Positions 1 to 50,192 of a stretch of DNA of 50,192 bases are shown here, piece after piece. This stretch comes from a phage. Both the position numbers and the translations under genes were made by a program. How positions within the stretch are numbered: the first letter of the stretch is position 1; each line of letters starts with the position of its first letter. The stretch lies in sequence record PZ445416.1. One strand, written 5' to 3'. A model generated the notes under the pieces. The model was not told the origin of the DNA. It ran no database searches and saw only the letters and a program-made list of their open reading frames with translations.

Positions 1-1584
1 ATGGGGGACTTAATCATGATTCAATGGGAAGATCTTAACGCAACGCAGAAGTTAGCGATCAAGAAAATGAGTGAGGCTAATTTCGAAAAAATGATTCGGA
101 TCTGGTTCCAGCTTATGCAGGCGCAGCAGTTCCAGCCTAACTGGCATCACCTTTACCTATGTCACGAAGTGGAGGAAATTATTGCAGGGCGACGAGGGAA
201 TACAATCTTTAACGTCACGCCAGGTTCCGGTAAAACTGAAGTGTTCTCAATTCACCTTCCGGTGTACGCAATGCTCAAGTGTAAAAAGGTGCGAAACCTT
301 AACGTGTCGTTTGCCGACAGTTTGGTTAAGCGTAACAGTAAGCGTGTCCGTGAGATTATCAGCAGCAACGAATTTCAAGAGCTATGGCCTTGCAAGTTCG
401 GCACATCGAAAGACGAGGAGATGCAGGTTCTTAACGAAGATGGAAAGGTTTGGTTTGAGTTGATATCCGCAGCGGCTGGAGGTCGTATTACAGGTTCGCG
501 TGGTGGCTACATGACGCCGGGATTCTCCGGGATGGTAATGCTAGACGATATCGACAAGCCTGATGATATGTTCTCAAAGGTTAAGCGTGAGCGTACGCAC
601 ATGCTATTAAAAAACACCATCCGATCCCGTCGTATGCACAACGAGACGCCGATTATCGCAATCCAGCAGCGACTGCACGCGCAGGATTCAACCTGGTTTA
701 TGATGAATGGCGGTATGGGTATTGAGTTTGACCAGATTTCTATCCCGGCGCTGGTGACTGAAGAATACGGAAAGACGCTTCCTGACTGGTTACAACCTTA
801 CTTCGAGCGCGACGTTTTATCGTCTGAGTATGTCGAACTTGATGGCGTCAAGCATTACTCGTTCTGGCCCAGCAAGGAAAGTGTACATGACCTGTTAGCG
901 CTTCGCGAAGCTGATCAGTACACCTTTGACTCTCAGTATCAGCAGAAGCCGATCGCGCTTGGTGGCTCCGTGTTTAACTCGGAATGGTGGACTTATTACG
1001 GCAGCAGCCTTGACGCTGACGAACCAGATCCGGGTAAGTACGACTACCGTTTCATCACTGCCGATACCGCTCAGAAGACAGGCGAGCTAAACGACTACAC
1101 AGTCTTTTGCTTGTGGGGTAAGAAGAACGATAAGGTTTACTTTATTGACGGCATTCGCGGTAAGTGGGAAGCGCCGGATATGGAGAAACAATTTACCGCC
1201 TTAGTTAATCAGGCATGGAGACACAATAAATCAATGGGCGTGCTTCGAAAAATATACGTGGAAGACAAAGCAAGCGGTACGGGCTTGATTCAGAACTTAA
1301 GGAAAAAGACCCCTATCTCAATTACACCATTGCAACGTAACAAAGATAAAGTTACCCGCGCGATGGATGCTCAGCCAGTCATTAAGGCTGGTCGCGTGGT
1401 TCTTCCAGAAGAGCACCCTATGCTTGCGGAAATCATCGCAGAACATAGCGCCTTCACTTACGATGACACCCATCCGCATGATGATATCGTCGATAACTTC
1501 ATGGATGCGGCGAATATCGAATTATTGACAATTGATGATCCTATCGAGAGAATGAAGCGACTCGCCGGGATGGTTAAGCGGTAA
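1..1584 (+). CDS. terminase large subunit
   Basis: 527-aa ORF with P-loop-like GSGKTEV near the N-terminus and acidic nuclease-type C-terminal half; sits directly upstream of portal. True start may be the ATG at 16 (MIQWEDL), preceded by GGGGGA. Confidence 0.9.
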   Translation: MGDLIMIQWEDLNATQKLAIKKMSEANFEKMIRIWFQLMQAQQFQPNWHHLYLCHEVEEIIAGRRGNTIFNVTPGSGKTEVFSIHLPVYAMLKCKKVRNLNVSFADSLVKRNSKRVREIISSNEFQELWPCKFGTSKDEEMQVLNEDGKVWFELISAAAGGRITGSRGGYMTPGFSGMVMLDDIDKPDDMFSKVKRERTHMLLKNTIRSRRMHNETPIIAIQQRLHAQDSTWFMMNGGMGIEFDQISIPALVTEEYGKTLPDWLQPYFERDVLSSEYVELDGVKHYSFWPSKESVHDLLALREADQYTFDSQYQQKPIALGGSVFNSEWWTYYGSSLDADEPDPGKYDYRFITADTAQKTGELNDYTVFCLWGKKNDKVYFIDGIRGKWEAPDMEKQFTALVNQAWRHNKSMGVLRKIYVEDKASGTGLIQNLRKKTPISITPLQRNKDKVTRAMDAQPVIKAGRVVLPEEHPMLAEIIAEHSAFTYDDTHPHDDIVDNFMDAANIELLTIDDPIERMKRLAGMVKR

Positions 1585-1601
1585 TAAATGAGATATAATT
1601 A

Positions 1602-1627
1602 GGGCTGTCAATTGACGGCCTTTTTTA
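1602..1627 (+). terminator. hairpin plus T-tract between TerL and portal
   Basis: GGGCTGTCAATTGACGGCC hairpin with one wobble, followed by TTTTTTATT. Confidence 0.4.
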
Positions 1628-1638
1628 TTGGAGGAAAC

Positions 1639-2922
1639 ATGAAAATTGTTAAGCATGATGGATATAACGATATCTTTAACGGCGGCGCGGACGGATCGCC
1701 TAAGCCATTCTTTATGGTTGATGCGTCATATAACGTCGGCTCATTCTATAACGACAACGCGACAGCGAAAAGAATTGTCGACGTGATCCCTGAAGAGATG
1801 GTTACGGCTGGTTTTAAAATATCAGGAGTCAAGGATGAAAAGGAGTTCAAATCTCTGTGGGATAGTTACAAAATTGATCCTAGCTTGGTTGATGTTCTTT
1901 GCTGGGCGCGCCTATACGGTGGAGCGGCTATTGTAGCGATCATTAACGACAACAGAATGCTAACCAGTCCAGTTAAACCTGGAGCTAAACTTGAAGGTGT
2001 GCGTGTTTATGATAGATTCGCAATTACAATCGAAAAAAGAGTAACCAATGCTCGATCGCCTCGCTATGGTGAACCTGAGATCTATAAGGTGTCTCCTGGT
2101 GACAATATTCAACCTTACTTAATCCACCACACAAGAATTTTTATTGCTGATGGTGAACGAGTAACACCTCAGACTAGAAAACAGAATCAAGGGTGGGGCG
2201 CTTCAGTTTTGAATAAGTCACTAATTGATGCGATCTGCGACTACGACTATTGCGAATCTCTAGCGACTCAGATCCTGAGGCGTAAGCAGCAGGCGGTATG
2301 GAAAGTCAAAGGTCTTGCTGAGATGTGTGATGATGATGATGCTCAGTATGCAGCGCGTTTGAGGCTGGCTCAGGTTGACGATAATTCAGGCGTAGGCCGT
2401 GCTATCGGTATCGATGCTGAGACGGAAGAATACGACGTTCTCAACTCTGATATCAGCGGAGTTCCTGAGTTCTTATCAAGCAAGATGGACCGCATCGTCT
2501 CCCTATCCGGTATCCATGAGATTATCATCAAGAATAAGAACGTAGGCGGCGTATCAGCGAGCCAAAACACAGCGCTTGAGACTTTCTATAAGCTAGTCGA
2601 TCGCAAGCGAGAGGAAGATTACAGGCCGCTTCTTGAGTTCTTGTTGCCGTTCATTGTTGACGAAGAAGAGTGGTCCATCGAGTTTGAGCCGCTGTCGGTC
2701 CCGAGCAAGAAAGAAGAATCCGAGATCACGAAGAACAACATTGAGTCGGTAACGAAAGCTATCACCGAGCAAATCATCGATCTGGAAGAAGCTCGCGACA
2801 CGTTGCGATCCATTGCGCCTGAGTTCAAACTCAAGGATGGTAATAACATCAACATTCGCGAACCGGAAGAAACAACAGAGCCGGAGCCGGGATTAGGGGA
2901 GAAGTTAGAAGATGAAGATTAA
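1639..2922 (+). CDS. portal protein
   Basis: About 427 aa, immediately after TerL; start moved to the ATG at 1639, which follows GGAGGAAAC. Size, position and acidic C-terminus are typical of siphovirus portals. Confidence 0.8.
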   Translation: MKIVKHDGYNDIFNGGADGSPKPFFMVDASYNVGSFYNDNATAKRIVDVIPEEMVTAGFKISGVKDEKEFKSLWDSYKIDPSLVDVLCWARLYGGAAIVAIINDNRMLTSPVKPGAKLEGVRVYDRFAITIEKRVTNARSPRYGEPEIYKVSPGDNIQPYLIHHTRIFIADGERVTPQTRKQNQGWGASVLNKSLIDAICDYDYCESLATQILRRKQQAVWKVKGLAEMCDDDDAQYAARLRLAQVDDNSGVGRAIGIDAETEEYDVLNSDISGVPEFLSSKMDRIVSLSGIHEIIIKNKNVGGVSASQNTALETFYKLVDRKREEDYRPLLEFLLPFIVDEEEWSIEFEPLSVPSKKEESEITKNNIESVTKAITEQIIDLEEARDTLRSIAPEFKLKDGNNINIREPEETTEPEPGLGEKLEDED

Positions 2923-3673
2923 TGGCGTTGCTACTCAGTGGCGCTATCCTGAAATGAGTGAGCGCGAAATGTCGCGCTCCTTACAGGATGTTGCAGCCAG
3001 ACTAACAGAAAGAATGCGTGACGAATTAAAGCCGATGAAATTTGACGCTACCGACGAAGAGATAGACCAAGCGGAAAGGTCATTGCTTGATTACGTCGAA
3101 TCTCTAATCGCGCCGATTATCGGATCTCTATCATCCGTCGCGCTAACTATCTATAAATTCAACTCTAAGCAGTGGTTGCGAATAGCTCGGAATGCTGGAG
3201 GTAAGAAGAATCAAGCCGTAATGCTACTTGCCCTGATTGGTCCTACCGCTGCCGAAAACTGGTACTCAGGACAATATAATCTGTGGCGATCGCAGGTGAC
3301 TACTTCTATCAGGAAATTTGCCGCCAACATGGTTACTGATTTCACTGATAAACTTCGTGCGGCATCCGGTCAGGGTAAAAGCAAGGATTTTGTTGTTGAA
3401 CTTGCTAAGGAGAGGTTTGGTATTTACCGGAATTGGGCCAAAAACAGAGCGTCGGGGATTGTCGGAACCTGGAACAGTAGACTGATGCGGCAGCGCATAA
3501 AAGACGCTGGTGTATCTTACTATTTCTGGCGCGGGGTGATGGATTTACGCGAACGTGAAAAACATGTAAGATGGGAAGGTAAGCGCATAGCGGTAGATTC
3601 CGATCACGTATTCCCGGGTGAAGAATACAACTGCCGCTGTTGGGCTGTTCCAGACTTTTCTACAGGAGATTAA
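2912..3673 (+). CDS. minor head protein (Mu F-like head morphogenesis)
   Basis: 253 aa; C-terminal motif HVFPGEEYNCRCW resembles the conserved Mu F / SPP1 gp7 signature; lies between portal and scaffold. Confidence 0.75.
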   Translation: MKINGVATQWRYPEMSEREMSRSLQDVAARLTERMRDELKPMKFDATDEEIDQAERSLLDYVESLIAPIIGSLSSVALTIYKFNSKQWLRIARNAGGKKNQAVMLLALIGPTAAENWYSGQYNLWRSQVTTSIRKFAANMVTDFTDKLRAASGQGKSKDFVVELAKERFGIYRNWAKNRASGIVGTWNSRLMRQRIKDAGVSYYFWRGVMDLREREKHVRWEGKRIAVDSDHVFPGEEYNCRCWAVPDFSTGD

Positions 3674-3675
3674 AA

Positions 3676-4788
3676 ATGAAGGCAAAGCAAAGATTCGATT
3701 CAGTAAAAATCAAGGCTCACTTTGATGATAACGGTTTTTTAGTTGACCGCCCAATCGTGGCGCGAATCGGCGCTCAGGTTTACAAAACGCCGCACGGCGA
3801 TCGAGTTGAGTTCCGTCCGGCATCCGAAGTTTTCAAGCAAGATTCCTTGCAAAGTTTTGCAGGCAAGCCGATCACAGTCGGTCACGTAACGGTGACACCC
3901 CAAAATGCTAAGGACGTTGTTGTCGGATCGTGTGCTGGCGCTGGTATTGCTTCAGGGGTTGGCGTTGAAGTTCCTTTGAGTATTTACAGCGACTACGCGA
4001 TCAGCAAAGCTAAAGCGAAGGAGGCCGGGGAATTATCTGTAGGGTATACGTCGGTAGATATTGATAAGCCAGGCTGGGGTTCAAATGAGACTGGAGAATA
4101 TATCTTCGAAGAGGATATGAAACAGGACGAAGCGCCGCCTGAAGGTTGGGTGAAATTCGACGCGGTACAGACTAATATCAAGGTCAACCATATTGCCCTA
4201 GTTTTTAAAGGTCGTGCGGGAATTGCTAAATTAAATCTTGATGCCGAACAGGAGTTCCCGTATGATAATAACGTTCAATTAACTAACGAGGACAAGCAAA
4301 TGAAAAAAATTAAGATCGACTCAGTTGATGTGGAAGTAACCGAAGACGTTGCGAACCATATCGAAAAATTAACCGCGCAGATTGCCACCATTCAGGGGAA
4401 AGCTGATGGCTTCGAAGCTGAGCGCGATGCGCTGAAGGTTAAGGTTGACTCTCTGCCGGAACTTGTGAAGGCCGAGGTAGAGAAGCAAAAAGCCGATGCC
4501 GCCGCACGCGCAGAAGTTACCGCAGTAGCAGAAACCGCAGGCGTCAAACATGATGGTCTTGATATCAAAGACGTCAAGATTGCCGTAGTTAAAGCCATGC
4601 TTGATAAAGATGTTAGTGAAAAATCAGACGCATATATCGACGCTATGTTTGATGTTGCTAAAGATTCTGATATCATGGCTATTCAGCGTAAAGCAGTAAA
4701 AGGCGACTCTATCGAAGGCGGTAAGCCGGAAGAGAAAAACGACGCCGCGCCTGTTACGCCAAATTCACGTTTAAGCAAAGTAATGTAA
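3676..4788 (+). CDS. putative scaffolding / prohead protein
   Basis: Start at MKAKQRF after GGAG; C-terminal half is Lys/Glu/Ala-rich and coiled-coil-like (KAEVEKQKADAAARAEVTAVAE); position before capsid genes. Confidence 0.55.
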   Translation: MKAKQRFDSVKIKAHFDDNGFLVDRPIVARIGAQVYKTPHGDRVEFRPASEVFKQDSLQSFAGKPITVGHVTVTPQNAKDVVVGSCAGAGIASGVGVEVPLSIYSDYAISKAKAKEAGELSVGYTSVDIDKPGWGSNETGEYIFEEDMKQDEAPPEGWVKFDAVQTNIKVNHIALVFKGRAGIAKLNLDAEQEFPYDNNVQLTNEDKQMKKIKIDSVDVEVTEDVANHIEKLTAQIATIQGKADGFEAERDALKVKVDSLPELVKAEVEKQKADAAARAEVTAVAETAGVKHDGLDIKDVKIAVVKAMLDKDVSEKSDAYIDAMFDVAKDSDIMAIQRKAVKGDSIEGGKPEEKNDAAPVTPNSRLSKVM

Positions 4789-4799
4789 GGGGAAATATC

Positions 4800-5276
4800 A
4801 TGGCACAAATTAATGCATCTTATCAGCGAGATATGGCGATTGCGCTTCCGGGTATGGTTGCGGATACTTCAAAGTACAATATTGACGGCGCTTGTGTCGT
4901 TAATGAAGGTGATGTTCTTGTTGGCGCTGCCGTACAGGTCGTTCAAGCTCAGGCGGTTGATGGTCATAAGTTGGTTAAGGCTCTTACTACCGGAACCACT
5001 CCTTACGGCGTGGCAATCCGATCTCACTGGCAGACTGTTAACGCTCAAAATCAGATGGTTTACGAAGATGGCGGCGCTATCAACGTGATGACTTCAGGCC
5101 GAGTATGGATGCTTTCCAAATCCACCGAAGCACCAACTTTCGGCTCTGCCGTTAAACTTGATGTTGATGGTCAGGAAAAATCTGATGGCACGATCGAAAC
5201 AACCTGGACCTACGCTGGCGGTTGGACTAAATACAAAGATATTCAGCTTGTTGAGGTTCAGTTGCATCAACTGTAA
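4800..5276 (+). CDS. capsid-associated protein, paralog A (decoration-like)
   Basis: 158 aa; shares the motifs YNIDGACV, GAAVQVV and GTTPYG with the downstream ORF. Confidence 0.5.
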   Translation: MAQINASYQRDMAIALPGMVADTSKYNIDGACVVNEGDVLVGAAVQVVQAQAVDGHKLVKALTTGTTPYGVAIRSHWQTVNAQNQMVYEDGGAINVMTSGRVWMLSKSTEAPTFGSAVKLDVDGQEKSDGTIETTWTYAGGWTKYKDIQLVEVQLHQL

Positions 5277-5292
5277 TTAGCGTTTAATATGG

Positions 5293-5324
5293 GGACTATC
5301 CTTTTTTGGATAGTCCTTTTTTTA
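5293..5324 (+). terminator. rho-independent terminator
   Basis: GGACTATCC, loop TTTTTT, GGATAGTCC, then TTTTTTT. Confidence 0.7.
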
Positions 5325-5337
5325 TGGAGAAATCATT

Positions 5338-6105
5338 ATGGCTTACGAAAATTTAATGTTGCGCCCGGCGTGTCCGGGAAATCTTTCTGATACTTCAACC
5401 TACAATATTGATGGCGCTTGCGTGGCTCAAGGTGACATTGAGTTCGGCGCGGCGGTTCAGGTTGTCGGCATCGTTGATGGTGTAAAAGTCGTCAAAGTAC
5501 TTTCTGATGGCGGGACTCCTTACGGTATCGCTTTCCGTTCTCAATATGAACACCTGAGCGGTAAAATTCTCGACGGCGAAGTTTGCAACGTCGTTTCTCA
5601 CGGTCGCATGTGGGCGCTTACTTCTCTTGATGAGGCTCCCGGCTTGTTCTCAAAGTTGCAGTTTGGATCTGGTGGAGTTGTTACTGGTGGGTCTGGTTCC
5701 GCAGGATGGACCTTTGCTGGCGGCTTTGTTAAGCACGAAGACGGGCACATTATTGAGGTTCAGGTGAAACAAAATGCTTTCATCGTTCCACCGCCGCCGC
5801 CCCCTGTTGTTCTTGTTGAGTCCGCTACAATCACCACTGACAAGGAAAGTCCTCAACCAAACAATGTTACGATCCAGTGTGTAGCTAATGCTCTTCCGGC
5901 TAATGCAACCGATAAGACTGGTAAATGGTCAATCGACGCTACCAATATCGCCACTGTCGATCCGGACTCAGGTCTTGTAACTCCCGTTGGTGGAGAGGTA
6001 GTCGGTGATTTCAATATTACCTGGACGGCTAACGATGCCAGCAAGACGACGGCAACCATTGCTTATCGCGTAGAAGCAGTGCCAACGCCAGAGGTTGATG
6101 CATAA
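5338..6105 (+). CDS. capsid-associated protein, paralog B with C-terminal Ig-like extension
   Basis: 255 aa; N-terminal 150 aa paralogous to 4800-5276, then a PPPPPP linker and a beta-rich domain resembling bacterial Ig-like (Big_2) folds. Confidence 0.5.
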   Translation: MAYENLMLRPACPGNLSDTSTYNIDGACVAQGDIEFGAAVQVVGIVDGVKVVKVLSDGGTPYGIAFRSQYEHLSGKILDGEVCNVVSHGRMWALTSLDEAPGLFSKLQFGSGGVVTGGSGSAGWTFAGGFVKHEDGHIIEVQVKQNAFIVPPPPPPVVLVESATITTDKESPQPNNVTIQCVANALPANATDKTGKWSIDATNIATVDPDSGLVTPVGGEVVGDFNITWTANDASKTTATIAYRVEAVPTPEVDA

Positions 6106-6126
6106 CATAAAAACACTTTGACGCTT

Positions 6127-6141
6127 TAACAAAAAGTGCTA
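6127..6141 (-). promoter_or_regulatory. isolated Box-A site (reverse orientation) before major capsid gene
   Basis: Minus strand TAGCACTTTTTGTTA between paralog B stop and terminator 6150-6177; no -10 at the cassette position. Confidence 0.45.
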
Positions 6142-6149
6142 TTATTGAA

Positions 6150-6177
6150 GCCGTGAACATAATCACGGCTTTTTTAT
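6150..6177 (+). terminator. rho-independent terminator
   Basis: GCCGTGA, loop ACATAA, TCACGGC, then TTTTTTATT. Confidence 0.7.
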
Positions 6178-6196
6178 TAACTACGGAGAAGTAATC

Positions 6197-7156
6197 ATGA
6201 CTACTAAAAAATTTGATGAAGCAGATAAAAGCAATGTTGAAATGTATCTGATCCAGGCTGGCGTAAAACAGGATGCAGCCGCAACGATGGGTATCTGGAC
6301 CGCTCAGGAACTACACCGCATCAAAAGCCAGTCCTATGAAGAAGACTACCCGGTAGGATCAGCTTTACGCGTATTCCCGGTTACAACCGATCTTTCTCCG
6401 ACTGATAAGACGTTTGAATACATGACCTTTGATAAGGTTGGTACTGCTCAGATTATCGCAGACTACACCGACGATCTTCCGCTGGTTGATGCCCTGGGTA
6501 CTTCTGAATTTGGCAAGGTGTTCCGTCTTGGTAACGCGTACCTGATCTCAATCGACGAAATCAAAGCGGGTCAGGCAACTGGTCGACCGTTATCGAACCG
6601 TAAGGCAAATGCGTGCCAGTTGGCGCATGATCAGCTTGTTAACCGCCTGGTGTTCAAAGGTTCCGCGCCGCACAAGATTGTGTCCGTGTTCAACCATCCG
6701 AACATCACCAAAATTACCTCTGGTAAATGGATTGATGTATCGACCATGAAGCCGGAAACTGCGGAAGCTGAGTTAACTCAGGCGATCGAAACCATCGAGA
6801 CGATTACTCGTGGTCAGCACCGCGCAACCAACATCCTGATCCCGCCTTCCATGCGTAAGGTTTTGGCGATTCGTATGCCTGAGACAACCATGTCTTACCT
6901 GGACTATTTTAAGTCTCAGAACTCCGGTATCGAAATCGACTCTATCGCAGAACTTGAGGATATTGACGGAGCAGGAACCAAAGGCGTACTGGTGTATGAA
7001 AAGAATCCGATGAACATGTCCATCGAGATCCCGGAAGCATTTAACATGCTGCCAGCACAACCGAAAGACTTGCACTTTAAAGTGCCTTGCACCTCTAAGT
7101 GTACTGGTCTTACAATTTATCGCCCGATGACTATTGTCTTAATCACTGGCGTGTAA
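6197..7156 (+). CDS. major capsid protein
   Basis: 319 aa, strong RBS, flanked by rho-independent terminators on both sides (high-expression unit), position after scaffold and decoration genes. Confidence 0.7.
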   Translation: MTTKKFDEADKSNVEMYLIQAGVKQDAAATMGIWTAQELHRIKSQSYEEDYPVGSALRVFPVTTDLSPTDKTFEYMTFDKVGTAQIIADYTDDLPLVDALGTSEFGKVFRLGNAYLISIDEIKAGQATGRPLSNRKANACQLAHDQLVNRLVFKGSAPHKIVSVFNHPNITKITSGKWIDVSTMKPETAEAELTQAIETIETITRGQHRATNILIPPSMRKVLAIRMPETTMSYLDYFKSQNSGIEIDSIAELEDIDGAGTKGVLVYEKNPMNMSIEIPEAFNMLPAQPKDLHFKVPCTSKCTGLTIYRPMTIVLITGV

Positions 7157-7163
7157 TATTATA

Positions 7164-7192
7164 GGGGCTAACTTAGTTAGTCCCTTTTTTAT
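7164..7192 (+). terminator. rho-independent terminator after major capsid gene
   Basis: GGGGCTAAC...GTTAGTCCC hairpin with one G-U wobble, then CTTTTTTATT. Confidence 0.6.
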
Positions 7193-7205
7193 TGGAGAAA
7201 TCAAA

Positions 7206-7493
7206 ATGGCTAAAGAAAAAACTGTTGTTATCGTAAACGTTGGTGTAGCTCTTCAGATGTTCCGTCTTGAAGATGGTTCCTTTGCTAAAGTTCTTCCAGA
7301 TGAAGAGGTCACGCTTCCGGCGTCCGTTCTTGATTTGCCTGGCCTGCGTTGCTTAATTGCTCGCGAAGAAATCGAAGTTAAAGACGACAGTGCAACCAAC
7401 CGCAAAATCCGCGCTGAAATGGCAAAGATCACTAAGCCAGATCCGTGGGATAGCAAAAGCGTTAAAGAGCTTGAGGACGGCGGCGAATATTAA
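7206..7493 (+). CDS. hypothetical head-associated protein
   Basis: 95 aa, RBS GGAGAAA, own terminator at 7501-7525. Confidence 0.5.
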   Translation: MAKEKTVVIVNVGVALQMFRLEDGSFAKVLPDEEVTLPASVLDLPGLRCLIAREEIEVKDDSATNRKIRAEMAKITKPDPWDSKSVKELEDGGEY

Positions 7494-7500
7494 TCATCAA

Positions 7501-7525
7501 GGCGCTCATGTAGCGCCTTTTTTTA
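7501..7525 (+). terminator. rho-independent terminator
   Basis: GGCGCTCATGTAGCGCC hairpin then TTTTTTT. Confidence 0.75.
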
Positions 7526-7537
7526 TGGGGGTAAATC

Positions 7538-7948
7538 ATGAATCAAGAAGCTTTAATTGCAGTTGTTGAGCAAATGCGAAAGCTGGTTCCGGCACTTCGT
7601 AAGGCTCCAGACGAAACGCTTTATGCGTGGGTAGAAATGGCTGAGCTATTTGTATGCCAGAAGACCTTTAAAGATGCATACGTCAAGGCGCTTGCTCTTT
7701 ATGCATTGCACCTTGCTTTCCTTGATGGGGCGCTAAAAGGTGAAGATGAGGATCTTGAATCGTACTCACGACGCGTTACGTCATTCTCCCTGAGCGGTGA
7801 ATTTAGCCAGACTTTCGGAGAGGTGACGAAGAACCAGTCAGGAAACATGATGCTTTCGACGCCGTGGGGTAAGATGTTCGAACAGCTTAAGGCGCGACGA
7901 CGTGGTCGATTCGCATTAATGACAGGACTCCGTGGAGGATGCCACTAA
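7538..7948 (+). CDS. putative head-tail connector/adaptor
   Basis: 136 aa, located between capsid and tail genes; function assigned by synteny only. Confidence 0.45.
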   Translation: MNQEALIAVVEQMRKLVPALRKAPDETLYAWVEMAELFVCQKTFKDAYVKALALYALHLAFLDGALKGEDEDLESYSRRVTSFSLSGEFSQTFGEVTKNQSGNMMLSTPWGKMFEQLKARRRGRFALMTGLRGGCH

Positions 7949-8319
7949 TGAACTACTCACAGATTGAAAGGATGGCTCGCAAAGGCGTGGCTTTCTTCAC
8001 CGATCCGTCAAGACCTATGAACCTGATAAAACAAGGTGAATACGGATATGATGAAAACGGATTCGAGATCCCACCAATGGAAAAGGTTATTCCAATATCC
8101 GGCGCGACGCGAAGACCGAACGCGCGTGAGATTGACGGGGAAACTATCCGCGCCTCAGATATTTTGGGGATCTTCAATAATGATCATGAAATAAACGAAG
8201 GTGACTATATAGAGATTGATGGCATTCGTCATGTTGTCGTTGATGCTCGCCCGGTTCAGGCGGCACTGAAACCAGTCGCCTATCGTCCAGTATTGCGGAG
8301 GGTATCAGTAGGTGGCTAA
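7939..8319 (+). CDS. putative head-tail joining protein
   Basis: 126 aa, overlaps neighbours by a few nucleotides (translational coupling); assigned by synteny. Confidence 0.45.
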   Translation: MPLMNYSQIERMARKGVAFFTDPSRPMNLIKQGEYGYDENGFEIPPMEKVIPISGATRRPNAREIDGETIRASDILGIFNNDHEINEGDYIEIDGIRHVVVDARPVQAALKPVAYRPVLRRVSVGG

Positions 8320-8755
8320 TTATCAGATTCGTAGATTTCAAGGCGAGATTGATGCGTGGATTAAGGCCGCTGAAAGCACGCTAGAACATGCTATTGAGAT
8401 ATTCGTAAGGGATGTTCACGATGCTCTTGTTAGTCGATCACCTGTCGATACTGGTCGATTTAAGGGTAACTGGCAGATAACTTTTAACGAAATCCCTAAC
8501 CACGCATTAAACCGATACGATAAAACTGGCGGCGTCGTCAGAGGTGAGGAGCAGGCCAAAACTTATGGCATGTTCAGCCGTGGCGGCGCGATAACATCCG
8601 TTCACTTTTCAAACATGTTGATTTATGCAAACGCTCTTGAGTACGGTCATTCACAACAAGCACCGAGCGGCGTTGTCGGCCTTGTAGCATTAAGGCTGAG
8701 ATCATATATGGCTGACGCAATCAAGCAGGCAAGGAGACAGCAAAATGCATTATGA
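8312..8755 (+). CDS. HK97 gp10-like neck/tail completion protein
   Basis: GTG start; contains SPVDTGRFKGNW, which resembles the conserved SP.DTG motif of the HK97 gp10 family. Confidence 0.55.
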   Translation: MANYQIRRFQGEIDAWIKAAESTLEHAIEIFVRDVHDALVSRSPVDTGRFKGNWQITFNEIPNHALNRYDKTGGVVRGEEQAKTYGMFSRGGAITSVHFSNMLIYANALEYGHSQQAPSGVVGLVALRLRSYMADAIKQARRQQNAL

Positions 8756-9143
8756 GTTATCAGCGGCGGCGCGAGCCGCTTTTCTATCAAAGTACAGAGA
8801 CTTTCCTCACTACATGGAAAACAGAAATTTCACACCTCCGAAGGATGGCGGCATATGGCTGAGGTTCAACTACATTGAAGGGGATACGCTTTATCTATCC
8901 ATTGACAGAAAGTGTAAATCTTACATCGCAATCGTTCAGATCGGCGTAGTGTTCCCTCCAGGCTCCGGCGTTGACGAAGCAAGATTGAAAGCAAAAGAGA
9001 TTGCTGATTTTTTCAAAGATGGTAAAATGCTTAACGTTGGTTATATTTTCGAGGGTGCAATCGTGCATCAAATTGTTAAACATGAAAGCGGGTGGATGAT
9101 TCCGGTTCGCTTTACAGTACGAGTAGACACAAAGGAGACTTAA
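8745..9143 (+). CDS. hypothetical tail-associated protein
   Basis: 132 aa, RBS AGGAGA, directly precedes the major tail protein. Confidence 0.45.
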   Translation: MHYELSAAARAAFLSKYRDFPHYMENRNFTPPKDGGIWLRFNYIEGDTLYLSIDRKCKSYIAIVQIGVVFPPGSGVDEARLKAKEIADFFKDGKMLNVGYIFEGAIVHQIVKHESGWMIPVRFTVRVDTKET

Positions 9144-9144
9144 T

Positions 9145-9813
9145 ATGCACTTACCAAATGGCGCGCAAATTTTCGTGGAAACCTCTCGCGGAGAAGAGAT
9201 CGAGGCGACCGCTGTCACTAACGCAAAAAATCCTGTTGCTACAGTTACATCTAAAGGCGACTTAGTAAAAGGCGATTACGTTATTGTAACTCAGTCAACT
9301 TGGGCTAAGATGGCTAGTCGAGTGCTAATTGTTGCTGAGGCTCAGGAAACAAGCATCACTCTTGCTGGAATTGACACCTCTGATACTCTTGTTTTTCCGG
9401 CTGGCGGTACGATGAGCTTTGCAAAAATTACTGGCTGGACTGAGATTCCTTGCGTACAGGAGATTGGTCAGGACGGCGGCGAGCAGCAGTATTACACTTA
9501 TCAGTGTTTGTCCGACGATAAAGAGCAGCAGATCCCAACGTTTAAATCTGCGGTATCGCTAACGTACACTTTCGCGCACGAATTTGATAACCCGATCTAC
9601 CCGATTCTGCGCAAGCTGGATTCGTCTGGCCAGGTAACAGCGGTTCGAATGTACGTGCCGAAAGCGAGCGAAATGCGTATGTGGGCTGGCATCTTGTCGT
9701 TTAACGATATCCCATCCACGCAGGTTAACGAAATGGAAACGGTGGAACTCGCCGTATCCCTGAAAGGTGACTTTACTTTCATTTCCTCCACTCTGGCATC
9801 GCCTGGTGCTTAA
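9145..9813 (+). CDS. major tail protein
   Basis: 222 aa, RBS AAGGAGA, followed by a terminator and then the chaperone/tape-measure block. Confidence 0.6.
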   Translation: MHLPNGAQIFVETSRGEEIEATAVTNAKNPVATVTSKGDLVKGDYVIVTQSTWAKMASRVLIVAEAQETSITLAGIDTSDTLVFPAGGTMSFAKITGWTEIPCVQEIGQDGGEQQYYTYQCLSDDKEQQIPTFKSAVSLTYTFAHEFDNPIYPILRKLDSSGQVTAVRMYVPKASEMRMWAGILSFNDIPSTQVNEMETVELAVSLKGDFTFISSTLASPGA

Positions 9814-9825
9814 ATACCATCCATA

Positions 9826-9850
9826 GGGGGCTTGCGCCCCCTTATTCATT
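9826..9850 (+). terminator. terminator-like hairpin after major tail gene
   Basis: GGGGGCTTGCGCCCCC hairpin followed by a weak T-rich run (TTATTCATTTC). Confidence 0.5.
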
Positions 9851-9889
9851 TCTGTAAAATCATCTTATCAACTTTATTCGATTAACTTT

Positions 9890-9904
9890 TAACAAAAAGT
9901 GCCA
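9890..9904 (-). promoter_or_regulatory. isolated Box-A-like site (reverse orientation) before tail chaperone gene
   Basis: Minus strand TGGCACTTTTTGTTA (one arm mismatch) immediately before the CCAATCAGGAG leader of the chaperone gene. Confidence 0.4.
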
Positions 9905-9926
9905 TCAACCAATCAGGAGAAACATC

Positions 9927-10244
9927 ATGGCTAAATTCAATTTCGTGTTGGGCCAGCTTCCAGACTTCAAACTTCCGGTGACGTTCACCATGCCAAACGG
10001 CGAGGATGCGACTATTATTTTTACAGTGCGCCACCTTTCCAGTAAAGAAGTGCAAGATATGTATGCGAAGCAGGGCGAAATGAATGATAGCGATTTCATC
10101 ACTAAGATCGCGTCAGGCTGGAATCTGGAAGAAGAATTTAACGAAGAGAATGCGCGCAAACTGGTACAGTATTATCCTTCCGCAGCATACAATCTGACGG
10201 CAACTTACATCAAGGCGCTCGCCGGACACCGAGCAAAAAACTAA
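9927..10244 (+). CDS. tail assembly chaperone (G-like)
   Basis: 105 aa, acidic, immediately upstream of the tape measure; ends in slippery heptamer A_AAA_AAC. Confidence 0.7.
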   Translation: MAKFNFVLGQLPDFKLPVTFTMPNGEDATIIFTVRHLSSKEVQDMYAKQGEMNDSDFITKIASGWNLEEEFNEENARKLVQYYPSAAYNLTATYIKALAGHRAKN

Positions 10245-10561
10245 AAAGGGCGGTTTATCTGTTATATCAGAAACCGCCGACAGAAGAGCAATTGCGATCG
10301 GTTGGCCTCAGTCTTTCTGACTATGAAGACGAGGAACCGGAAACGATAATCGGCGATACTGAAATGGTGAAGGCGTGGAATGTTTTTACGTCAATGCTCA
10401 CTCAGTGGAGAAGTTCAGGCGCTGGAGCTTATGGCCTTGACTATAATGTTTTGCCTATGTTGTTCAAAATCTATAAAATAGAAGATGAAGAACTGGCATT
10501 GCAGGACGTTAGGATCATGGAAGCGAAAGCGCTTGAAATGATTGCTAAGCAAAACAACTAA
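9927..10561 (+). CDS. tail assembly chaperone, -1 frameshift fusion product (G-T-like)
   Basis: The -1 frame is open from the slippery site (10235-10241) through 10561; an 8-bp stem GGCGGTTT/AAACCGCC begins 7 nt downstream. Confidence 0.55.
10235..10278 (+). other. programmed -1 ribosomal frameshift site (slippery heptamer plus stem-loop)
   Basis: A_AAA_AAC at 10235-10241 in the zero frame; stem 10249-10256 pairs with 10271-10278 around a 14-nt loop. Confidence 0.6.
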
Positions 10562-10600
10562 GCCGCCGTTTGGCGGTTTTTTCGTATATAGGGGGGTTAT

Positions 10601-13474
10601 ATGGTTGATAAGGTAGCAGGTCTGTCGCTTGACGTTGATGTGTCAACAGTGCAGCGCGCCGTCAAGTCACTGAAAGAGTTTTCAAAGGCCAACGACCAGG
10701 CCGCTGATTCTATGGGTTCTTTAATCAATGAGTCAGAGGTTGCAAAACAGAAGGCCAAAGAACACGCTGAACAACTCAAGCGCCAGAGAAAAGAGTATGA
10801 GGCCGTGGAGAAGGCAATCGATCCTACAGTATCAAAAATGGAAAGGTTGAAGATTGCGTCTCAGCAGCTTGATAAACTCTGGCAGCAGGGAGTCGTTCCG
10901 GATGAGACATTTTTCCGTTTGGGTGAAATGCTGGATCTGCAAAACGCAAAACTTGCTCGCAGCCGGGCTATGCTTACGGAAGAAGGTCAGGCGGCATTGC
11001 AGGAAGCGAAAGCAAAAGAGCAGGCGGCAGCACGAAGCAAGGCGTTCATGGATGCCCTGAATGGTCAAGTTAATGCGATCGGCAAGACTCATGCTGAATT
11101 GATGGAACTGAAAGCGGCTGAGCTTGGTTTATCGAAAGAAGCAGCACCACTAATCGCAAAACTTAAAGATCAAGGCCGGGCTATGAATGCAGCAGGTATT
11201 AGCGCCGGGGAATACAGGCAAGCAATGCGAATGCTTCCTGCACAGATTACCGACGTTGTTACATCTCTTGCGTCAGGTATGCCAGTTTGGATGGTTGCCA
11301 TCCAGCAAGGCGGTCAAATCAAGGACTCGTTCGGCGGGATCGGGAATACGTTTAAGGTATTGCTCAGCTATATTAATCCGGTCACAGTTGGCGTTGGTGT
11401 TCTTGTCGGTTCTTTAGGTCTTCTTGCGAAAGCTGGTTATGACTCTTACAAGTCAATAACCGATATGCAGAATGCGCTTATTGAGACTGGCGGTTATGCA
11501 GGTGTTACGGCTGAAGATCTTGATTCAGTGTCTAAAAAGATCGCGCAGACAAGTAACTCAACCATTGGGAGTATTCGCGAGATTGTAACGGAGTTGGCAA
11601 GTTCTGGTAAGTACACCCGAGAGCAGATCCAGAACATCACTAAGGCTACCGCAGAGTGGTCAGCGTCAACAGGAAAATCAGCAAGTCAAATTATTGCTGA
11701 GTTCGACAAAATCGCAAGTGATCCGGTAAAAGGTCTGAAGAAGTTAAACGAGCAATATAATTTCCTTGAAAAAGGGCAGCTTACCTATATCGATACATTA
11801 AGCCGGACGAAAGGAGAAACTGAGGCTGTATCAGAGGCTACCAAACTATTCGCAGACGTAATGGAAAAGCGAATGAAGTCGATCGCGGATAACGCTACTC
11901 CTCTGGAAAAGATGTGGAGCGATATTAAACAATGGGCTTCGGACGCGTGGGGATGGGTTGGTGATCATACGCTTGGTGCGCTAAACCTGATTATCGACGT
12001 TGTTCAGGGTACAGTGATTCAGGTTAAAATGATTCTTGCGAAGGGTGATGAGTACATCTCAAATTTTATCGCCTCAGCCATAAAGGCAACTCAGTCACTG
12101 CCTGGAATGAGTGATTTCGGCGCTGATGTGCTGAAGGAGCAGGAGAACATTGTAAAAAGTTCTCGCGACAACTACGATCAGTTAGCTTCAGAGCTTGACG
12201 CTATTAACGCTCGCGTAGAAAAAGGCGAGATGGGATACGTTGAAGCGATGAAGCAGCGTCGCACTCTTGAAAAGCAGTACAGCGAGGAAACTAAGGAAGC
12301 AATAAGGAAAGAAGCAGAAGAGATCGAGAAGCGAAACCGAGAACGAAATAAGCAGTCGAAAATTGTGCGCTCACCGACAGAGCAATTCGACAAGGAGTTA
12401 ATTTCACTCAAGGCTCAACTTAAGGTATTGCAGGAGCACAAGGAGATCGGTCAAAAACTTTCCGCGCAGAGAAAAGCGCTGTTTACGACCGAGGCGACGA
12501 TTGCTGTTCTTCGTGAAGCCAGTTCCAAGCGTCAGTTGTCTGCGGAAGAAAAAGCATTGTTGGCAAGTCAGGAGAAGGTTGTAGAACTTGCTAAACAGAA
12601 GGCTGAGATTGGCGATCAGATTGTCAAGCAACAGCAGTTGAACGCACTTACCGACAAATCACTGAAGTTTGTCAATGAGATGACGGCGGCGACGGAACAG
12701 CTTAACGCTTCACGAGGTCTTAGTACTCGCGACATGGAACGACAAGCTGAACTAGCTAAAATCACCACTGATTACATCAACTCCGGCGGCGGTGAAGGAG
12801 ACGAAAAACTCCAGAACATGATTAAGGCGCAAAATGATTACTACGCTGCGGAAGATGCCAAGCGAGCTGACTGGTTGGCAGGTGCTGAAAGTGCTTTTGC
12901 TGATTACGGTGATGCAGCAATGGATATGTACGGCAATGTTAACGAGATCGCGTCAAGTGCCCTTAACGGAATGTCAGATATGATGGTTCAATTTCTGACC
13001 ACAGGAAAAGCGAACTTTGAGGACTTTGCGAAAAATATCATCGGCATGATTATAAAGATGATTGCTCAGATGGTAATCTTCAATACGATCTCAGGCATGA
13101 TGGGCGGTAAGACGTGGAGCTTTGCTGGAGGGGCGTCGTCTGGTGCTTCTGCGGCATCACAGGCAACCCCTACGCCTGCCGTCTCTGGTTTTAGGTCTTT
13201 ATCTTCAGGCGTCGCTGTTACCTCGCTTGCTGCCGCTGCGGGTAGTGTTGCAACATCTGGATTTAACGCATCTAAATCAGCACCGAAGGCAGCAAACCAA
13301 TCAGCAGGCGGGACGGTCGTTGATGTTAGGGGTATGGAGGTTAAGGTTGATAACGGTTCAGATCCGAGAGGAATTTCTCAGGGCGTAGAAATGATGTTCA
13401 AAAAAATGATTCGCGAGTCTTGTTCGCAGGGCGGTGAGGTTTATAATTACATTCAGGAAAAAACAGGAGGCTAA
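10601..13474 (+). CDS. tail tape measure protein
   Basis: 957 aa, long coiled-coil-rich middle, Gly/Ala/Ser-rich hydrophobic C-terminal segment, canonical position after the chaperones. Confidence 0.85.
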
Positions 13475-13476
13475 TA

Positions 13477-13830
13477 ATGGCGACACTTGACACTTTCGGT
13501 TGGTGTACGCAGGTTCAAGGGGGCGGTGGCTCCCTTACCACTACCAATAATGACCGCTCCATCCAGTTTGGTAACGGATACATGCAGCTTGCGTCGTCTG
13601 GATTTAACACTACTCGACGCGAGTATTCAGTTGTCTATGCTGGGGAAGATTTCATGTCTGTTTACGACTTCTGTGACTCTCACCGCATTAAGCCGTTCGC
13701 ATGGACGCCGCCGGACGGTAAGGTCGGGGTATGGGTAGTAAAGCCTAACAGTTTGGGAGCGAAGCCAGTATCACGCGACGTGATGGAGATTAACGTCACG
13801 TTTATGGAACAGTTTACATCTATGGATTAA
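13477..13830 (+). CDS. minor tail protein (lambda M-like)
   Basis: 117 aa directly after the tape measure; RBS CAGGAGG. Confidence 0.55.
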   Translation: MATLDTFGWCTQVQGGGGSLTTTNNDRSIQFGNGYMQLASSGFNTTRREYSVVYAGEDFMSVYDFCDSHRIKPFAWTPPDGKVGVWVVKPNSLGAKPVSRDVMEINVTFMEQFTSMD

Positions 13831-13846
13831 CGCCACATAACAAAAA

Positions 13847-13868
13847 CCCGCCTTGCGCGGGTTTTTTT
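13847..13868 (+). terminator. rho-independent terminator
   Basis: CCCGCCTTGCGCGGG hairpin then TTTTTTT; identical hairpin recurs at 16026. Confidence 0.75.
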
Positions 13869-13909
13869 GTAGCTGTAGAATGGTTGCAGGTAAACAAGAG
13901 GAAAAATCA

Positions 13910-14692
13910 ATGAGCGAAAACAAAAAACTTTATGATGAAGAAAGCGGAAGAAGCCTGTTTCACAACTGCCTACAATCACTATATCCGGGAGAGATAATCA
14001 CTCTCATCGAAGTTGATGGTAGTAAGTTCGGCGCTCAGGTGTACCGATTCCACGGTGAGAATATCCAGTACACTCCAGAAGAAATCATGCAGGCCCAGCA
14101 AACTGGAACGCTACCGCCGAAGGAAATTACATTCCGTGGCGAGAAATACGGGGCGCGACCGTTCGGCATATCCGGGATCTCGTTTGACAGTTCAGGAAAG
14201 GCAACAAAACCACAATTAACGGTGGCAAACATTGATAGTCGCGTATCTGCGATGATCCGTGCATATAACGGACTAATGCAAGCTAAGGTGACTATCTGGA
14301 TAACTCAGCGTGAGCTTATTAACTCCGATGGCTCAATCGCTGATGGAGCTTACCGCAAACTGGTATACTATATCGAGCGTCCGAACTATGTTGATAAAAG
14401 CGTTGCGCGGTTCGATCTCACATCACCTTACGATATGGACGGCATCATGATTCCGTCTCGACTCACGCAAAGCGTATGCTATTGGGCGCAGCGTGGATGG
14501 TATAAAACCGGGAAGGGCTGCGGATACAACGGGCAAAATGGTTACTTCGATAAAGACAATAATCCTGTAGACGATCCGTCGCTGGATTTTTGCCCGGGAA
14601 CGGTAACGGCCTGCCGACTGCGGTTCGGCGCAAACAATGAATTGGATTTTGGCGGTTGCGCTGTCGCTTCACTACAGAGGAAAAATCAATGA
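13910..14692 (+). CDS. minor tail protein (lambda L-like)
   Basis: Start at MSENKK after AGAGGAAAAATCA; C-terminal Cys cluster (CGYNG, CPG, CRLRFG) as in L-like tail tip proteins. Confidence 0.6.
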   Translation: MSENKKLYDEESGRSLFHNCLQSLYPGEIITLIEVDGSKFGAQVYRFHGENIQYTPEEIMQAQQTGTLPPKEITFRGEKYGARPFGISGISFDSSGKATKPQLTVANIDSRVSAMIRAYNGLMQAKVTIWITQRELINSDGSIADGAYRKLVYYIERPNYVDKSVARFDLTSPYDMDGIMIPSRLTQSVCYWAQRGWYKTGKGCGYNGQNGYFDKDNNPVDDPSLDFCPGTVTACRLRFGANNELDFGGCAVASLQRKNQ

Positions 14693-15423
14693 TTAGTGCA
14701 AAAATTAAACTTGAAATTATGACTCACGCTCAGGAAGAATACCCCCGCGAATGCTGCGGGGTAGTCACCCAAAAGGGCCGCGTGCAAAAATACCATCGCA
14801 TTGATAATGTGCATCGTGATCCCGAGAATCATTTCATGATGGATGCTGTACAATACGCTTGCATTGAGGACGATGCGGAATCAACAACAATAGCAATTGT
14901 TCACAGCCACACAGGAGACGGGGCTACAACTCTACCAAGCGCTCACGATACGTGCATGTGCAACGAGATGGAAGTTACCTGGATTATTGTTAGTGTGCCG
15001 GAAGGGGATATGCGATTTGTGAAGCCGGAGAAATTGCCTCTGATTGGTCGTCCGTGGTCATTAGGTTCATTCGACTGTTACGGTCTTGTTATGGCGTGGC
15101 ACAAAGAGCACGGCGTAGAATTGCGCGATCGCCGATTGAATTTTGAATGGTGGAAACCTGAGTACGGAATTAATCTCTATCAGGATTATTACAAGCAGGA
15201 TGGCTTCGTTGAGATTCCAGATCAGAATAATCCGTCATTCGGTGATATGGTAATCATGCAGATAGGGCAAAACGTTCCGGTATGGAACCATGCAGGGATT
15301 TACCTGGGAGATAATCAGATCTTGCATCATGCCTTCGGCAAGCTATCTCGTCGTGATATTTATTCCGGATGGTATCAGGATCATACTGTTTTAATCGTTC
15401 GCCATAAGGATCTTAAATTATGA
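14689..15423 (+). CDS. tail tip assembly protein (lambda K-like: MPN/JAB plus NlpC/P60)
   Basis: JAMM-like HSHTGDGATTLPSAHD; cysteine-peptidase-like DCYGLV plus downstream His; ATGA overlap with upstream gene. Confidence 0.75.
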   Translation: MISAKIKLEIMTHAQEEYPRECCGVVTQKGRVQKYHRIDNVHRDPENHFMMDAVQYACIEDDAESTTIAIVHSHTGDGATTLPSAHDTCMCNEMEVTWIIVSVPEGDMRFVKPEKLPLIGRPWSLGSFDCYGLVMAWHKEHGVELRDRRLNFEWWKPEYGINLYQDYYKQDGFVEIPDQNNPSFGDMVIMQIGQNVPVWNHAGIYLGDNQILHHAFGKLSRRDIYSGWYQDHTVLIVRHKDLKL

Positions 15424-16019
15424 ATGATGTAAAAGTAATTAAATTGTCAGGTTCACTTGGGAGACGCTTCGGCGTCTTTCACCGTTACGCTGTTGACTCT
15501 TACCCGGAAGCCATACGGGCGCTATCCAGTCAGGTGGACGGATTTAAAGAGTACATGCAAAGCGAGGTAGGATCTCGTAGCAGGTTTGCAATATTTGTGG
15601 ATGGCGTTAACGTGGGACACCATGAAGAGGAAAAATTCAAGTGCGCGAAAGAGATAAGAATCGTACCGATCCCTACTGGCTCTAAGACAGGAGGTCTATT
15701 TCAGGTTGTATTGGGCGCGGCAATAATGGTTGCAGCATTCTATACTGGCGGCGCGTCTCTGGCTTTAATGGGCACAATGTCCTCGTCTCTGTTTATGATG
15801 GGTGGCGCTATGGTGCTGGGCGGCGTGATGCAGATGATTTCACCGCAGCCGGGTGGCGCAAACTTTGAAGTTCAATCAAGCAAGAATAAACCTTCGTACG
15901 CGTTCGGCGGTGCTGTCAATACGACGGCGGCGGGATACCCTCTCCCGGTCCCGTATGGATATCGCGCCGGAGGTGGCGCAACTTTCTCAGCAGGTTCTTA
16001 TGCCGAGGATATGAGTTAA
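15420..16019 (+). CDS. tail assembly protein (lambda I-like)
   Basis: 199 aa with Gly/Ala/Met-rich hydrophobic C-terminal half; position between K-like and J-like genes. Confidence 0.6.
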   Translation: MNDVKVIKLSGSLGRRFGVFHRYAVDSYPEAIRALSSQVDGFKEYMQSEVGSRSRFAIFVDGVNVGHHEEEKFKCAKEIRIVPIPTGSKTGGLFQVVLGAAIMVAAFYTGGASLALMGTMSSSLFMMGGAMVLGGVMQMISPQPGGANFEVQSSKNKPSYAFGGAVNTTAAGYPLPVPYGYRAGGGATFSAGSYAEDMS

Positions 16020-16025
16020 AATTAA

Positions 16026-16048
16026 CCCGCCTTGCGCGGGTTTTTTTT
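16026..16048 (+). terminator. rho-independent terminator
   Basis: CCCGCCTTGCGCGGG hairpin then TTTTTTTT, followed by TATAAT at 16054-16059 ahead of the J-like gene. Confidence 0.75.
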
Positions 16049-16096
16049 CGCCTGTATAATGAGTCCACCGATAAATAGCACAAAAAGGTAAACATC

Positions 16097-19000
16097 ATGA
16101 TTCAAAAAGTGATAAGTGGATCTAAGGGTGGGTCACAGAAGCCTCATAACCCAGTTGAGATGGAAGACAATCTAATCTCAATCAACAAAATCAAAATCCT
16201 GTTAGCTGTATCTGATGGTGAAATTGACGAAACATTCAGCCTAAAGCAGTTGATGTTTAACTCAGTTCCGGTGCAAAACGAGGATGGATCGTTCAACTTC
16301 GAAGGGGTAAAGGCTGAGTTCAGGCCGGGAACTCAGACGCAGGAATACATAAAGGGCATGGAAGATAGCTCCAGCGAGGTAACTGTAAATCGTGAGGTTA
16401 CTACCGATAACCCATACACGATCTCAGTAACCAACAAAACGCTGTCGGCAATCCGTATCAAAATGTTCATGCCTCGCGGCGTACGAATTGAAAGTAACGG
16501 CGATAAAAACGGCGTTCGCGTTGAGTACGAGGTGCAGCAAGCGGTTGATGGCGGTTCGTTTGAGACTGTTCTTACTGATGTAATCGAAGGCAAAACAATG
16601 TCGGGTTATGATCGAAGCCGTCGCGTAAACCTGCCTAACTTCAACAATCAGGTAATATTCAGAGTTGTTCGAAAGACTCCTGATTCCAATGACTCGAATG
16701 TCGTTGATGCAATCCAGGTAAGAAGCTATGCAGAGGTCATTGATGCCAAATTCCGATATCCTCTGACTGGTCTTCTTTTCGTAGAGTTCGATTCGAAGAT
16801 GTTCCCCAACCAGTTACCTACGATCTCAATTCGTAAGCGCTGGAAGATTGTAAACGTTCCGTCTAACTACGACCCAGAATCGCGAACATACAACGGCAAT
16901 TGGGATGGCACTTTCAAAAAAGCATGGACGAATAATCCGGCGTGGGTTCTTTATGACCTGATGATTAATCAGCGTTACGGCCTGGATCAGAAAGAGCTTG
17001 GTATCGCTGTCGATAAATGGGCGCTCTACGAGGCTGCGCAATATTGCGATCAGATGGTTCCTGATGGGAAGGGCGGGACGGAACCTCGATACCTTTGCGA
17101 CGTGATAATCCAGTCCCAGACTGACGCTTACAAGGTTATTCGAGATATTTGCTCAATCTTTCGAGGTATGAGCTTTTGGAATGGCGAAAGCATTTCGGTA
17201 ATCATCGACAGGCCGCGTGAACCTGCGTACATCTTCACTAACGACAACGTTGTTAATGGTGACTTCTCCTACACGTTCGCAAGCGAAAAGAGCATGTACA
17301 CGACGTGTAATGTGATGTTTGATGATGAACAAAACATGTATCAACAGGACGTTGAGCCAGTATTCGATCGTGAGGCTACTCTACGCTTCGGGAACAACGT
17401 AACGAGCATTACAGCGATCGGGTGCACTCGACGCAGCGAGGCTAACCGACGTGGGCGATGGATTCTGAAAACGAACCTACGCAGCACTACGGTAAACTTC
17501 GCTACTGGACTGGAAGGGATGATTCCGACAATCGGAGACGTGGTGGCAATATCTGATAACTTCTGGTCAAGTAACTTGACGATGAACCTGTCAGGGCGAT
17601 TGCTCGAAGTGTCAGGTAGTCAGATTTTCCTGCCGTTCCGCGTTGATGCGCGCGCAGGTGACTTTATTATCGTAAATAAGCCAGATGGCAAGCCCGTGAA
17701 GCGCACAATCTCAAGTGTTAGTGCGGATGGTAAGACCATAGAGATTAACATCGGCTTTGGCTTTCCTGTGAAGCCTAACACGGTATTCGCAATCGACCGT
17801 ACTGACATTGCGTTGCAGCAGTACGTCGTGACAAAAATCGACAAGGGCGATGATGATGAGGAATTTACCTACAAAATCACGGCGGTGGAGTACGATCCTA
17901 ACAAGTACGATGAAATTGATTACGGGGTTAACATCGACGACCGACCGACGAGCATCGTTGAGCCAGATCAGATCCCTAAGCCGAAAAACGTGAAAGTGTC
18001 CTCAGAGTCGAGAATCGTCCAGGGGATGAGCGTAGAAACGATGATTGTTAGCTGGGATAAAGTGCCGTACGCAGTTTTCTATGACGTACAGTGGCGAAAG
18101 GATAACGGCAACTGGCAAAACGTTCCGCAGACAGCAAACAAAGAGGTTTATGTTGAAGGGATTTACGCTGGCAACTATCAGGTTCGCGTTCGCTCCGTCG
18201 CTGGTTCGGGTACGACTTCAGGCTGGTCAAATATCGTCGCGGCAACATTGACGGGTAAACAGGGTGAGCCTGGCCGACCGATTAACCTTACAGCTACGGA
18301 TGATGTTGTTTTTGGCATCCGTACAAAATGGGGGTTCTCTGATGGTTCTGGAGATACGGCCTATACGGAGTTGCAACAGTCACCGGATGGAACAGTGGAT
18401 AACGCAAGTTTGCTTTCATTGATTCCGTATCCGCAGCATGAGTATTATCACTCACCGATGCCGGGAGGGAATATTGTGTGGTATCGGGTAAGGACAGTTG
18501 ACAGGATCGGTAACGTGTCTCAGTGGACTGATTTTGTCAGGGGCATGGCATCAACAAACGTTGACGATATCATCGGAGAGATTTCTGTCGATATCGAAAA
18601 CTCGCCGGGTTACGAGTGGCTTGTTGATAACGCAACCGACAACGCGTCGCAGAACGCAGCGAACGCAGAGGCAGCAATTGAGAACGCGCTGGCTAATGAC
18701 AAAGACGCGATCTACATGAAGAAGGAGAACGGAAAGCGAAAAGCGGAGTACACCAAATCACTGAAGCTAATTGCTGATGAGACTGAGGCGCGAGTAACGG
18801 CGGTTGAGCAATTGAGGGCGAGCTTTGGCGATCAGATTAGCGCAAGCAATAGTGAATTGCGTGAAGTTATCGCAACTGAGACAGGGGCGCTATCTCGTGA
18901 GATTGACCAACTCAAGGCAGAGATTGGTGATGATATTCAGGCAAGTTTGACCGATATCCGTGAAGCCATCGCGAACGAGACTGAGGCGAGAACGCAAGCT

Positions 19001-19516
19001 GACTTAACGTTAAGCGCGCGACTTGGGAATAACGAGGCAGCACTTTCTCAAAAACTTGACTCGTGGAGTAACGCCGATTCGACTGGTGCAATGTACGGCG
19101 TCAAGCTGGGTCTGAAATACAACGGCCAGGAATACAGCGCAGGAATGGCTATGTCTCTGATTGGTTCCGGGGCTGCGGTTAAAGCGCAAATTCTATTCGA
19201 AGCGTCACGATTTGCAATCATGACTGGAATGAACGGTCAGACTCAGTATCCTTTCGTTGTTGAAGGTAATCAGGTGATTCTTAATAGTGCCATCATTAAG
19301 AACGGATTCATCACGAATGCGATGATTGGTAATGTTATTCAATCGAATAACTATGTCGTTAACAAGGCTGGCTGGAGACTTGACAAGGGAGGTACATTTG
19401 AAAACTACGGAAGTGATGGTGAGGGTGCAATGAAGCAAACTAATACCACAATATCTGTTAGGGATGCGAGTGGTCGCCTGAGGGTTCAGATTGGCAGGTT
19501 GACTGGCTCATGGTAA
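16097..19516 (+). CDS. tail tip / host-specificity protein (lambda J-like)
   Basis: 1139 aa, largest tail-tip ORF, with central fibronectin-III-like repeats and a C-terminal receptor-binding region; followed by terminator. Confidence 0.8.
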   Translation: MIQKVISGSKGGSQKPHNPVEMEDNLISINKIKILLAVSDGEIDETFSLKQLMFNSVPVQNEDGSFNFEGVKAEFRPGTQTQEYIKGMEDSSSEVTVNREVTTDNPYTISVTNKTLSAIRIKMFMPRGVRIESNGDKNGVRVEYEVQQAVDGGSFETVLTDVIEGKTMSGYDRSRRVNLPNFNNQVIFRVVRKTPDSNDSNVVDAIQVRSYAEVIDAKFRYPLTGLLFVEFDSKMFPNQLPTISIRKRWKIVNVPSNYDPESRTYNGNWDGTFKKAWTNNPAWVLYDLMINQRYGLDQKELGIAVDKWALYEAAQYCDQMVPDGKGGTEPRYLCDVIIQSQTDAYKVIRDICSIFRGMSFWNGESISVIIDRPREPAYIFTNDNVVNGDFSYTFASEKSMYTTCNVMFDDEQNMYQQDVEPVFDREATLRFGNNVTSITAIGCTRRSEANRRGRWILKTNLRSTTVNFATGLEGMIPTIGDVVAISDNFWSSNLTMNLSGRLLEVSGSQIFLPFRVDARAGDFIIVNKPDGKPVKRTISSVSADGKTIEINIGFGFPVKPNTVFAIDRTDIALQQYVVTKIDKGDDDEEFTYKITAVEYDPNKYDEIDYGVNIDDRPTSIVEPDQIPKPKNVKVSSESRIVQGMSVETMIVSWDKVPYAVFYDVQWRKDNGNWQNVPQTANKEVYVEGIYAGNYQVRVRSVAGSGTTSGWSNIVAATLTGKQGEPGRPINLTATDDVVFGIRTKWGFSDGSGDTAYTELQQSPDGTVDNASLLSLIPYPQHEYYHSPMPGGNIVWYRVRTVDRIGNVSQWTDFVRGMASTNVDDIIGEISVDIENSPGYEWLVDNATDNASQNAANAEAAIENALANDKDAIYMKKENGKRKAEYTKSLKLIADETEARVTAVEQLRASFGDQISASNSELREVIATETGALSREIDQLKAEIGDDIQASLTDIREAIANETEARTQADLTLSARLGNNEAALSQKLDSWSNADSTGAMYGVKLGLKYNGQEYSAGMAMSLIGSGAAVKAQILFEASRFAIMTGMNGQTQYPFVVEGNQVILNSAIIKNGFITNAMIGNVIQSNNYVVNKAGWRLDKGGTFENYGSDGEGAMKQTNTTISVRDASGRLRVQIGRLTGSW

Positions 19517-19522
19517 TATCAA

Positions 19523-19549
19523 GGGCATCGAGAGATGCCCTTTTCTTTT
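19523..19549 (+). terminator. rho-independent terminator after J-like gene
   Basis: GGGCAT, loop CGAGAG, ATGCCC, then TTTTCTTTT. Confidence 0.65.
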
Positions 19550-19561
19550 GGAGGATTTATT

Positions 19562-19867
19562 ATGGCGTACGGTATATCAACTTGGGACACAAATGGCGTT
19601 TATAATAACTATGGAATTAAGCCCGTCACGGTTGTTGGTTGGAACTTTTTGTCAGCAGGCCAGAATTCAGCATCGTTCAGCTATCAAGTGCCACCTGGTA
19701 TGCATGTGAACTACGTTATAAGCCTTGACGACGGCGCCATTAGTGGGCCTGGCAGGAAAATTATTGCTAGCGGTAATACGATAACAGTAACGCCAGCAAA
19801 CTCACCTGGGCCAAACGTGTACCCATCATCAAACTGTTACTTAATAGCATATCTGGAGAATGATTAA
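19562..19867 (+). CDS. hypothetical tail-associated protein
   Basis: Start at MAYGIST after GGAGGA; beta-rich; downstream of J. Confidence 0.45.
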   Translation: MAYGISTWDTNGVYNNYGIKPVTVVGWNFLSAGQNSASFSYQVPPGMHVNYVISLDDGAISGPGRKIIASGNTITVTPANSPGPNVYPSSNCYLIAYLEND

Positions 19868-20556
19868 TGTCATACGGTGCTTTTATAGATGTAAACGGAA
19901 ACCCATTCATAACCCCGCTATCCACGCCATTCGCTTTATATGCGAGAGGGGAAATTAAATCAGTAAATGTTAGTGGTTCACAGGTTGCGGAGAGATATGT
20001 TCGGATACCTACAGGTGTTCCGGTTATAGCTTTTTGCAAAACAACAAACACGCAGCAGGGGACCGCGCTTTCAGCCTTTACTTTCAGAAGCGGACCCAAT
20101 GTTGGAACTGTTTATATAAGGGGGACAAATCCAGCAAACCAATCATACACACTAACATATTACATATTTGCCATATTTGAGCAGTCACTACCGAGCTGGG
20201 GTATGGCGATATGGGATGCGTCAGGAAAGCTAGTGCTGACAAATGAGACAAAAGTCCTTAGTGATTTGGTTACAATCGGCACTCCTGGATACGCTGGCGG
20301 CGGATTAAACATAGACACAACACTCAGCGGAAGCTACGCAGTTGTTCCAACTATACTTGGCAACTATCAAATTGTTATTGGCAGGCTGCCAACTGGGCAA
20401 CCCATAATAGGAAACTCAACAGCAGGCAGTTCATGCAGGTACAATGGGAGCACAACGAGAATAAATGCAGCAGCAACCACTGCAGCGGGTCAGATAATGA
20501 ACACCACAAATAATGGAAATATTATAACAGCAATCAAAACGGCAGCGTACGACTAA
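19867..20556 (+). CDS. hypothetical tail-associated protein
   Basis: 229 aa, Gly/Thr/Asn-rich, start overlaps upstream stop; last gene of the late block before a bidirectional terminator. Confidence 0.45.
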   Translation: MSYGAFIDVNGNPFITPLSTPFALYARGEIKSVNVSGSQVAERYVRIPTGVPVIAFCKTTNTQQGTALSAFTFRSGPNVGTVYIRGTNPANQSYTLTYYIFAIFEQSLPSWGMAIWDASGKLVLTNETKVLSDLVTIGTPGYAGGGLNIDTTLSGSYAVVPTILGNYQIVIGRLPTGQPIIGNSTAGSSCRYNGSTTRINAAATTAAGQIMNTTNNGNIITAIKTAAYD

Positions 20557-20579
20557 GCCCCTTGCGGGGCTTTTCTTTT
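20557..20579. terminator. bidirectional terminator between late block and cor
   Basis: GCCCCTTGCGGGGC hairpin flanked by T-tract downstream; lies between convergent genes. Confidence 0.7.
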
Positions 20580-20805
20580 ATATCGAGCAATCGTGAGATT
20601 TGAAGTTTTTCTCTGATACATAGTTGAAGGAGAATGGGTATCCAGCACGCAATACCATCTCCTTTCCGCGCATCTTAGAGCCAAAAACGTAAACCGAGTA
20701 CTCCGCGCCACCTGATTCATAAATTGCCGTGCAAGTACGCTCAGGCATCGATGAGCAACCAGTCAGGATGAATGCCGAAGCGATAATGGTGATTAACTTT
20801 TTCAT
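20578..20805 (-). CDS. cor: Cor-like superinfection-exclusion lipoprotein
   Basis: 75 aa with lipoprotein signal MKKLITIIASAFILTGC; own near-consensus promoter; position after tail genes as in T1/phi80-type phages. Confidence 0.6.
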   Translation of the reverse strand: MKKLITIIASAFILTGCSSMPERTCTAIYESGGAEYSVYVFGSKMRGKEMVLRAGYPFSFNYVSEKNFKSHDCSI

Positions 20806-20833
20806 TTGTATGTCCTCGTCGTTAGTGTGATTG

Positions 20834-20862
20834 CATTGTATGTCGCATTTACTTTTATTGCA
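20834..20862 (-). promoter_or_regulatory. sigma70-type promoter for cor-like gene
   Basis: Minus strand TTGCAA (20862-20857), 17-bp spacer, TACAAT (20839-20834), about 28 nt before the start codon. Confidence 0.55.
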
Positions 20863-20966
20863 ATAGCACGATTACAATTTTCGTGTAACAGGTGTCTATT
20901 TTTGTAACCGGAGCGGGTGTTACAAAATCCACCCCATCCGACCGCAGAGGGGTATGATAAAAACTC

Positions 20967-21022
20967 TATATAATATATATAGATAGATAATATTTAATTT
21001 TAGCTTTATATATATAATTATT
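20967..21022. repeat. TA-rich tract with element TATATAATATATATAG
   Basis: TATATAATATATATAGATAGATAAT... within the 525-bp non-coding gap between cor and the exonuclease gene; the same 16-mer recurs at 40251-40266. Confidence 0.7.
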
Positions 21023-21270
21023 GTTGTGTAACAGTTGTCTATCGTGTAACTGGTGATTTGATTGATTCGTCAAATTTCTATCATATACGTTCAAAATTTA
21101 ATCAATATGGATTCTACTTGTAGCTATCTCTGTATTTCTAAGAAAAATCGGTTACAAGTATTACACAGTAGACATCACATAAAAATAGACTTAAGCCATT
21201 GATTCCGTTAATGCTGGTTGTAACTTGAGCGATATAGACACGCTATTACACACCAATTACATGTATCCGA

Positions 21271-21298
21271 TTGACTAAACGCTGTTAATGGCTATAAT
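21271..21298 (+). promoter_or_regulatory. sigma70-type early promoter for recombination module
   Basis: TTGACT (21271-21276), 16-bp spacer, TATAAT (21293-21298); leader CATCGTAAACGAAGGAG before the ATG at 21330. Confidence 0.6.
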
Positions 21299-21329
21299 GG
21301 ATTCATCGTAAACGAAGGAGATAAACGCA

Positions 21330-22394
21330 ATGTTCCAGGTATTCACATCAAGTCAGCTTTCTAATGACGAGTATCATAGCAACGAAGGTTGGGCGGCAGA
21401 GTATGTAAGCGGTTCGAGCCTTGCAGAAATTTATCAGACTTGCCCGGCTAACTGGCGATTCAAGAAGAACGAGACGACTAAAGCGCTGGAGTTTGGTACT
21501 CAGTCGCACACCAACTTTGAGAGCCGAGATCTGTTTACTGCATCGTATGCGCGTTGTCCGGCTCCGGCAGAGTTTAAAGATCTCATTACTTCGCAGGCGG
21601 CGCTGGCAGCAAAATTAAAATCTTTTGGCCTGAAAGGTACATCCGGTAAGCAGTACCCGGACCTCATCAAAATGATGGTTGATTGTGGCGAAGACCTTAA
21701 CGTTCAATACCTGATTGAACTGATCGCAGAGGCTGAGGCTCGCGCTGAAGGAAAGAAACTCGTCGACGCTGATAAATACGACGCCTGCATGAAGATGAGA
21801 GCTATACTTGAACAGAACCCCGATCATGAAGCGTGCATCAACAGCGAAACAGCGCAGCGTGAAATCTCAATCTTCGGTGAAATATCCGGCGTCAAGGTTA
21901 AGGTTCGACTAGATCATCTTGACTATAAAGAGAATGTACCAGGTCGTGTACTGACTGGTTATGATGAGAATGGTGATCCGGTATTTGAAGACGTAATTTT
22001 CCCGGAAGCACTGATTATCACAGATTTCAAAACTACGATGAGCGCCAACCCGTTAGAGTTCCCGAGACTGGCATACAATCACGGTTATTACCTGAAGATG
22101 GCATTGCAGCATGACCTGCTACGTCGCGCAATCCAGGCTGGCGCTTTTGAAGGAAACTTCCCGGAAGATATTCCGATCGTAGTTCGATTGCTTGCGCAGG
22201 AGAAAAAAGAGCCTTATATCGCACTGGCTTACCGTATGACTATGGAGCAAATCAGGATCGGTCGTAACCAGTACATTAGCGTAGTCCACACTTACAAGGC
22301 TTGCTCTGAAATGGATGTTTGGCCTGGGTACGCTGGCGACGCAAGCGAGATCGAACTTGAAACGCCATCATGGGTGCGTTACCAAAATAAGTAA
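21330..22394 (+). CDS. PD-(D/E)xK exonuclease (RecE/YqaJ-like)
   Basis: Motifs VRLDHLD and IITDFKT fit the D...(D/E)xK nuclease signature; followed by Erf and SSB. Confidence 0.6.
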   Translation: MFQVFTSSQLSNDEYHSNEGWAAEYVSGSSLAEIYQTCPANWRFKKNETTKALEFGTQSHTNFESRDLFTASYARCPAPAEFKDLITSQAALAAKLKSFGLKGTSGKQYPDLIKMMVDCGEDLNVQYLIELIAEAEARAEGKKLVDADKYDACMKMRAILEQNPDHEACINSETAQREISIFGEISGVKVKVRLDHLDYKENVPGRVLTGYDENGDPVFEDVIFPEALIITDFKTTMSANPLEFPRLAYNHGYYLKMALQHDLLRRAIQAGAFEGNFPEDIPIVVRLLAQEKKEPYIALAYRMTMEQIRIGRNQYISVVHTYKACSEMDVWPGYAGDASEIELETPSWVRYQNK

Positions 22395-22468
22395 ACGGCA
22401 CAAATAGCTAAACAAATAATTAATGAGGTGTTATAATGCACCTCATACACCAATCAGGAGAAGTTAAT

Positions 22469-23116
22469 ATGCAATTATCACCAGAAACAAACGAAATCCT
22501 TCCTGCACTGTTCAATGCTCGCAACAAATTCGCGAAAGCAAAGAAGGACGCTAAAAACAATCACCTGAAAAATTCATACGCAACTCTTGATGCAATGATG
22601 GCGGCAGTAAGCCCGGCGCTAACCGATAACGATATCATGATCCTGCAATCAATGCTGGATACCAGCACTGAAACAACTTTCCACCTTGAGACTATGTTGA
22701 TTCACAAATCAGGGCAATGGGCCAAATTCTTCATGATGATGCCTATTGCAAAACGCGATCCGCAAGGCGTAGGATCTGCAATGACTTACGCTCGGCGCTA
22801 CTCACTCGCTGCGGCGCTGGGGATTAGTCAGAGTGATGACGATGCTCAGCTTGCAGTGAAATCTGTCAAGGACTGGAAAAAAGAACTTGATGCGTGTGAA
22901 GATATCGAATCACTGAAAGAGGTATGGGCCAGCGCCTACCGTCAGACTGACACGGCAAGTAAGTCAATTATTCAGGATCACTACAACGCACTTAAGGCTA
23001 AGTTTGAGATCGGTAAAGCTCGTGGTATTCGCCCGGCGCAACCGGAACAGAAAAAACAGGTTGAAGCAACTAGCGCGAAGCCTGTACAATCTCAATCAAT
23101 CACCAACTTCGAATAA
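22469..23116 (+). CDS. Erf-like single-strand annealing protein
   Basis: Start at MQLSPE after CAGGAGAAG; motifs NSYATLDAMM and TYARRYSLAAALG resemble the Erf family. Confidence 0.6.
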   Translation: MQLSPETNEILPALFNARNKFAKAKKDAKNNHLKNSYATLDAMMAAVSPALTDNDIMILQSMLDTSTETTFHLETMLIHKSGQWAKFFMMMPIAKRDPQGVGSAMTYARRYSLAAALGISQSDDDAQLAVKSVKDWKKELDACEDIESLKEVWASAYRQTDTASKSIIQDHYNALKAKFEIGKARGIRPAQPEQKKQVEATSAKPVQSQSITNFE

Positions 23117-23161
23117 TCATCAGGGCGGCTTCTGTCGCCCATAAATTTTAGGAGAGAAATA

Positions 23162-23587
23162 ATGCATATTATCACTGGCGAGATCCGCAAAGAACCTAAG
23201 ATTCTTGAACGTAACGGCGGCAATACTTATATCATCGAACTGGCAGAAAGCTATAAGCCTCGTGATGGCGATCGAGAATACACAAACTACACATTCTTTT
23301 TTAGCGATGGTGGAAAGCCTGGCCTTGCTGACTGGTATCGCGAAGCGTTTCAGGTTGGTCGGGTAATTTCAGTATCTTGCGAAACGTTGAAGATCTCATC
23401 CCGTGAGCACAACGGAACGATTTACAATTCATTGCAGGCAGCTGATTTCCCTAAGCTGGTATTCAGTCAACGAGGACAAAGCAATCAACAACAGCGATCG
23501 CCTCAGCAGCAACAACAGCGTTCTCAGCAGCAGTCACAACCACAACCAAATCAACAATCAACATTTGACGACGATATTCCATTCTAA
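23162..23587 (+). CDS. ssb: single-stranded DNA-binding protein
   Basis: 141 aa OB-fold-like N-terminus, Gln-rich linker and acidic C-terminal tail DDDIPF typical of SSB. Confidence 0.85.
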   Translation: MHIITGEIRKEPKILERNGGNTYIIELAESYKPRDGDREYTNYTFFFSDGGKPGLADWYREAFQVGRVISVSCETLKISSREHNGTIYNSLQAADFPKLVFSQRGQSNQQQRSPQQQQQRSQQQSQPQPNQQSTFDDDIPF

Positions 23588-23615
23588 AAAGAAGCCCCGC
23601 AATGCGGGGCTTTTT
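23587..23615. terminator. bidirectional terminator between ssb and tail fibre gene
   Basis: AAAAAGAA, GCCCCGCAATGCGGGGC hairpin, TTTTTG; convergent genes on both sides. Confidence 0.75.
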
Positions 23616-23616
23616 G

Positions 23617-25599
23617 TTACTTGTTTTCGATTAGTCTGTTAACCAACACTTCAAGCGCTGACAGTCTTGATTCAAGATCAGCGATCCTTTCCTTGTTCTG
23701 TTCATCACGAGCACGTAGCGCCTTGATTGCAGCAAGTCCATCTAAAAGCATTGGTGTCCGATCTAGGTGGTAGTACCCACCAATTAATTTGGTGTATTCC
23801 TTATCGATTCCTCGAATTTGTTGGCTGATAACACCCCTTCGGACAGTTGGCTCTTTATTTTGGTCCCTTTCTTCTTTAAACCGGAATAGTTTAAAGTCCA
23901 TGCGGTTAATGTTATCCAATGCCCCCTCGACGTTAAGATTACCAAGCACGTCTTTAAGACGTTCATCAGAGACTGCGCTCATAGTGTATTCCGACCACGG
24001 TTGCCACCCACCTTTGTTGGTGTTCACCCTTGAGTACGTGACGTTCCCTGTAGTGTAGTAGATCTGACGCCACCATACATCTTTCGGGTTATAGCTCCCT
24101 GGTAAGCTACCCTCCTTAAGACCCTGCGAGCAATAAGAGAAACAAGACCCGTAAGTGTCCGTGACAGGACCGTTAGCTGGGTTGCCAGCAACATACGACC
24201 AGCCCTGTGCAATATCGTCAAAGTTACCAAGCCATACGTCGTCACCATTCCACATCAAACCACCTTTTAGCGCTAACGATGTATCCGCACCTTCGACCCC
24301 CTCGATTTGTGGGAACTCAAGCCGCTGAAAGGTTCCGTTGCCGTCGTTGGCGCGGCGGTACAGGCGTACGATTCCGTCATCGTTTAGCTCAAGCGACATG
24401 TTATGGCGCATTGATGACGACTCAATGGTGTCGTTAGTGAGGCTGATTTTAGGCGAAGCATTCCCGCGTACCTTAACCATGCTCGACGCTCGCACTTCGC
24501 TCGGCCCGGATAATAGTCCATCCTCGTTATACGTGAGGTATGCGGTCTTTGCCGCTTCATGGTTCCCTGTAGAAATAGAGGTGGTGGATTTGCCGTCAAC
24601 CAGTTCGTTGTTAAACGTCGATTTTGTTAACAGCGCACCGCCCGCATCATTTCGGTGGGACTCCATGCCGCCGCCGTATGCAGTACCGTTCAGTTTTAGG
24701 TGCAAGGATTGGTGAGTTACGTTATCCGCGTCACCAAGCCCCACATTAGTTCGCGACGTCGGCAGATCAGCCAGGCCAGCCAGGTTGTCGGATTTAGTTA
24801 GCAGGTTTTCAGCATTAACGCTATTTGCTGCGTCTTTCGCTTCCTGAGCACTTACCGCCGCCGCATCTTTTGCGCTTACCGCATTGTCACGCGCTACCTG
24901 AGCGTCGTTTTTTGCAGAGGTTGCCGTTTGCGCTGCCGTTTGAGCGTCATTAACGTAACCTGACAGATCGCCTTTTGCGTCATTAATTGCCTGAATCGCC
25001 GCTGCCTCTTCTGTGTCAATGTGAGAGATAACAGATGATTCCTTAGATCCGATATTAGTAATAGCCTGATCTTTTGCCGCATTAATGCTATCTACAGCGC
25101 CGTCAACAATTTGCTGAGTCTGGTTCTTGATTGAGTTAGTTTCATCACGAGCCGCATTTGCTGCGTCACGAGCTAATTCAGATTGATTCTGAGCCGACTC
25201 TGCCGCCGATTTGTTCGCCTTAATTTCCTCAACGATACGGTTAAGGTTATCCATACCCAGATCTGCAATGATATCCATTGCCCCAGCAATCTCAGTCTCT
25301 TTACTTTGATAGTATCTAAGCGTCTCAGCAACGTTTTGAGCCAATCCATTAACGGTTAGTGAGTCGTTAAGCAGGATTACATACTTTCCGTCAGCGGCAG
25401 TCTGACCATCCGTAGAGATAGCCTTTAACTCTGTGTCACTCACAATATCGCTGATTACAGCCAGCTTAATTGGTTGCTCCAGGAATACGATAGTTGCACC
25501 GACTCGAATCAGAGCAAGCTGATCTTTCCATTTTGTATCGGTTCCGTGAACTGTGCCGTCTGCATCCATTGATGCCGTACCGCGTCGATATAAAGCCAT
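23617..25599 (-). CDS. tail fibre with C-terminal intramolecular chaperone (peptidase S74-like) domain
   Basis: 660 aa; C-terminus has SDERLKDV followed by a roughly 110-aa coiled-coil domain, matching the autocleavage motif of S74 chaperone domains. Confidence 0.75.
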   Translation of the reverse strand: MALYRRGTASMDADGTVHGTDTKWKDQLALIRVGATIVFLEQPIKLAVISDIVSDTELKAISTDGQTAADGKYVILLNDSLTVNGLAQNVAETLRYYQSKETEIAGAMDIIADLGMDNLNRIVEEIKANKSAAESAQNQSELARDAANAARDETNSIKNQTQQIVDGAVDSINAAKDQAITNIGSKESSVISHIDTEEAAAIQAINDAKGDLSGYVNDAQTAAQTATSAKNDAQVARDNAVSAKDAAAVSAQEAKDAANSVNAENLLTKSDNLAGLADLPTSRTNVGLGDADNVTHQSLHLKLNGTAYGGGMESHRNDAGGALLTKSTFNNELVDGKSTTSISTGNHEAAKTAYLTYNEDGLLSGPSEVRASSMVKVRGNASPKISLTNDTIESSSMRHNMSLELNDDGIVRLYRRANDGNGTFQRLEFPQIEGVEGADTSLALKGGLMWNGDDVWLGNFDDIAQGWSYVAGNPANGPVTDTYGSCFSYCSQGLKEGSLPGSYNPKDVWWRQIYYTTGNVTYSRVNTNKGGWQPWSEYTMSAVSDERLKDVLGNLNVEGALDNINRMDFKLFRFKEERDQNKEPTVRRGVISQQIRGIDKEYTKLIGGYYHLDRTPMLLDGLAAIKALRARDEQNKERIADLESRLSALEVLVNRLIENK

Positions 25600-25620
25600 A
25601 ATATAAACTCCTTAAATAAA

Positions 25621-25635
25621 TAGCACGAATTGCTA
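25621..25635 (+). promoter_or_regulatory. isolated Box-A site
   Basis: TAGCACGAATTGCTA between tail fibre start and primase terminator; only a weak hexamer (TATGAG) at the 22-bp position and no plus-strand gene downstream. Confidence 0.45.
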
Positions 25636-25673
25636 AACACAGATTTTATCATTGCTCTATGAGTCTTGCAACG

Positions 25674-25702
25674 GGCAATAAAAAACCGCCCGAAGGCGGT
25701 TA
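25674..25702 (-). terminator. rho-independent terminator after primase (minus strand)
   Basis: Minus strand CCGCCTTCGGGCGG hairpin then TTTTTTATT, immediately after the primase stop. Confidence 0.7.
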
Positions 25703-26635
25703 GAGTAGGTCACTTGCTGAGAATAACTTAGCTTGCATTCCTGAACGGTATCCTCCAGGATTCGGGATAATTATTTTTAATTGCCTGTCGTCAGCCATGT
25801 ATAAAGTCTCCTTATCTGAAGGTTCGCACGCCACTCTTACCTCGCGATCTCCTTTGTATCTGTACGCAACCATTTCGAGATTTTCAGGAGTGAAGCAGGC
25901 CCACACCTCTTGCTTTGTGTGAAATGCAATATGCTGAGCATCAATCCAATTAAGGCATAAGTAGATCGCTTTTTCAGTTTTACCAGTCACGGCAACCGAG
26001 CAACTTGTGTATTTCTTAGCGTAAAATGACTCCCTTCCTTCCTCATCAATAATCAAAATATTGCAAAACTCATCATCAAGACCGTCCTCGTGTACAAGTT
26101 GACATGGTATGGTGTGAAATACGCTCTCCCCGCCATCGTCGCGACGTTTTACGCCAACGTCGAATGATTCAGTAGGTAGCGACTCAAACATGCTTAGAGG
26201 CGTCTTTACGCGCTTCTCTGTGCGCTCCATGACTTTCATCACCGCTTCATGATCTGCCATCATGACATTGACACCAGATACCGGAGTTCGGCGCGCTTTC
26301 TTGTTTGCCTTGACGATGTATTCCTGCGGAACTTTTCCGAGAAATCTTCCCAATATATTTATGCATTCGCTATACGGCATACCAGTTAATTTCATCAACC
26401 AACCGATCCCGGAGTCGTTACCGCATGAGTTGCAGATTGCACCGCCGTCTCCTGGGGTATTCAGGTTGTCGGTCCAGCGAAAACGGTCTTTACCTCCACA
26501 GTTGGGGCAAGGTTGATGCTTCTTGTTGAATACCTCGTTAGGCAATCCGCAGACTGACTGAAAAGCCTCACGCCATAACCCCTTCATATACGGCAAGACG
26601 TCCTCTTTCTGAAACATCATAAACTCTTCGTTCAC
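25700..26635 (-). CDS. DNA primase
   Basis: N-terminal zinc-binding motif CPNCGG...CNSCG followed by a Toprim-like acidic region; adjacent to helicase. Confidence 0.65.
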   Translation of the reverse strand: MNEEFMMFQKEDVLPYMKGLWREAFQSVCGLPNEVFNKKHQPCPNCGGKDRFRWTDNLNTPGDGGAICNSCGNDSGIGWLMKLTGMPYSECINILGRFLGKVPQEYIVKANKKARRTPVSGVNVMMADHEAVMKVMERTEKRVKTPLSMFESLPTESFDVGVKRRDDGGESVFHTIPCQLVHEDGLDDEFCNILIIDEEGRESFYAKKYTSCSVAVTGKTEKAIYLCLNWIDAQHIAFHTKQEVWACFTPENLEMVAYRYKGDREVRVACEPSDKETLYMADDRQLKIIIPNPGGYRSGMQAKLFSASDLL

Positions 26636-26651
26636 TTCCAGATCTCCAAAT

Positions 26652-26696
26652 AAAAAACGCGTAGAAGGATGTTAACCCGCTACGCGTCGTTTGTTT
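26652..26696 (-). terminator. terminator/attenuator-like hairpin between HTH gene and primase
   Basis: Minus strand stem CGCGTAG / CTACGCG with 15-nt loop followed by TTTTTTA; long loop makes it weak. Confidence 0.4.
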
Positions 26697-27148
26697 TAAC
26701 TAAAAATGCTATTCGTCGTTCCAATATCTTCCTTCTTCACGACTCGCATAAACTTCTTGTTTTTGCATCGCTTCTCAAGGCACTTTCCGTTCCCATCAAA
26801 CTTCAGATCGAATCGTAGCCATGCCGCCCGGAATCCTTTGCAACCCTGTCGGCGGTAAGCACGATGCGCTGCTTCAGCGCCTTGCCATGAAATCATATTG
26901 CGATCTTTCCAGCCTTGCACCGTCTGATTGCTAACTTTTAGAGCCTTTGCGCAGGCCGCAGGACCACCGTAATATTCGATAAGAGCATCCAATCGCGCTC
27001 TCAGTCCTGCGCGCGTTTCTTCTTTATGGATATAAAATCCGCAGCGCTGGCGAGGCTTTTTATCTTTACCGCGTCGTGTTCCGTTGTTACCATTGATGTG
27101 ACGTTTATCGATTTCACCAGTAGACTCTGCGATACGTTTCATATTCAT
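26696..27148 (-). CDS. HTH DNA-binding protein (YdaS/Cro-like)
   Basis: Start moved to MNMKR after AGGAG; segment GGPAACAKALKVSNQTVQGWK resembles YdaS/XRE-type helix-turn-helix; basic N-terminus. Confidence 0.5.
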   Translation of the reverse strand: MNMKRIAESTGEIDKRHINGNNGTRRGKDKKPRQRCGFYIHKEETRAGLRARLDALIEYYGGPAACAKALKVSNQTVQGWKDRNMISWQGAEAAHRAYRRQGCKGFRAAWLRFDLKFDGNGKCLEKRCKNKKFMRVVKKEDIGTTNSIFS

Positions 27149-27161
27149 CTTAATTCTCCTG

Positions 27162-27204
27162 TAGCACTTTTTGCTAAAAACGTTTACTGTATGCCGTGTA
27201 TTAT
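27162..27204 (+). promoter_or_regulatory. Box-A cassette (putative phage promoter/operator) upstream of helicase
   Basis: TAGCACTTTTTGCTA, 22 bp, TATTAT; in the divergent gap between the HTH gene and helicase. Confidence 0.6.
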
Positions 27205-27242
27205 ATCGTAAACGATACAACGATTCAAAGGATTAAATAGCC

Positions 27243-29261
27243 GTGACAATTAACATCAAAAAGCAAATCGCATTACTTGGCGAGGACTATATAAAACGCA
27301 CTCAAGAACGATTCACTGTTGGTGAGGTCGTTCCGTATCCGTACCAGGTTGTTGCTTATGCTGAGATCGCAAAACGCCTATCAAATTATGAGCATCCATT
27401 CTTTGTTAAAGCGTCAGTATCGGCGGGTAAGACCATCATTTTTGCTATGGTTGCAAAGCAGTGTCAAAAAATGGGCTTGAAAATGCTTGTGCTGGCACGC
27501 CAGGGTGAGATTGTCGATCAGGATAGTGAAGAGATCGACAATTTCGGGGTGACTAACTCTATATTCTCAGCGTCACTTGGAATCAAGTCTTGCTACTTCC
27601 CGATCGTGGTAGGCTCTGAGGGTACTGTTGCAAATGGTTTAAATAATGAGCTAGCTGATTTTGTCCCTCACGTAATCGGGATAGATGAATGTCACCAGGT
27701 GGATTGGGAAGACCTTGCACAAGCCATAGATGGCAAGGAAACGATGGAACAGATGCGGGAAGAGAAGGGAAAAATCATTATGGAAGGGGGGATTTCTCTG
27801 ATTGGTAATGATGGGAAGCCTTTACTTGGAACTAAGCGAAGCCAGTACACGATCGTAATAATGGAGATGATGCGTCGCTGTAAAGAGGTTCACGGGCATG
27901 ACCTAAGAATATTTGGTATGACGGGATCTGAATTTCGCGGCGTTGTTCCTATTCTTGTTGAGAATCCAAAGGCGTTAGGATTCTGGCGCGAGCGCGTTAC
28001 TGATATTGACACCAACTACCTCATTGAGTTTGGCTCTGTCGTTCCGACGATATTCGGTTCAACGGATGGCGCTCACTACGATCTGGATAAGTTCAAAGCG
28101 TCAAGCGAGGACGGCGTTCAGGACTTTACAGAGAAAGATATGAAAGCGATGGAAGATGAAATTCTTCATGACAAATCTCTGACTCAGCGAATCATGCAAA
28201 TGGTCGCCAAAAAGGCTGAAGAGCGCAACGCGGTCCTGATTACATGTGCCGGGGTGCGTCACTGTAAAGAGGCAGCGGCGGCACTTCCTCCAGGAAGCAC
28301 CTATGCAATCATCACTGGAGATACAGACACCAAAACTCGCAAGAAGATTCTGGACGATGTGAGGTCCGGGAAGATTAAATACACCTTTCAGGTAATGGCT
28401 CTCACGACTGGCGTTAACGTTCCAAATTGGGATTTCAGTGTCATACTTCGCAAAATAGGATCACTCACGCTGTTGATTCAACTTTTGGGTAGGGGTATGC
28501 GATTGCTTAAATCCTGGCAGGTTGCTGAAGGAATGGTTAAGCAAGATCATCTTGTATGGGATTTCGCTGGCACTATGGATGAGTTGGGGCAACTTTATTT
28601 CGATCCTATACTTGAGCAGGCTCAATTCCAAAAGCGTTTTGAAAATGGCAAAGACCCGAAAACGTGTCCGAAGTGTGGTTGCGTAAATAGCTTCTACGCT
28701 CGCCGATGCGTTAACGTTATCGATGGTGAGCGTTGTGATCATTTCTGGACTTCTCAGATTTGCGAGGACCAGGTGGATGAGCGAACCGGGAAAATCCTTG
28801 TCAAAGGGTGTGGTGCCGAGAATGACGTTGTCGCCCGAGTTTGTCGTTGCTGTGATGTGTCACTTGTCGATCCTAACCTGAAATTGTCCGGCAAGGCGTA
28901 CACCAAGAATGACTGGTACGAGGTAAAGAATTTTGAGGTAACGCTAACCAAAAACCAAAAGGGTGTGATATACAAATACACACTGATTAACGATGATGGT
29001 GATGAGTTCAAGGCGTATGAAAAGTTCTTCCCCGAGTCTGACTCTAAGATTTGCGGTACACTATGGAAAACTAAAGGTGTATTGCCACACGTATCAGATC
29101 CTAAAATGCGCCGCTACTTTATCGGAATGAAGAACGCCATCAAGATCGTGCAATACGCACATCATATTGCTCACCCGGTGCGCGTAACTCATCGTCGCAA
29201 CCAGAAGAAAGAAGATATTATTAGTCGGAAGGATTTTGGAATGGAGGATATCCCGGAATGA
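27243..29261 (+). CDS. DExH-box DNA helicase
   Basis: GTG start; Walker A SAGKTII and motif II GIDECHQ; C-terminal Cys clusters (CPKCGC, CRCC) suggest a zinc finger. Confidence 0.8.
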   Translation: MTINIKKQIALLGEDYIKRTQERFTVGEVVPYPYQVVAYAEIAKRLSNYEHPFFVKASVSAGKTIIFAMVAKQCQKMGLKMLVLARQGEIVDQDSEEIDNFGVTNSIFSASLGIKSCYFPIVVGSEGTVANGLNNELADFVPHVIGIDECHQVDWEDLAQAIDGKETMEQMREEKGKIIMEGGISLIGNDGKPLLGTKRSQYTIVIMEMMRRCKEVHGHDLRIFGMTGSEFRGVVPILVENPKALGFWRERVTDIDTNYLIEFGSVVPTIFGSTDGAHYDLDKFKASSEDGVQDFTEKDMKAMEDEILHDKSLTQRIMQMVAKKAEERNAVLITCAGVRHCKEAAAALPPGSTYAIITGDTDTKTRKKILDDVRSGKIKYTFQVMALTTGVNVPNWDFSVILRKIGSLTLLIQLLGRGMRLLKSWQVAEGMVKQDHLVWDFAGTMDELGQLYFDPILEQAQFQKRFENGKDPKTCPKCGCVNSFYARRCVNVIDGERCDHFWTSQICEDQVDERTGKILVKGCGAENDVVARVCRCCDVSLVDPNLKLSGKAYTKNDWYEVKNFEVTLTKNQKGVIYKYTLINDDGDEFKAYEKFFPESDSKICGTLWKTKGVLPHVSDPKMRRYFIGMKNAIKIVQYAHHIAHPVRVTHRRNQKKEDIISRKDFGMEDIPE

Positions 29262-29674
29262 TTACAGACAAAGGCGATTATTTGGAGTTTTACGAACGAG
29301 ATCCCAGTGATACGCGAAAGGAGGATGCGCACCAGGTAGATTGCGTGTCCTGGCTGAAATACAATTTCCCACACCTTCTATTTTGGCACACTGTCAATGA
29401 AGGTGAAAAAACAATCACTTCAGCACTCAGGGATGAGCAGGCTGGATTACTTAAAGGTGTGTCAGATTTCGTTATCCTGATTGGTGTTAACTCACGATAC
29501 CCGTTTGCAGCAATAGAACTCAAACGGGTTAATAAGTCAGGCAAAGGAAAGGCGTCACCAGTCAGCGACAAGCAAAGGGAATTTCTCCGAAAGGTCAGGG
29601 AGCGTGGCGGCTTCCCCGCCGTCGCATACGGATTTGAGCAATTCAAGGTCGCAATTTACGAATTGATGAAATAG
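29258..29674 (+). CDS. VRR-NUC domain nuclease
   Basis: 138 aa with D...ELK-type catalytic pattern (VSDFVI, AAIELKR) typical of VRR-NUC; coupled to helicase stop. Confidence 0.65.
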   Translation: MITDKGDYLEFYERDPSDTRKEDAHQVDCVSWLKYNFPHLLFWHTVNEGEKTITSALRDEQAGLLKGVSDFVILIGVNSRYPFAAIELKRVNKSGKGKASPVSDKQREFLRKVRERGGFPAVAYGFEQFKVAIYELMK

Positions 29675-29714
29675 CACTTTTTGTTAAAACTGCTGGAATG
29701 GAATCTGGCATTAT
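29672..29714 (+). promoter_or_regulatory. Box-A cassette upstream of dam
   Basis: TAGCACTTTTTGTTA, 22 bp, CATTAT; TAG is the stop codon of the VRR-NUC gene. Confidence 0.6.
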
Positions 29715-29741
29715 TATCTCACCGAAACGAGAGGACTAAAG

Positions 29742-30455
29742 ATGAAAGACTTTAATGATATTGAAACCATCGACTTTGCAGAAACTGGTTGCTCATTCAC
29801 TCGCGAAGCAATAGCATCAGGCGGTTATTATCAGGCATTGAAAACGCCAACCTGCAAAGAGATTTCAGGGCGTCGATACAAGGGAACAAATACCCCTGAC
29901 GCTGTTCGTGATTTATGGTCAACTCCGCGCGAGGTTATTGCATACCTTGAGGGGCGATACGGAAAATATGATCTCGACGCTGCGGCAAGCGAAGAAAATA
30001 AAGTTTGCGATAAGTTCTACTCTCAGGAAACAAACTGCTTAAAACGTTGGTGGGGTAAGAATAAGCACGTTTGGTTAAACCCCCCTTATAGCAGACCCGA
30101 TATATTCGTCAAGAAGGCTATTGAGCAAATGGAGCACAATAACCAGATCGATATACTGTTACCCGCCGATAACTCTACGGCGTGGTTTACTGAAGCTCGA
30201 CAGAACGCAGCTGAAATAATCTGGATTGAAGCGGACTTGACTGAGGATATTGACGGCAATGAATACGCGCGATCCGGTCGCCTGGCTTTCATATCCGGTG
30301 AAACTGGAAAGGCCGTAGACGGTAATAACAAAGGTTCGGTAATTTTTATTATGCGCGAACTTAAAGAAGGTGAGGTGCAACAGACTCACTACATCCCAAT
30401 CACAAGCATTTGCCCTTCGGTGAAAAACAAACGAGCAAAGGTGAGGAAAGTATGA
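29742..30455 (+). CDS. dam: DNA N6-adenine methyltransferase (phage Dam-like)
   Basis: Catalytic NPPY motif (WLNPPYS) and upstream acidic SAM-binding region; 237 aa. Confidence 0.75.
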   Translation: MKDFNDIETIDFAETGCSFTREAIASGGYYQALKTPTCKEISGRRYKGTNTPDAVRDLWSTPREVIAYLEGRYGKYDLDAAASEENKVCDKFYSQETNCLKRWWGKNKHVWLNPPYSRPDIFVKKAIEQMEHNNQIDILLPADNSTAWFTEARQNAAEIIWIEADLTEDIDGNEYARSGRLAFISGETGKAVDGNNKGSVIFIMRELKEGEVQQTHYIPITSICPSVKNKRAKVRKV

Positions 30456-30703
30456 TGAGCGAAAAAATGGTTCCTGTTAAATTAACTGAGCAAGGTTTAT
30501 GGCTACTTTATCGAGCTACGTGCTGCGAGATTATGGAGCGAAATGGATTGACTAAGGATGTTATTGGTTGCGATCTGTGGGAGTTCACTAGTTCTCTTGA
30601 TATGTCTTTCGAAGAGATAAGGAATGAATACATTGAGAATTGGCCATTAATCATCCAAAAAGACGTAGAAGAACTTTCTTCTGAGATAATCACACAGCAC
30701 TAA
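30452..30703 (+). CDS. hypothetical protein
   Basis: Start at MMSEK after GAGGAAAG, overlapping the dam stop; 83 aa. Confidence 0.45.
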   Translation: MMSEKMVPVKLTEQGLWLLYRATCCEIMERNGLTKDVIGCDLWEFTSSLDMSFEEIRNEYIENWPLIIQKDVEELSSEIITQH

Positions 30704-30737
30704 TTGCTAAAACTACCCGGCGAAAGTCGGGTATAGT
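30695..30737 (+). promoter_or_regulatory. Box-A cassette
   Basis: CAGCACTAATTGCTA, 22 bp containing hairpin ACCCGGCGAAAGTCGGGT, TATAGT; upstream stop TAA is inside the box. Confidence 0.6.
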
Positions 30738-30769
30738 TATTTCATGGAAACGAAATGAGGAATCAGAAG

Positions 30770-30979
30770 ATGGCACGCATTAACGCAAACTTTTTCAATA
30801 TCGCCCAGCAGTCTGCAAAAATGGCCGTTCATATTACGAACAAGCAAGGCGGCAACTTCGATTGGGATATTGCTATGAACTTCCTTAAAATGTCTTATTA
30901 CCGTTGCTCGGTTGAAGAAGTCGAAGGCTTTATCTCTGACGTGGAGAAAATAACTAATGCTGATAAAAAAGAAAGGTAA
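30770..30979 (+). CDS. hypothetical protein
   Basis: Start at MARIN after GAGGAA, downstream of Box-A cassette 30695-30737. Confidence 0.45.
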   Translation: MARINANFFNIAQQSAKMAVHITNKQGGNFDWDIAMNFLKMSYYRCSVEEVEGFISDVEKITNADKKER

Positions 30980-31229
30980 GCGCGAAGTGTGGGAGCACGC
31001 AAAGGAATGCGGAATCTCAGACGATATAGCACTAATAGCAAAATATTTCGATATAAAGGATGTTAGCATTATCTCAAACGGAAAGATTTCATTTATGGAA
31101 GATATGCCGAGAAAAATGCATAGAGTGCCAGCTACCCCATCACTTGAATTTTATCGTGAAGAAGGAAAGAGAATTGAGCGAGAACGAAAAACAGCAAAGA
31201 GCAACAAGTCTTCCAGGCTTAAACATTAA
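30957..31229 (+). CDS. hypothetical protein (frame-ambiguous region)
   Basis: 90-aa ORF overlapping a second long ORF in another frame over a Lys/Glu/Arg-rich AAG/GAA-repetitive stretch. Confidence 0.35.
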   Translation: MLIKKKGKREVWEHAKECGISDDIALIAKYFDIKDVSIISNGKISFMEDMPRKMHRVPATPSLEFYREEGKRIERERKTAKSNKSSRLKH

Positions 31230-31461
31230 CTTAGATGACTACCAGACCATATGGATCGGAAAGAAGCAGGTTAAGAAAATCCCTTTCTCTGATTGGTTGC
31301 CTCCTGACTTCGTTAATGTGCTTTGCACTATTGGGATCGAGCAAGAGTTGCATATAGGTTATTACTCACCAGGTAGAAACAGTATGATGCTTGAGGTTAA
31401 TGGAAAACTGGTTGAGTTTAAATCTTCAGATCTAGGATTCTGGTTAAAGGCTGTGGCATGA
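31060..31461 (+). CDS. hypothetical protein (frame-ambiguous region)
   Basis: 133-aa ORF; its C-terminal 80 aa look protein-like but the N-terminal part overlaps 30957-31229; no convincing RBS. Confidence 0.35.
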   Translation: MLALSQTERFHLWKICREKCIECQLPHHLNFIVKKERELSENEKQQRATSLPGLNINLDDYQTIWIGKKQVKKIPFSDWLPPDFVNVLCTIGIEQELHIGYYSPGRNSMMLEVNGKLVEFKSSDLGFWLKAVA

Positions 31462-31539
31462 GACTTTATTTTGCTGTAGTATTAACACCGCTAATTTCAT
31501 TTTCAGTAATGTATTTCATTATCATGTAAGGATTAAAAT

Positions 31540-32691
31540 ATGTCACAATCTAAAATCACTACCGAGCAACTTATCGAAGAACGCATGAACGGACTTACAC
31601 TTCGCGAGATCGCGGAAAAGTACGGTATGCACATTCGCACGGTTGAAGCTCGCCACGCAAAATTGGCAAAAGAAGGCCACTTCCACGGTAACGAGCATGT
31701 CGCTAAGAACGTACCGGAAGGATTCATGGTAAAAGGTACATCAACGATGATTCGCGGAGATGGGACCGAGGTAGTGCGCTGGGTTAAAACCGATCAGGAC
31801 CGTGAGAAGATCGCGGCAATGATGGAAGCGGCGCGCATTGCATTCTGTGAAGACCTGCCGCGAGCAAAGCCAACCGAGCTACTAGCCTCGCAAGGGCTTA
31901 CGACAGCGATGGGTAAGTTGGCGCTCTATCCGGTGTTCGATCTTCATATTGGTGCGCTTGCTCATAAGCATGAATGCGGTGAGAACTATTCCACCGACGT
32001 AGCGGAAAAAGTGCTTAGCGACTTCTTTAATTACGCGATCGATATCGCGCCGAACGCAGAGAAGGCTGTTCTGTTAATCGGCGGCGACTTCCTTCACTCT
32101 GACGGCCTTGATGCAGTTACCCCGGCAAGTGGTCACGTTCTTGATCAGGACTCACGATACGCAAAATTAGTTCATGTTGCGATTCGTTCGGTACGCCGAG
32201 CCATCGACAAAATGCTTATGAAACACAAAGAAGTCGAGGTCCAGGTTATCGAAGGGAACCACGATCAGTCTGGGATGATTTGGCTGCGAGCTGCAATGTC
32301 GGCATATTATGAAGACGAGCCGCGAGTATTCGTTGACGTTAGTCCTATGATTCTGCATAAGACTCGTTGGGGAAATACCTTGCTGGGATACACTCACGGG
32401 CACACTATGAAAAAGGCAGACACGCGACTTGCAGCAATGGCGGCAGATTTCCGGTCAGACTTCGGTGAGAGCAAGTATGTGTATACTCATAGCGGTCACT
32501 GGCATCACCAGACAATCACTGAGCACTCGCTTGGTATTGATGAAGTACACGGTCAGTTAGGCGCGAAAGATGCATACGCCGCGCGAGGCGGGTGGCGCTC
32601 ATATCGCCAGGCGGCGGTAATAGTTTACGATAAACAGTTTGGTGAAATCGGTCGATTCATCTACCGTCCAGAAATGACAGGATCGCACTAA
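31540..32691 (+). CDS. metallophosphoesterase with N-terminal HTH domain
   Basis: N-terminal LTLREIAEKYGMHIRTVEARHAKL is HTH-like; calcineurin-type motifs GGDFLHSDG, EGNHDQ, GHTHG and GHWHH. Confidence 0.65.
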   Translation: MSQSKITTEQLIEERMNGLTLREIAEKYGMHIRTVEARHAKLAKEGHFHGNEHVAKNVPEGFMVKGTSTMIRGDGTEVVRWVKTDQDREKIAAMMEAARIAFCEDLPRAKPTELLASQGLTTAMGKLALYPVFDLHIGALAHKHECGENYSTDVAEKVLSDFFNYAIDIAPNAEKAVLLIGGDFLHSDGLDAVTPASGHVLDQDSRYAKLVHVAIRSVRRAIDKMLMKHKEVEVQVIEGNHDQSGMIWLRAAMSAYYEDEPRVFVDVSPMILHKTRWGNTLLGYTHGHTMKKADTRLAAMAADFRSDFGESKYVYTHSGHWHHQTITEHSLGIDEVHGQLGAKDAYAARGGWRSYRQAAVIVYDKQFGEIGRFIYRPEMTGSH

Positions 32692-32725
32692 TTGCTAAAG
32701 ATACCCGAATCCCTTCGGGTATAGT
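32683..32725 (+). promoter_or_regulatory. Box-A cassette
   Basis: TCGCACTAATTGCTA, 22 bp with perfect IR ATACCCGAA/TTCGGGTAT, TATAGT. Confidence 0.6.
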
Positions 32726-32754
32726 AATCACATCGAAAACAAAGAGGATATATC

Positions 32755-32931
32755 ATGAAACTAGTTAAGTGCATCCGAAATGACTCCAAAACACTTCCAT
32801 TCCGCGTAAATCAGATCTATAGTGTTGGTTATGATTTCGGTGGGGGATTATTTGAGATTCACGATGGTCGAGGTTCAGCAATCCAGGCTCCTCTGAACGG
32901 CAGCTATCTGGAATTTATTGCGATAGATTAA
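32755..32931 (+). CDS. small hypothetical protein (58 aa)
   Basis: ORF MKLVKCIRND..., absent from the supplied track; sits at the canonical distance downstream of Box-A cassette 32683-32725 with RBS AAAGAGGA. Confidence 0.4.
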   Translation: MKLVKCIRNDSKTLPFRVNQIYSVGYDFGGGLFEIHDGRGSAIQAPLNGSYLEFIAID

Positions 32932-33049
32932 CAATATCATTCATCACCTTACAGGCTGGCATGATTTACATGCTGGCCTTTTTGCGTTGTGTCAAATAAA
33001 TTTGAAGGTTAAAATCAACTCACTTGTTCAAAAAATATATGGTGAGATT

Positions 33050-33265
33050 ATGAAAGAATTTTTAACCGCAGCTACGTCTAGCACGGGCGGGGCTTCATTA
33101 GTGGGGGCGGCGACCGGGCAACTTTATATTGCTGGCGCTACATTCATTTGCTTTCTGCTTTTTGGTGCTTGGGGCGCATACTGGAAGTATCGTGATAGCA
33201 AGGCGATTCAGGAAGCGTTAAACGATGGCGATCTAAATAAGGCACTTAAGATCAGGGGGAGATAA
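33050..33265 (+). CDS. putative holin
   Basis: 71 aa with one strongly hydrophobic segment ([21 protein letters not shown]) and charged C-terminus; stop overlaps the endolysin start. Confidence 0.55.
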
Positions 33266-33753
33266 TGAGCTTAAAAAATAACGTTATAGGCGCATCGATC
33301 GGGGCTGCTTTGACGTTGACGCCTACCCTACTGGAACGAATCGAAGGGATAGAATACGAGGTGTATTACGATATCGCCGGAGTCCCTACCGTATGCAGCG
33401 GAATAACCGGGCCTGACGTCATACCTGGTAAGAAATACACTAAGCGAGAATGCGATGCATTGCTGATAAAACATATCGGCGTCGCTCAGCGATACGTTGA
33501 CAAAAAGGTGAATGTTGATATTCCGGTAACGATGCGCGCGTCACTGTACAGCTTCACTTTCAACGTTGGTACTGGCGCGTTCGGATCTTCTACAATGCTT
33601 AAGCTAATAAATCAGAGTAAGCACAAGGAAGCGTGCAATCAGTTATGGCGATGGGTATACTACTACAACCCAAAAACAAAAAAGCGAGAAGTGTCTAGAG
33701 GACTCAAGAACCGACGCGCTGAAGAATACGCGTATTGCGTTAAGGAATTATGA
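33265..33753 (+). CDS. endolysin (lysozyme-like muramidase)
   Basis: 162 aa; N-terminal [26 protein letters not shown] resembles the catalytic E...D...T region of GH24 phage lysozymes. Confidence 0.75.
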
Positions 33754-34154
33754 TGAAACTGAAGAAAACGTGCATTGCGATTGCAGTGGCTTTTGGTGTT
33801 ATTTCCCTATCCGGTTGCTCGACGGCATCTGCCCTGAGCGGTTTAATCGGATCTAAACCGGAAGTTACAGCACAAATCGGAGAGGAGAACACAAAGCAAT
33901 TAGCAGGAGTAACCGCAAAATCCGAAGATAAGCGAGATGTTAAAGTTGAGAAGTCCAATGTAGGAAAGATTGACTCTTCCTTGAAGAAGTCAATTGAAGT
34001 GTCAACCATTAAGGCTAACACGGTTAACGCTGAAAGCATCACAGTAACAAAACCGGAAAACTGGTACGATGCTATCGTTGGCTGGATTCTCGTTTTTATC
34101 GGTCTATTGCTGGTTTATTTTTCACTTCGTAAGGACGAAAAAAAGGAGGCGTAA
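33750..34154 (+). CDS. unimolecular spanin (lipoprotein with C-terminal transmembrane anchor)
   Basis: Lipobox LSGC after a signal peptide, plus C-terminal TM helix [13 protein letters not shown]; overlaps endolysin stop. Confidence 0.7.
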
Positions 34155-34168
34155 GCCTCCTTTCTTTT
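34138..34168. terminator. bidirectional terminator at lysis cassette end
   Basis: AAAAAAA, GGAGGCGTAAGCCTCC hairpin, TTTCTTTT; between convergent spanin and minus-strand early genes. Confidence 0.6.
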
Positions 34169-34382
34169 ATGCATCATCCCACATGTAACTTTCGTTCGTG
34201 AGTTTTGCGTATTCGCGAACTTCAATCTCACAGGTGTCTCCGTACATCTCAGCGACCTTCTTCTCGTTCGCTACCGCCGTTTCTTCATCCCATCCATCAG
34301 CCTTGCTGTAAATGGTAGGAATCTCACTGCTAGTGCCGTTAGAGTGGTTGTAAACGCGAACTACTAAAAATTTGTTAGCCAT
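34167..34382 (-). CDS. hypothetical protein
   Basis: Start moved to MANKF after AAGGAAAG; downstream of Box-A cassette 34420-34462. Confidence 0.5.
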   Translation of the reverse strand: MANKFLVVRVYNHSNGTSSEIPTIYSKADGWDEETAVANEKKVAEMYGDTCEIEVREYAKLTNESYMWDDA

Positions 34383-34419
34383 GATGCTTTCCTTCAGGTC
34401 GTTTCGTTTCGATGAAACA

Positions 34420-34462
34420 AATATACCCGATACGAGATCGGGTGTTTTAACAAAAAGTGCTA
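34420..34462 (-). promoter_or_regulatory. Box-A cassette (minus strand)
   Basis: Minus strand TAGCACTTTTTGTTA, 22 bp with IR CCCGAT/ATCGGG, TATATT, leader CATCGAAACGAAACGA. Confidence 0.6.
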
Positions 34463-34571
34463 TTTGTACCTTTTTACGTGAAGTAGCAACTCCCCCTCCT
34501 GGTCGCAAAGATTATGCTCGCTTTCGTTACTAGCCCTCATTGAAGTGAGTAACAGACTCAACAACCCTTGC

Positions 34572-34979
34572 TCAAATTCTTCTTTCGTAAGCTGGAGCCT
34601 TGCGCACAATTCGACGTTCTGATCTATCAATGTTTCTACGTTCGCCAAACAAATCTTCATCACTCATCTCTCCAATGTGCATCATTTCCCACGTATACCG
34701 ATTGTTGTAGCCATCAATACACATCAGCTTCATCATTACAGGGCGCTTAATCTTTCCCTTGCACCAGTAAAACCCATCCTTGCAATCAAGATAACCCTCA
34801 GTCACGCAGCGCGCGCAAAACTCCTTAGATAGCGCGCTTGTAAATTCACGGCGAGTCATTCCGGCGGCCTTAGCAAATCGCTCACTTTCCTTGTGGGCGT
34901 ATATAAATTTCGCTATGTGCTGTCGAGTGTATTTGTCGTAACCTTCGCAGAACCTGAACAGATCTAAAAGAAGAAGCAT
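34572..34979 (-). CDS. hypothetical Cys-rich protein
   Basis: 135 aa; Cys cluster CARCVTEGYLDCKDGFYWCKG; start lies 5 nt after the stop of the upstream P-loop gene. Confidence 0.5.
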   Translation of the reverse strand: MLLLLDLFRFCEGYDKYTRQHIAKFIYAHKESERFAKAAGMTRREFTSALSKEFCARCVTEGYLDCKDGFYWCKGKIKRPVMMKLMCIDGYNNRYTWEMMHIGEMSDEDLFGERRNIDRSERRIVRKAPAYERRI

Positions 34980-34983
34980 ATTA

Positions 34984-36552
34984 TTAACCCATCAGTCGAG
35001 GATTGATGAAAACAATATCATCAATCCGGCAAGTGTAGTTCATCTCTTCGAGCGTTATCAGCAGGCTGTCGATTCGCTCAGATACTTTCTGTTGACCGTT
35101 GAACGGCGTAACGTTACGGCACTTTGCAACAATGCTATGAATCGGAGCGCGCCCTTTATTCTTCTTTGCGATCTCAGTGATAACATCAATCAGCTTACGA
35201 GATTCAGCCTCATCACCAGCATACCCGGCGGCGCTTGCGGACGACAGATAAGTCCTGGAAAGCTCATTGAAAATCATAATCGCTTCCTGCATTGTCTCAA
35301 GATCAATCTCACGATTAGATCGGTTCGGTGATTCACCCTCCCAATTCTTGATCGTGTGAAGAACTGAAGCAATGCGCAAGGCGTGCTTATCGAACTTACC
35401 GAGATGACCGCGTAGCATTGAGTGAGAGTATTTGCCCCCGGCGGCGAAATCAGGCTCCATCGCCTGGCGAGCAAGGTTTAATTCACGCATAGCGTTACGG
35501 CTTACAGAGAGAACAACGTTGTCTTCCTTCATGATGTTGTGAACGAGTCTGTAATATTTGCTAACCAGTCCGCGATCGACTTCTTTATACAATGCATCAC
35601 CATTTTCATCACAAAGAATACGAGTACCTAAAAGCGGTTCCTCGCGAACCAATAGGAAACGCTCAGATACACCGATACCGCGCTGGCCTGCGTCCATGAT
35701 ACCCTTGATTGTTTCATCCTGCGCAATGACGCAGATCGAACCGACCGGGCAAAGAGATAAGTTGTTGTCTTGGTTTGAACGCGCGACCTCCATATGGTTT
35801 TTATCCCACGCCTTAAGGATAAGTTCGCTGTTTGATTTCTTATCAGAGCCGCCATAAGTCAGGCCGAGCAATGTGTTGATTGCTGTCGCCTCATCAGAGA
35901 TTACTGAGAAGTGACCTTGAACAGCCGCCACCTTCGCAAGACCTTCAGGTGTAGGATCTGATACAGCGAAAACAATATCAGCCATCTTCTTGATCTTTTC
36001 TTCCAGTTTTTCCTTGTCCTCGTATAGCGCTGCCGTCGTGTTACCCTTCGGGTCGTTTTTAATTTCCTTCTCGACCTGACGTAGCTGACTGGTTAAACGG
36101 ATACGTTCCTTTTTTCGCTCTTCATTCAGTCGCTGAATCTCTGCGCGCATAGGCGTAATCGCTGCGGAGTTAATCGCAGATTTACCTGTTGACGGTGGCT
36201 GGCTGATTACCATGTAAAGAGCGGTTGGTTGTTCTTCTCCGTGATATTGCACCCAAAACTTCCCGAGCATCGCGGCTGATATGCACCCAATGAAATGAGC
36301 GTACGCAGACGAAACAGGGAACTGTACAGACTCGGCCTTTGCTTTTGCATATTCGAATACCAGGTTATCGCCACCTAACGAAATCAGAGGGAACTTATCG
36401 TTGCCGCTATTGATATCGATCGGATCTTGCCAAAATGAAACTGAGTCACCATAGCTGTTTTCACGAATTGCTATCGCCACCGGATTAACTCCAGTGCTAT
36501 TGGCGATCTCAATAATCTGTTGGTAATTCAGTTTTGGCTTAATATTAAACAT
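34984..36552 (-). CDS. P-loop NTPase of unknown function
   Basis: Start moved to MFNIK after AAGGAG; Walker A-like QPPSTGKSA, then long coiled-coil and helical regions; no further family assignment possible. Confidence 0.6.
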   Translation of the reverse strand: MFNIKPKLNYQQIIEIANSTGVNPVAIAIRENSYGDSVSFWQDPIDINSGNDKFPLISLGGDNLVFEYAKAKAESVQFPVSSAYAHFIGCISAAMLGKFWVQYHGEEQPTALYMVISQPPSTGKSAINSAAITPMRAEIQRLNEERKKERIRLTSQLRQVEKEIKNDPKGNTTAALYEDKEKLEEKIKKMADIVFAVSDPTPEGLAKVAAVQGHFSVISDEATAINTLLGLTYGGSDKKSNSELILKAWDKNHMEVARSNQDNNLSLCPVGSICVIAQDETIKGIMDAGQRGIGVSERFLLVREEPLLGTRILCDENGDALYKEVDRGLVSKYYRLVHNIMKEDNVVLSVSRNAMRELNLARQAMEPDFAAGGKYSHSMLRGHLGKFDKHALRIASVLHTIKNWEGESPNRSNREIDLETMQEAIMIFNELSRTYLSSASAAGYAGDEAESRKLIDVITEIAKKNKGRAPIHSIVAKCRNVTPFNGQQKVSERIDSLLITLEEMNYTCRIDDIVFINPRLMG

Positions 36553-36581
36553 CACAATAAACTCCTTAGTTGACGGTGTAA

Positions 36582-36624
36582 ATGATACACCGCCAATGGT
36601 ACACGCGTTTTGCAAAAAGTGCTA
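36582..36624 (-). promoter_or_regulatory. Box-A cassette (minus strand) upstream of P-loop gene
   Basis: Minus strand TAGCACTTTTTGCAA, 22 bp, TATCAT, IR GGTGTA/TACACC. Confidence 0.55.
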
Positions 36625-36628
36625 TTGG

Positions 36629-37045
36629 TTATAAGTATTTGGCCTCAAAGGTTGTGCCGTCTGCGATACTAAAACCAACCTCTTCGCGAAATAAGGTCCA
36701 GCGACAACCATCTTCATCAAAGATGTAACCAGCTACGCCACCGAGAGCGCGACCGCTTTCAACCTGGTAACGCTTGCCAACTTTGAATGATTTTTTCATT
36801 GGGTTGCGATGGTCAAGCCCGGTGCACTTGAGCGTCTTTGTTTTCAACTCAGTGAACTTCGCGAAGAAGATTTCATCAGATCCGTGAATCTGTAATTCAT
36901 CATGCTTTTCAAGTTTTAAATACTTCCCGCATTTTAATTTTACTTCGCGAGTGCCATCATAGCGCTCACGACCTTTGTATAGGTTGTTTACTTCAAATCC
37001 TGTGATTTTATCTGCGTGAGTGCATTTCAGTTTGATGGATTTCAT
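36629..37045 (-). CDS. hypothetical protein
   Basis: 138 aa, RBS CAGGAG, downstream of Box-A cassette 37082-37124. Confidence 0.5.
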   Translation of the reverse strand: MKSIKLKCTHADKITGFEVNNLYKGRERYDGTREVKLKCGKYLKLEKHDELQIHGSDEIFFAKFTELKTKTLKCTGLDHRNPMKKSFKVGKRYQVESGRALGGVAGYIFDEDGCRWTLFREEVGFSIADGTTFEAKYL

Positions 37046-37081
37046 TTCGTTAACTCCTGATTGGTTATCTTGAATAAGGTC

Positions 37082-37124
37082 ACTTTATCAAATGACCTTA
37101 CGGCAATATTAACAAATCGTGCTA
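37082..37124 (-). promoter_or_regulatory. Box-A cassette (minus strand)
   Basis: Minus strand TAGCACGATTTGTTA, 22 bp, TAAAGT enclosed by IR AAGGTCA/TGACCTT, leader CCAATCAGGAG. Confidence 0.55.
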
Positions 37125-37125
37125 T

Positions 37126-37335
37126 TTACCAGGGAATATAATCGTCGTCGTCCTCATCAATATCATCGCCAGGTAACTCGAAGTTTGGATTATATTCGCT
37201 TTCTGCGTCCATATCCATATTCCCTAGAGCGTCCTCAAGTGTGATTTCTTTATATGCAACCTTGATACACCATTCCGCACTAAGCCCGGCATCAAGAGCG
37301 GCAAAATAACGAGTCCAGAAATTATCCCGTTCCAT
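37126..37335 (-). CDS. small acidic protein
   Basis: ATG at 37335 (track start is a TTG one codon upstream); C-terminus LPGDDIDEDDDDYIPW is strongly acidic. Confidence 0.5.
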   Translation of the reverse strand: MERDNFWTRYFAALDAGLSAEWCIKVAYKEITLEDALGNMDMDAESEYNPNFELPGDDIDEDDDDYIPW

Positions 37336-37338
37336 CAA

Positions 37339-37563
37339 TTAACTCCATGAATTAATGTAAATTGAGTTAGCCTCAAGCGTAGCGCGCACATCAGCATCTG
37401 TTGCATTTACTAAGCGCGAGCCTGGCGTGCTGCCGATAACGTTATTACCGTTACGAGTCTTAGTTACCGTCATTGAAATAAAACCGGAAGACTTATCCAT
37501 TTTGATAACTACACGGCCTTTCGCGTTCAGGTGCTTGATGATATTCTCAACTTTAATGCTCAT
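37339..37563 (-). CDS. hypothetical protein
   Basis: 74 aa, RBS AAAGGA, downstream of Box-A cassette 37596-37639. Confidence 0.5.
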   Translation of the reverse strand: MSIKVENIIKHLNAKGRVVIKMDKSSGFISMTVTKTRNGNNVIGSTPGSRLVNATDADVRATLEANSIYINSWS

Positions 37564-37595
37564 TTTTAATTCCTTTGTTTGTTTGGTGTGGGAGT

Positions 37596-37639
37596 AATAT
37601 ACCTTACTCCCTGCTGATTGTCTTTAGCTATTCGTGCTA
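37596..37639 (-). promoter_or_regulatory. Box-A cassette (minus strand, variant box)
   Basis: Minus strand TAGCACGAATAGCTA, 23 bp, TATATT, IR GGGAGTAA/TTACTCCC. Confidence 0.5.
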
Positions 37640-37779
37640 TCAGTACTCAGAAATTACTTTGCACTCTTTGATTGTGCCGCCTAGAACTACTTTCTGCATC
37701 ATTGCCTTTTGGTGGCTATCGTAAACGCGAACATTTTTTACGCTGTTAAATTTGCCAGTATAGAAAGTGTGAATATAAA

Positions 37780-38100
37780 TCATTTTTTACCGTCCCAAGT
37801 TTGATACGCCGTCACCAGGTTGATGCTATGATCTAACTCATCAATGCTTAGCGATCCGATTCGAACCAATTCTTTTTCATGCTTGATATCAATCATCCTG
37901 CCATATGGATGACCTGGAACGTATTTGAACAGTCGCTTGCTGTCGGCAATGTCGGCATTGATCCCGTAGAATCTACCTACCGCCGCCTTCACGCGCTCCA
38001 TGATATTTTTTTCGTGAATTGCCGCCGCGTTATTCAGTGCCGCAACCGTGCTTCCGTTAATCTTCGGTGACTTCGTTGTGATTTTGTAAGTGTGGTTCAT
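37780..38100 (-). CDS. hypothetical protein
   Basis: 106 aa, in an operon-like arrangement with the two upstream genes. Confidence 0.5.
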   Translation of the reverse strand: MNHTYKITTKSPKINGSTVAALNNAAAIHEKNIMERVKAAVGRFYGINADIADSKRLFKYVPGHPYGRMIDIKHEKELVRIGSLSIDELDHSINLVTAYQTWDGKK

Positions 38101-38117
38101 TACTCCCCCTTAACCAG

Positions 38118-38318
38118 TCAGGATAGCTTTCGCGCTTCATCAATGATAACAGGTTCGAGGCGCTCAAGTCGAACGCGGAACGTGTTCATAAATCCCTCGT
38201 TGTTCTTCAATAATTCGAAGGCATCCGTAGCTTCAATTGCGCTATTTCCCATGTAGGCAACTACTCTCTTTTTCGTCTTGCGTGAGATCGCAACCACGCG
38301 GTAGATATTATCACTCAT
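38118..38318 (-). CDS. hypothetical protein
   Basis: Start at MSDNIY; ATGAGTGA overlap with the upstream stop. Confidence 0.45.
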   Translation of the reverse strand: MSDNIYRVVAISRKTKKRVVAYMGNSAIEATDAFELLKNNEGFMNTFRVRLERLEPVIIDEARKLS

Positions 38319-38682
38319 ACAATGCCTCCTTAACACGATCCGCAATGCAGGAGTTTACAGTGATTGAGTAGTTAGCCACGCCCCATAATGCAATATTGCC
38401 AAGCTCGGTACGCATTGATGGATTGTTAAGCTGGATTATTGTCTCTCCAGTATCATTATCAATAAAGCGAGACACGCCTAAATGGTCCACAGCGCGGGTT
38501 ACTCGGTTCACGCACTCCATTGCATCACTTACGCCGTAATAAGCGCTTAGAGCGGCTCTCACTCCATTCTCTTGCTTGTTGTAAATCTTGCGCGCAATGT
38601 TCTCGATCGCTACATTCTCTTTCTCGTCAGTCTGGATTGCTGTGCTTGCTGAGAAGTCTAGGTCTACGAATTGTTTAAACAT
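38311..38682 (-). CDS. hypothetical protein
   Basis: Start moved to MFKQF, at the canonical distance from Box-A cassette 38714-38756 with leader ACGAGG. Confidence 0.5.
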   Translation of the reverse strand: MFKQFVDLDFSASTAIQTDEKENVAIENIARKIYNKQENGVRAALSAYYGVSDAMECVNRVTRAVDHLGVSRFIDNDTGETIIQLNNPSMRTELGNIALWGVANYSITVNSCIADRVKEALYE

Positions 38683-38713
38683 GGTGATTACCTCGTTTTC
38701 TGTTGATGGGATG

Positions 38714-38756
38714 ACTATACCAGCCATCCTTGATGCGCGTTTAGCAATTTGTGCTA
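38714..38756 (-). promoter_or_regulatory. Box-A cassette (minus strand)
   Basis: Minus strand TAGCACAAATTGCTA, 22 bp, TGgTATAGT, IR GGATG/CATCC. Confidence 0.6.
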
Positions 38757-39092
38757 TTAAGCAATATCGAACTCAGCGGCGTACGCTTCTTTGAAGCCAG
38801 CTTCACGCATGGTGCGCTTACTGATTTTGCGCGGGAATTTGTACTGGCTGTTAGGCATCACCCACCAGAAGCAAGCTGTCTCGCGAACGATTTCATATTT
38901 ACCGTAACGAGTGAAGGTGTCGCGCTCCATGTCAGGCTGGTTAACACAGGTCAGGAATTTAACTTCCTTGTCTTCAGTTTTGATTTCTTCCCAAACGAAG
39001 GAGTCCATTCCGTTAACCTTGCAAGCAACCATGATGTACTCAAAGCCGTTTTCGATTTTGATGATTTCGTTACCGCGATTTTCGTATTTCAT
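38757..39092 (-). CDS. hypothetical protein
   Basis: 111 aa, RBS CAGGAG, downstream of Box-A cassette 39131-39173. Confidence 0.5.
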   Translation of the reverse strand: MKYENRGNEIIKIENGFEYIMVACKVNGMDSFVWEEIKTEDKEVKFLTCVNQPDMERDTFTRYGKYEIVRETACFWWVMPNSQYKFPRKISKRTMREAGFKEAYAAEFDIA

Positions 39093-39130
39093 TTTCTTGC
39101 TCCTGATGTGTATCTCGTTTCGATGAGGTA

Positions 39131-39173
39131 ATTATGCCAAATCACACCGATCGAGTTTTAACAAAAAGTGCTA
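39131..39173 (-). promoter_or_regulatory. Box-A cassette (minus strand)
   Basis: Minus strand TAGCACTTTTTGTTA (stop of the methyltransferase-like gene inside box), 22 bp, CATAAT, leader CCTCATCGAAACGAGA. Confidence 0.6.
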
Positions 39174-39862
39174 TCCGCGATCGCTTTAAAAAATCCCCTG
39201 GGTGATAGGGATCGTATCAACTTAGTTTTGGCAGATTTGCCGCCTAGCTTGCTGTGCTGCGCAGAGTACCCGTCAGGCAGGCTTACAGGTTTTCTTTCAG
39301 GCATGACAAAATCGTCAGAGGTCCACAGACAAGTTTTCTTCGGGTAAGCATCGCGCGGCGCAATATACATAGGGAACCAGGGATGCGCGTCATTCTCAGG
39401 AAGATAGCCGCCATACTCCCAGGGATTGAAGGAGTGATTTGGTTTTCTCCACACAGACGACAGGACGCTAACCGGATTCTCAATGATGTAAGTCACACCC
39501 AGGCTATCGCCAATGTTCGCGGCAATCCTTGCGGTGGCAACGGCCTTTTCCTGGAATAACGGATCGCGTTCACGCTTTCTTGCGAAGTGGGCGGCACCGC
39601 TAACAGCCAGGTCGGTACACGGAGGGAAAGCCATAATGAAATCCGGCTTGCCATACACACCAGCGATAGCATCACGCTCAAACGCTGCGTCAATGAACAC
39701 GTTCACATACTCAATGTTCGGATGCTCCACCCGGGCATTGTACTTTGCATAATCCCCGTGATCGGCTCCGTCAAAGTTGAAGCACATCACCTTGTGACCT
39801 TGCTTAGCCAGTTCATGACCAGCAAGACCGGAACCGTCGAATAGCGACCAGATTAATTTCAT
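39158..39862 (-). CDS. C5-cytosine methyltransferase-like protein
   Basis: Start moved to MKLIW after AGGAG; motif order FDGSG (I), FPPCTDLAVSG (IV, Thr in place of the usual Gln), IIENP (VI); short at 234 aa. Confidence 0.55.
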   Translation of the reverse strand: MKLIWSLFDGSGLAGHELAKQGHKVMCFNFDGADHGDYAKYNARVEHPNIEYVNVFIDAAFERDAIAGVYGKPDFIMAFPPCTDLAVSGAAHFARKRERDPLFQEKAVATARIAANIGDSLGVTYIIENPVSVLSSVWRKPNHSFNPWEYGGYLPENDAHPWFPMYIAPRDAYPKKTCLWTSDDFVMPERKPVSLPDGYSAQHSKLGGKSAKTKLIRSLSPRGFFKAIADSTFC

Positions 39863-39895
39863 TGCAAATCTCCTACTGATTGGTTGATGTGATGA

Positions 39896-39939
39896 ATCAT
39901 ACACTGCCAGCCTGACCAAGTCGTTAGCAAAAAATGCTA
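39896..39939 (-). promoter_or_regulatory. Box-A cassette (minus strand) upstream of C5-methyltransferase-like gene
   Basis: Minus strand perfect palindrome TAGCATTTTTTGCTA, 23 bp, TATGAT, leader CCAATCAGTAGGAG. Confidence 0.6.
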
Positions 39940-40020
39940 TTCCAATAGTTGCTCATTATTCCACCAGTAATGGAATATCTGGAATAATTGCGATCCCGAT
40001 TGATCTCGAATGATGAAATG

Positions 40021-40090
40021 TGATTGTTGCATGATGTGCAACTGTTGATGTGATTGTTGCTTGGAATGCAATGATTGTGAGAGGGAGGAT
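40021..40090. repeat. iteron-like direct repeats and short palindromes
   Basis: 13-mer ATGTGATTGTTGC at 40028 and 40058 (30-bp register), plus palindromes TTGCATGATGTGCAA and TTGC-N6-TGCAA. Confidence 0.55.
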
Positions 40091-40129
40091 TTAGTGTTAC
40101 CCGGTTCGCCTGGTGGTCATCTCCATTTT

Positions 40130-40144
40130 TAGCAAAACGTACTA
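40130..40144 (-). promoter_or_regulatory. isolated Box-A-like site within AT-rich hub
   Basis: Plus strand TAGCAAAACGTACTA (minus strand TAGTACGTTTTGCTA); no hexamer at the cassette position. Confidence 0.4.
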
Positions 40145-40230
40145 TCGATTACACTTTAACTTGTCACGATTGTAATATTTGTCTAGAATCGCACTTGTGA
40201 CAAAATTACGCACTGTGACGCATAACAATA

Positions 40231-40300
40231 GACATATAGATATATGTATATATATAATATATATAGTGTTTTTTTTATTTATATATATAGATAATCATAT
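40231..40300. repeat. TA-rich tract with element TATATAATATATATAG (second copy)
   Basis: TATATGTATATATATAATATATATAG...ATATATATAGATAAT inside the 630-bp non-coding hub between the divergent early clusters. Confidence 0.7.
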
Positions 40301-40548
40301 TGTAATAGTTGTGTATAGCTGTCTTACATTGTCTAGCGTACTGTTGGCATATTTCTATCTGCATGTTTATATATACAGTACTTTTTTGAGAGCTATATAT
40401 TTCTATGGTTACTCTAGACAGCTAGACAAATGTTACACGGCTTAAAATTGACTCGCAGGCATTGACAGCTCTACATCACGTTGTCACAATGGCAATTGTT
40501 GACACATTATGACGCCATTTACACACAAATAGACAAAGAGGATATATT

Positions 40549-41064
40549 ATGAGCAATACCAATCAGGAATTAAAAATCACCGATATGATTCGCCTAACCT
40601 GTGATGCAATGTACCGCGACAAAGGCATGACCGAGTTCTCTTTCGTGGCTGATGATATGGCCCTAGAAGCAGCGCGATTCTACTTCCGTGGCCAGGAGGT
40701 AAGCGATGCCGATCTTGAATCTGCCGCTGCCGGATGGGTGGACCAGAACCAGGGGGAGGTAGAGAAGCGATTCAAATCTGCTTTCATCACTCCAATCATT
40801 ACCCGACACTTTTGCAAGTATGGCAAGGTGGCAAAGGTGAAGGTAGGCCGGAATGACGCGGCAATCACGATGATAACCGTTATCGTTACAGACGAAGAGG
40901 TTCCAGTGAAGAAACGCCGTAGCCGGAAAAAAGTTAGCCTGGCCGACTGCCTGGACTCGTTTGATGTTGATGTTAGCAAGCTATCAGATAGCGAGTTAAT
41001 GGTTCGTGATGTGAATGAGATCGTGCGCCAGATGAAAGCGCATATTGAAAAGTGTGGACTGTAA
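40549..41064 (+). CDS. hypothetical protein (first gene of rightward early cluster)
   Basis: 171 aa, RBS AAAGAGGA, directly downstream of the AT-rich hub. Confidence 0.5.
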   Translation: MSNTNQELKITDMIRLTCDAMYRDKGMTEFSFVADDMALEAARFYFRGQEVSDADLESAAAGWVDQNQGEVEKRFKSAFITPIITRHFCKYGKVAKVKVGRNDAAITMITVIVTDEEVPVKKRRSRKKVSLADCLDSFDVDVSKLSDSELMVRDVNEIVRQMKAHIEKCGL

Positions 41065-41070
41065 GGAGAG

Positions 41071-41316
41071 ATGAGTATGAGCAAGATTAAGCATGACGCC
41101 CTGAAAGGTATCTTGATGCGACTAAACCCAGGCGAAGCATTCCAGCTTAACCCCGAGACGTTTGGATTCAATGGTGATTATCGTACAACCTTCGAATTTG
41201 TAAGGTATGTAAAGAAAGAGTTTGGATTCGAAGTTATTCACGCAGGTCTTATCAATGGCATCCAGACATTCATCTTTAAGCCAAATGAGATTCGTTGCTT
41301 CACGATGATGAAATAG
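41071..41316 (+). CDS. hypothetical protein
   Basis: 81 aa, RBS AAGGAGAG; its stop TAG is the first triplet of Box A at 41314. Confidence 0.5.
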   Translation: MSMSKIKHDALKGILMRLNPGEAFQLNPETFGFNGDYRTTFEFVRYVKKEFGFEVIHAGLINGIQTFIFKPNEIRCFTMMK

Positions 41317-41356
41317 CACTTTTTGTTAAAGCCCGGTCGAGCGGATCGGGTATTAT
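41314..41356 (+). promoter_or_regulatory. Box-A cassette
   Basis: TAGCACTTTTTGTTA, 22 bp, TATTAT, leader CATCGACACGATACAGAGGA. Confidence 0.6.
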
Positions 41357-41388
41357 CTTCTCATCGACACGATACAGAGGAATCGAAG

Positions 41389-41583
41389 ATGGAAATGCAA
41401 ATTGATGTGGTTGTTGTTCAGCGCGACTCAACTCATGAAAAGGGTCTGTTCAAGAAAGGAACCGAAATCACGATCGACCTTGAGGATATGGTTGCATATC
41501 ACTCGGGCCTTACCTGGAACGTGGTGCGCGTAGGCAGCGACTACAAACTCAAAGGCTTTAACACTTACTTTGCGGAGGTTTAA
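41389..41583 (+). CDS. hypothetical protein
   Basis: Start moved to MEMQID after CAGAGGAA, at canonical cassette distance. Confidence 0.5.
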   Translation: MEMQIDVVVVQRDSTHEKGLFKKGTEITIDLEDMVAYHSGLTWNVVRVGSDYKLKGFNTYFAEV

Positions 41584-41585
41584 TC

Positions 41586-42056
41586 ATGGCGACAATTACC
41601 GTATTCCTGGCTAAAGATGAGATTGATGGCGAAATGTCATTCTTCGCGTTTGAGCACAAGACCGGATCGCACTGGCACATGTACAGTCACTACACGGTTA
41701 TTGATATCAACTCATACGCTTGCGATTCGCTAAATGAAAAACTTGGTCGATTCATTGAGCATGTTAAATTAAGAGATGGTGGCGAGTGGAATGATAAGCA
41801 TGAAGGTCGACGCATGTGTGACATGATTGATCCTGTTTATCTGGAGTCGTTCGAGCTTGATGCTGATGTTGCCATTAAGGTGAGAAAGTCGGGTGAATTG
41901 TTGCCAGGGATGCGTGTGCTGACTGGTTACTCGGGCCGTAAGGTGTGGCGCACTGTATCCAAGATTCGCCAGCGTTCGGCAACATGCTATAGCGTATTCT
42001 TTGATGATGGTTGGAATATGATTTCCGGCAGTGAGGTAAAGTATCTCACCAAATAG
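41586..42056 (+). CDS. hypothetical protein
   Basis: 156 aa; stop TAG is the first triplet of Box A at 42054. Confidence 0.5.
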   Translation: MATITVFLAKDEIDGEMSFFAFEHKTGSHWHMYSHYTVIDINSYACDSLNEKLGRFIEHVKLRDGGEWNDKHEGRRMCDMIDPVYLESFELDADVAIKVRKSGELLPGMRVLTGYSGRKVWRTVSKIRQRSATCYSVFFDDGWNMISGSEVKYLTK

Positions 42057-42096
42057 CACGAATTGTTAAAACCGGATCGGGGTATCTTGCTATAGT
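42054..42096 (+). promoter_or_regulatory. Box-A cassette
   Basis: TAGCACGAATTGTTA, 22 bp with IR GGGGTA/TACCCC, TGcTATAGT. Confidence 0.6.
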
Positions 42097-42134
42097 TACC
42101 CCATCAAAACGAGATACCAATCAGAGGATTCACC

Positions 42135-42365
42135 ATGTCAATCGTCAAGAACCAACAAGCCATCGACTCAACCAGCCACAACCGCTTTGCTATTTTCATC
42201 ACATCTATAGGTCGCCGATTTGCAGTTAAGGCCGCGCCTGGTGGATACAAAACATACATGGAGGATAACGGGAAATGGGTGTGGTGCGAAAACCTAGCCA
42301 ACTTCCTGGTATGGAACGCAGACCTGCAAGGATTCGATGATATCAGCACTTTAATTGAGGAGTAA
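42135..42365 (+). CDS. hypothetical protein
   Basis: 76 aa, leader CCAATCAGAGGA. Confidence 0.5.
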   Translation: MSIVKNQQAIDSTSHNRFAIFITSIGRRFAVKAAPGGYKTYMEDNGKWVWCENLANFLVWNADLQGFDDISTLIEE

Positions 42366-42371
42366 ATAATA

Positions 42372-42599
42372 ATGCCACGTTACAGTAACCTAACCAAACT
42401 AGTCCGCGTCAACGGGCATATGATCCCGGCTAAATCTACTCACTGCGCGAAAGGCGCAAAGCACGGATTATATTTCAAGTGGCGCGGTCAATGGAACTTC
42501 ACGGCGGTGAGCAATTTTTACATGCGAGTTCCAGGTGATGACCCGCAATCGGTAGTAGAAAACTCAATAGGTGACAACAAGATCGAGGTGCTAAAATGA
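42372..42599 (+). CDS. hypothetical protein
   Basis: 75 aa, basic and Cys/His-containing. Confidence 0.45.
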   Translation: MPRYSNLTKLVRVNGHMIPAKSTHCAKGAKHGLYFKWRGQWNFTAVSNFYMRVPGDDPQSVVENSIGDNKIEVLK

Positions 42600-42706
42600 A
42601 CTTCAATACAATAGCTCTATGGTCTGCCGTCTGGTTCTTCTGCATGGGTCACGTTATGGTCGGCATCGTGGTAATGCTTCTCCTGTGCGCGGGGGCGTTC
42701 GAATGA
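42596..42706 (+). CDS. putative small membrane peptide (36 aa)
   Basis: ATGA overlap with upstream stop; almost entirely hydrophobic (ALWSAVWFFCMGHVMVGIVVMLLL); absent from the supplied track. Confidence 0.35.
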   Translation: MNFNTIALWSAVWFFCMGHVMVGIVVMLLLCAGAFE

Positions 42707-42876
42707 TGCGAATATTGATTTGCATGATGGCGGCTGTCGCCCTGGCTATCCTGGTAGTGTCCGGCTGCGGCGAGGTCAAAGAGCGATGCCATGAAACCGG
42801 GAGCCAGGCTACTACTTTCGTGATGGTTGGCAACGTTTTGCTACCAATCACATCAAATGAAATCACTTGCGAATAG
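42703..42876 (+). CDS. putative small lipoprotein (57 aa)
   Basis: Start MMRIL overlaps the previous stop; signal peptide with lipobox-like VVSGC. Confidence 0.4.
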   Translation: MMRILICMMAAVALAILVVSGCGEVKERCHETGSQATTFVMVGNVLLPITSNEITCE

Positions 42877-42884
42877 AGGTTAAT

Positions 42885-43076
42885 ATGGCTGACTTTATGC
42901 ACCAAATGATTGCAGTATTCAAAGGTAGCGAAGATGAGGAAGTAAAAGAGTGCTTTACTGTCGACAAGCCTTATAACGCTTCTCTGACCAGCTTCGGTAA
43001 CATCTCATTGCTTGATGATAATGGCGACCCCTGGGTATTCGATGAAGATACGGATTGCTTCGAAATTAAAGAATAG
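42885..43076 (+). CDS. hypothetical acidic protein
   Basis: Start at MADFMHQ after AGAGG; stop TAG is the first triplet of Box A at 43074. Confidence 0.5.
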   Translation: MADFMHQMIAVFKGSEDEEVKECFTVDKPYNASLTSFGNISLLDDNGDPWVFDEDTDCFEIKE

Positions 43077-43116
43077 CACTTTTTGTTAAAACGCGATCAT
43101 ATGGTTGCGATATAGT
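43074..43116 (+). promoter_or_regulatory. Box-A cassette
   Basis: TAGCACTTTTTGTTA, 22 bp, TATAGT, leader CACATCAACAACGAATGAGGA. Confidence 0.6.
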
Positions 43117-43147
43117 AACCACATCAACAACGAATGAGGACGAGAAC

Positions 43148-43636
43148 ATGAAAATTAAATTACTGTGCACTGGAGGTTACAAAGGCTTTACTCGCAACCT
43201 GGAGTCAGACCCGATTATCGTTGACGCTGTGAAGTGTGATGATAGCACGGGCGGCTACCGTGTTAAGGTTGACGATCTGGTAAAAGCTGGCGTGTACGAT
43301 CTGGATTATGGACTTTCGGTTAGCCCGGTAGTCGGTCCGGCAGACTTCAATGAGAAAAACGGAACGATGTTCTTCTTCGAGTGGGAAGTCCAGGCAAATC
43401 CTAAGCCGCGCAAGGTTCGACTTCTCAATAGTGGCGGATACCCGATGCGCTCGGGGTATGAGAACCGCACGTTCCCGGTTATCGTTGATTTTGAAGAAAT
43501 CACTAGCAACCTGGCATACGTTAACGATGAGCAGTTGCGAGCGGTTGGATTTGTCGGCGGTATGAATAAAGAGGCGCTCTGCTTCTTCCATCGAGATCCA
43601 GAACCGTTCGATATTGAGTGCGAGTTAGTTTACTAA
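43148..43636 (+). CDS. hypothetical protein
   Basis: 162 aa; stop TAA overlaps Box A at 43635. Confidence 0.5.
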   Translation: MKIKLLCTGGYKGFTRNLESDPIIVDAVKCDDSTGGYRVKVDDLVKAGVYDLDYGLSVSPVVGPADFNEKNGTMFFFEWEVQANPKPRKVRLLNSGGYPMRSGYENRTFPVIVDFEEITSNLAYVNDEQLRAVGFVGGMNKEALCFFHRDPEPFDIECELVY

Positions 43637-43677
43637 GCACGAATTGTTAAAAGGGGATTTGTCCTGACTGGTATAAT
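43635..43677 (+). promoter_or_regulatory. Box-A cassette
   Basis: AAGCACGAATTGTTA, 22 bp with IR GGGGATT/AATCCCC, TGgTATAAT. Confidence 0.6.
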
Positions 43678-43707
43678 CCCCACATCAACCACTAAGAGGA
43701 AAGCATC

Positions 43708-44214
43708 ATGTTAAAATTAGAATACGTAAAATTCCCGATTAAATTTATCAGCCTGGGTTGCGGTGAAATTACACTCACCAGTGAAGATAAAGGCAAGTGG
43801 GCCACTGATGAGGTGTCTCAGCTTAAGTTGGATTGGTTTATCAATCGGCACAATGAAGTAAATCCTGAAAACTCAGCCAAGAAGGATTACCATTACATTA
43901 TTAGTGGTAGTCAGGATGCGTACGGAAAGTATGATGGTTGGAAAACTGATCGATCCATCTTCCACCCCGCAAAGCCAGAAATTAAACCGATGTTACAATG
44001 CACTCAGATCGAGAACATGCCATTGAGCGCTACGCTAAAGGGCGTCCAACTTGATAGCGAATCCTGGACCGAGATTACCGCCACACCTAAAACTATTGAG
44101 GTGCATGATGATGTAGTGATTCTCCTATTGCATTACGGCAGCTTTAAGCACAAAACGGTATCAGGTGAAATAAGCATTAAGCGCGGAACACTTGTACGCT
44201 ATGAGGTGAAATAA
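43708..44214 (+). CDS. hypothetical protein
   Basis: 168 aa; RBS AAGAGGAAAG. Confidence 0.5.
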   Translation: MLKLEYVKFPIKFISLGCGEITLTSEDKGKWATDEVSQLKLDWFINRHNEVNPENSAKKDYHYIISGSQDAYGKYDGWKTDRSIFHPAKPEIKPMLQCTQIENMPLSATLKGVQLDSESWTEITATPKTIEVHDDVVILLLHYGSFKHKTVSGEISIKRGTLVRYEVK

Positions 44215-44363
44215 TGGCGGCGTGGATTTTGATTATCTTGATGAGTACCGGGCCGGATCACGTATACATGGAAAGTCAGCAATCATGCAACAAGGCTCGG
44301 GAAGTAATTGCAGAGAGCAAGCCGTTCGGATACGAAGTAAAAACGATGTGCGTTAAACGATAG
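44214..44363 (+). CDS. small hypothetical protein (49 aa)
   Basis: ATG overlaps upstream TAA; hydrophobic N-terminus (AAWILIILMS); stop TAG is the first triplet of Box A at 44361; absent from the track. Confidence 0.35.
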   Translation: MAAWILIILMSTGPDHVYMESQQSCNKAREVIAESKPFGYEVKTMCVKR

Positions 44364-44403
44364 CACGAATTGCTAAACCTTCCGCAAGGCCATTTGATAT
44401 AGT
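44361..44403 (+). promoter_or_regulatory. Box-A cassette
   Basis: TAGCACGAATTGCTA, 22 bp with IR AAGGCCA/TGGCCTT, TGaTATAGT. Confidence 0.6.
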
Positions 44404-44443
44404 GGCCTTATTGAAGCAAGGCAACCAATCAGAGGAATCAGCT

Positions 44444-44650
44444 ATGGCTACACGACTAACTCAGTGGCAGATTTACGACAAGGCCTCACACCTTCGTGAA
44501 TCGCTTCGCGGACTGGCACCGAACGACCGCATGGAGATTATCGGGCACGCATTGCACGAACTCACGTCTCAGGACGTAATCTATCACTCATGCGGCAATA
44601 AATTCTGGAACGTGACATTCGAGGTAAAGAAAGATGAGCAAAACTCATAA
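44444..44650 (+). CDS. hypothetical protein
   Basis: Start moved to MATRLTQ after CCAATCAGAGGA. Confidence 0.5.
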   Translation: MATRLTQWQIYDKASHLRESLRGLAPNDRMEIIGHALHELTSQDVIYHSCGNKFWNVTFEVKKDEQNS

Positions 44651-44921
44651 GTTAAAAATCTCCCCGGTACATTTCATTGGTGTAATGAACGGAACCAAAA
44701 CGGCAGAGTTCCGCGTCAATGACCGCAACTTCCAGGTTGGTGATATCCTTGAGCTACGCGAGTTCGATCGTGACGAGCTTACCGGGTGGGAAGTTCACGC
44801 CAGGGTGTCCGATGTTACAGATGTGACGCCATACATCAATCGCGGTTATGACGAGCAAGAATGCGACTTCACGCAGTACGTGATGTTATCAATCAAGCCC
44901 TACAGGAAGATTAGACCATGA
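44634..44921 (+). CDS. ASCH / DUF3850-like protein (PUA-like fold)
   Basis: HKLKISPVHFIGVMNGTKTAEFRVNDRNFQVGDILELRE resembles the DUF3850/ASCH signature as I remember it. Confidence 0.55.
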   Translation: MSKTHKLKISPVHFIGVMNGTKTAEFRVNDRNFQVGDILELREFDRDELTGWEVHARVSDVTDVTPYINRGYDEQECDFTQYVMLSIKPYRKIRP

Positions 44922-45556
44922 AATTTGAGTGTGTATCGAGTAGCGGATCTGGTTTTAAGTGGGGAAAAACTTACAAAGGTGTTCGCGTAAATGATGACAG
45001 CTTCATCATTACTGATGAGAACGGTTGCAACGTGAACGTTGTACGGCGTCACGAATATCAGGAAATTTTCCTGCCTTATGGCGGTAGCTCAAAATATATC
45101 TTCCATCGAATCGTGGATGGTGTTAAATTTAACGACGTAATCGAAGCAATCAACCAACTGCATAATAAAGAGGTAAAATTTATGAAATTCGAATGTATCA
45201 GCGATAACACCAAAAAATTTACTGTTGGAAAAATCTATGACGTTCCATCTGAGCACGCTAAGCACACGACTGTAATTACCGATGACACGGGCCATAACCG
45301 CATCGCAACGATCACTCACAATGGTGAGGGTCTTCGTTGGAACAGTGGCGGCACTAAGTTCGCAACTTTCGGTAAGAAGAGTAAGCGCACTTTCTGCGTC
45401 AACGACAAGATCAATACCAGCAAGATTAGCAACGTCAAGCCTATTAATGTTGACCGCAAGCCAGCGATGAAGTTTGAAGAGAAAGCGGATTTATCCATCC
45501 TGGCTGTGGCGCTTGTTCTCCTGGTGGCTTCGATTTCGCTGATGTTCATCATGTAA
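44918..45556 (+). CDS. membrane-anchored protein with internal tandem repeat
   Basis: Residues 1-90 and 91-180 both begin MKFEC(V/I)S... and share G(K)xYxxV; C-terminal TM helix ILAVALVLLVASISLMFIM. Confidence 0.55.
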   Translation: MKFECVSSSGSGFKWGKTYKGVRVNDDSFIITDENGCNVNVVRRHEYQEIFLPYGGSSKYIFHRIVDGVKFNDVIEAINQLHNKEVKFMKFECISDNTKKFTVGKIYDVPSEHAKHTTVITDDTGHNRIATITHNGEGLRWNSGGTKFATFGKKSKRTFCVNDKINTSKISNVKPINVDRKPAMKFEEKADLSILAVALVLLVASISLMFIM

Positions 45557-45609
45557 TTTCAATTGGGAATCGGCTCTGAACGGTTCCCCTTTCTTTTGGA
45601 GAAAACACT

Positions 45610-45720
45610 ATGCCAGACTTTTCTAACTGGAATAACGAGCCACCATCATTTCAGGATTTGCTATTCTGCCTCCTGGTCCTGACATTATCTCTTAAGGGTG
45701 TTTTATGGCTACTATCATGA
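45610..45720 (+). CDS. possible small hydrophobic peptide (36 aa)
   Basis: ORF MPDFSNWNNEPPSFQDLLFCLLVLTLSLKGVLWLLS with upstream GGAG; overlaps the start of 45705-45923 in another frame, so only one may be real. Confidence 0.25.
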   Translation: MPDFSNWNNEPPSFQDLLFCLLVLTLSLKGVLWLLS

Positions 45721-45923
45721 CAGCAGAAGATGCAGCGCGTGACGCAGTGGAAGGAATGCGCCCAAATACCTCCAGAATCGCACACTACTACAAATCTGAG
45801 GTGTCGGCAGTGCAATTGGTCCACGAAATTTTAATGCTACCACAAGTCGATTCAGCGCGCGTGGTGACGTGCTTAAAAAATTATTTTTGCATCACTATTA
45901 AAACGAATAGCACGAATTGCTAA
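45705..45923 (+). CDS. hypothetical protein
   Basis: 72 aa; stop TAA lies inside Box A at 45908-45922. Confidence 0.35.
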   Translation: MATIMTAEDAARDAVEGMRPNTSRIAHYYKSEVSAVQLVHEILMLPQVDSARVVTCLKNYFCITIKTNSTNC

Positions 45924-45950
45924 AACCTATCAAGGTGAATGCGCTATGAT
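45908..45950 (+). promoter_or_regulatory. Box-A cassette
   Basis: TAGCACGAATTGCTA, 22 bp, TATGAT. Confidence 0.6.
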
Positions 45951-45980
45951 TCCCCTACACCAACAAACGAGGAAACGATA

Positions 45981-46427
45981 ATGAAACACTTAATCTGCAT
46001 TGAAGCGCCTAACGATGAATACACTCTGCACGGCATTGGAATGTTCAAAGGTCACTACATGACAGCAAGTATTCATGATTCGCGTTGCGTCAATGGCGAT
46101 CTGATGATTACGTCAAAAGAAGTAAATCCGTACATTATGCAGAATCTTGGCAATAACGAATATATGGCCTATGGATGCAACGCAGTGTATAAGCACATTA
46201 AGATCCGCAAGCGCGTCGTGCGTGCATTCAAGAAGATTGCAATGAAGTACTGGAAGATGAGCAAGAAGGACGCCGGGCGCTGGGCGCGTAATGTTGCTGA
46301 CGCATACTTCTACCGTAACGGTGAGTCCTGCTACTTCCTGATCGATGAAATTATGGAAAACTACGGCGGCGACTTCAGCCAGTGCAGCTTTGACGATTGG
46401 GTTAATTATGAGATCAGTTGCTGGTAA
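45981..46427 (+). CDS. hypothetical protein
   Basis: Start moved to MKHLI after ACGAGGAAACG; Cys/Tyr/Trp-rich; stop followed immediately by Box A at 46428. Confidence 0.5.
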   Translation: MKHLICIEAPNDEYTLHGIGMFKGHYMTASIHDSRCVNGDLMITSKEVNPYIMQNLGNNEYMAYGCNAVYKHIKIRKRVVRAFKKIAMKYWKMSKKDAGRWARNVADAYFYRNGESCYFLIDEIMENYGGDFSQCSFDDWVNYEISCW

Positions 46428-46470
46428 TAGCACGAATTGCTAAAACTTGCTCAAGGGTATTTGATAGAAT
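46428..46470 (+). promoter_or_regulatory. Box-A cassette upstream of HAD phosphatase gene
   Basis: TAGCACGAATTGCTA, 22 bp, TGaTAGAAT, leader CCAATCAGAGGA. Confidence 0.6.
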
Positions 46471-46510
46471 GCCCTTCGTTGAGTTAAGCAACCAATCAGA
46501 GGAATAAATC

Positions 46511-47122
46511 ATGGATAAAATTACCATTTGGGGACAGACAATCAACCTGTTTCTCGGCACGCGCCGCGTAGCAATCTTTGACTTTGATGGAACACTTAGC
46601 GATGGATCTGGTCGACTTCACCTGCTACCTACAAAGGATTTGCAATTAACTGAAAGCTGGTCCGAGTTTAACCGCGCGGCAATATTTGATAACCCAATCA
46701 AGAGTACGATTGAAGTGATGAACTCTATGTTTGCCGCTGGGTATCATGTGATCATTTTAACCGGGCGAAGTGATGAGGTGCGTTACGCATCTGAGTTATG
46801 GCTTAAGCATCACGGCGCTCGATATGATTACTTAGTCATGCGACCGCATACCGACAACCGCAAAGACACGGTAATGAAAGAAGAGGCAGTGCGCGCGATC
46901 GGCATTGAGAACATTCTGGCGGCCTGGGATGACTCACCGCAAATTATTCCATTATTCCGCTCGCTTGGAATAACAACTTACGCTGTAGTTGACTATGGCG
47001 ATAACGTTCACAATCATTTAAAATCTCACGGGGTAGATGAGGTTTGCAATCATGAACCATCTGAGCCGCTACCGCCATTTGGTGAGAAAATTTGCATTAA
47101 GTGCAAGGAGTTATTGAAGTGA
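46511..47122 (+). CDS. HAD-family phosphatase (polynucleotide 3'-phosphatase-like)
   Basis: N-terminal DxDGT motif (IFDFDGTL) typical of HAD phosphatases such as the T4 Pnkp phosphatase domain; C-terminal CxxC pair. Confidence 0.65.
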   Translation: MDKITIWGQTINLFLGTRRVAIFDFDGTLSDGSGRLHLLPTKDLQLTESWSEFNRAAIFDNPIKSTIEVMNSMFAAGYHVIILTGRSDEVRYASELWLKHHGARYDYLVMRPHTDNRKDTVMKEEAVRAIGIENILAAWDDSPQIIPLFRSLGITTYAVVDYGDNVHNHLKSHGVDEVCNHEPSEPLPPFGEKICIKCKELLK

Positions 47123-47230
47123 ACCTATACGAATTTATTGCATCGCACCCGGTATTGACGGTTATCATTCTGCTAATCATCAATCACACTATCATCAATG
47201 TGGCAAAATTATTTTTAGGGAGATGCTAAC

Positions 47231-47803
47231 ATGAAAACAGCTATCATTTTAAACGGCGCACCTGGTGCGGGAAAGGACACTATCGGATGCATCCTGGCTG
47301 ACACTTACGATCACGTAGCGCTACGCAGCTTCAAAGCGCCAATGTTTGAGATTGCCCGAGCAATCCTGGGTGAGACTAATTTCGAGTATTTCATGTTCTT
47401 GTACGAGGACCGTCGCTATAAAGAAGAGCCAACATCAATCCTGAACGGTAAAAGCCCACGCCAGTTCATGATCTGGATTAGCGAGGAGGTCATCAAGCCG
47501 CAGTTCGGAAATCGCTTCTTCGGTATGCGAGCGGAAAGCAAGGTGAAAGAGTCGCACTCCCTTTCGGTATTTACTGACGGTGGATTCAAAGATGAGATCC
47601 TACAAATGATTGAAGGTGATATCCAGGTTAAGCTATGTCGAATCCATCGCAACGGTTGCAGCTTTGATAACGACAGCCGAGACTATATCTATCTTGACGA
47701 TATGATCGGGGTCAACGGTTATCAGGAATGTGACTTCTTTTCTGTCGAAGGCCATCCAGAAATTACCGCTCAGCACATAGCCGCCACGTTCATCAACAAA
47801 TAG
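47231..47803 (+). CDS. P-loop kinase (polynucleotide 5'-kinase / nucleotide kinase-like)
   Basis: Walker A LNGAPGAGKDT at residues 7-17; 190 aa; adjacent to the HAD phosphatase gene. Confidence 0.6.
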   Translation: MKTAIILNGAPGAGKDTIGCILADTYDHVALRSFKAPMFEIARAILGETNFEYFMFLYEDRRYKEEPTSILNGKSPRQFMIWISEEVIKPQFGNRFFGMRAESKVKESHSLSVFTDGGFKDEILQMIEGDIQVKLCRIHRNGCSFDNDSRDYIYLDDMIGVNGYQECDFFSVEGHPEITAQHIAATFINK

Positions 47804-47843
47804 CACGAATTGCTAAAACTTCGGTGGGGTGATTTGATATAGT
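47801..47843 (+). promoter_or_regulatory. Box-A cassette
   Basis: TAGCACGAATTGCTA (TAG is the kinase stop), 22 bp, TGaTATAGT, leader CATCGACAACGAAGAGAG. Confidence 0.6.
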
Positions 47844-47875
47844 TACCTCATCGACAACGAAGAGAGAAAATCGAA

Positions 47876-48085
47876 ATGATGGTATCAACTGATAAGTTTT
47901 TCACTTGCAATAAAACTTCTGAAGTATTCGAACTGGTTCATACTGATAATGGTGACTTCATGCATGACGGTTGCGACGTTTTCATTGAAGTGAAAGAAAG
48001 CGACTATGACGATGGGGTTTATTATAACCCGGCAGTGAACACTCAGTTTTTTACCCCGATCGAAGATGAAGGAGAAGAAGCATGA
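47876..48085 (+). CDS. hypothetical acidic protein
   Basis: 69 aa, RBS AGAGAGAAA, downstream of cassette 47801-47843. Confidence 0.5.
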   Translation: MMVSTDKFFTCNKTSEVFELVHTDNGDFMHDGCDVFIEVKESDYDDGVYYNPAVNTQFFTPIEDEGEEA

Positions 48086-48405
48086 TCACGATTAACCTGT
48101 CAGATAAACAAGCGCGTGAAATCCTCGACACTATCGGCGAACAGCTTCACGTAAAAGGCGCTACCGCTGAGATTCTTAACCAGATCGAAAGACAGCTAAC
48201 TCCGGTGTCGACGAATCAAGCTGAGTTCGCAGCATGGAAAAGCGAACGCATTACGCCAAATATTATCAAGGCATGGAAGCGCAAGCATAAAAAAGAAATC
48301 AATGTTGAGGATAAGCTAACGGAAGTTTTGAATAACTTCACTAAATATCAAATCGCATACATGGAAAGGGTAACAGGTTTTCATTTAATTAGTGGGGATA
48401 AATAA
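48082..48405 (+). CDS. hypothetical protein
   Basis: 107 aa, start overlaps upstream stop. Confidence 0.5.
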   Translation: MITINLSDKQAREILDTIGEQLHVKGATAEILNQIERQLTPVSTNQAEFAAWKSERITPNIIKAWKRKHKKEINVEDKLTEVLNNFTKYQIAYMERVTGFHLISGDK

Positions 48406-48635
48406 TGTTCGGTTTAAGCGAAGCGGAGTGGAACGTAGTAAAGCGTGCAGCTAAGGAATTAAACAAATTCGTCAGTGGAATGAAGAAAGAAGATCGTAAA
48501 AACGACAAGATCATGATTGACGTGATTTCGACTCACCACAAAAAGGTCGAGCTACTCATTGACCGATACAAATTTGTCTGGACTGCCGGGTATATTGCTG
48601 GGCGCGTAGGGAACAAAGAAGGGGATTACGAATAA
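48405..48635 (+). CDS. hypothetical protein
   Basis: 76 aa, start overlaps upstream stop. Confidence 0.5.
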   Translation: MFGLSEAEWNVVKRAAKELNKFVSGMKKEDRKNDKIMIDVISTHHKKVELLIDRYKFVWTAGYIAGRVGNKEGDYE

Positions 48636-48838
48636 TGGCTAACTTACCGAAGAAAGGCGAGCAGGTTCGATGTGTCACTTCACGCAATAGCGATGCTTTC
48701 TCAGCAGGGTGCGCGTACGATGTGGAAAAGGTTAGTAAATCAAAGAGATTGGTATTCGTATACGGCGATGATGGAAACCTGCACGAGATTGATTACCCGC
48801 AGGATATGACTAAGGGGCAATTCGAAATTAATGATTGA
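48635..48838 (+). CDS. hypothetical protein
   Basis: 67 aa, start overlaps upstream stop. Confidence 0.5.
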   Translation: MANLPKKGEQVRCVTSRNSDAFSAGCAYDVEKVSKSKRLVFVYGDDGNLHEIDYPQDMTKGQFEIND

Positions 48839-48864
48839 CCTAAATCCCTGAGCGGTGATAGTAT
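48835..48864 (+). promoter_or_regulatory. sigma70-type promoter with extended -10
   Basis: TTGACC (48835-48840), 18-bp spacer including TG, TAGTAT (48859-48864); followed by a ~135-nt structured untranslated region. Confidence 0.45.
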
Positions 48865-49002
48865 TAATCCCGTAGATAGACGAGGCGCAACTAAGCGCAA
48901 CGCGTGAGACGATTCTCACACTTCCAGCTAACAAGCTCGGTTGCATAGTGGTTAAGCAACGCCGCAGACCCGTAAGCGGCAACAATTCAAGAGGATTGCA
49001 TA

Positions 49003-49164
49003 ATGCAAAAAACTAAAGACGAATCAGTCAAAATTGAAATTAAAGTAACTCGCAACGGTGAAACCACTCGTTATAAAAAACGATTAAATCCTGGCGAGGC
49101 TGTTATTGGTCGCATTGCTGGCGTTATGATTAAGGCGCAGGAAGATGAAGCGATTCAAAGTTAA
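49003..49164 (+). CDS. small hypothetical protein (53 aa)
   Basis: ORF MQKTKDESVKIEIKVTRNGE... with RBS AAGAGGA; absent from the supplied track. Confidence 0.4.
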   Translation: MQKTKDESVKIEIKVTRNGETTRYKKRLNPGEAVIGRIAGVMIKAQEDEAIQS

Positions 49165-49330
49165 ATTAATTATTCGAAAGATGGGAATGTTTTGCCAGTC
49201 TTGCAAGCAATCTTTCGAAACTGAATTATCAGCAACCAGTCAGGCAGAAGCCATCACGAAAGCAAAAAAACTTTCCGGCGCTAACCTTGACACTCACAAA
49301 ATAAATATTGAATTAATCAAGGAGATTTAA
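49145..49330 (+). CDS. hypothetical protein
   Basis: 61 aa with CQSC motif; start uncertain (49145 overlaps previous ORF; alternative ATG at 49181). Confidence 0.35.
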   Translation: MKRFKVKLIIRKMGMFCQSCKQSFETELSATSQAEAITKAKKLSGANLDTHKINIELIKEI

Positions 49331-49331
49331 C

Positions 49332-49559
49332 ATGACAATTTTTTTATTGATTATCGCTGGTGTTGTTATTTTTGGTGCTGGTTTGTTTGCTGGCTTCGCA
49401 CTTGTTGCGGCAGCAATTGCGATGGACGCTAAGGATAAAACTGGTGTATGGCTGACATACTCGCCTAAGAAGGATCAATGGGAAATGACTGGCGACCTTG
49501 CTCACTGCTACTCTAAAGCTCAGACCCACCCTAAAGGCATTAAACGACGATTGTCGTGA
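49332..49559 (+). CDS. small membrane protein
   Basis: RBS AAGGAGA; N-terminal TM helix IFLLIIAGVVIFGAGLFAGFALVAAAI; followed by terminator. Confidence 0.5.
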   Translation: MTIFLLIIAGVVIFGAGLFAGFALVAAAIAMDAKDKTGVWLTYSPKKDQWEMTGDLAHCYSKAQTHPKGIKRRLS

Positions 49560-49569
49560 TAAACACTAA

Positions 49570-49590
49570 CCCGCTCCGGCGGGTTTTTTT
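49570..49590 (+). terminator. rho-independent terminator before TerS
   Basis: CCCGCTCCGGCGGG hairpin then TTTTTTT. Confidence 0.75.
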
Positions 49591-49610
49591 ATGCCTGCAA
49601 TATGGTAAAA

Positions 49611-49625
49611 TAGCACTAAATGTTA
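49611..49625 (+). promoter_or_regulatory. isolated Box-A site over the TerS leader
   Basis: TAGCACTAAATGTTA immediately downstream of extended -10-like TGgTAAAAT (49603-49611) and 18 nt before the TerS ATG. Confidence 0.5.
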
Positions 49626-49643
49626 AACAGAGAGGATGTATTT

Positions 49644-50168
49644 ATGAGTGAACCTAAGAACGCTCCCGTAGTCCAGGGGGGTAATTTCAAAGAGCTATAC
49701 AAGAAAAAGTTTGGCACTGTACTCGCGAAAAACCGGGCAATGACGCCTGAGCAATTATTCGATCTGTCAGTGAAGTATTTCGAATGGGCCGAGGACAACG
49801 CAATCAAGGCGTCAGAATCAGCCAGCTTTCAAGGTGGCGTTTATGAATCGCTTGTTCATAAGCCGCGCGTCTTCACCTGGACCGGATACCGACTGTTCAT
49901 CGGTGCAAGCGAGGCCGCAATCATTAAGTGGAAGCGAGAGGAAGAATACAGTGAGGTTATGGAGTTTGTGGAATCGGTAATCAACGAGCAAAAATTCCAG
50001 CTTGCCGCCAACGGTGTTATTAATGCCTCCTTTATCGGTAAGGATCTCGGAATCGATAAGCCAGCCTCAATCAATATCGAAAACTCGTCAGCTTCCGCAT
50101 CGACAGTAGTCGCCACTACTGAGGATGCAATGAAGGACGCAGTAAATAGCATTCTTGACATGCTTTAA
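49644..50168 (+). CDS. terminase small subunit
   Basis: Start at MSEPKN after AGAGAGGA; about 175 aa, directly precedes TerL in a circular reading of the window; assignment from position and remembered family resemblance. Confidence 0.6.
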   Translation: MSEPKNAPVVQGGNFKELYKKKFGTVLAKNRAMTPEQLFDLSVKYFEWAEDNAIKASESASFQGGVYESLVHKPRVFTWTGYRLFIGASEAAIIKWKREEEYSEVMEFVESVINEQKFQLAANGVINASFIGKDLGIDKPASINIENSSASASTVVATTEDAMKDAVNSILDML

Positions 50169-50192
50169 CGTTAGGGGCGCGCGAGCGCCCAC

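Follow-up and report, generated by a model that had tools for sequence, protein, structure and literature searches.

Roughly half of the genes of T1-like phages have no assigned function. Genes with two start sites and nested isoforms are exemplified by S107/S105 of phage lambda, and a possible in-frame alternative product is annotated for ST63/ST63A, a left-arm gene of T1. DUF6501 and DUF7244 are small beta-barrel domains of phages that occur as stand-alone proteins of 56-80 aa or in tandem arrays. DUF7244 is a member of the SH3 clan, and a cell-wall role was hypothesised in the KanT1 paper for the stand-alone DUF7244 gene of the T1-like lysis cassette (PMC13164509). The window, by which we mean the whole stretch of 50,192 nucleotides analysed here (sequence record PZ445416.1), carries its own stand-alone DUF7244 gene at 32755-32931, beside the holin, endolysin and spanin genes.

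The gene under study lies elsewhere in the window. The product of 44918-45556 is 100% identical to P0001, 'hypothetical protein bas13_0070 [Escherichia phage LeonhardEuler]', and the source phage is Escherichia phage LeonhardEuler (Bas13), a T1-like coliphage of the genus Tunavirus. Residues 1-212 align with positions 1-212 of the 212 positions of the PHROG 10580 profile, a T1-like phage family, with an E-value of 6.2e-131, and scans against Pfam and NCBIfam yielded no family above the cut-off. The BASEL papers, the KanT1 paper (PMC13164509) and the daunorubicin preprint contain no gene-specific or timing data on bas13_0070, and transcript data were not found. The features of the locus are as follows.

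44429-45169, no strand assigned: 741-bp segment missing in T1, holding a 68-aa gene, the ASCH gene and module 1
44634-44921, plus strand: gene of an ASCH/DUF3850 protein of 95 aa, upstream of module 1 (Pfam DUF3850, E 2.9e-15)
44918-45556, plus strand: complete ORF of bas13_0070, ATG start, 212 aa plus stop
44918-45115, plus strand: module 1 beta-barrel, aa 1-66, six predicted strands (AF2 pLDDT 83-92)
45116-45181, plus strand: C-terminal helix of module 1 (aa 71-81, AF2 helix) and inter-module junction, DNA near-invariant among relatives
45167-45184, plus strand: embedded initiation region, consisting of AAAGAGGT, a spacer of 7-8 nt and the in-frame ATG of Met89 (45182)
45182-45382, plus strand: module 2 beta-barrel, aa 89-155, the conserved ancestral module (AF2 pLDDT 81-93)
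45383-45487, plus strand: linker, aa 156-190, basic, variable and of low confidence (pI 9.9, pLDDT 31-41)
45488-45553, plus strand: predicted C-terminal transmembrane helix and tail anchor, aa 191-212 (Kyte-Doolittle 2.4, AF2 helix 186-211)
45565-45598, plus strand: terminator-like hairpin with an 8-bp stem followed by a T-rich run, directly past the stop codon of bas13_0070
45610-45720, plus strand: downstream ORF of a conserved 36-aa hydrophobic peptide, homologue of T1 ST67

The ATG of bas13_0070 overlaps the stop codon of the upstream ASCH/DUF3850 gene (ATGA), and the ASCH/DUF3850 gene and module 1 are translationally coupled; an ASCH/DUF3850 gene is also found upstream in IME347 and L007. 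The hairpin at 45565-45598 has an RNA folding energy of -15.2 kcal/mol (z -1.9), and the homologous position of T1 is annotated as a rho-independent terminator. An equivalent of the 36-aa ORF is likewise present in IME347, and this ORF combines an anti-SD energy of -6.4 with a nucleotide diversity of 0.01-0.05. A promoter scan revealed no convincing sigma-70 promoter on the plus strand immediately upstream of bas13_0070 or its likely operon. Early expression of the gene, as assumed in the first-pass annotation, is inferred only from its location in a T1-type left arm of small genes with the terminase downstream.

The first-pass annotation had described the protein as two tandem copies of one domain, covering residues 1-90 and 91-180 and both beginning with MKFEC, with a GKxY core in each half. 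The MKFEC motif indeed occurs twice, the second time at residue 89 and not at residue 91, and the limits of the copies had to be redrawn: the modules comprise residues 1-88 and 89-155, and residues 156-190 form a linker outside the second copy. The GKxY core was located in both halves (G16-K17-x-Y19 and G104-K105-x-Y107); G16 and Y19 are invariant or near-invariant in an alignment of 18 rows, and GKxY is a hallmark of the wider domain family. Self-alignment corroborated the repeat, with a Smith-Waterman score of 62 against 25.7 +/- 4.4 for shuffled sequences (z 8.2, 0 of 5000), and a BLASTP comparison of the two halves gave an E-value of 1e-5, with 58 residues aligned at 31% identity. The pairwise signal stems for the most part from the first seven residues, since their removal lowered the Smith-Waterman result to z 1.4 (546 of 5000 shuffles), as would be expected if the internal repeat were a chance likeness confined to the N-terminal heptapeptide MKFECxS. 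This reading is nevertheless scarcely credible: an hhalign comparison of the module 1 and module 2 family alignments resulted in a probability of 92.8% and an E-value of 4e-7 (columns 1-56 versus 1-57), an external family profile is matched by each module independently, the six predicted strands of the modules are in register, and the N-terminal MKFEC codons differ at synonymous sites, so that the heptapeptide match does not stem from a recent DNA copy.

The structural agreement was seen in an AlphaFold2 (AF2) model based on an alignment of 22 sequences (pLDDT 77.6), in which the strands of module 1 (2-8, 18-25, 28-32, 38-45, 50-53 and 60-66) correspond to those of module 2 (0-8, 18-22, 29-33, 39-45, 50-56 and 59-65 after subtraction of 88). 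This run superseded a single-sequence prediction that was unusable except for the membrane helix (pLDDT 39.6). The stretch 157-189 is disordered in the model, and the linker, with 9 K/R versus 4 D/E residues, differs in length and sequence between homologues. The modules are thus homologous and soluble, as proposed, but they are old and diverged (about 31% identity) and not the outcome of a recent duplication. Because module 1 is no nearer to module 2 than to unrelated members of the superfamily, they are better described as two family members, and a recent duplication at the DNA level was ruled out by a blastn comparison of the halves that returned no similarity. A third MKFE(E) at residue 184 was rejected as a module or start; it is regarded as coincidental because a Shine-Dalgarno sequence is absent (dG +0.1 kcal/mol) and the methionine is not conserved in relatives. 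A second two-module paralogue in the ORF at 36629-37045 on the minus strand found no support (hhalign probability 2.5%).

The external profile used for classification was an alignment of P0049 and P0050, which score 73 and 41 bits with DUF6501, and of P0051, P0053, P0054 and P0057, which have precomputed PF20111 matches. In hhalign comparisons with this DUF6501-like profile, module 1 reached a probability of 95.2% (E 2.9e-8) and module 2 one of 97.1% (E 7.1e-11). The gathering cut-off of DUF6501 (PF20111; 23.8 bits) was not reached, as neither the full protein nor module 1 gave a match and module 2 alone scored 13.4 bits (E 0.074). Similarly, DUF7244 (PF23896, SH3 clan; cut-off 27 bits) was matched over residues 12-37 only, with 17.6 bits (E 0.0041), and only one of eight module 1 sequences showed any match. 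When 1.84 billion representatives were scanned exhaustively by HMMER with module 2 as query, only seven matches came up, including four single-module proteins, all ending in a membrane helix, and two soluble proteins with 4-7 tandem repeats. The latter are P0049 (6-7 repeats), which passes both DUF6501 and DUF7244, and P0050 (4 repeats), which passes DUF6501 and just misses DUF7244 (26.1 versus 27 bits). Foldseek searches of BFVD with the whole two-domain model as query matched phage proteins of 56-80 aa with target-normalised TM-scores of 0.7-0.84, among them one protein annotated as DUF7244 (target TM-score 0.73, E 0.028). Foldseek searches of the PDB with the full model yielded no match below E 0.01, the listed SH3-containing entries being weak, and the SH3-like assignment consequently rests on indirect links; profile searches of PDB sequences returned noise only, headed by a de novo designed SH3-like barrel (E 0.33). 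By profile comparison, each module of bas13_0070 belongs to the small phage barrels of the DUF6501/DUF7244 type, with a predicted SH3-like fold.

The single C-terminal transmembrane helix that had been noticed at the outset is borne out by the hydrophobicity of residues 191-212 and by the AF2 helix at 186-211, with no residue following it. Kyte-Doolittle analysis gave 2.4 for residues 191-209 and detected nothing hydrophobic outside this segment, and the N-terminus is hydrophilic and lacks a signal peptide. In the single-module homologues of T1 and P0045-P0048 the terminal hydrophobic helix is kept, with 0-5 trailing residues. The lone helix at the extreme C-terminus, the absence of a signal peptide and the K/R-rich flank on its N-terminal side are the attributes of a tail anchor, and from these features along with the short trailing sequences bas13_0070 is predicted to be a tail-anchored inner-membrane protein with its N-terminus and both barrels in the cytoplasm. 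The first-pass annotation had suggested an envelope or membrane process of the host as target; given the predicted location of the barrels, an envelope or periplasmic target is unlikely and one on the cytoplasmic face of the membrane appears more plausible.

Relatives consisting of a single module with linker and anchor, equivalent to the module 2 part of bas13_0070, were identified in T1 (ST68), IME347, SRT8, IME-JL8 and metagenomic T1-like phages, and in T1, IME347 and P0045-P0048 module 2 is the sole module. The genes of P0046 and P0047 occupy the same left-arm position as bas13_0070 and are followed by genes of 72 aa and 146 aa; a DUF3850 gene upstream and a PNK-like HAD phosphatase downstream were annotated at the P0047 locus only, and terS lies downstream at the P0046 locus. 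A tblastn search with the IME347 homologue added no further phage relatives, and the motif ATAGCCCCAC, which precedes the single-module genes of other genera, does not recur in the window. In blastn alignments, positions 1106-1533 of the T1 locus correspond to 44001-44428 of the window and positions 1537-2167 to 45170-45800, and both edges of the missing 741-bp segment fall within AGAGG/GAGG ribosome-binding sites. Judged by these alignments, the T1 state is a loss of module 1 by a 741-bp deletion between two ribosome-binding sites. A search for a stand-alone module 1 gene found none; three candidates were discarded, namely P0060 as a low-coverage contig-end artefact, P0061 as a 1-nt homopolymer frameshift and P0062 as a fragment of the broken-up locus of vB_SsoS_008.

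Accordingly, the ancestral autonomous unit is one barrel (module 2) with linker and anchor, which represents a positional orthologue across T1-like phages. In one subclade of Tunavirus, module 1, a further barrel ending in a helix, was joined in frame upstream of module 2. It originated either from an old tandem duplication or from a captured member of the same domain family, and module 2 retained its ribosome-binding site and ATG inside the fused ORF. This view of the architecture and evolutionary history of bas13_0070 is held with high confidence.

In the embedded initiation region, the anti-SD duplex energy of AAAGAGGT is -7.1 kcal/mol; the annotated ATG of the ORF reaches -4.3, and neighbouring genes range from -5.3 to -7.2. 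The element is invariant in 11 of 12 relatives, and GAGGTAAAATTTATG at the same site drives the stand-alone 124-aa gene ST68 of T1. Synonymous divergence drops about 9-fold over codons 67-88 (dS 0.058 versus about 0.5 elsewhere in the gene), and the nucleotide diversity of 0.02 at 45142-45201 matches that of nearby true gene boundaries. In T1 and the frameshift variants L025/L026, the intact reading frame is the 124-aa one only. The strong ribosome-binding site of module 2, together with the synonymous drop upstream of it, makes a 124-aa short isoform plausible, and two products are proposed: a long form of 23.9 kDa (D1-D2-TM) and a short form of 13.8 kDa (D2-TM), the latter probably, though by no means certainly, arising from the internal start. 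No intact relative has lost the open frame from one module to the other; the long form is therefore under selection, and the short one may be a minor product or not be made. Alternatively, the low dS of the junction could mark a 'boundary' sequence that was exchanged by recombination not long ago; whole genes, the ASCH gene among them, are found among the other conserved islands of the region.

Among 12 Tunavirus genes, dN/dS was 0.14 for D1 (dS 0.53), 0.05 for D2 and 0.35 for the linker, the linker and membrane helix evolving fast (0.25-0.35). The low values for D1 and D2 indicate that both barrels are functional. Matches in tblastn searches were obtained in only 67 phage records, exclusively of Escherichia and Shigella phages, although 252 records have DNA in common with the 2.5-kb region surrounding the gene. 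The homologue of bas13_0070 is frameshifted in ADB-2, split into several short annotated ORFs in vB_SsoS_008 and devoid of module 1 in T1, and in view of these genomes and record numbers the gene looks dispensable, in part.

With regard to function, the barrels would act as ligand-binding modules that capture a protein partner of host or phage origin and keep it at the inner membrane on the cytoplasmic side. A flexible basic linker, about 35 residues long, joins the barrels to the membrane helix. The role would be a non-essential one in host takeover or competition; a second specificity of binding would come from module 1. SH3-like barrels may bind nucleic acid or peptidoglycan as well, and a protein ligand is for this reason a guess; we infer the role of a protein-capturing adaptor only tentatively. 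The combination of architecture, isoform and adaptor layers is, as a whole, the best explanation and somewhat more probable than improbable. A further-reaching version, in which bas13_0070 together with its single-barrel orthologues represents an undescribed class of tail-anchored SH3-like adaptors kept at one position in T1-like phages, and in which the two-barrel form has a selected internal start and an isoform ratio that tunes the capture of a host factor at the inner membrane, is unlikely to be correct. Such a factor could be a division, transport or defence protein.

Other roles of a membrane-bound barrel protein have to be weighed against the adaptor. Superinfection exclusion at the inner membrane, or a block of DNA entry, would require the tail-anchored protein to hamper, from the cytoplasmic face, the genome translocation machinery of related incoming phages and would back up Cor, the outer-membrane lipoprotein of T1-like phages, as a second layer. 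The small, membrane-anchored, non-essential and lineage-restricted protein, encoded in an accessory arm and equipped with a fast-evolving linker and membrane helix (dN/dS 0.25-0.35), would be in line with such a function, and T1-like phages invest in exclusion via Cor (PMC13164509). However, no likeness to known exclusion proteins of the Cor/Llp, T4 Imm or HK97 gp15 type was found in Pfam, PHROGs or NCBIfam, hardly any of the protein reaches the periplasm, the compartment in which it would encounter an entering tape-measure or ejection protein, and the strong purifying selection on D2 (dN/dS 0.05) differs from the pattern expected of an arms race, rendering exclusion improbable. A similarly low probability is assigned to a membrane tether for nucleic acid, by which the basic barrels and linker would bind DNA or RNA of the phage and fasten complexes of replication or transcription to the membrane. 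The protein p16.7 of phi29 is a functional parallel. bas13_0070 is basic throughout (pI 9.3 overall, 9.25 for D2 and 9.9 for the linker), small SH3, Sso7d and Tudor-like barrels are often nucleic-acid binders, the related multi-repeat protein P0050 matches a PHROG annotated as 'DNA binding protein', and the adjoining, translationally coupled gene encodes a predicted RNA-binding ASCH/DUF3850 protein. Yet the PHROG annotations within the superfamily conflict ('virion structural protein', 'glycosyltransferase', 'DNA binding protein'), a nucleic-acid-binding motif was not identified, and a dispensable gene fits poorly with a core replication role.

The evidence on the internal start also bears on the view that the short D2-TM product alone matters and that module 1 is a former separate upstream cistron, fused by chance and now being lost. 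The clean removal of module 1 in T1 from ribosome-binding site to ribosome-binding site, the 1-nt deletion in L025/L026 that truncates module 1 and leaves the 124-aa frame intact, the truncated forms beginning within module 1 (P0028, P0032 and P0036), the internal Shine-Dalgarno sequence that is stronger than the first one and an out-of-frame TAATAA immediately 5' of it are all compatible with this view. It is countered by the clear purifying selection on module 1 (dN/dS 0.14, dS 0.53), by more than 30 sequence clusters that retain an open fusion frame, some of which are just 55-70% identical, by the AF2 pLDDT of module 1 above 85, and by the result that the only candidate for a stand-alone module 1 gene was a contig-end artefact; we therefore deem it quite improbable. 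Export of the barrels for an SH3-type binding of the cell wall in the periplasm, as proposed for the DUF7244 protein of the lysis cassette, is the least probable of these roles and can hardly be entertained. It would be suggested by the membership of DUF7244 in the SH3 clan and the hypothesised cell-wall role of the stand-alone gene (PMC13164509), which is present in the window at 32755-32931. On the other hand, the hydrophilic N-terminus without signal peptide, the position of the sole hydrophobic segment, which closes the chain and is flanked by positive charges on its N-terminal side, the implausible N-out export of 190 basic residues, the location of bas13_0070 outside the lysis cassette and the weak likeness to DUF7244 (17.6 versus 27 bits; hhalign probability 18% versus the DUF7244 protein of the window) speak against it.

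The present data provide bas13_0070 with a concrete predicted layout of SH3-like barrels facing the cytoplasm on a tail anchor, and they identify an ancestral core unit whose position is conserved in several T1-like phages of different genera. The locus is moreover a clear example of phage accessory proteins that grow and shrink via exchanges between ribosome-binding sites. A partner, if found, would give the first functional clue for the large DUF6501/DUF7244 domain family. By itself, the result overturns nothing and settles no long-standing question.

A comparison with the described systems places these features in context. T1 ST68 (YP_003876, 124 aa; PHROG 10580) is orthologous to module 2, linker and anchor, with about 77% identity, and the distant single-module relatives are orthologues of the same unit with 26-47% identity. 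All of them share with bas13_0070 the genome position, the downstream terminator, the ribosome-binding site and the ATG, but possess one barrel instead of two; the single-module state of T1 is secondary, as a consequence of the 741-bp deletion, whereas in the more distant genera a single module appears to be the ancestral state. In comparison with the dual-start genes, of which lambda S107/S105 is the example, bas13_0070 likewise contains an internal in-frame ATG with a strong, conserved Shine-Dalgarno sequence, but its starts are separated by 88 codons and thus by a whole domain, and the two products are putative here.

The modules of bas13_0070 have in common with DUF6501 and DUF7244 the signature M-K-[VFT]-[EK]-C ... 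G-K-x-Y ... D-[DE]-x-G, the tandem arrangement that is found elsewhere in P0050 (four modules) and P0049 (six to seven), and the helix after the barrel, which is seen in stand-alone proteins and in module 1. They differ in scoring below both curated Pfam cut-offs, in their greater length of about 66 residues with six strands and an extra hairpin, and in the C-terminal membrane helix, which is absent from the retrieved DUF6501/DUF7244 proteins. The lysis-cassette DUF7244 protein of the Drexlerviridae comes from the same phage family and falls into the same broad superfamily of domains, but it is the product of a separate gene and locus, an anchor-free protein of 58 aa and a bona fide DUF7244 member (94 bits) that resembles the modules only weakly (hhalign probability 18% in the case of the window's own protein). 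The proposed cell-wall role of this stand-alone protein does not transfer to the cytoplasm-facing bas13_0070, and the tail-anchored two-barrel layout is a new architectural variant of a known domain.

The window represents, in essence, the genome of Escherichia phage LeonhardEuler. This T1-like member of the Drexlerviridae (genus Tunavirus) is Bas13 in the BASEL collection, and the open reading frame at 44918-45556 (+), with an ATG start and 212 codons as the first-pass annotation had given, encodes a product with 100% identity to 'hypothetical protein bas13_0070'. The 2.5 kb around this gene share 88-95% identity with many Tunavirus genomes and contain or adjoin the following features:

44358-44409: intergenic island, strongly conserved (nucleotide diversity 0.03), that carries the inverted repeat AAGGCCA (44387-44393) and TGGCCTT (44403-44409)
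44424-44438 and 46491-46505: identical 15-mer ACCAATCAGAGGAAT, 5' of a 68-aa gene (ATG 44444) and of the polynucleotide kinase gene (ATG 46511)
Upstream of bas13_0070: ASCH/DUF3850 gene, its stop overlapping the bas13_0070 ATG (ATGA)
9 nt past the bas13_0070 stop: hairpin, then a T-rich run; the matching T1 position is annotated as a rho-independent terminator
45610-45720 (+), after the terminator: conserved 36-aa hydrophobic peptide ORF (T1 ST67)
45705-45923: 72-aa ST66 homologue, its start overlapped by the 36-aa peptide ORF

The stretch of the ST67 and ST66 homologues is almost invariant across relatives (nucleotide diversity 0.01-0.05). In phage vB_EcoS_SH2 (L006 1001-1804) the stop of the homologue has been lost and the frame runs on across the terminator region to include the ST67-like peptide; the annotated product has 267 aa and two hydrophobic segments.

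Both halves of bas13_0070 begin with MKFEC, as previously described, with the second copy located at residue 89 and not 91. Local pairwise alignment of the halves scored 62 against 25.7 +/- 4.4 for shuffled sequences (0/5000), nearly all of the excess being supplied by the first seven residues (z = 1.4 without them), and BLASTP gave an E of 1e-5 with 31% identity across 58 residues. The comparison at the family level is more decisive: hhalign aligned module 1 with module 2 (columns 1-56 vs 1-57) at a probability of 92.8% and an E of 4e-7, and each module on its own matched an outside profile whose members are all unrelated proteins of the DUF6501 type (E 2.9e-8 for module 1, 7.1e-11 for module 2). 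AlphaFold2 (22-row alignment; mean pLDDT 77.6, barrels 81-93) predicted six strands per module at matching offsets. The proposed tandem repeat is confirmed, with module boundaries corrected to residues 1-88 (barrel 1-66) and 89-155. Synonymous codons differ between the two MKFEC N-termini and blastn detected no DNA similarity between the halves, which rules out a recent DNA copy; the modules are an old duplication or fusion constrained as protein. Chance accounts for a further 'MKFE' at residue 184.

When 1.84 billion representative proteins were scanned exhaustively with the module-2 profile in HMMER (E <= 1e-3), only seven matched: the bas13_0070 family, four proteins of 104-145 aa with a single module, and two soluble proteins with repeats of ~55 residues (P0050, four copies; P0049, six to seven). 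The latter two exceed the Pfam gathering score of DUF6501, and P0049 also that of DUF7244. A word-indexed profile search added stand-alone DUF6501 proteins of 62-77 aa, each with a C-terminal helix after its barrel. Since Cys5, Gly16, Tyr19 and Gly37 are invariant or nearly so in the joint alignment, the 'GKxY' core noted earlier represents a hallmark of the wider family. Foldseek matched many 56-80-aa phage proteins among predicted viral structures (target TM-score 0.7-0.84), one of them annotated as DUF7244, and the PDB contained no significant match by fold or sequence. One phage-sized metagenomic contig of 45,592 bp carries three stand-alone paralogues of the DUF6501 type (67-70 aa; P0053, P0055, P0056); members of this family of small barrels have multiplied in genomes too and not only inside proteins. 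In the window, a 138-aa ORF at 36629-37045 (-) contains two 'LKC ... (G)KxY' stretches resembling a second module pair, though weakly (E 0.022 against Pfam DUF7244; 2.5% probability in hhalign).

The four distant single-module homologues, T1 ST68 and the IME347 protein all finish in a hydrophobic helix that has a K/R-rich flank on its N-terminal side and 0-5 residues after it. Two of these homologues, P0046 and P0047, occupy the syntenic position in other T1-like genomes: a DUF3850 gene lies upstream of P0047, and both are followed by 72-aa and ~146-aa genes and then by terS (P0046) or a PNK-type phosphatase gene (P0047). One barrel, a basic linker and a tail anchor therefore make up the conserved core; a second barrel occurs in one Tunavirus subclade only. 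Module 1 resembles module 2 no more closely than it resembles the P0050 repeats and a search for a free-standing module-1 gene found none, so module 1 may stem either from an ancient duplication in situ or from another family member that was captured. In other genera, single-module genes (L004 ~1494-1534; L007 and L008 ~3961-4001) have in common a CATAAT/TATGAT plus AGCCCCA(C/A) motif ~25-30 nt 5' of the ATG that resembles a -10 element and is absent from bas13_0070. The first 20 nt of the intergenic island (44358-44377) are 100% identical to IME347 sequence directly 5' of its single-module gene (L004 1457-1476); the island may be a common regulatory or recombination element.

The single-barrel state of T1 has another cause, namely deletion. 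T1 lacks exactly 44429-45169 of the window (741 bp; compare L002 1533-1537), a clean, in-frame loss that takes out module 1 together with the ASCH and 68-aa genes as though each were a cistron of its own. Both edges fall inside AGAGG/GAGG ribosome-binding sites, one belonging to the 68-aa gene and the other to module 2. Other left-arm genes are preceded by (A)CCAA..AGAGGAA motifs similar to ACCAATCAGAGGAAT, and such sequences could be substrates of boundary-to-boundary recombination.

The T1 stand-alone gene initiates from the same GAGGTAAAATTTATG as is present at Met89 (ATG 45182), where AAAGAGGT is located 7-8 nt 5' of the ATG. Predicted anti-SD pairing is -7.1 kcal/mol at this internal ATG, -4.3 kcal/mol at the annotated start (44918) and -5.3 to -7.2 kcal/mol at the starts of neighbouring genes.

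Selection on segments of bas13_0070 in twelve collinear Tunavirus genes
Segment; dN/dS; dS
D1 barrel, aa 1-66; 0.14; ~0.5
Junction, codons 67-88; 0.43; 0.058
D2 barrel, aa 89-155; 0.05; ~0.5
Linker, aa 156-190; 0.35; ~0.5
Membrane helix, aa 191-212; 0.25; ~0.5

Nucleotide diversity falls to 0.02 at 45142-45201, matching the low values of true gene boundaries in the vicinity. These values point to a constraint on RNA or DNA itself; the conserved junction might alternatively be a recombination boundary instead of an internal start. The constraint fits a retained initiation region, which makes a 124-aa D2-TM isoform from Met89 plausible. The long form (D1-D2-TM) is also maintained, since both barrels are under purifying selection.

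The gene appears at least partly dispensable, as judged from disrupted variants and patchy occurrence. The homologue is frameshifted in ADB-2 (L023 1501-2140; checked by translation), broken up in vB_SsoS_008 (L003 1501-2112), where several short ORFs are annotated, and devoid of module 1 in T1, and a 1-nt deletion in an A-run truncates module 1 in two further loci (L025/L026, 1501-2138) with the 124-aa module-2 frame intact. By tblastn, bas13_0070 was matched in only 67 records, all of Escherichia/Shigella phages, whereas DNA of the 2.5-kb region is common to 252.

The N-terminus is hydrophilic, and the sole hydrophobic segment comprises the last 22 residues, preceded by positive charges and by a flexible basic linker of ~35 residues (pLDDT 31-41). 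The positive-inside rule and the behaviour of tail-anchored proteins are well established, and by both the barrels should face the cytoplasm. The proposed membrane-tethered architecture accordingly holds as a prediction, with a target at the cytoplasmic face more likely than the envelope target originally suggested. 'Early' expression is proposed from gene position only, and the literature yielded no transcript data on bas13_0070 timing. On the best reading, the protein would be a non-essential adaptor, tethered to the membrane and using its barrels to catch a partner at the inner membrane face. The main rivals are inner-membrane exclusion and nucleic-acid tethering, a protein partner being somewhat more likely than a nucleic acid.

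A stand-alone 58-aa DUF7244 gene at 32755-32931 (+; 94 bits) directly precedes the genes for holin, endolysin and spanin; it is the gene called 'SH3' in the lysis cassette of KanT1 and T1-like phages. The KanT1 paper placed DUF7244 in the SH3 clan and proposed a cell-wall role for this separate gene (PMC13164509); a similar periplasmic role does not fit bas13_0070, being at odds with its predicted topology. Since bas13_0070 scores below the Pfam cut-offs of both DUF6501 and DUF7244, it is a remote relative and not a member of these families, and its tandem, tail-anchored architecture is new for a known phage domain superfamily.

Follow-up and report, generated by a model that had tools for sequence, protein, structure and literature searches.

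A stand-alone Pnkp-type phosphatase paired with a dNMP kinase family protein, and probably not a split tRNA-repair enzyme, in a T1-like coliphage

The window analysed here, a stretch of 50,192 nucleotides (PZ445416.1), has the genome type of a T1-like coliphage (Tunavirus/Drexlerviridae), and the 1.7-kb locus of interest is 93–95% identical to its counterparts in Escherichia phages CLB_P3, JMPW1, ADB-2 and many others (~50 kb). Two genes lie there on the + strand, each starting with ATG and preceded by a Shine-Dalgarno sequence (AGAGGA and GGGAG, respectively): one for a Pnkp-type HAD phosphatase of 203 aa (46511-47122), which has no kinase domain and carries a DFDGT motif at residues 24–28, and one for a predicted dNMP kinase of the T4 gp1 / T5 Dnk / Rao1 R1DNK family (47231-47803), 190 aa long and with a GAPGAGKDT motif at residues 9–17. 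A sequence-only reading of this DNA had described a HAD phosphatase with a DxDGT motif followed by a 190-aa P-loop kinase, and both open reading frames, their coordinates and motifs were recovered; the 110 bp given for the spacing is close to the 108 nt (47123-47230) that we measured. Judged by Pfam and PHROG scores, neither assignment is a chance match. Neighbouring early genes encode a DUF3850/ASCH-like small protein (44634-44921, + strand, 56.6 bits) and a DUF7180 protein (48082-48405, + strand, 108 bits).

Between the two genes, a 36-aa ORF (47119-47229, + strand) runs from a GTG start codon overlapping the phosphatase stop (GTGA) to a point 1 nt short of the kinase ATG. It encodes a hydrophobic helix, HPVLTVIILLIINHTIINV, and is referred to here as a putative small membrane-protein ORF; it had no match in Pfam or PHROG. 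Its protein sequence is kept in relatives with or without the zinc-knuckle-like phosphatase tail described below, the start codon being ATG in the tail-less variant. In some T1-like relatives (L008 and L010, ~5528-5995), a homing endonuclease gene with HNH_3 and AP2 domains sits exactly between phosphatase and kinase, displacing the small ORF region and widening the gap to 486 nt.

A conserved 19-mer element is present in six copies on the + strand of the window, starting at 30697, 42056, 44363, 45910, 46430 and 47803, compared with 0.05 copies expected by chance. The element is laid out as ATAGCACGAATTGCTAAAAC, ~14 nt and then a sequence like TGATATAGT, and aligning the copies yields an invariant block and an extended −10-like TGnTAnAnT. 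At the upstream border of the phosphatase–kinase cassette (46430-46470, + strand), the 19-mer GCACGAATTGCTAAAACTT followed by the extended −10-like TGATAGAAT begins just past the stop codon of the preceding gene, while at the downstream border (47803-47843, + strand) the 19-mer and TGATATAGT begin at the TAG stop of the kinase itself. In all three copies checked (44363, 46430 and 47803), the start coincides with the preceding gene's stop codon or follows closely behind it, suggesting that the early region is divided into cassettes. Repetition and position indicate that the copy at 46430 is probably an early promoter for the phosphatase–kinase unit, and that at 47803 probably the promoter of the next unit. 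The border elements escaped a simple sigma-70 scan for promoters because TTGCTA and the −10 are 22 nt apart; given this spacing, the 19-mer may instead be the site of a regulator. Neither a copy of the element nor a + strand terminator-like site was found between phosphatase and kinase, so phosphatase, 36-aa ORF and kinase look like one transcription unit.

The phosphatase matches Pfam HAD_PNKP (PF25109) with 61.2 bits (E 1.6e-16; profile positions 3-141 of 143), well above the curated cut-off of 27.6 bits, and phrog_415 at 1.6e-66. Pairwise, it matches T4 PseT with an E value of 6e-9 over 155 aa, and in a fold comparison solved Pnkp phosphatase domains were closest to it, those of T4 PseT (PDB 1LTQ) and bacterial Pnkp1 (PDB 4XRP) being of the same family and fold. 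Residues D24, D26, R35, R86, D119, D140 and D141 align with D165, D167, R176, R213, D254, D277 and D278 of T4 Pnkp, all seven of which we confirmed in the T4 sequence and which mutagenesis by the Shuman laboratory reportedly found essential. Every one of the essential T4 residues is thus conserved here, and across 39 aligned homologues the seven positions are invariant or nearly so. Unlike the present protein, T4 Pnkp carries a kinase domain of the Pnkp type, whereas the kinase encoded next to this phosphatase comes from a different P-loop family; T4 Pnkp also lacks both the insert of ~15 residues that follows motif I here and the optional C-terminal tail.

That tail (residues 179–203; 47045-47119, + strand), CNHEPSEPLPPFGEKICIKCKELLK, has a C-x-H...C-x-x-C pattern resembling a mini zinc knuckle, and is a putative metal-binding module modelled with low pLDDT. 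It is found in some homologues only, in two sequence variants scattered across the family (P0101, P0104, P0126, P0128, P0129, P0142, P0109, P0140, P0146 and P0180, and at L097 3384-3995), including an Autographiviridae phage; the phosphatase of Erwinia phage S2 has the same kind of tail. Among close relatives it behaves as a 72-bp indel, and the phosphatase of T1, at 176 aa, is without it. The family comprises 2618 phage records. Databases commonly call its members ‘polynucleotide kinase’ or ‘3'-phosphatase, 5'-polynucleotide kinase’, misnomers for a phosphatase that has no kinase domain. PHROG 415 is itself labelled ‘polynucleotide kinase’, yet it includes phosphatase-only proteins as well as the 5'-dNMPases T5 Dmp and VPG01 Dmp, and its label spreads a wrong product name through many phage annotations, such as those of these ~180-aa proteins.

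The kinase was identified only through PHROGs, fold comparison and the literature. It matches phrog_139 at 1.7e-46 (profile positions 82-260), in line with the scores of reference members T4 gp1 (1.8e-65; 83-261), T5DNK (1.4e-51) and R1DNK (5.7e-44), and is 43% identical to R1DNK over 183 aa (E 1.7e-46), 47% to the DNK of Escherichia phage KarlJaspers (bas06_0076, QXV82329.1) and 45% to that of Klebsiella phage VAC2. Its GKD P-loop contains K15, which like R61 is conserved in all six kinases aligned; D116 and E122 are also conserved. In a fold comparison T4 dNMP kinase was closest to it, although identity to T4 gp1 (PDB 1DEK) and T5 Dnk is 19–21% and T4 gp1 has an insertion of ~40 residues that is absent here. 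Pfam DNMK (PF21448) gave no match at E<=0.1, but R1DNK, experimentally a dNMP kinase, likewise fails this model and T5 Dnk matches it partially, making it too narrow to settle membership. No above-threshold match was obtained in NCBIfam or Pfam, and whether the query was the kinase sequence alone or a profile of 38 sequences, searches of solved-structure sequences returned generic P-loop matches only. The family is nonetheless large, with 1428 phage records and 2635 cluster representatives at E<=1e-3 in a search of 1.8 billion representatives. Together these comparisons point to a dNMP kinase of the T4 gp1 / T5 Dnk / R1DNK family, an activity demonstrated in orthologues. A DNA-level kinase like 5-hmdU DNA kinase was also considered; no hydroxymethyl-dUMP pathway is annotated in relatives.

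Resemblance to the kinase of T4 Pnkp, on the other hand, extends no further than the P-loop. There was no match to Pfam AAA_33 (E<=0.1) or phrog_505 (E<=0.01), the families that T4 PseT matches through residues 1-150 (5e-23 and 1e-125, respectively), and hhalign aligned the kinase with T4 PseT over residues 1–25 only. The acceptor-site residues D35 (the general base) and R38, confirmed in the T4 sequence, have no counterpart in the kinase, whose family instead has an invariant SFKxPMF at this place. Its nearest structural neighbour is not a polynucleotide kinase, and T4 Pnkp was not among the best 50–60. The likeness to a T4 Pnkp pair that had been proposed from sequence alone therefore holds for the phosphatase half, through HAD_PNKP and fold, and fails for the kinase half, which matches phrog_139 and neither AAA_33 nor phrog_505.

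Coupling of the two genes was assessed across 80 viral loci whose kinases are related to the present one at 40% identity or more. The phosphatase is upstream on the same strand in 69 of them, and in 27 of those 69 it abuts the kinase start, with an ATGA overlap in each of the six junctions read. The search of 1.8 billion representatives also retrieved two fusion proteins (P0206 and P0218) in which HAD_PNKP, a linker and the kinase form a single chain. These are 37% identical to each other over their full length, and since the linker is conserved and one of the fusions was recovered from three contigs, among them a phage contig of 60 kb, the phosphatase–kinase fusion is an established architecture and not an artefact. 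We considered whether the two genes might be mere neighbours in a mosaic early region, with unrelated functions and an order owed only to common ancestry. Each gene does occur without the other, as in kinase-only loci and in phiEc3, which has only the exonuclease and the phosphatase; several small ORFs separate the pair in TLS and KarlJaspers, and homing endonucleases have inserted between them. Against this stand two divergent fusions with a common conserved linker, the 27 loci in which the phosphatase abuts the kinase start, and recurrence of the pair in the unrelated families Drexlerviridae and Autographiviridae, and we judge this reading to be quite improbable.

A third gene often accompanies the pair. 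The phrog_704 ‘DNA repair exonuclease’ (31537-32688, + strand; ~383 aa; phrog_704 E 1.3e-157) has an N-terminal LuxR-type HTH and metallophosphoesterase motifs, and the T1-like phrog_704 proteins had no Pfam match. Its gene lies 14 kb from the pair in the present genome, but directly upstream of it in 32 of the 80 loci, in Rao1 (gp56) and in the Autographiviridae phage Erwinia S2, an arrangement thus found in more than one phage family; in phiEc3 it precedes the phosphatase alone, and in L002 it follows the fusion gene. The protein encoded here is 40–65% identical to these flanking counterparts in Rao1, phiEc3, Erwinia phage S2 and L002 (counterparts at L093 3694-4827, L097 2213-3337 and L002 7340-8500). 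Phosphatase and kinase, often joined by the phrog_704 metallophosphoesterase, define a three-enzyme module.

T4 Pnkp works with an RNA ligase partner, and the present pair is without one. The reported lack of an RNA ligase nearby was borne out: tblastn with T4 Rnl1 and T4 DNA ligase (gp30) against the window, at a sensitivity that would miss very remote ligases, returned nothing significant (best E 0.023, inside a tail gene), and the fully annotated relative EF3-1 (92% identical) has no ligase and no polymerase. ARAGORN found no tRNA gene in the window. The kinase belongs to the dNMP kinase family, neither ligase nor tRNA gene was found in the window, and the pair is most unlikely to be a tRNA-repair enzyme in two parts; the evidence does not bear out the attractive idea that a T1-like phage conceals such a repair system. 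As far as the published data on orthologues go, which cover mononucleotide substrates, the kinase would have the nucleoside monophosphate specificity that tells against a split Pnkp kinase, and the alternative offered alongside it, nucleotide metabolism, agrees with the phosphorylation of dNMPs by those orthologues.

A wider form of the idea, in which 3'-phosphatase and 5'-OH kinase constitute a split end-healing enzyme (fused in some phages) for DNA nicks or cleaved tRNA, with a host or phage ligase sealing the break, is in our estimation very unlikely. It is favoured by a phosphatase that is Pnkp-type in sequence and fold, by the zinc-knuckle tail on some of these phosphatases and by the phosphatase-before-kinase order, seen here and in the natural fusions, which is also that of mammalian PNKP (FHA-phosphatase-kinase); the mammalian kinase domain, however, is a true polynucleotide 5'-kinase, whereas the phage family is one of dNMP kinases. 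Furthermore, in nine of the 80 loci, all of the non-Drexlerviridae kind (L044, L050, L060, L070, L072, L074, L076, L079 and L080), the gene immediately downstream of the kinase encodes an ATP-dependent DNA ligase, and in four of these nine phosphatase, kinase and ligase stand in a row, as in Erwinia phage S2; Klebsiella Molineuxvirinae have the order metallophosphoesterase-kinase-ligase (ligase arrangements also at L097 3384-5530 and L099 3762-6362). In Autographiviridae-type relatives the kinase–ligase junction is often a stop/start overlap, and kinase and ligase are preceded either by the exonuclease and the HAD phosphatase or by a different metallophosphoesterase. Nevertheless, five of the nine ligase loci have no HAD phosphatase, and the ligase-adjacent kinases are 40–46% identical to R1DNK and so members of a family with demonstrated dNMP kinase activity. 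A kinase that transfers phosphate to a phosphate oxygen performs a different reaction from one that acts on a 5'-hydroxyl, and few active sites do both. The P-loop-only alignment of the kinase with T4 PseT, in which D35/R38 find no counterpart, the absence of T4 Pnkp from its best 50–60 structural neighbours, and the absence of both ligase and tRNA gene from the window likewise count against end healing. T7-like genomes pack all their DNA-metabolism genes together, and in T7 ligase 1.3 lies near dNMP kinase 1.7. The ligase behind the kinase may be either a matter of ordinary class II gene order or a sign that the three genes work together. We therefore do not accept the Autographiviridae ligase as proof of end healing, HAD phosphatase being missing from five of nine loci and the kinases being as close to R1DNK as the present kinase is. 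We find it similarly hard to credit that phosphatase and dNMP-kinase-fold protein are physically united in an enzyme that, besides phosphorylating dNMPs, heals DNA breaks with 3'-phosphate and 5'-OH ends. The two would associate as a complex in the present phage and be joined in one chain in phages such as those encoding P0206 and P0218; the enzyme would be a Pnkp analogue built independently from a dNMP-kinase scaffold, passing its products to host LigA in the present phage and, in Autographiviridae relatives, to the phage DNA ligase whose translation is coupled to that of the kinase.

The cassette of T1-like coliphages is already known, and the function of the kinase is established in orthologues. 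The KanT1 paper observed that ‘PNK’ and ‘dNMP kinase’ often follow a DNA repair exonuclease and proposed that they boost nucleotide supply, and the TLS paper lists PNK and dNMP kinase and notes that in T1 and TLS infections host DNA is broken down and its nucleotides are reused; our literature search found no papers on stand-alone Pnkp phosphatases or on dNMP-kinase escape mutants. Rao1 gp58 (R1DNK) phosphorylates dAMP, dGMP, dCMP, also dTMP and, weakly, dIMP with ATP, and is the trigger of the Kongming defence system; K15A abolishes its effect, and escape mutants include R61Q (10.1101/2024.12.20.629578). DNKs of Escherichia phage KarlJaspers (Drexlerviridae) and Klebsiella phage VAC2 trigger Kongming too, and deletion of the kinase from Rao1 moderately lowers dATP during infection at no measurable fitness cost (10.1101/2024.12.20.629578). 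Rao1 has the same gene order as the present phage, with gp57, a HAD_PNKP protein annotated ‘polynucleotide kinase’, encoded directly upstream of gp58, 49 nt apart as against 108 here. Gp57 is 57% identical to the present phosphatase and gp58 43% to the present kinase, with which it has catalytic K15 and escape residue R61 in common; in contrast to the present locus, phrog_704 exonuclease gp56 is immediately upstream of the Rao1 pair and not 14 kb off, gp57 has no zinc-knuckle tail and no small membrane ORF separates the genes.

A different candidate substrate for the phosphatase is suggested by the same study, which found T5 Dmp and Vibrio VPG01 Dmp to be 5'-dNMPases and anti-Kongming factors (10.1101/2024.12.20.629578; DNK and Dmp sequences compared here were taken from its supplement). 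Both Dmps fall in phrog_415 alongside the present phosphatase (3.6e-57 and 1.9e-39, respectively), and all catalytic motifs are common to them (DxDGT-x6-[GH]R, T[GA]R, [RS]KDxxxK and DD), as is the cap-like ~15-residue insert after motif I, which the stand-alone phosphatases have and T4 Pnkp does not. T5 moreover encodes Dmp and Dnk from the same PHROG pair (415 and 139) in one genome, although T5 dmp is not linked to dnk and the two differ in the timing of their expression, whereas the genes described here adjoin; the T4 gp1 gene, too, is not linked to a phosphatase gene. In a Vequintavirus (Escherichia phage isim, L098 3992-5193), a kinase of the same family overlaps an NT5C-type 5'-nucleotidase gene, and in the T4-like Krischvirus ECD7 (L095 3841-5474) a second stand-alone HAD_PNKP gene overlaps the nrdB stop. 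Such pairing of kinase and phosphatase seems to recur in gene clusters for nucleotide metabolism. The isim pair adjoins thymidylate synthase and NrdD, and ECD7 also carries full pseT and rnlA. The phosphatase might then be a deoxynucleotidase like Dmp that hydrolyses 5'-dNMPs in general or only some of them (dIMP, dUMP or dAMP, for instance), a reading we consider possible but rather doubtful. Its direct similarity to the Dmps is weak (T5, BLAST E 0.27; VPG01, E 7e-4 over 74 aa), T4 PseT being a much clearer match (E 6e-9 over 155 aa); the family profile of the phosphatase scores VPG01 Dmp at only 16 bits, and both Dmps miss Pfam HAD_PNKP. A coupled or fused 5'-dNMPase and dNMP kinase would also make a futile cycle unless their specificities differ. 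Finally, dAMP rises when Rao1 infects, the phage is Kongming-sensitive, and T5 Dmp in trans rescues it (10.1101/2024.12.20.629578); as this happens with gp57 present, gp57 does not deplete dAMP effectively in vivo. The phosphatase was accordingly rejected as a simple equivalent of T5 Dmp, its similarity being marginal and Rao1, with an orthologue, needing T5 Dmp in trans.

On balance, and with moderate confidence, we favour an overall reading in which phosphatase, small membrane ORF and kinase make up an early unit acting on deoxynucleotides and not on broken tRNA, and the cassette most likely helps to recycle the breakdown products of host DNA. Phage degradation of the host chromosome would yield dNMPs, which the kinase would convert with ATP into dNDPs, a step demonstrated for orthologues, and host NDK would turn these into dNTPs for phage DNA synthesis. 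The likeliest role for the phosphatase, tentatively held, is that of a Pnkp-type HAD phosphomonoesterase stripping 3'-phosphates from DNA-breakdown intermediates: its substrates might be 3'-phosphorylated ends or oligonucleotides, deoxynucleoside 3',5'-bisphosphates or 3'-dNMPs, and once the 3'-phosphate was gone, the phrog_704 enzyme or other exonucleases could complete degradation and supply 5'-dNMPs to the kinase. The tight genetic coupling, including fusion in some phages, would on this proposal follow from a common pathway. A polynucleotide or 3'-phosphate substrate is suggested by the family and fold of the phosphatase, by the exonuclease gene that often accompanies it and by the zinc knuckle present in some members, whereas the insert and PHROG in common with Dmp argue for a mononucleotide, possibly a 5'-nucleotide. 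The usual DNases of E. coli and of phages generate ends with a 5'-phosphate and a 3'-OH, which counts against a 3'-phosphate role. Given that Rao1 loses no measurable fitness with its dnk, the contribution to salvage may be small in laboratory conditions. Were the Dmp-like reading true instead, phosphatase and dNMP kinase would balance or sanitise the dNMP pool, and may blunt nucleotide-sensing defences of the Kongming type. For the kinase, the consequence is more immediate: it belongs to the family that Kongming exploits to make dITP, and phages like this one should therefore trigger Kongming.

Follow-up and report, generated by a model that had tools for sequence, protein, structure and literature searches.

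A predicted structured RNA leader ahead of the small terminase gene, shared by the Drexlerviridae genera tested

The leader and the unit that it heads

The window analyzed here is the whole stretch of phage DNA in record PZ445416.1, 50,192 nucleotides long. By blastn its last 1.9 kb is 93-98% identical to Tunavirus genomes, which identifies the source as a T1-like phage (Tunavirus); DELF2 (97.8%), IME18 (96.0%), and phage T1 (95.4%) are among these genomes. A non-coding gap at 48839-49002 separates T1 orf58 (48635-48838, stop at 48838) from orf57 (ATG at 49003). In T1 coordinates the gap is 7591-7754, and there the curated T1 record has the ribosome-binding site of orf57 as its sole annotation. 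The features in and around this gap are as follows.

48835-48864, plus strand: sigma-70 promoter with -35 TTGACC (48835-40), an 18-nt spacer, TG (48856-57), and -10 TAGTAT (48859-64)
48872-48884, plus strand: predicted transcription start G48872, placed by spacing and the pyrimidine(-1)/purine(+1) rule, and conserved 5' tail GUAGAUAGACGAG
48885-48898, plus strand: hairpin P1, GCGC-AACUAA-GCGC (stem 48885-88/48895-98), covariation at 4/4 pairs
48904-48919, plus strand: hairpin P2, GUGAGA-CGAU-UCUCAC (stem 48904-09/48914-19), covariation at 6/6 pairs
48926-48937, plus strand: small stem P3, AGCU-AACA-AGCU (stem 48926-29/48934-37), from the minimum-energy fold, weak and lineage-specific
48940-48960, plus strand: hairpin P4, GUUGC-AUAGUGGUUAA-GCAAC (stem 48940-44/48956-60), nine paired stem variants
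48961-48980, plus strand: hairpin P5, GCCGC-AGACCCGUAA-GCGGC (stem 48961-65/48976-80), ten paired stem variants
48981-48988, plus strand: 3' boundary AACAAUUC, with AUUC conserved; in tRNA-bearing relatives a tRNA begins 0-3 nt later
48989-49164, plus strand: ribosome-binding site AAGAGGA (48989-95) and orf57, 53 aa (49003-49164), the first gene of the unit
49145-49559, plus strand: orf56 (61 aa, KMGMFCQSC motif) and orf55 (75 aa, with a single membrane-spanning segment), which the unit carries as conserved cargo
49568-49592, plus strand: strong intrinsic terminator, AACCCGC-TCCG-GCGGGTT followed by T7, which closes the unit about 55 nt before terS

An earlier note, made from the letters of the window, had proposed the promoter (TTGACC, 18 bp, TGaTAGTAT), and it is present as described there. 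The scan tool scored it 9/12 with TG, and the consensus TTGAC-N16-TGnTAnnAT has a single zero-mismatch match in the 50-kb window, the one at 48835. Its -35 overlaps the TGA stop of orf58 and its spacer contains a family-conserved CTGAnnnGGT. All 26 aligned relatives keep the promoter, with TTGAC in 24 and TTGCA in two, and a TAnnnT -10 at 17-18 nt in every case. The promoter table of the TLS re-annotation lists P01, P51, and P57 only, none of them near terS (PMC11447400).

The predicted start, G48872, lies 8 nt past the -10 and is preceded by a C. A C-G step 6-7 nt after the -10 is conserved across the family alignments, and we infer that it marks positions -1/+1. The 5' tail that follows has the family consensus CGUnnACnnAnnAG (alignment A5, the 26-relative alignment). 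The untranslated part is about 117-131 nt long; counted from G48872 to the ATG it is 131 nt, close to the 135 nt given in the earlier note, a figure that depends on the start site.

The same note counted at least four stem-loops in the non-coding stretch. P1, P2, P4, and P5 are all there, with the weak P3 as an additional fifth, and all five stems appear in the minimum-energy fold. The folding energy is mildly unusual (z = -1.5 to -2.25; at z = -2.0 to -2.25, 5-7 of 200 shuffles fold equally well), so thermodynamics alone is insufficient and the case for a structure beyond chance rests on comparative data. P1 is flanked by a conserved AG upstream and a conserved AACG downstream, and the P2 loop has the family consensus (G)CGAU(A). 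P3 is not conserved, being broken in DELF2 and missing or replaced in other genera. P4 is preceded by a conserved UCG and has the loop consensus AUWGUGRWAA, while the P5 loop ends in the family-conserved CCGUAA. In the window P5 is followed by AACAAUUCAAG, which has no U-run.

Downstream, orf57 belongs to PHROG 6666, listed by PHROGs with function unknown. Genes like orf56 also follow the leader in EcL1, NJS2, and L226. Neither orf56 nor orf57 has an informative family or fold match in Pfam, PHROGs, or single-sequence structure models, and a PDB fold search with orf56 gave a best E of 0.1 and no functional clue. A strong terminator equivalent to that at 49568-49592 is found 60-90 nt upstream of terS in 15 of the 15 lineages checked, indicating that the unit of promoter, leader, optional tRNAs, small genes, and terminator is conserved. 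The gap next to terS has its own extended -10-like sequence, TGGTAAAAT, together with a copy of a genome-wide repeat.

Distribution and covariation in the Drexlerviridae

A blastn search with the 211-nt region returned 72 phage records, including SRT8 and IME-JL8 (75% identity), plus a group of partial matches. One of the latter, LF82-10, has the same plan built from other stems (P2 is GCATCA/TGATGC) and a genuine tRNA-Ser directly after it. Copies from Vilniusvirus, Eclunavirus, and Badaguanvirus were added through pattern scans of viral contigs and BLAST. BLAST with four lineage versions, among whose matches is the Klebsiella genus Webervirus, gave 72, 130, 348, and 48 records, about 600 deposited genomes with some overlap.

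We built a covariance model, R1, from 19 sequences and ran it on loci located through a small-terminase alignment and on representative genomes. It gave one match per evaluable Drexlerviridae locus, on the terS strand and 500-900 nt upstream of terS, with E from 1e-42 to 1e-4. The exception was L223, in which R1 scored the P4-P5 part only (E = 2) and a diverged promoter and core were recognized by eye. The element was found in all 13 genera tested: Tunavirus, Sertoctavirus, Badaguanvirus, Vilniusvirus, Eclunavirus, Webervirus, Warwickvirus, Hanrivervirus, Tlsvirus, Kyungwonvirus, Guelphvirus, Rogunavirus, and Nouzillyvirus. The universal core comprises the promoter, the conserved 5' tail, P1, and P2. 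A second model restricted to the core, R2, finds one copy in the window (E = 2e-16, the second-best match being at 0.3) and also matches a Guelphvirus-like 'Pseudomonas' phage. R2 did not find the element in Xanthomonas phage DIBBI, which shares the terminase only. Family-specific models, the kind of search that the earlier note had proposed as a check, therefore find one copy upstream of terS per genome across 13 genera. Unrelated viral DNA totaling 0.92 Mb gave no covariance-model match below E = 0.1. Most of these negative controls were 80 chance loci from a loose motif scan; the loose motif GAGGCGC-N3-8-GCGCAAC gave chance matches only in viral contigs.

To test P1 and P2, the first 60 nt of 31 diverse members were aligned with MAFFT without reference to structure. 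Across their ten pairs, 86.9% of cells are paired; in controls with the 3' partner shifted by 1-3 columns the figure is 18-45%. All ten pairs show double-sided changes. The covariation score is 0.651, compared with at most 0.12 in the shifted controls, and none of 500 shuffles attains it. P1 alone has both sides changed at 4/4 pairs with 94.8% of cells paired. All six P2 pairs have changed on both sides, as in GUGAGA/UCUCAC (T1), GCAUCA/UGAUGC (LF82-10), and GCAGCA/UGCUGC (NBD2), with the innermost pair unpaired in 22 of the 31 sequences.

The 3' domain with P4 and P5 was parsed by rule, MAFFT being unable to align it structurally. P4 occurs in nine stem versions with 39/39 positions paired, and exchanging partners between versions gives full complementarity in 2 of 72 combinations. 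The corresponding values for P5 are ten versions, 50/50 positions, and 7 of 90 combinations. When P4 or P5 strands are swapped between phages, 48-62% of positions pair. For P5 an intermediate is seen as well: L232 has G-C, TH27 has G·A, and p111 has U-A. The earlier note had named loss of the stems in relatives as evidence against its reading; the stems are kept, with compensatory changes across Drexlerviridae.

A 3-bp pseudoknot is tentatively proposed between the CGG just before P4 and the CCG in the P5 loop. One compensatory case is seen, in phiKP26 and phiJLA23, where CCG would pair with CGG, and the putative pairing resembles a GG:CC helix nested within the terminator-type hairpins of other lineages.

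Among 15 Tunavirus genomes the leader has a mean pairwise identity of 0.967, the highest of the segments compared; 16 of its 124 columns vary, and the variation is concentrated in the P1 loop. In the same genomes the flanking reading frames have identities of 0.86-0.94 and the gap between the terminator and terS 0.955.

By sequence comparison, the leader is a new covariation-supported RNA motif, unannotated and shared by 13 of the 13 Drexlerviridae genera tested. We are highly confident that 48835-49002 is the T1-type copy of a non-coding module found throughout the family, in which a strong host-type promoter is followed by a folded RNA that appears to be under purifying selection as single-stranded RNA, and which heads the unit of leader, orf57, orf56, orf55, and terminator before terS.

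Known RNA families and other readings of the sequence were searched as well. None of the 4227 models of Rfam 15 matched the window at the gathering threshold; with E up to 10, the region 48780-49060 gave one chance snoRNA match of 14 bits and none to the tRNA model. On ten related loci Rfam found genuine tRNAs only, and ARAGORN predicted no tRNA gene in the window. A search for a host homologue found no similar DNA in 5,426 complete E. coli genomes, and our literature search found no T1 or Drexlerviridae transcriptome or non-coding RNA study. The sole candidate for a leader peptide, a 14-codon GUG frame, has no ribosome-binding site and is absent in SRT8. An antisense frame of 81 aa (48740-48985, minus strand) is not credible, because the length of the element differs between relatives by non-multiples of three. 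Judged by eye only, K-turn, ops/RfaH, and rrn boxA readings do not fit the family-wide consensus.

Lineage-specific 3' ends and possible release of the leader

Beyond the core, the element ends differently by lineage. In the first form, found in Tunavirinae, Eclunavirus, and Tlsvirus, a gene comes directly after it: UCG-P4-P5 with the CCGUAA-ended P5 loop is followed by AUUC and a ribosome-binding site. In the second, found in Vilniusvirus, Rogunavirus, Guelphvirus, and relatives, the UCG-P4-P5 domain is followed by tRNA genes within 0-3 nt. A tRNA directly after the element is seen at at least nine loci, with identities that include Ser-GCU, Arg-CCU, Arg-UCU, and Trp, and with up to six tRNAs per contig.

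The third form is terminator-like, lacks P4, and occurs in Hanrivervirus, Warwickvirus, and several uncultivated lineages. Its last hairpin has an 8-9-bp G+C-rich stem and a large loop ending in CCGUAAGA, followed by a U-rich run and, a few nucleotides on, the ribosome-binding site; in Hanrivervirus and Warwickvirus the counterpart of P5 is a 9-bp stem and then the U-run. Such a terminator-like last hairpin was seen in nine lineages. The combination of hairpin and U-run expected of an intrinsic terminator or attenuator is thus missing in the window and present in nine related lineages; likewise, an Hfq-type 3' end (terminator hairpin plus U-tail) is absent in the window and present in the Hanrivervirus and Warwickvirus relatives. 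In leaders of the terminator type we saw no antiterminator pairing that was conserved. The Webervirus element consists of the 5' tail, P1, and P2 only and runs straight into the ribosome-binding site.

As tRNAs intervene in many lineages and the identity of the first gene differs, translational control or stabilization of one particular message can hardly be what the leaders have in common. Two of the 3' contexts would yield a free RNA. In Hanrivervirus and Warwickvirus, termination at the last hairpin would produce a transcript of about 100 nt, with the genes expressed by read-through only; the U-run hairpin adjoins the ribosome-binding site in this form, leaving no room for a further promoter. 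In Vilniusvirus, Rogunavirus, and Guelphvirus the tRNA begins 0-3 nt after the element, so cleavage by RNase P at the tRNA would free the leader. In T1, release would need an endonuclease cut, which may fall at the conserved single-stranded AAUUC. A target RNA or protein would be contacted through the conserved 5' tail.

A free RNA would be expected in the tRNA-bearing and terminator-like forms, and the latter also have the layout of an attenuator, so we favor release as a small RNA or attenuator over the alternatives below. That the leader comes away from the message that follows, to act as a small RNA in its own right and also as an attenuator, is a tentative proposal that we would not call probable; taken as a whole, a family-wide module with release of this kind is the best explanation we have, plausible and still short of probable. 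The earlier note's suggestion of a regulatory leader or small RNA gains support from the promoter and hairpin covariation seen family-wide and from the terminator-like or tRNA-abutting ends in some lineages. Three points speak against the small-RNA reading. P5 in the window has neither a U-run nor a tRNA after it, and a discrete RNA would presumably need a processing step there. The Webervirus element looks like a plain 5' UTR. The phage genome yields no convincing target of the 5' tail, as duplex scans and reverse-complement searches returned only the trivial antisense match.

Alternative explanations and known systems

By analogy with phage HK022, the nascent P1-P2 RNA might bind its own RNA polymerase and make it resistant to terminators, allowing read-through into the packaging and head genes. 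The put RNA of HK022 is a cis-acting antiterminator RNA that needs no protein. Like put, the T1-type leader places a two-hairpin RNA close to the promoter, keeps structure over stem sequence, and has terminators downstream. The polymerase would have to pass the terS-proximal terminator and, in Hanrivervirus and Warwickvirus, the terminator of the leader itself. The universal part of the element is a promoter-proximal pair of covarying hairpins, P1 and P2 lying 13-48 nt from the predicted start, and a strong terminator stands downstream of the element, 60-90 nt before terS, in every lineage checked. Such a mechanism would tolerate the intervening tRNAs and differing genes that are seen. The 2024 re-annotation of TLS, with three sigma-70 promoters versus 21 terminators, is also in its favor (PMC11447400).

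We nevertheless consider antitermination of this kind, the main rival to release of the leader, rather unlikely. The leader has no sequence or model similarity to put and no similarity to known antiterminator RNAs generally, and it carries an additional 5' tail and 3' domain. Its P1 and P2 stems are short, at 4-6 bp; put stems are larger, and the difference is considerable. The extended -10-like sequence and the repeat near terS count against it too, since with its own -10-like sequence terS may not need read-through. Any transcript that comes in from upstream would also carry P1-P2, which would leave the leader terminator without obvious purpose. We regard it as unlikely that P1-P2 represents a new class of cis-acting RNAs, one that would reprogram host RNA polymerase without a phage protein, carry it past the conserved terminators into the terminase and morphogenesis genes, and provide the missing early-to-late switch of T1-like phages.

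Alternatively, a protein of the phage or the host could bind the leader and control the unit in cis, with the leader serving as an attenuator or as a translational operator of orf57 and orf56. Recognition would be through the repeated GUAAGA/CCGUAA-type motifs and possibly through the CTGAnnnGGT of the promoter spacer. Consistent with this, conserved single-stranded motifs lie beside helices (UAAGAG before P1, CCGUAAG(A) in the last hairpin), and the spacer is conserved beyond what sigma-70 needs. In T1 folds a local hairpin, CAAUUC/GGAUUG, can cover the ribosome-binding site, but this pairing is not conserved in SRT8, EcL1, or Webervirus. A riboswitch-type alternative pairing was rejected on the same grounds and would be irrelevant where a tRNA comes next. 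With a first gene that differs by lineage and tRNAs often in between, translational control of one gene is not the common function, and no candidate RNA-binding protein was found, orf56 and orf57 having no informative match. We judge control by a bound protein to be unlikely.

A function of the DNA itself, as the pac site for the small terminase or as a hairpin signal for replication or priming, is very improbable. The earlier note had raised a packaging site, given the distance of 650 nt to terS, and most relatives have a direct repeat of a CCGYAGAC-like sequence here. Covariation alone cannot tell RNA hairpins from those of single-stranded DNA, and an attempt at strand assignment from wobble-type cells (seven G-U vs five A-C) is not decisive. 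The sequence CCGYAGAC is not enriched in the genome, however, with five matches versus 1.8 expected. Stem sequences and loop lengths vary freely between close relatives, which a sequence-specific DNA-binding protein would not tolerate and which fits single-strand hairpins rather than a DNA-binding site. The element is also fused to a conserved promoter, and in several lineages a U-run or tRNA follows on the same strand. For the relative SU57, the authors placed the genome start at a physical end deduced from read frequency, within an untranslated region before many small genes (PMC7718038). The SU57 terS is at 5919-6392 of the record, about 5.9 kb downstream of that end, and the element would lie about 0.7 kb before terS; T1 and TLS records number their genes as SU57 does. 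An end that maps several kb upstream of the element makes a pac site here unlikely. The packaging alternative thus has the covarying hairpins, the promoter and RNA 3'-end features, and the SU57 mapping against it.

That P4-P5 is a decayed tRNA gene from an ancestral cluster, conserved by linkage and without a function of its own, is largely refuted and has very little probability left: the P4 loop AUAGUGGUUAA is similar to the D-loop of a tRNA, P4 and P5 lie side by side as a D-arm and an anticodon arm do, real tRNA genes stand at exactly this spot in many relatives, and one blastn match is labeled 'tRNA-Ser', but neither ARAGORN nor the Rfam tRNA model detects a tRNA, the P5 loop of 8-10 nt has no U33-type signature, and P4 and P5 covary and are fully paired across genera as a decaying pseudogene would not be. 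The 'tRNA-Ser' label comes from a 9-nt overlap with the neighboring gene, the homologous part lying upstream of that tRNA.

Besides put, three known systems invite comparison. The lambda late leader (PR', 6S RNA, tR', Q) also has a constitutive host-type promoter and a short untranslated transcript ahead of a block of small genes, terminase, and morphogenesis genes. The terminator-ended transcript of about 100 nt has its counterpart here in Hanrivervirus and Warwickvirus only, and the conserved promoter spacer is as might be expected of a factor-binding site. The conserved secondary structure that lambda 6S RNA needs is the terminator only, whereas in the T1 family hairpins P1 and P2 covary; no Q-like protein is known or was found, and the T1 leader has no terminator.

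Several small RNAs are known to be released by tRNA-processing enzymes, among them P1 C4, P4 CI, E. coli 3'ETS-leuZ and RtT, and the stable RNAs of the T4 tRNA region. Among the relatives with tRNAs, the element likewise forms the 5' leader of a tRNA precursor, from which RNase P would free 130-200 nt. The leader differs in that it matches no C4, RtT, or other Rfam family, and T1 itself has no tRNA. In the Salmonella prophage Gifsy-1, one promoter yields IsrK as a short terminated regulator RNA together with a long read-through mRNA (PMC4825925). The T1-family leader would have a similar one-promoter layout; the two are not homologous and IsrK is a prophage element.

The module is the single non-coding element shared by every Drexlerviridae genus tested, and it marks the precise site at which these phages gain and lose tRNA genes. 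To our knowledge, put and EAR are the RNA antiterminator kinds known so far; if the put-like reading were true, the P1-P2 core would be a third. A leader acting either as an RNA antiterminator or as a host-directed small RNA would represent a new mechanism for a family of virulent phages. T1 itself belongs to the seven classical T phages. The 2024 re-annotation of TLS lists open questions on T1-like phages (PMC11447400), and the module offers a concrete handle on T1 regulation and a motif that may be used for Rfam-type annotation.

The leader and its boundaries

The conserved AUUC that closes the leader, the promoter and hairpin-rich non-coding element upstream of the small terminase gene terS, is a tRNA gene hotspot. 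The tRNA genes start 0-3 nt past this end, and their identities vary by genus: Ser, Arg-CCU, Arg-UCU, Trp, or a cluster of six tRNAs. None of the terminator-type leaders, the Hanrivervirus/Warwickvirus-like form with a last hairpin and a U-rich run, has a tRNA gene after it. Among the sites in related phages, each in the coordinates of its own record, are:

1666, tRNA site at the AUUC end in L033
2208, the same in L217
2280, the same in L232
1976, the same in L235
1820-2467, the same in L223

Within the promoter spacer (48841-48858 in the window, and its counterpart in relatives), the motif CTGAnnnGGT is conserved across genera despite the spacer being non-coding. As this conservation exceeds what sigma-70 needs, the motif may bind a regulator and is a candidate site for one.

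One Tunavirus record alone, L052 (Shigella phage vB_SsoS_008, MK335533), has clustered substitutions in the leader region (4728-4853). Besides disrupting the P2 and P5 hairpins, they garble the beginning of orf57, the gene that follows the leader. An error in sequencing or assembly, or a naturally degenerate copy, could account for them.

An antisense frame also crosses the last part of orf58, the preceding gene, and the leader itself:

48740-48985, minus strand, 81-aa ORF with a TTG start

This frame is almost certainly spurious, because the length of the element differs among relatives by non-multiples of three.

A repeated 19-nt motif

The direct repeat AATAGCACnnnWTGnTAAA, already described in phage TLS (PMC11447400), has 25 copies in the window against 0.33 expected, all oriented with local transcription. 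The leader (48835-49002) has no copy. Examples are:

41312-41330, 47799-47817 and 49609-49627, plus strand
34446-34464 and 38740-38758, minus strand

Most copies are trailed about 20 nt downstream by a TATAGT-like -10 and then by an ACCnCATC-like sequence, an arrangement of motifs that suggests a second class of promoter without a -35. Other copies, among them the one before terS, immediately precede a start codon.

Neighboring genes and the terminator before terS

In T1 an HNH endonuclease gene (5465-5959) separates the gene for polynucleotide kinase from that for deoxynucleotide kinase. The endonuclease gene seems to be absent from the window, as the two kinase genes (46511-47803) are merely ~110 nt apart with no ORF of that size between them.

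Two of the features between the leader and terS are:

49145-49330, orf56, small conserved protein with a (K/L)MGxxCxxC motif
49568-49592, strong terminator, AACCCGC-tetraloop-GCGGGTT then T7-8

The orf56 motif is similar to the loop through which heavy-metal-associated domains bind metal, with a Pfam HMA match (E = 0.002) that falls short of the family cut-off. A single-sequence structure model is beta-beta-alpha-beta (pLDDT 78) and had no significant match in the PDB. All lineages checked, the window and 14 others, have a nearly identical terminator 60-90 nt upstream of terS; the packaging and head genes are therefore always behind a terminator.
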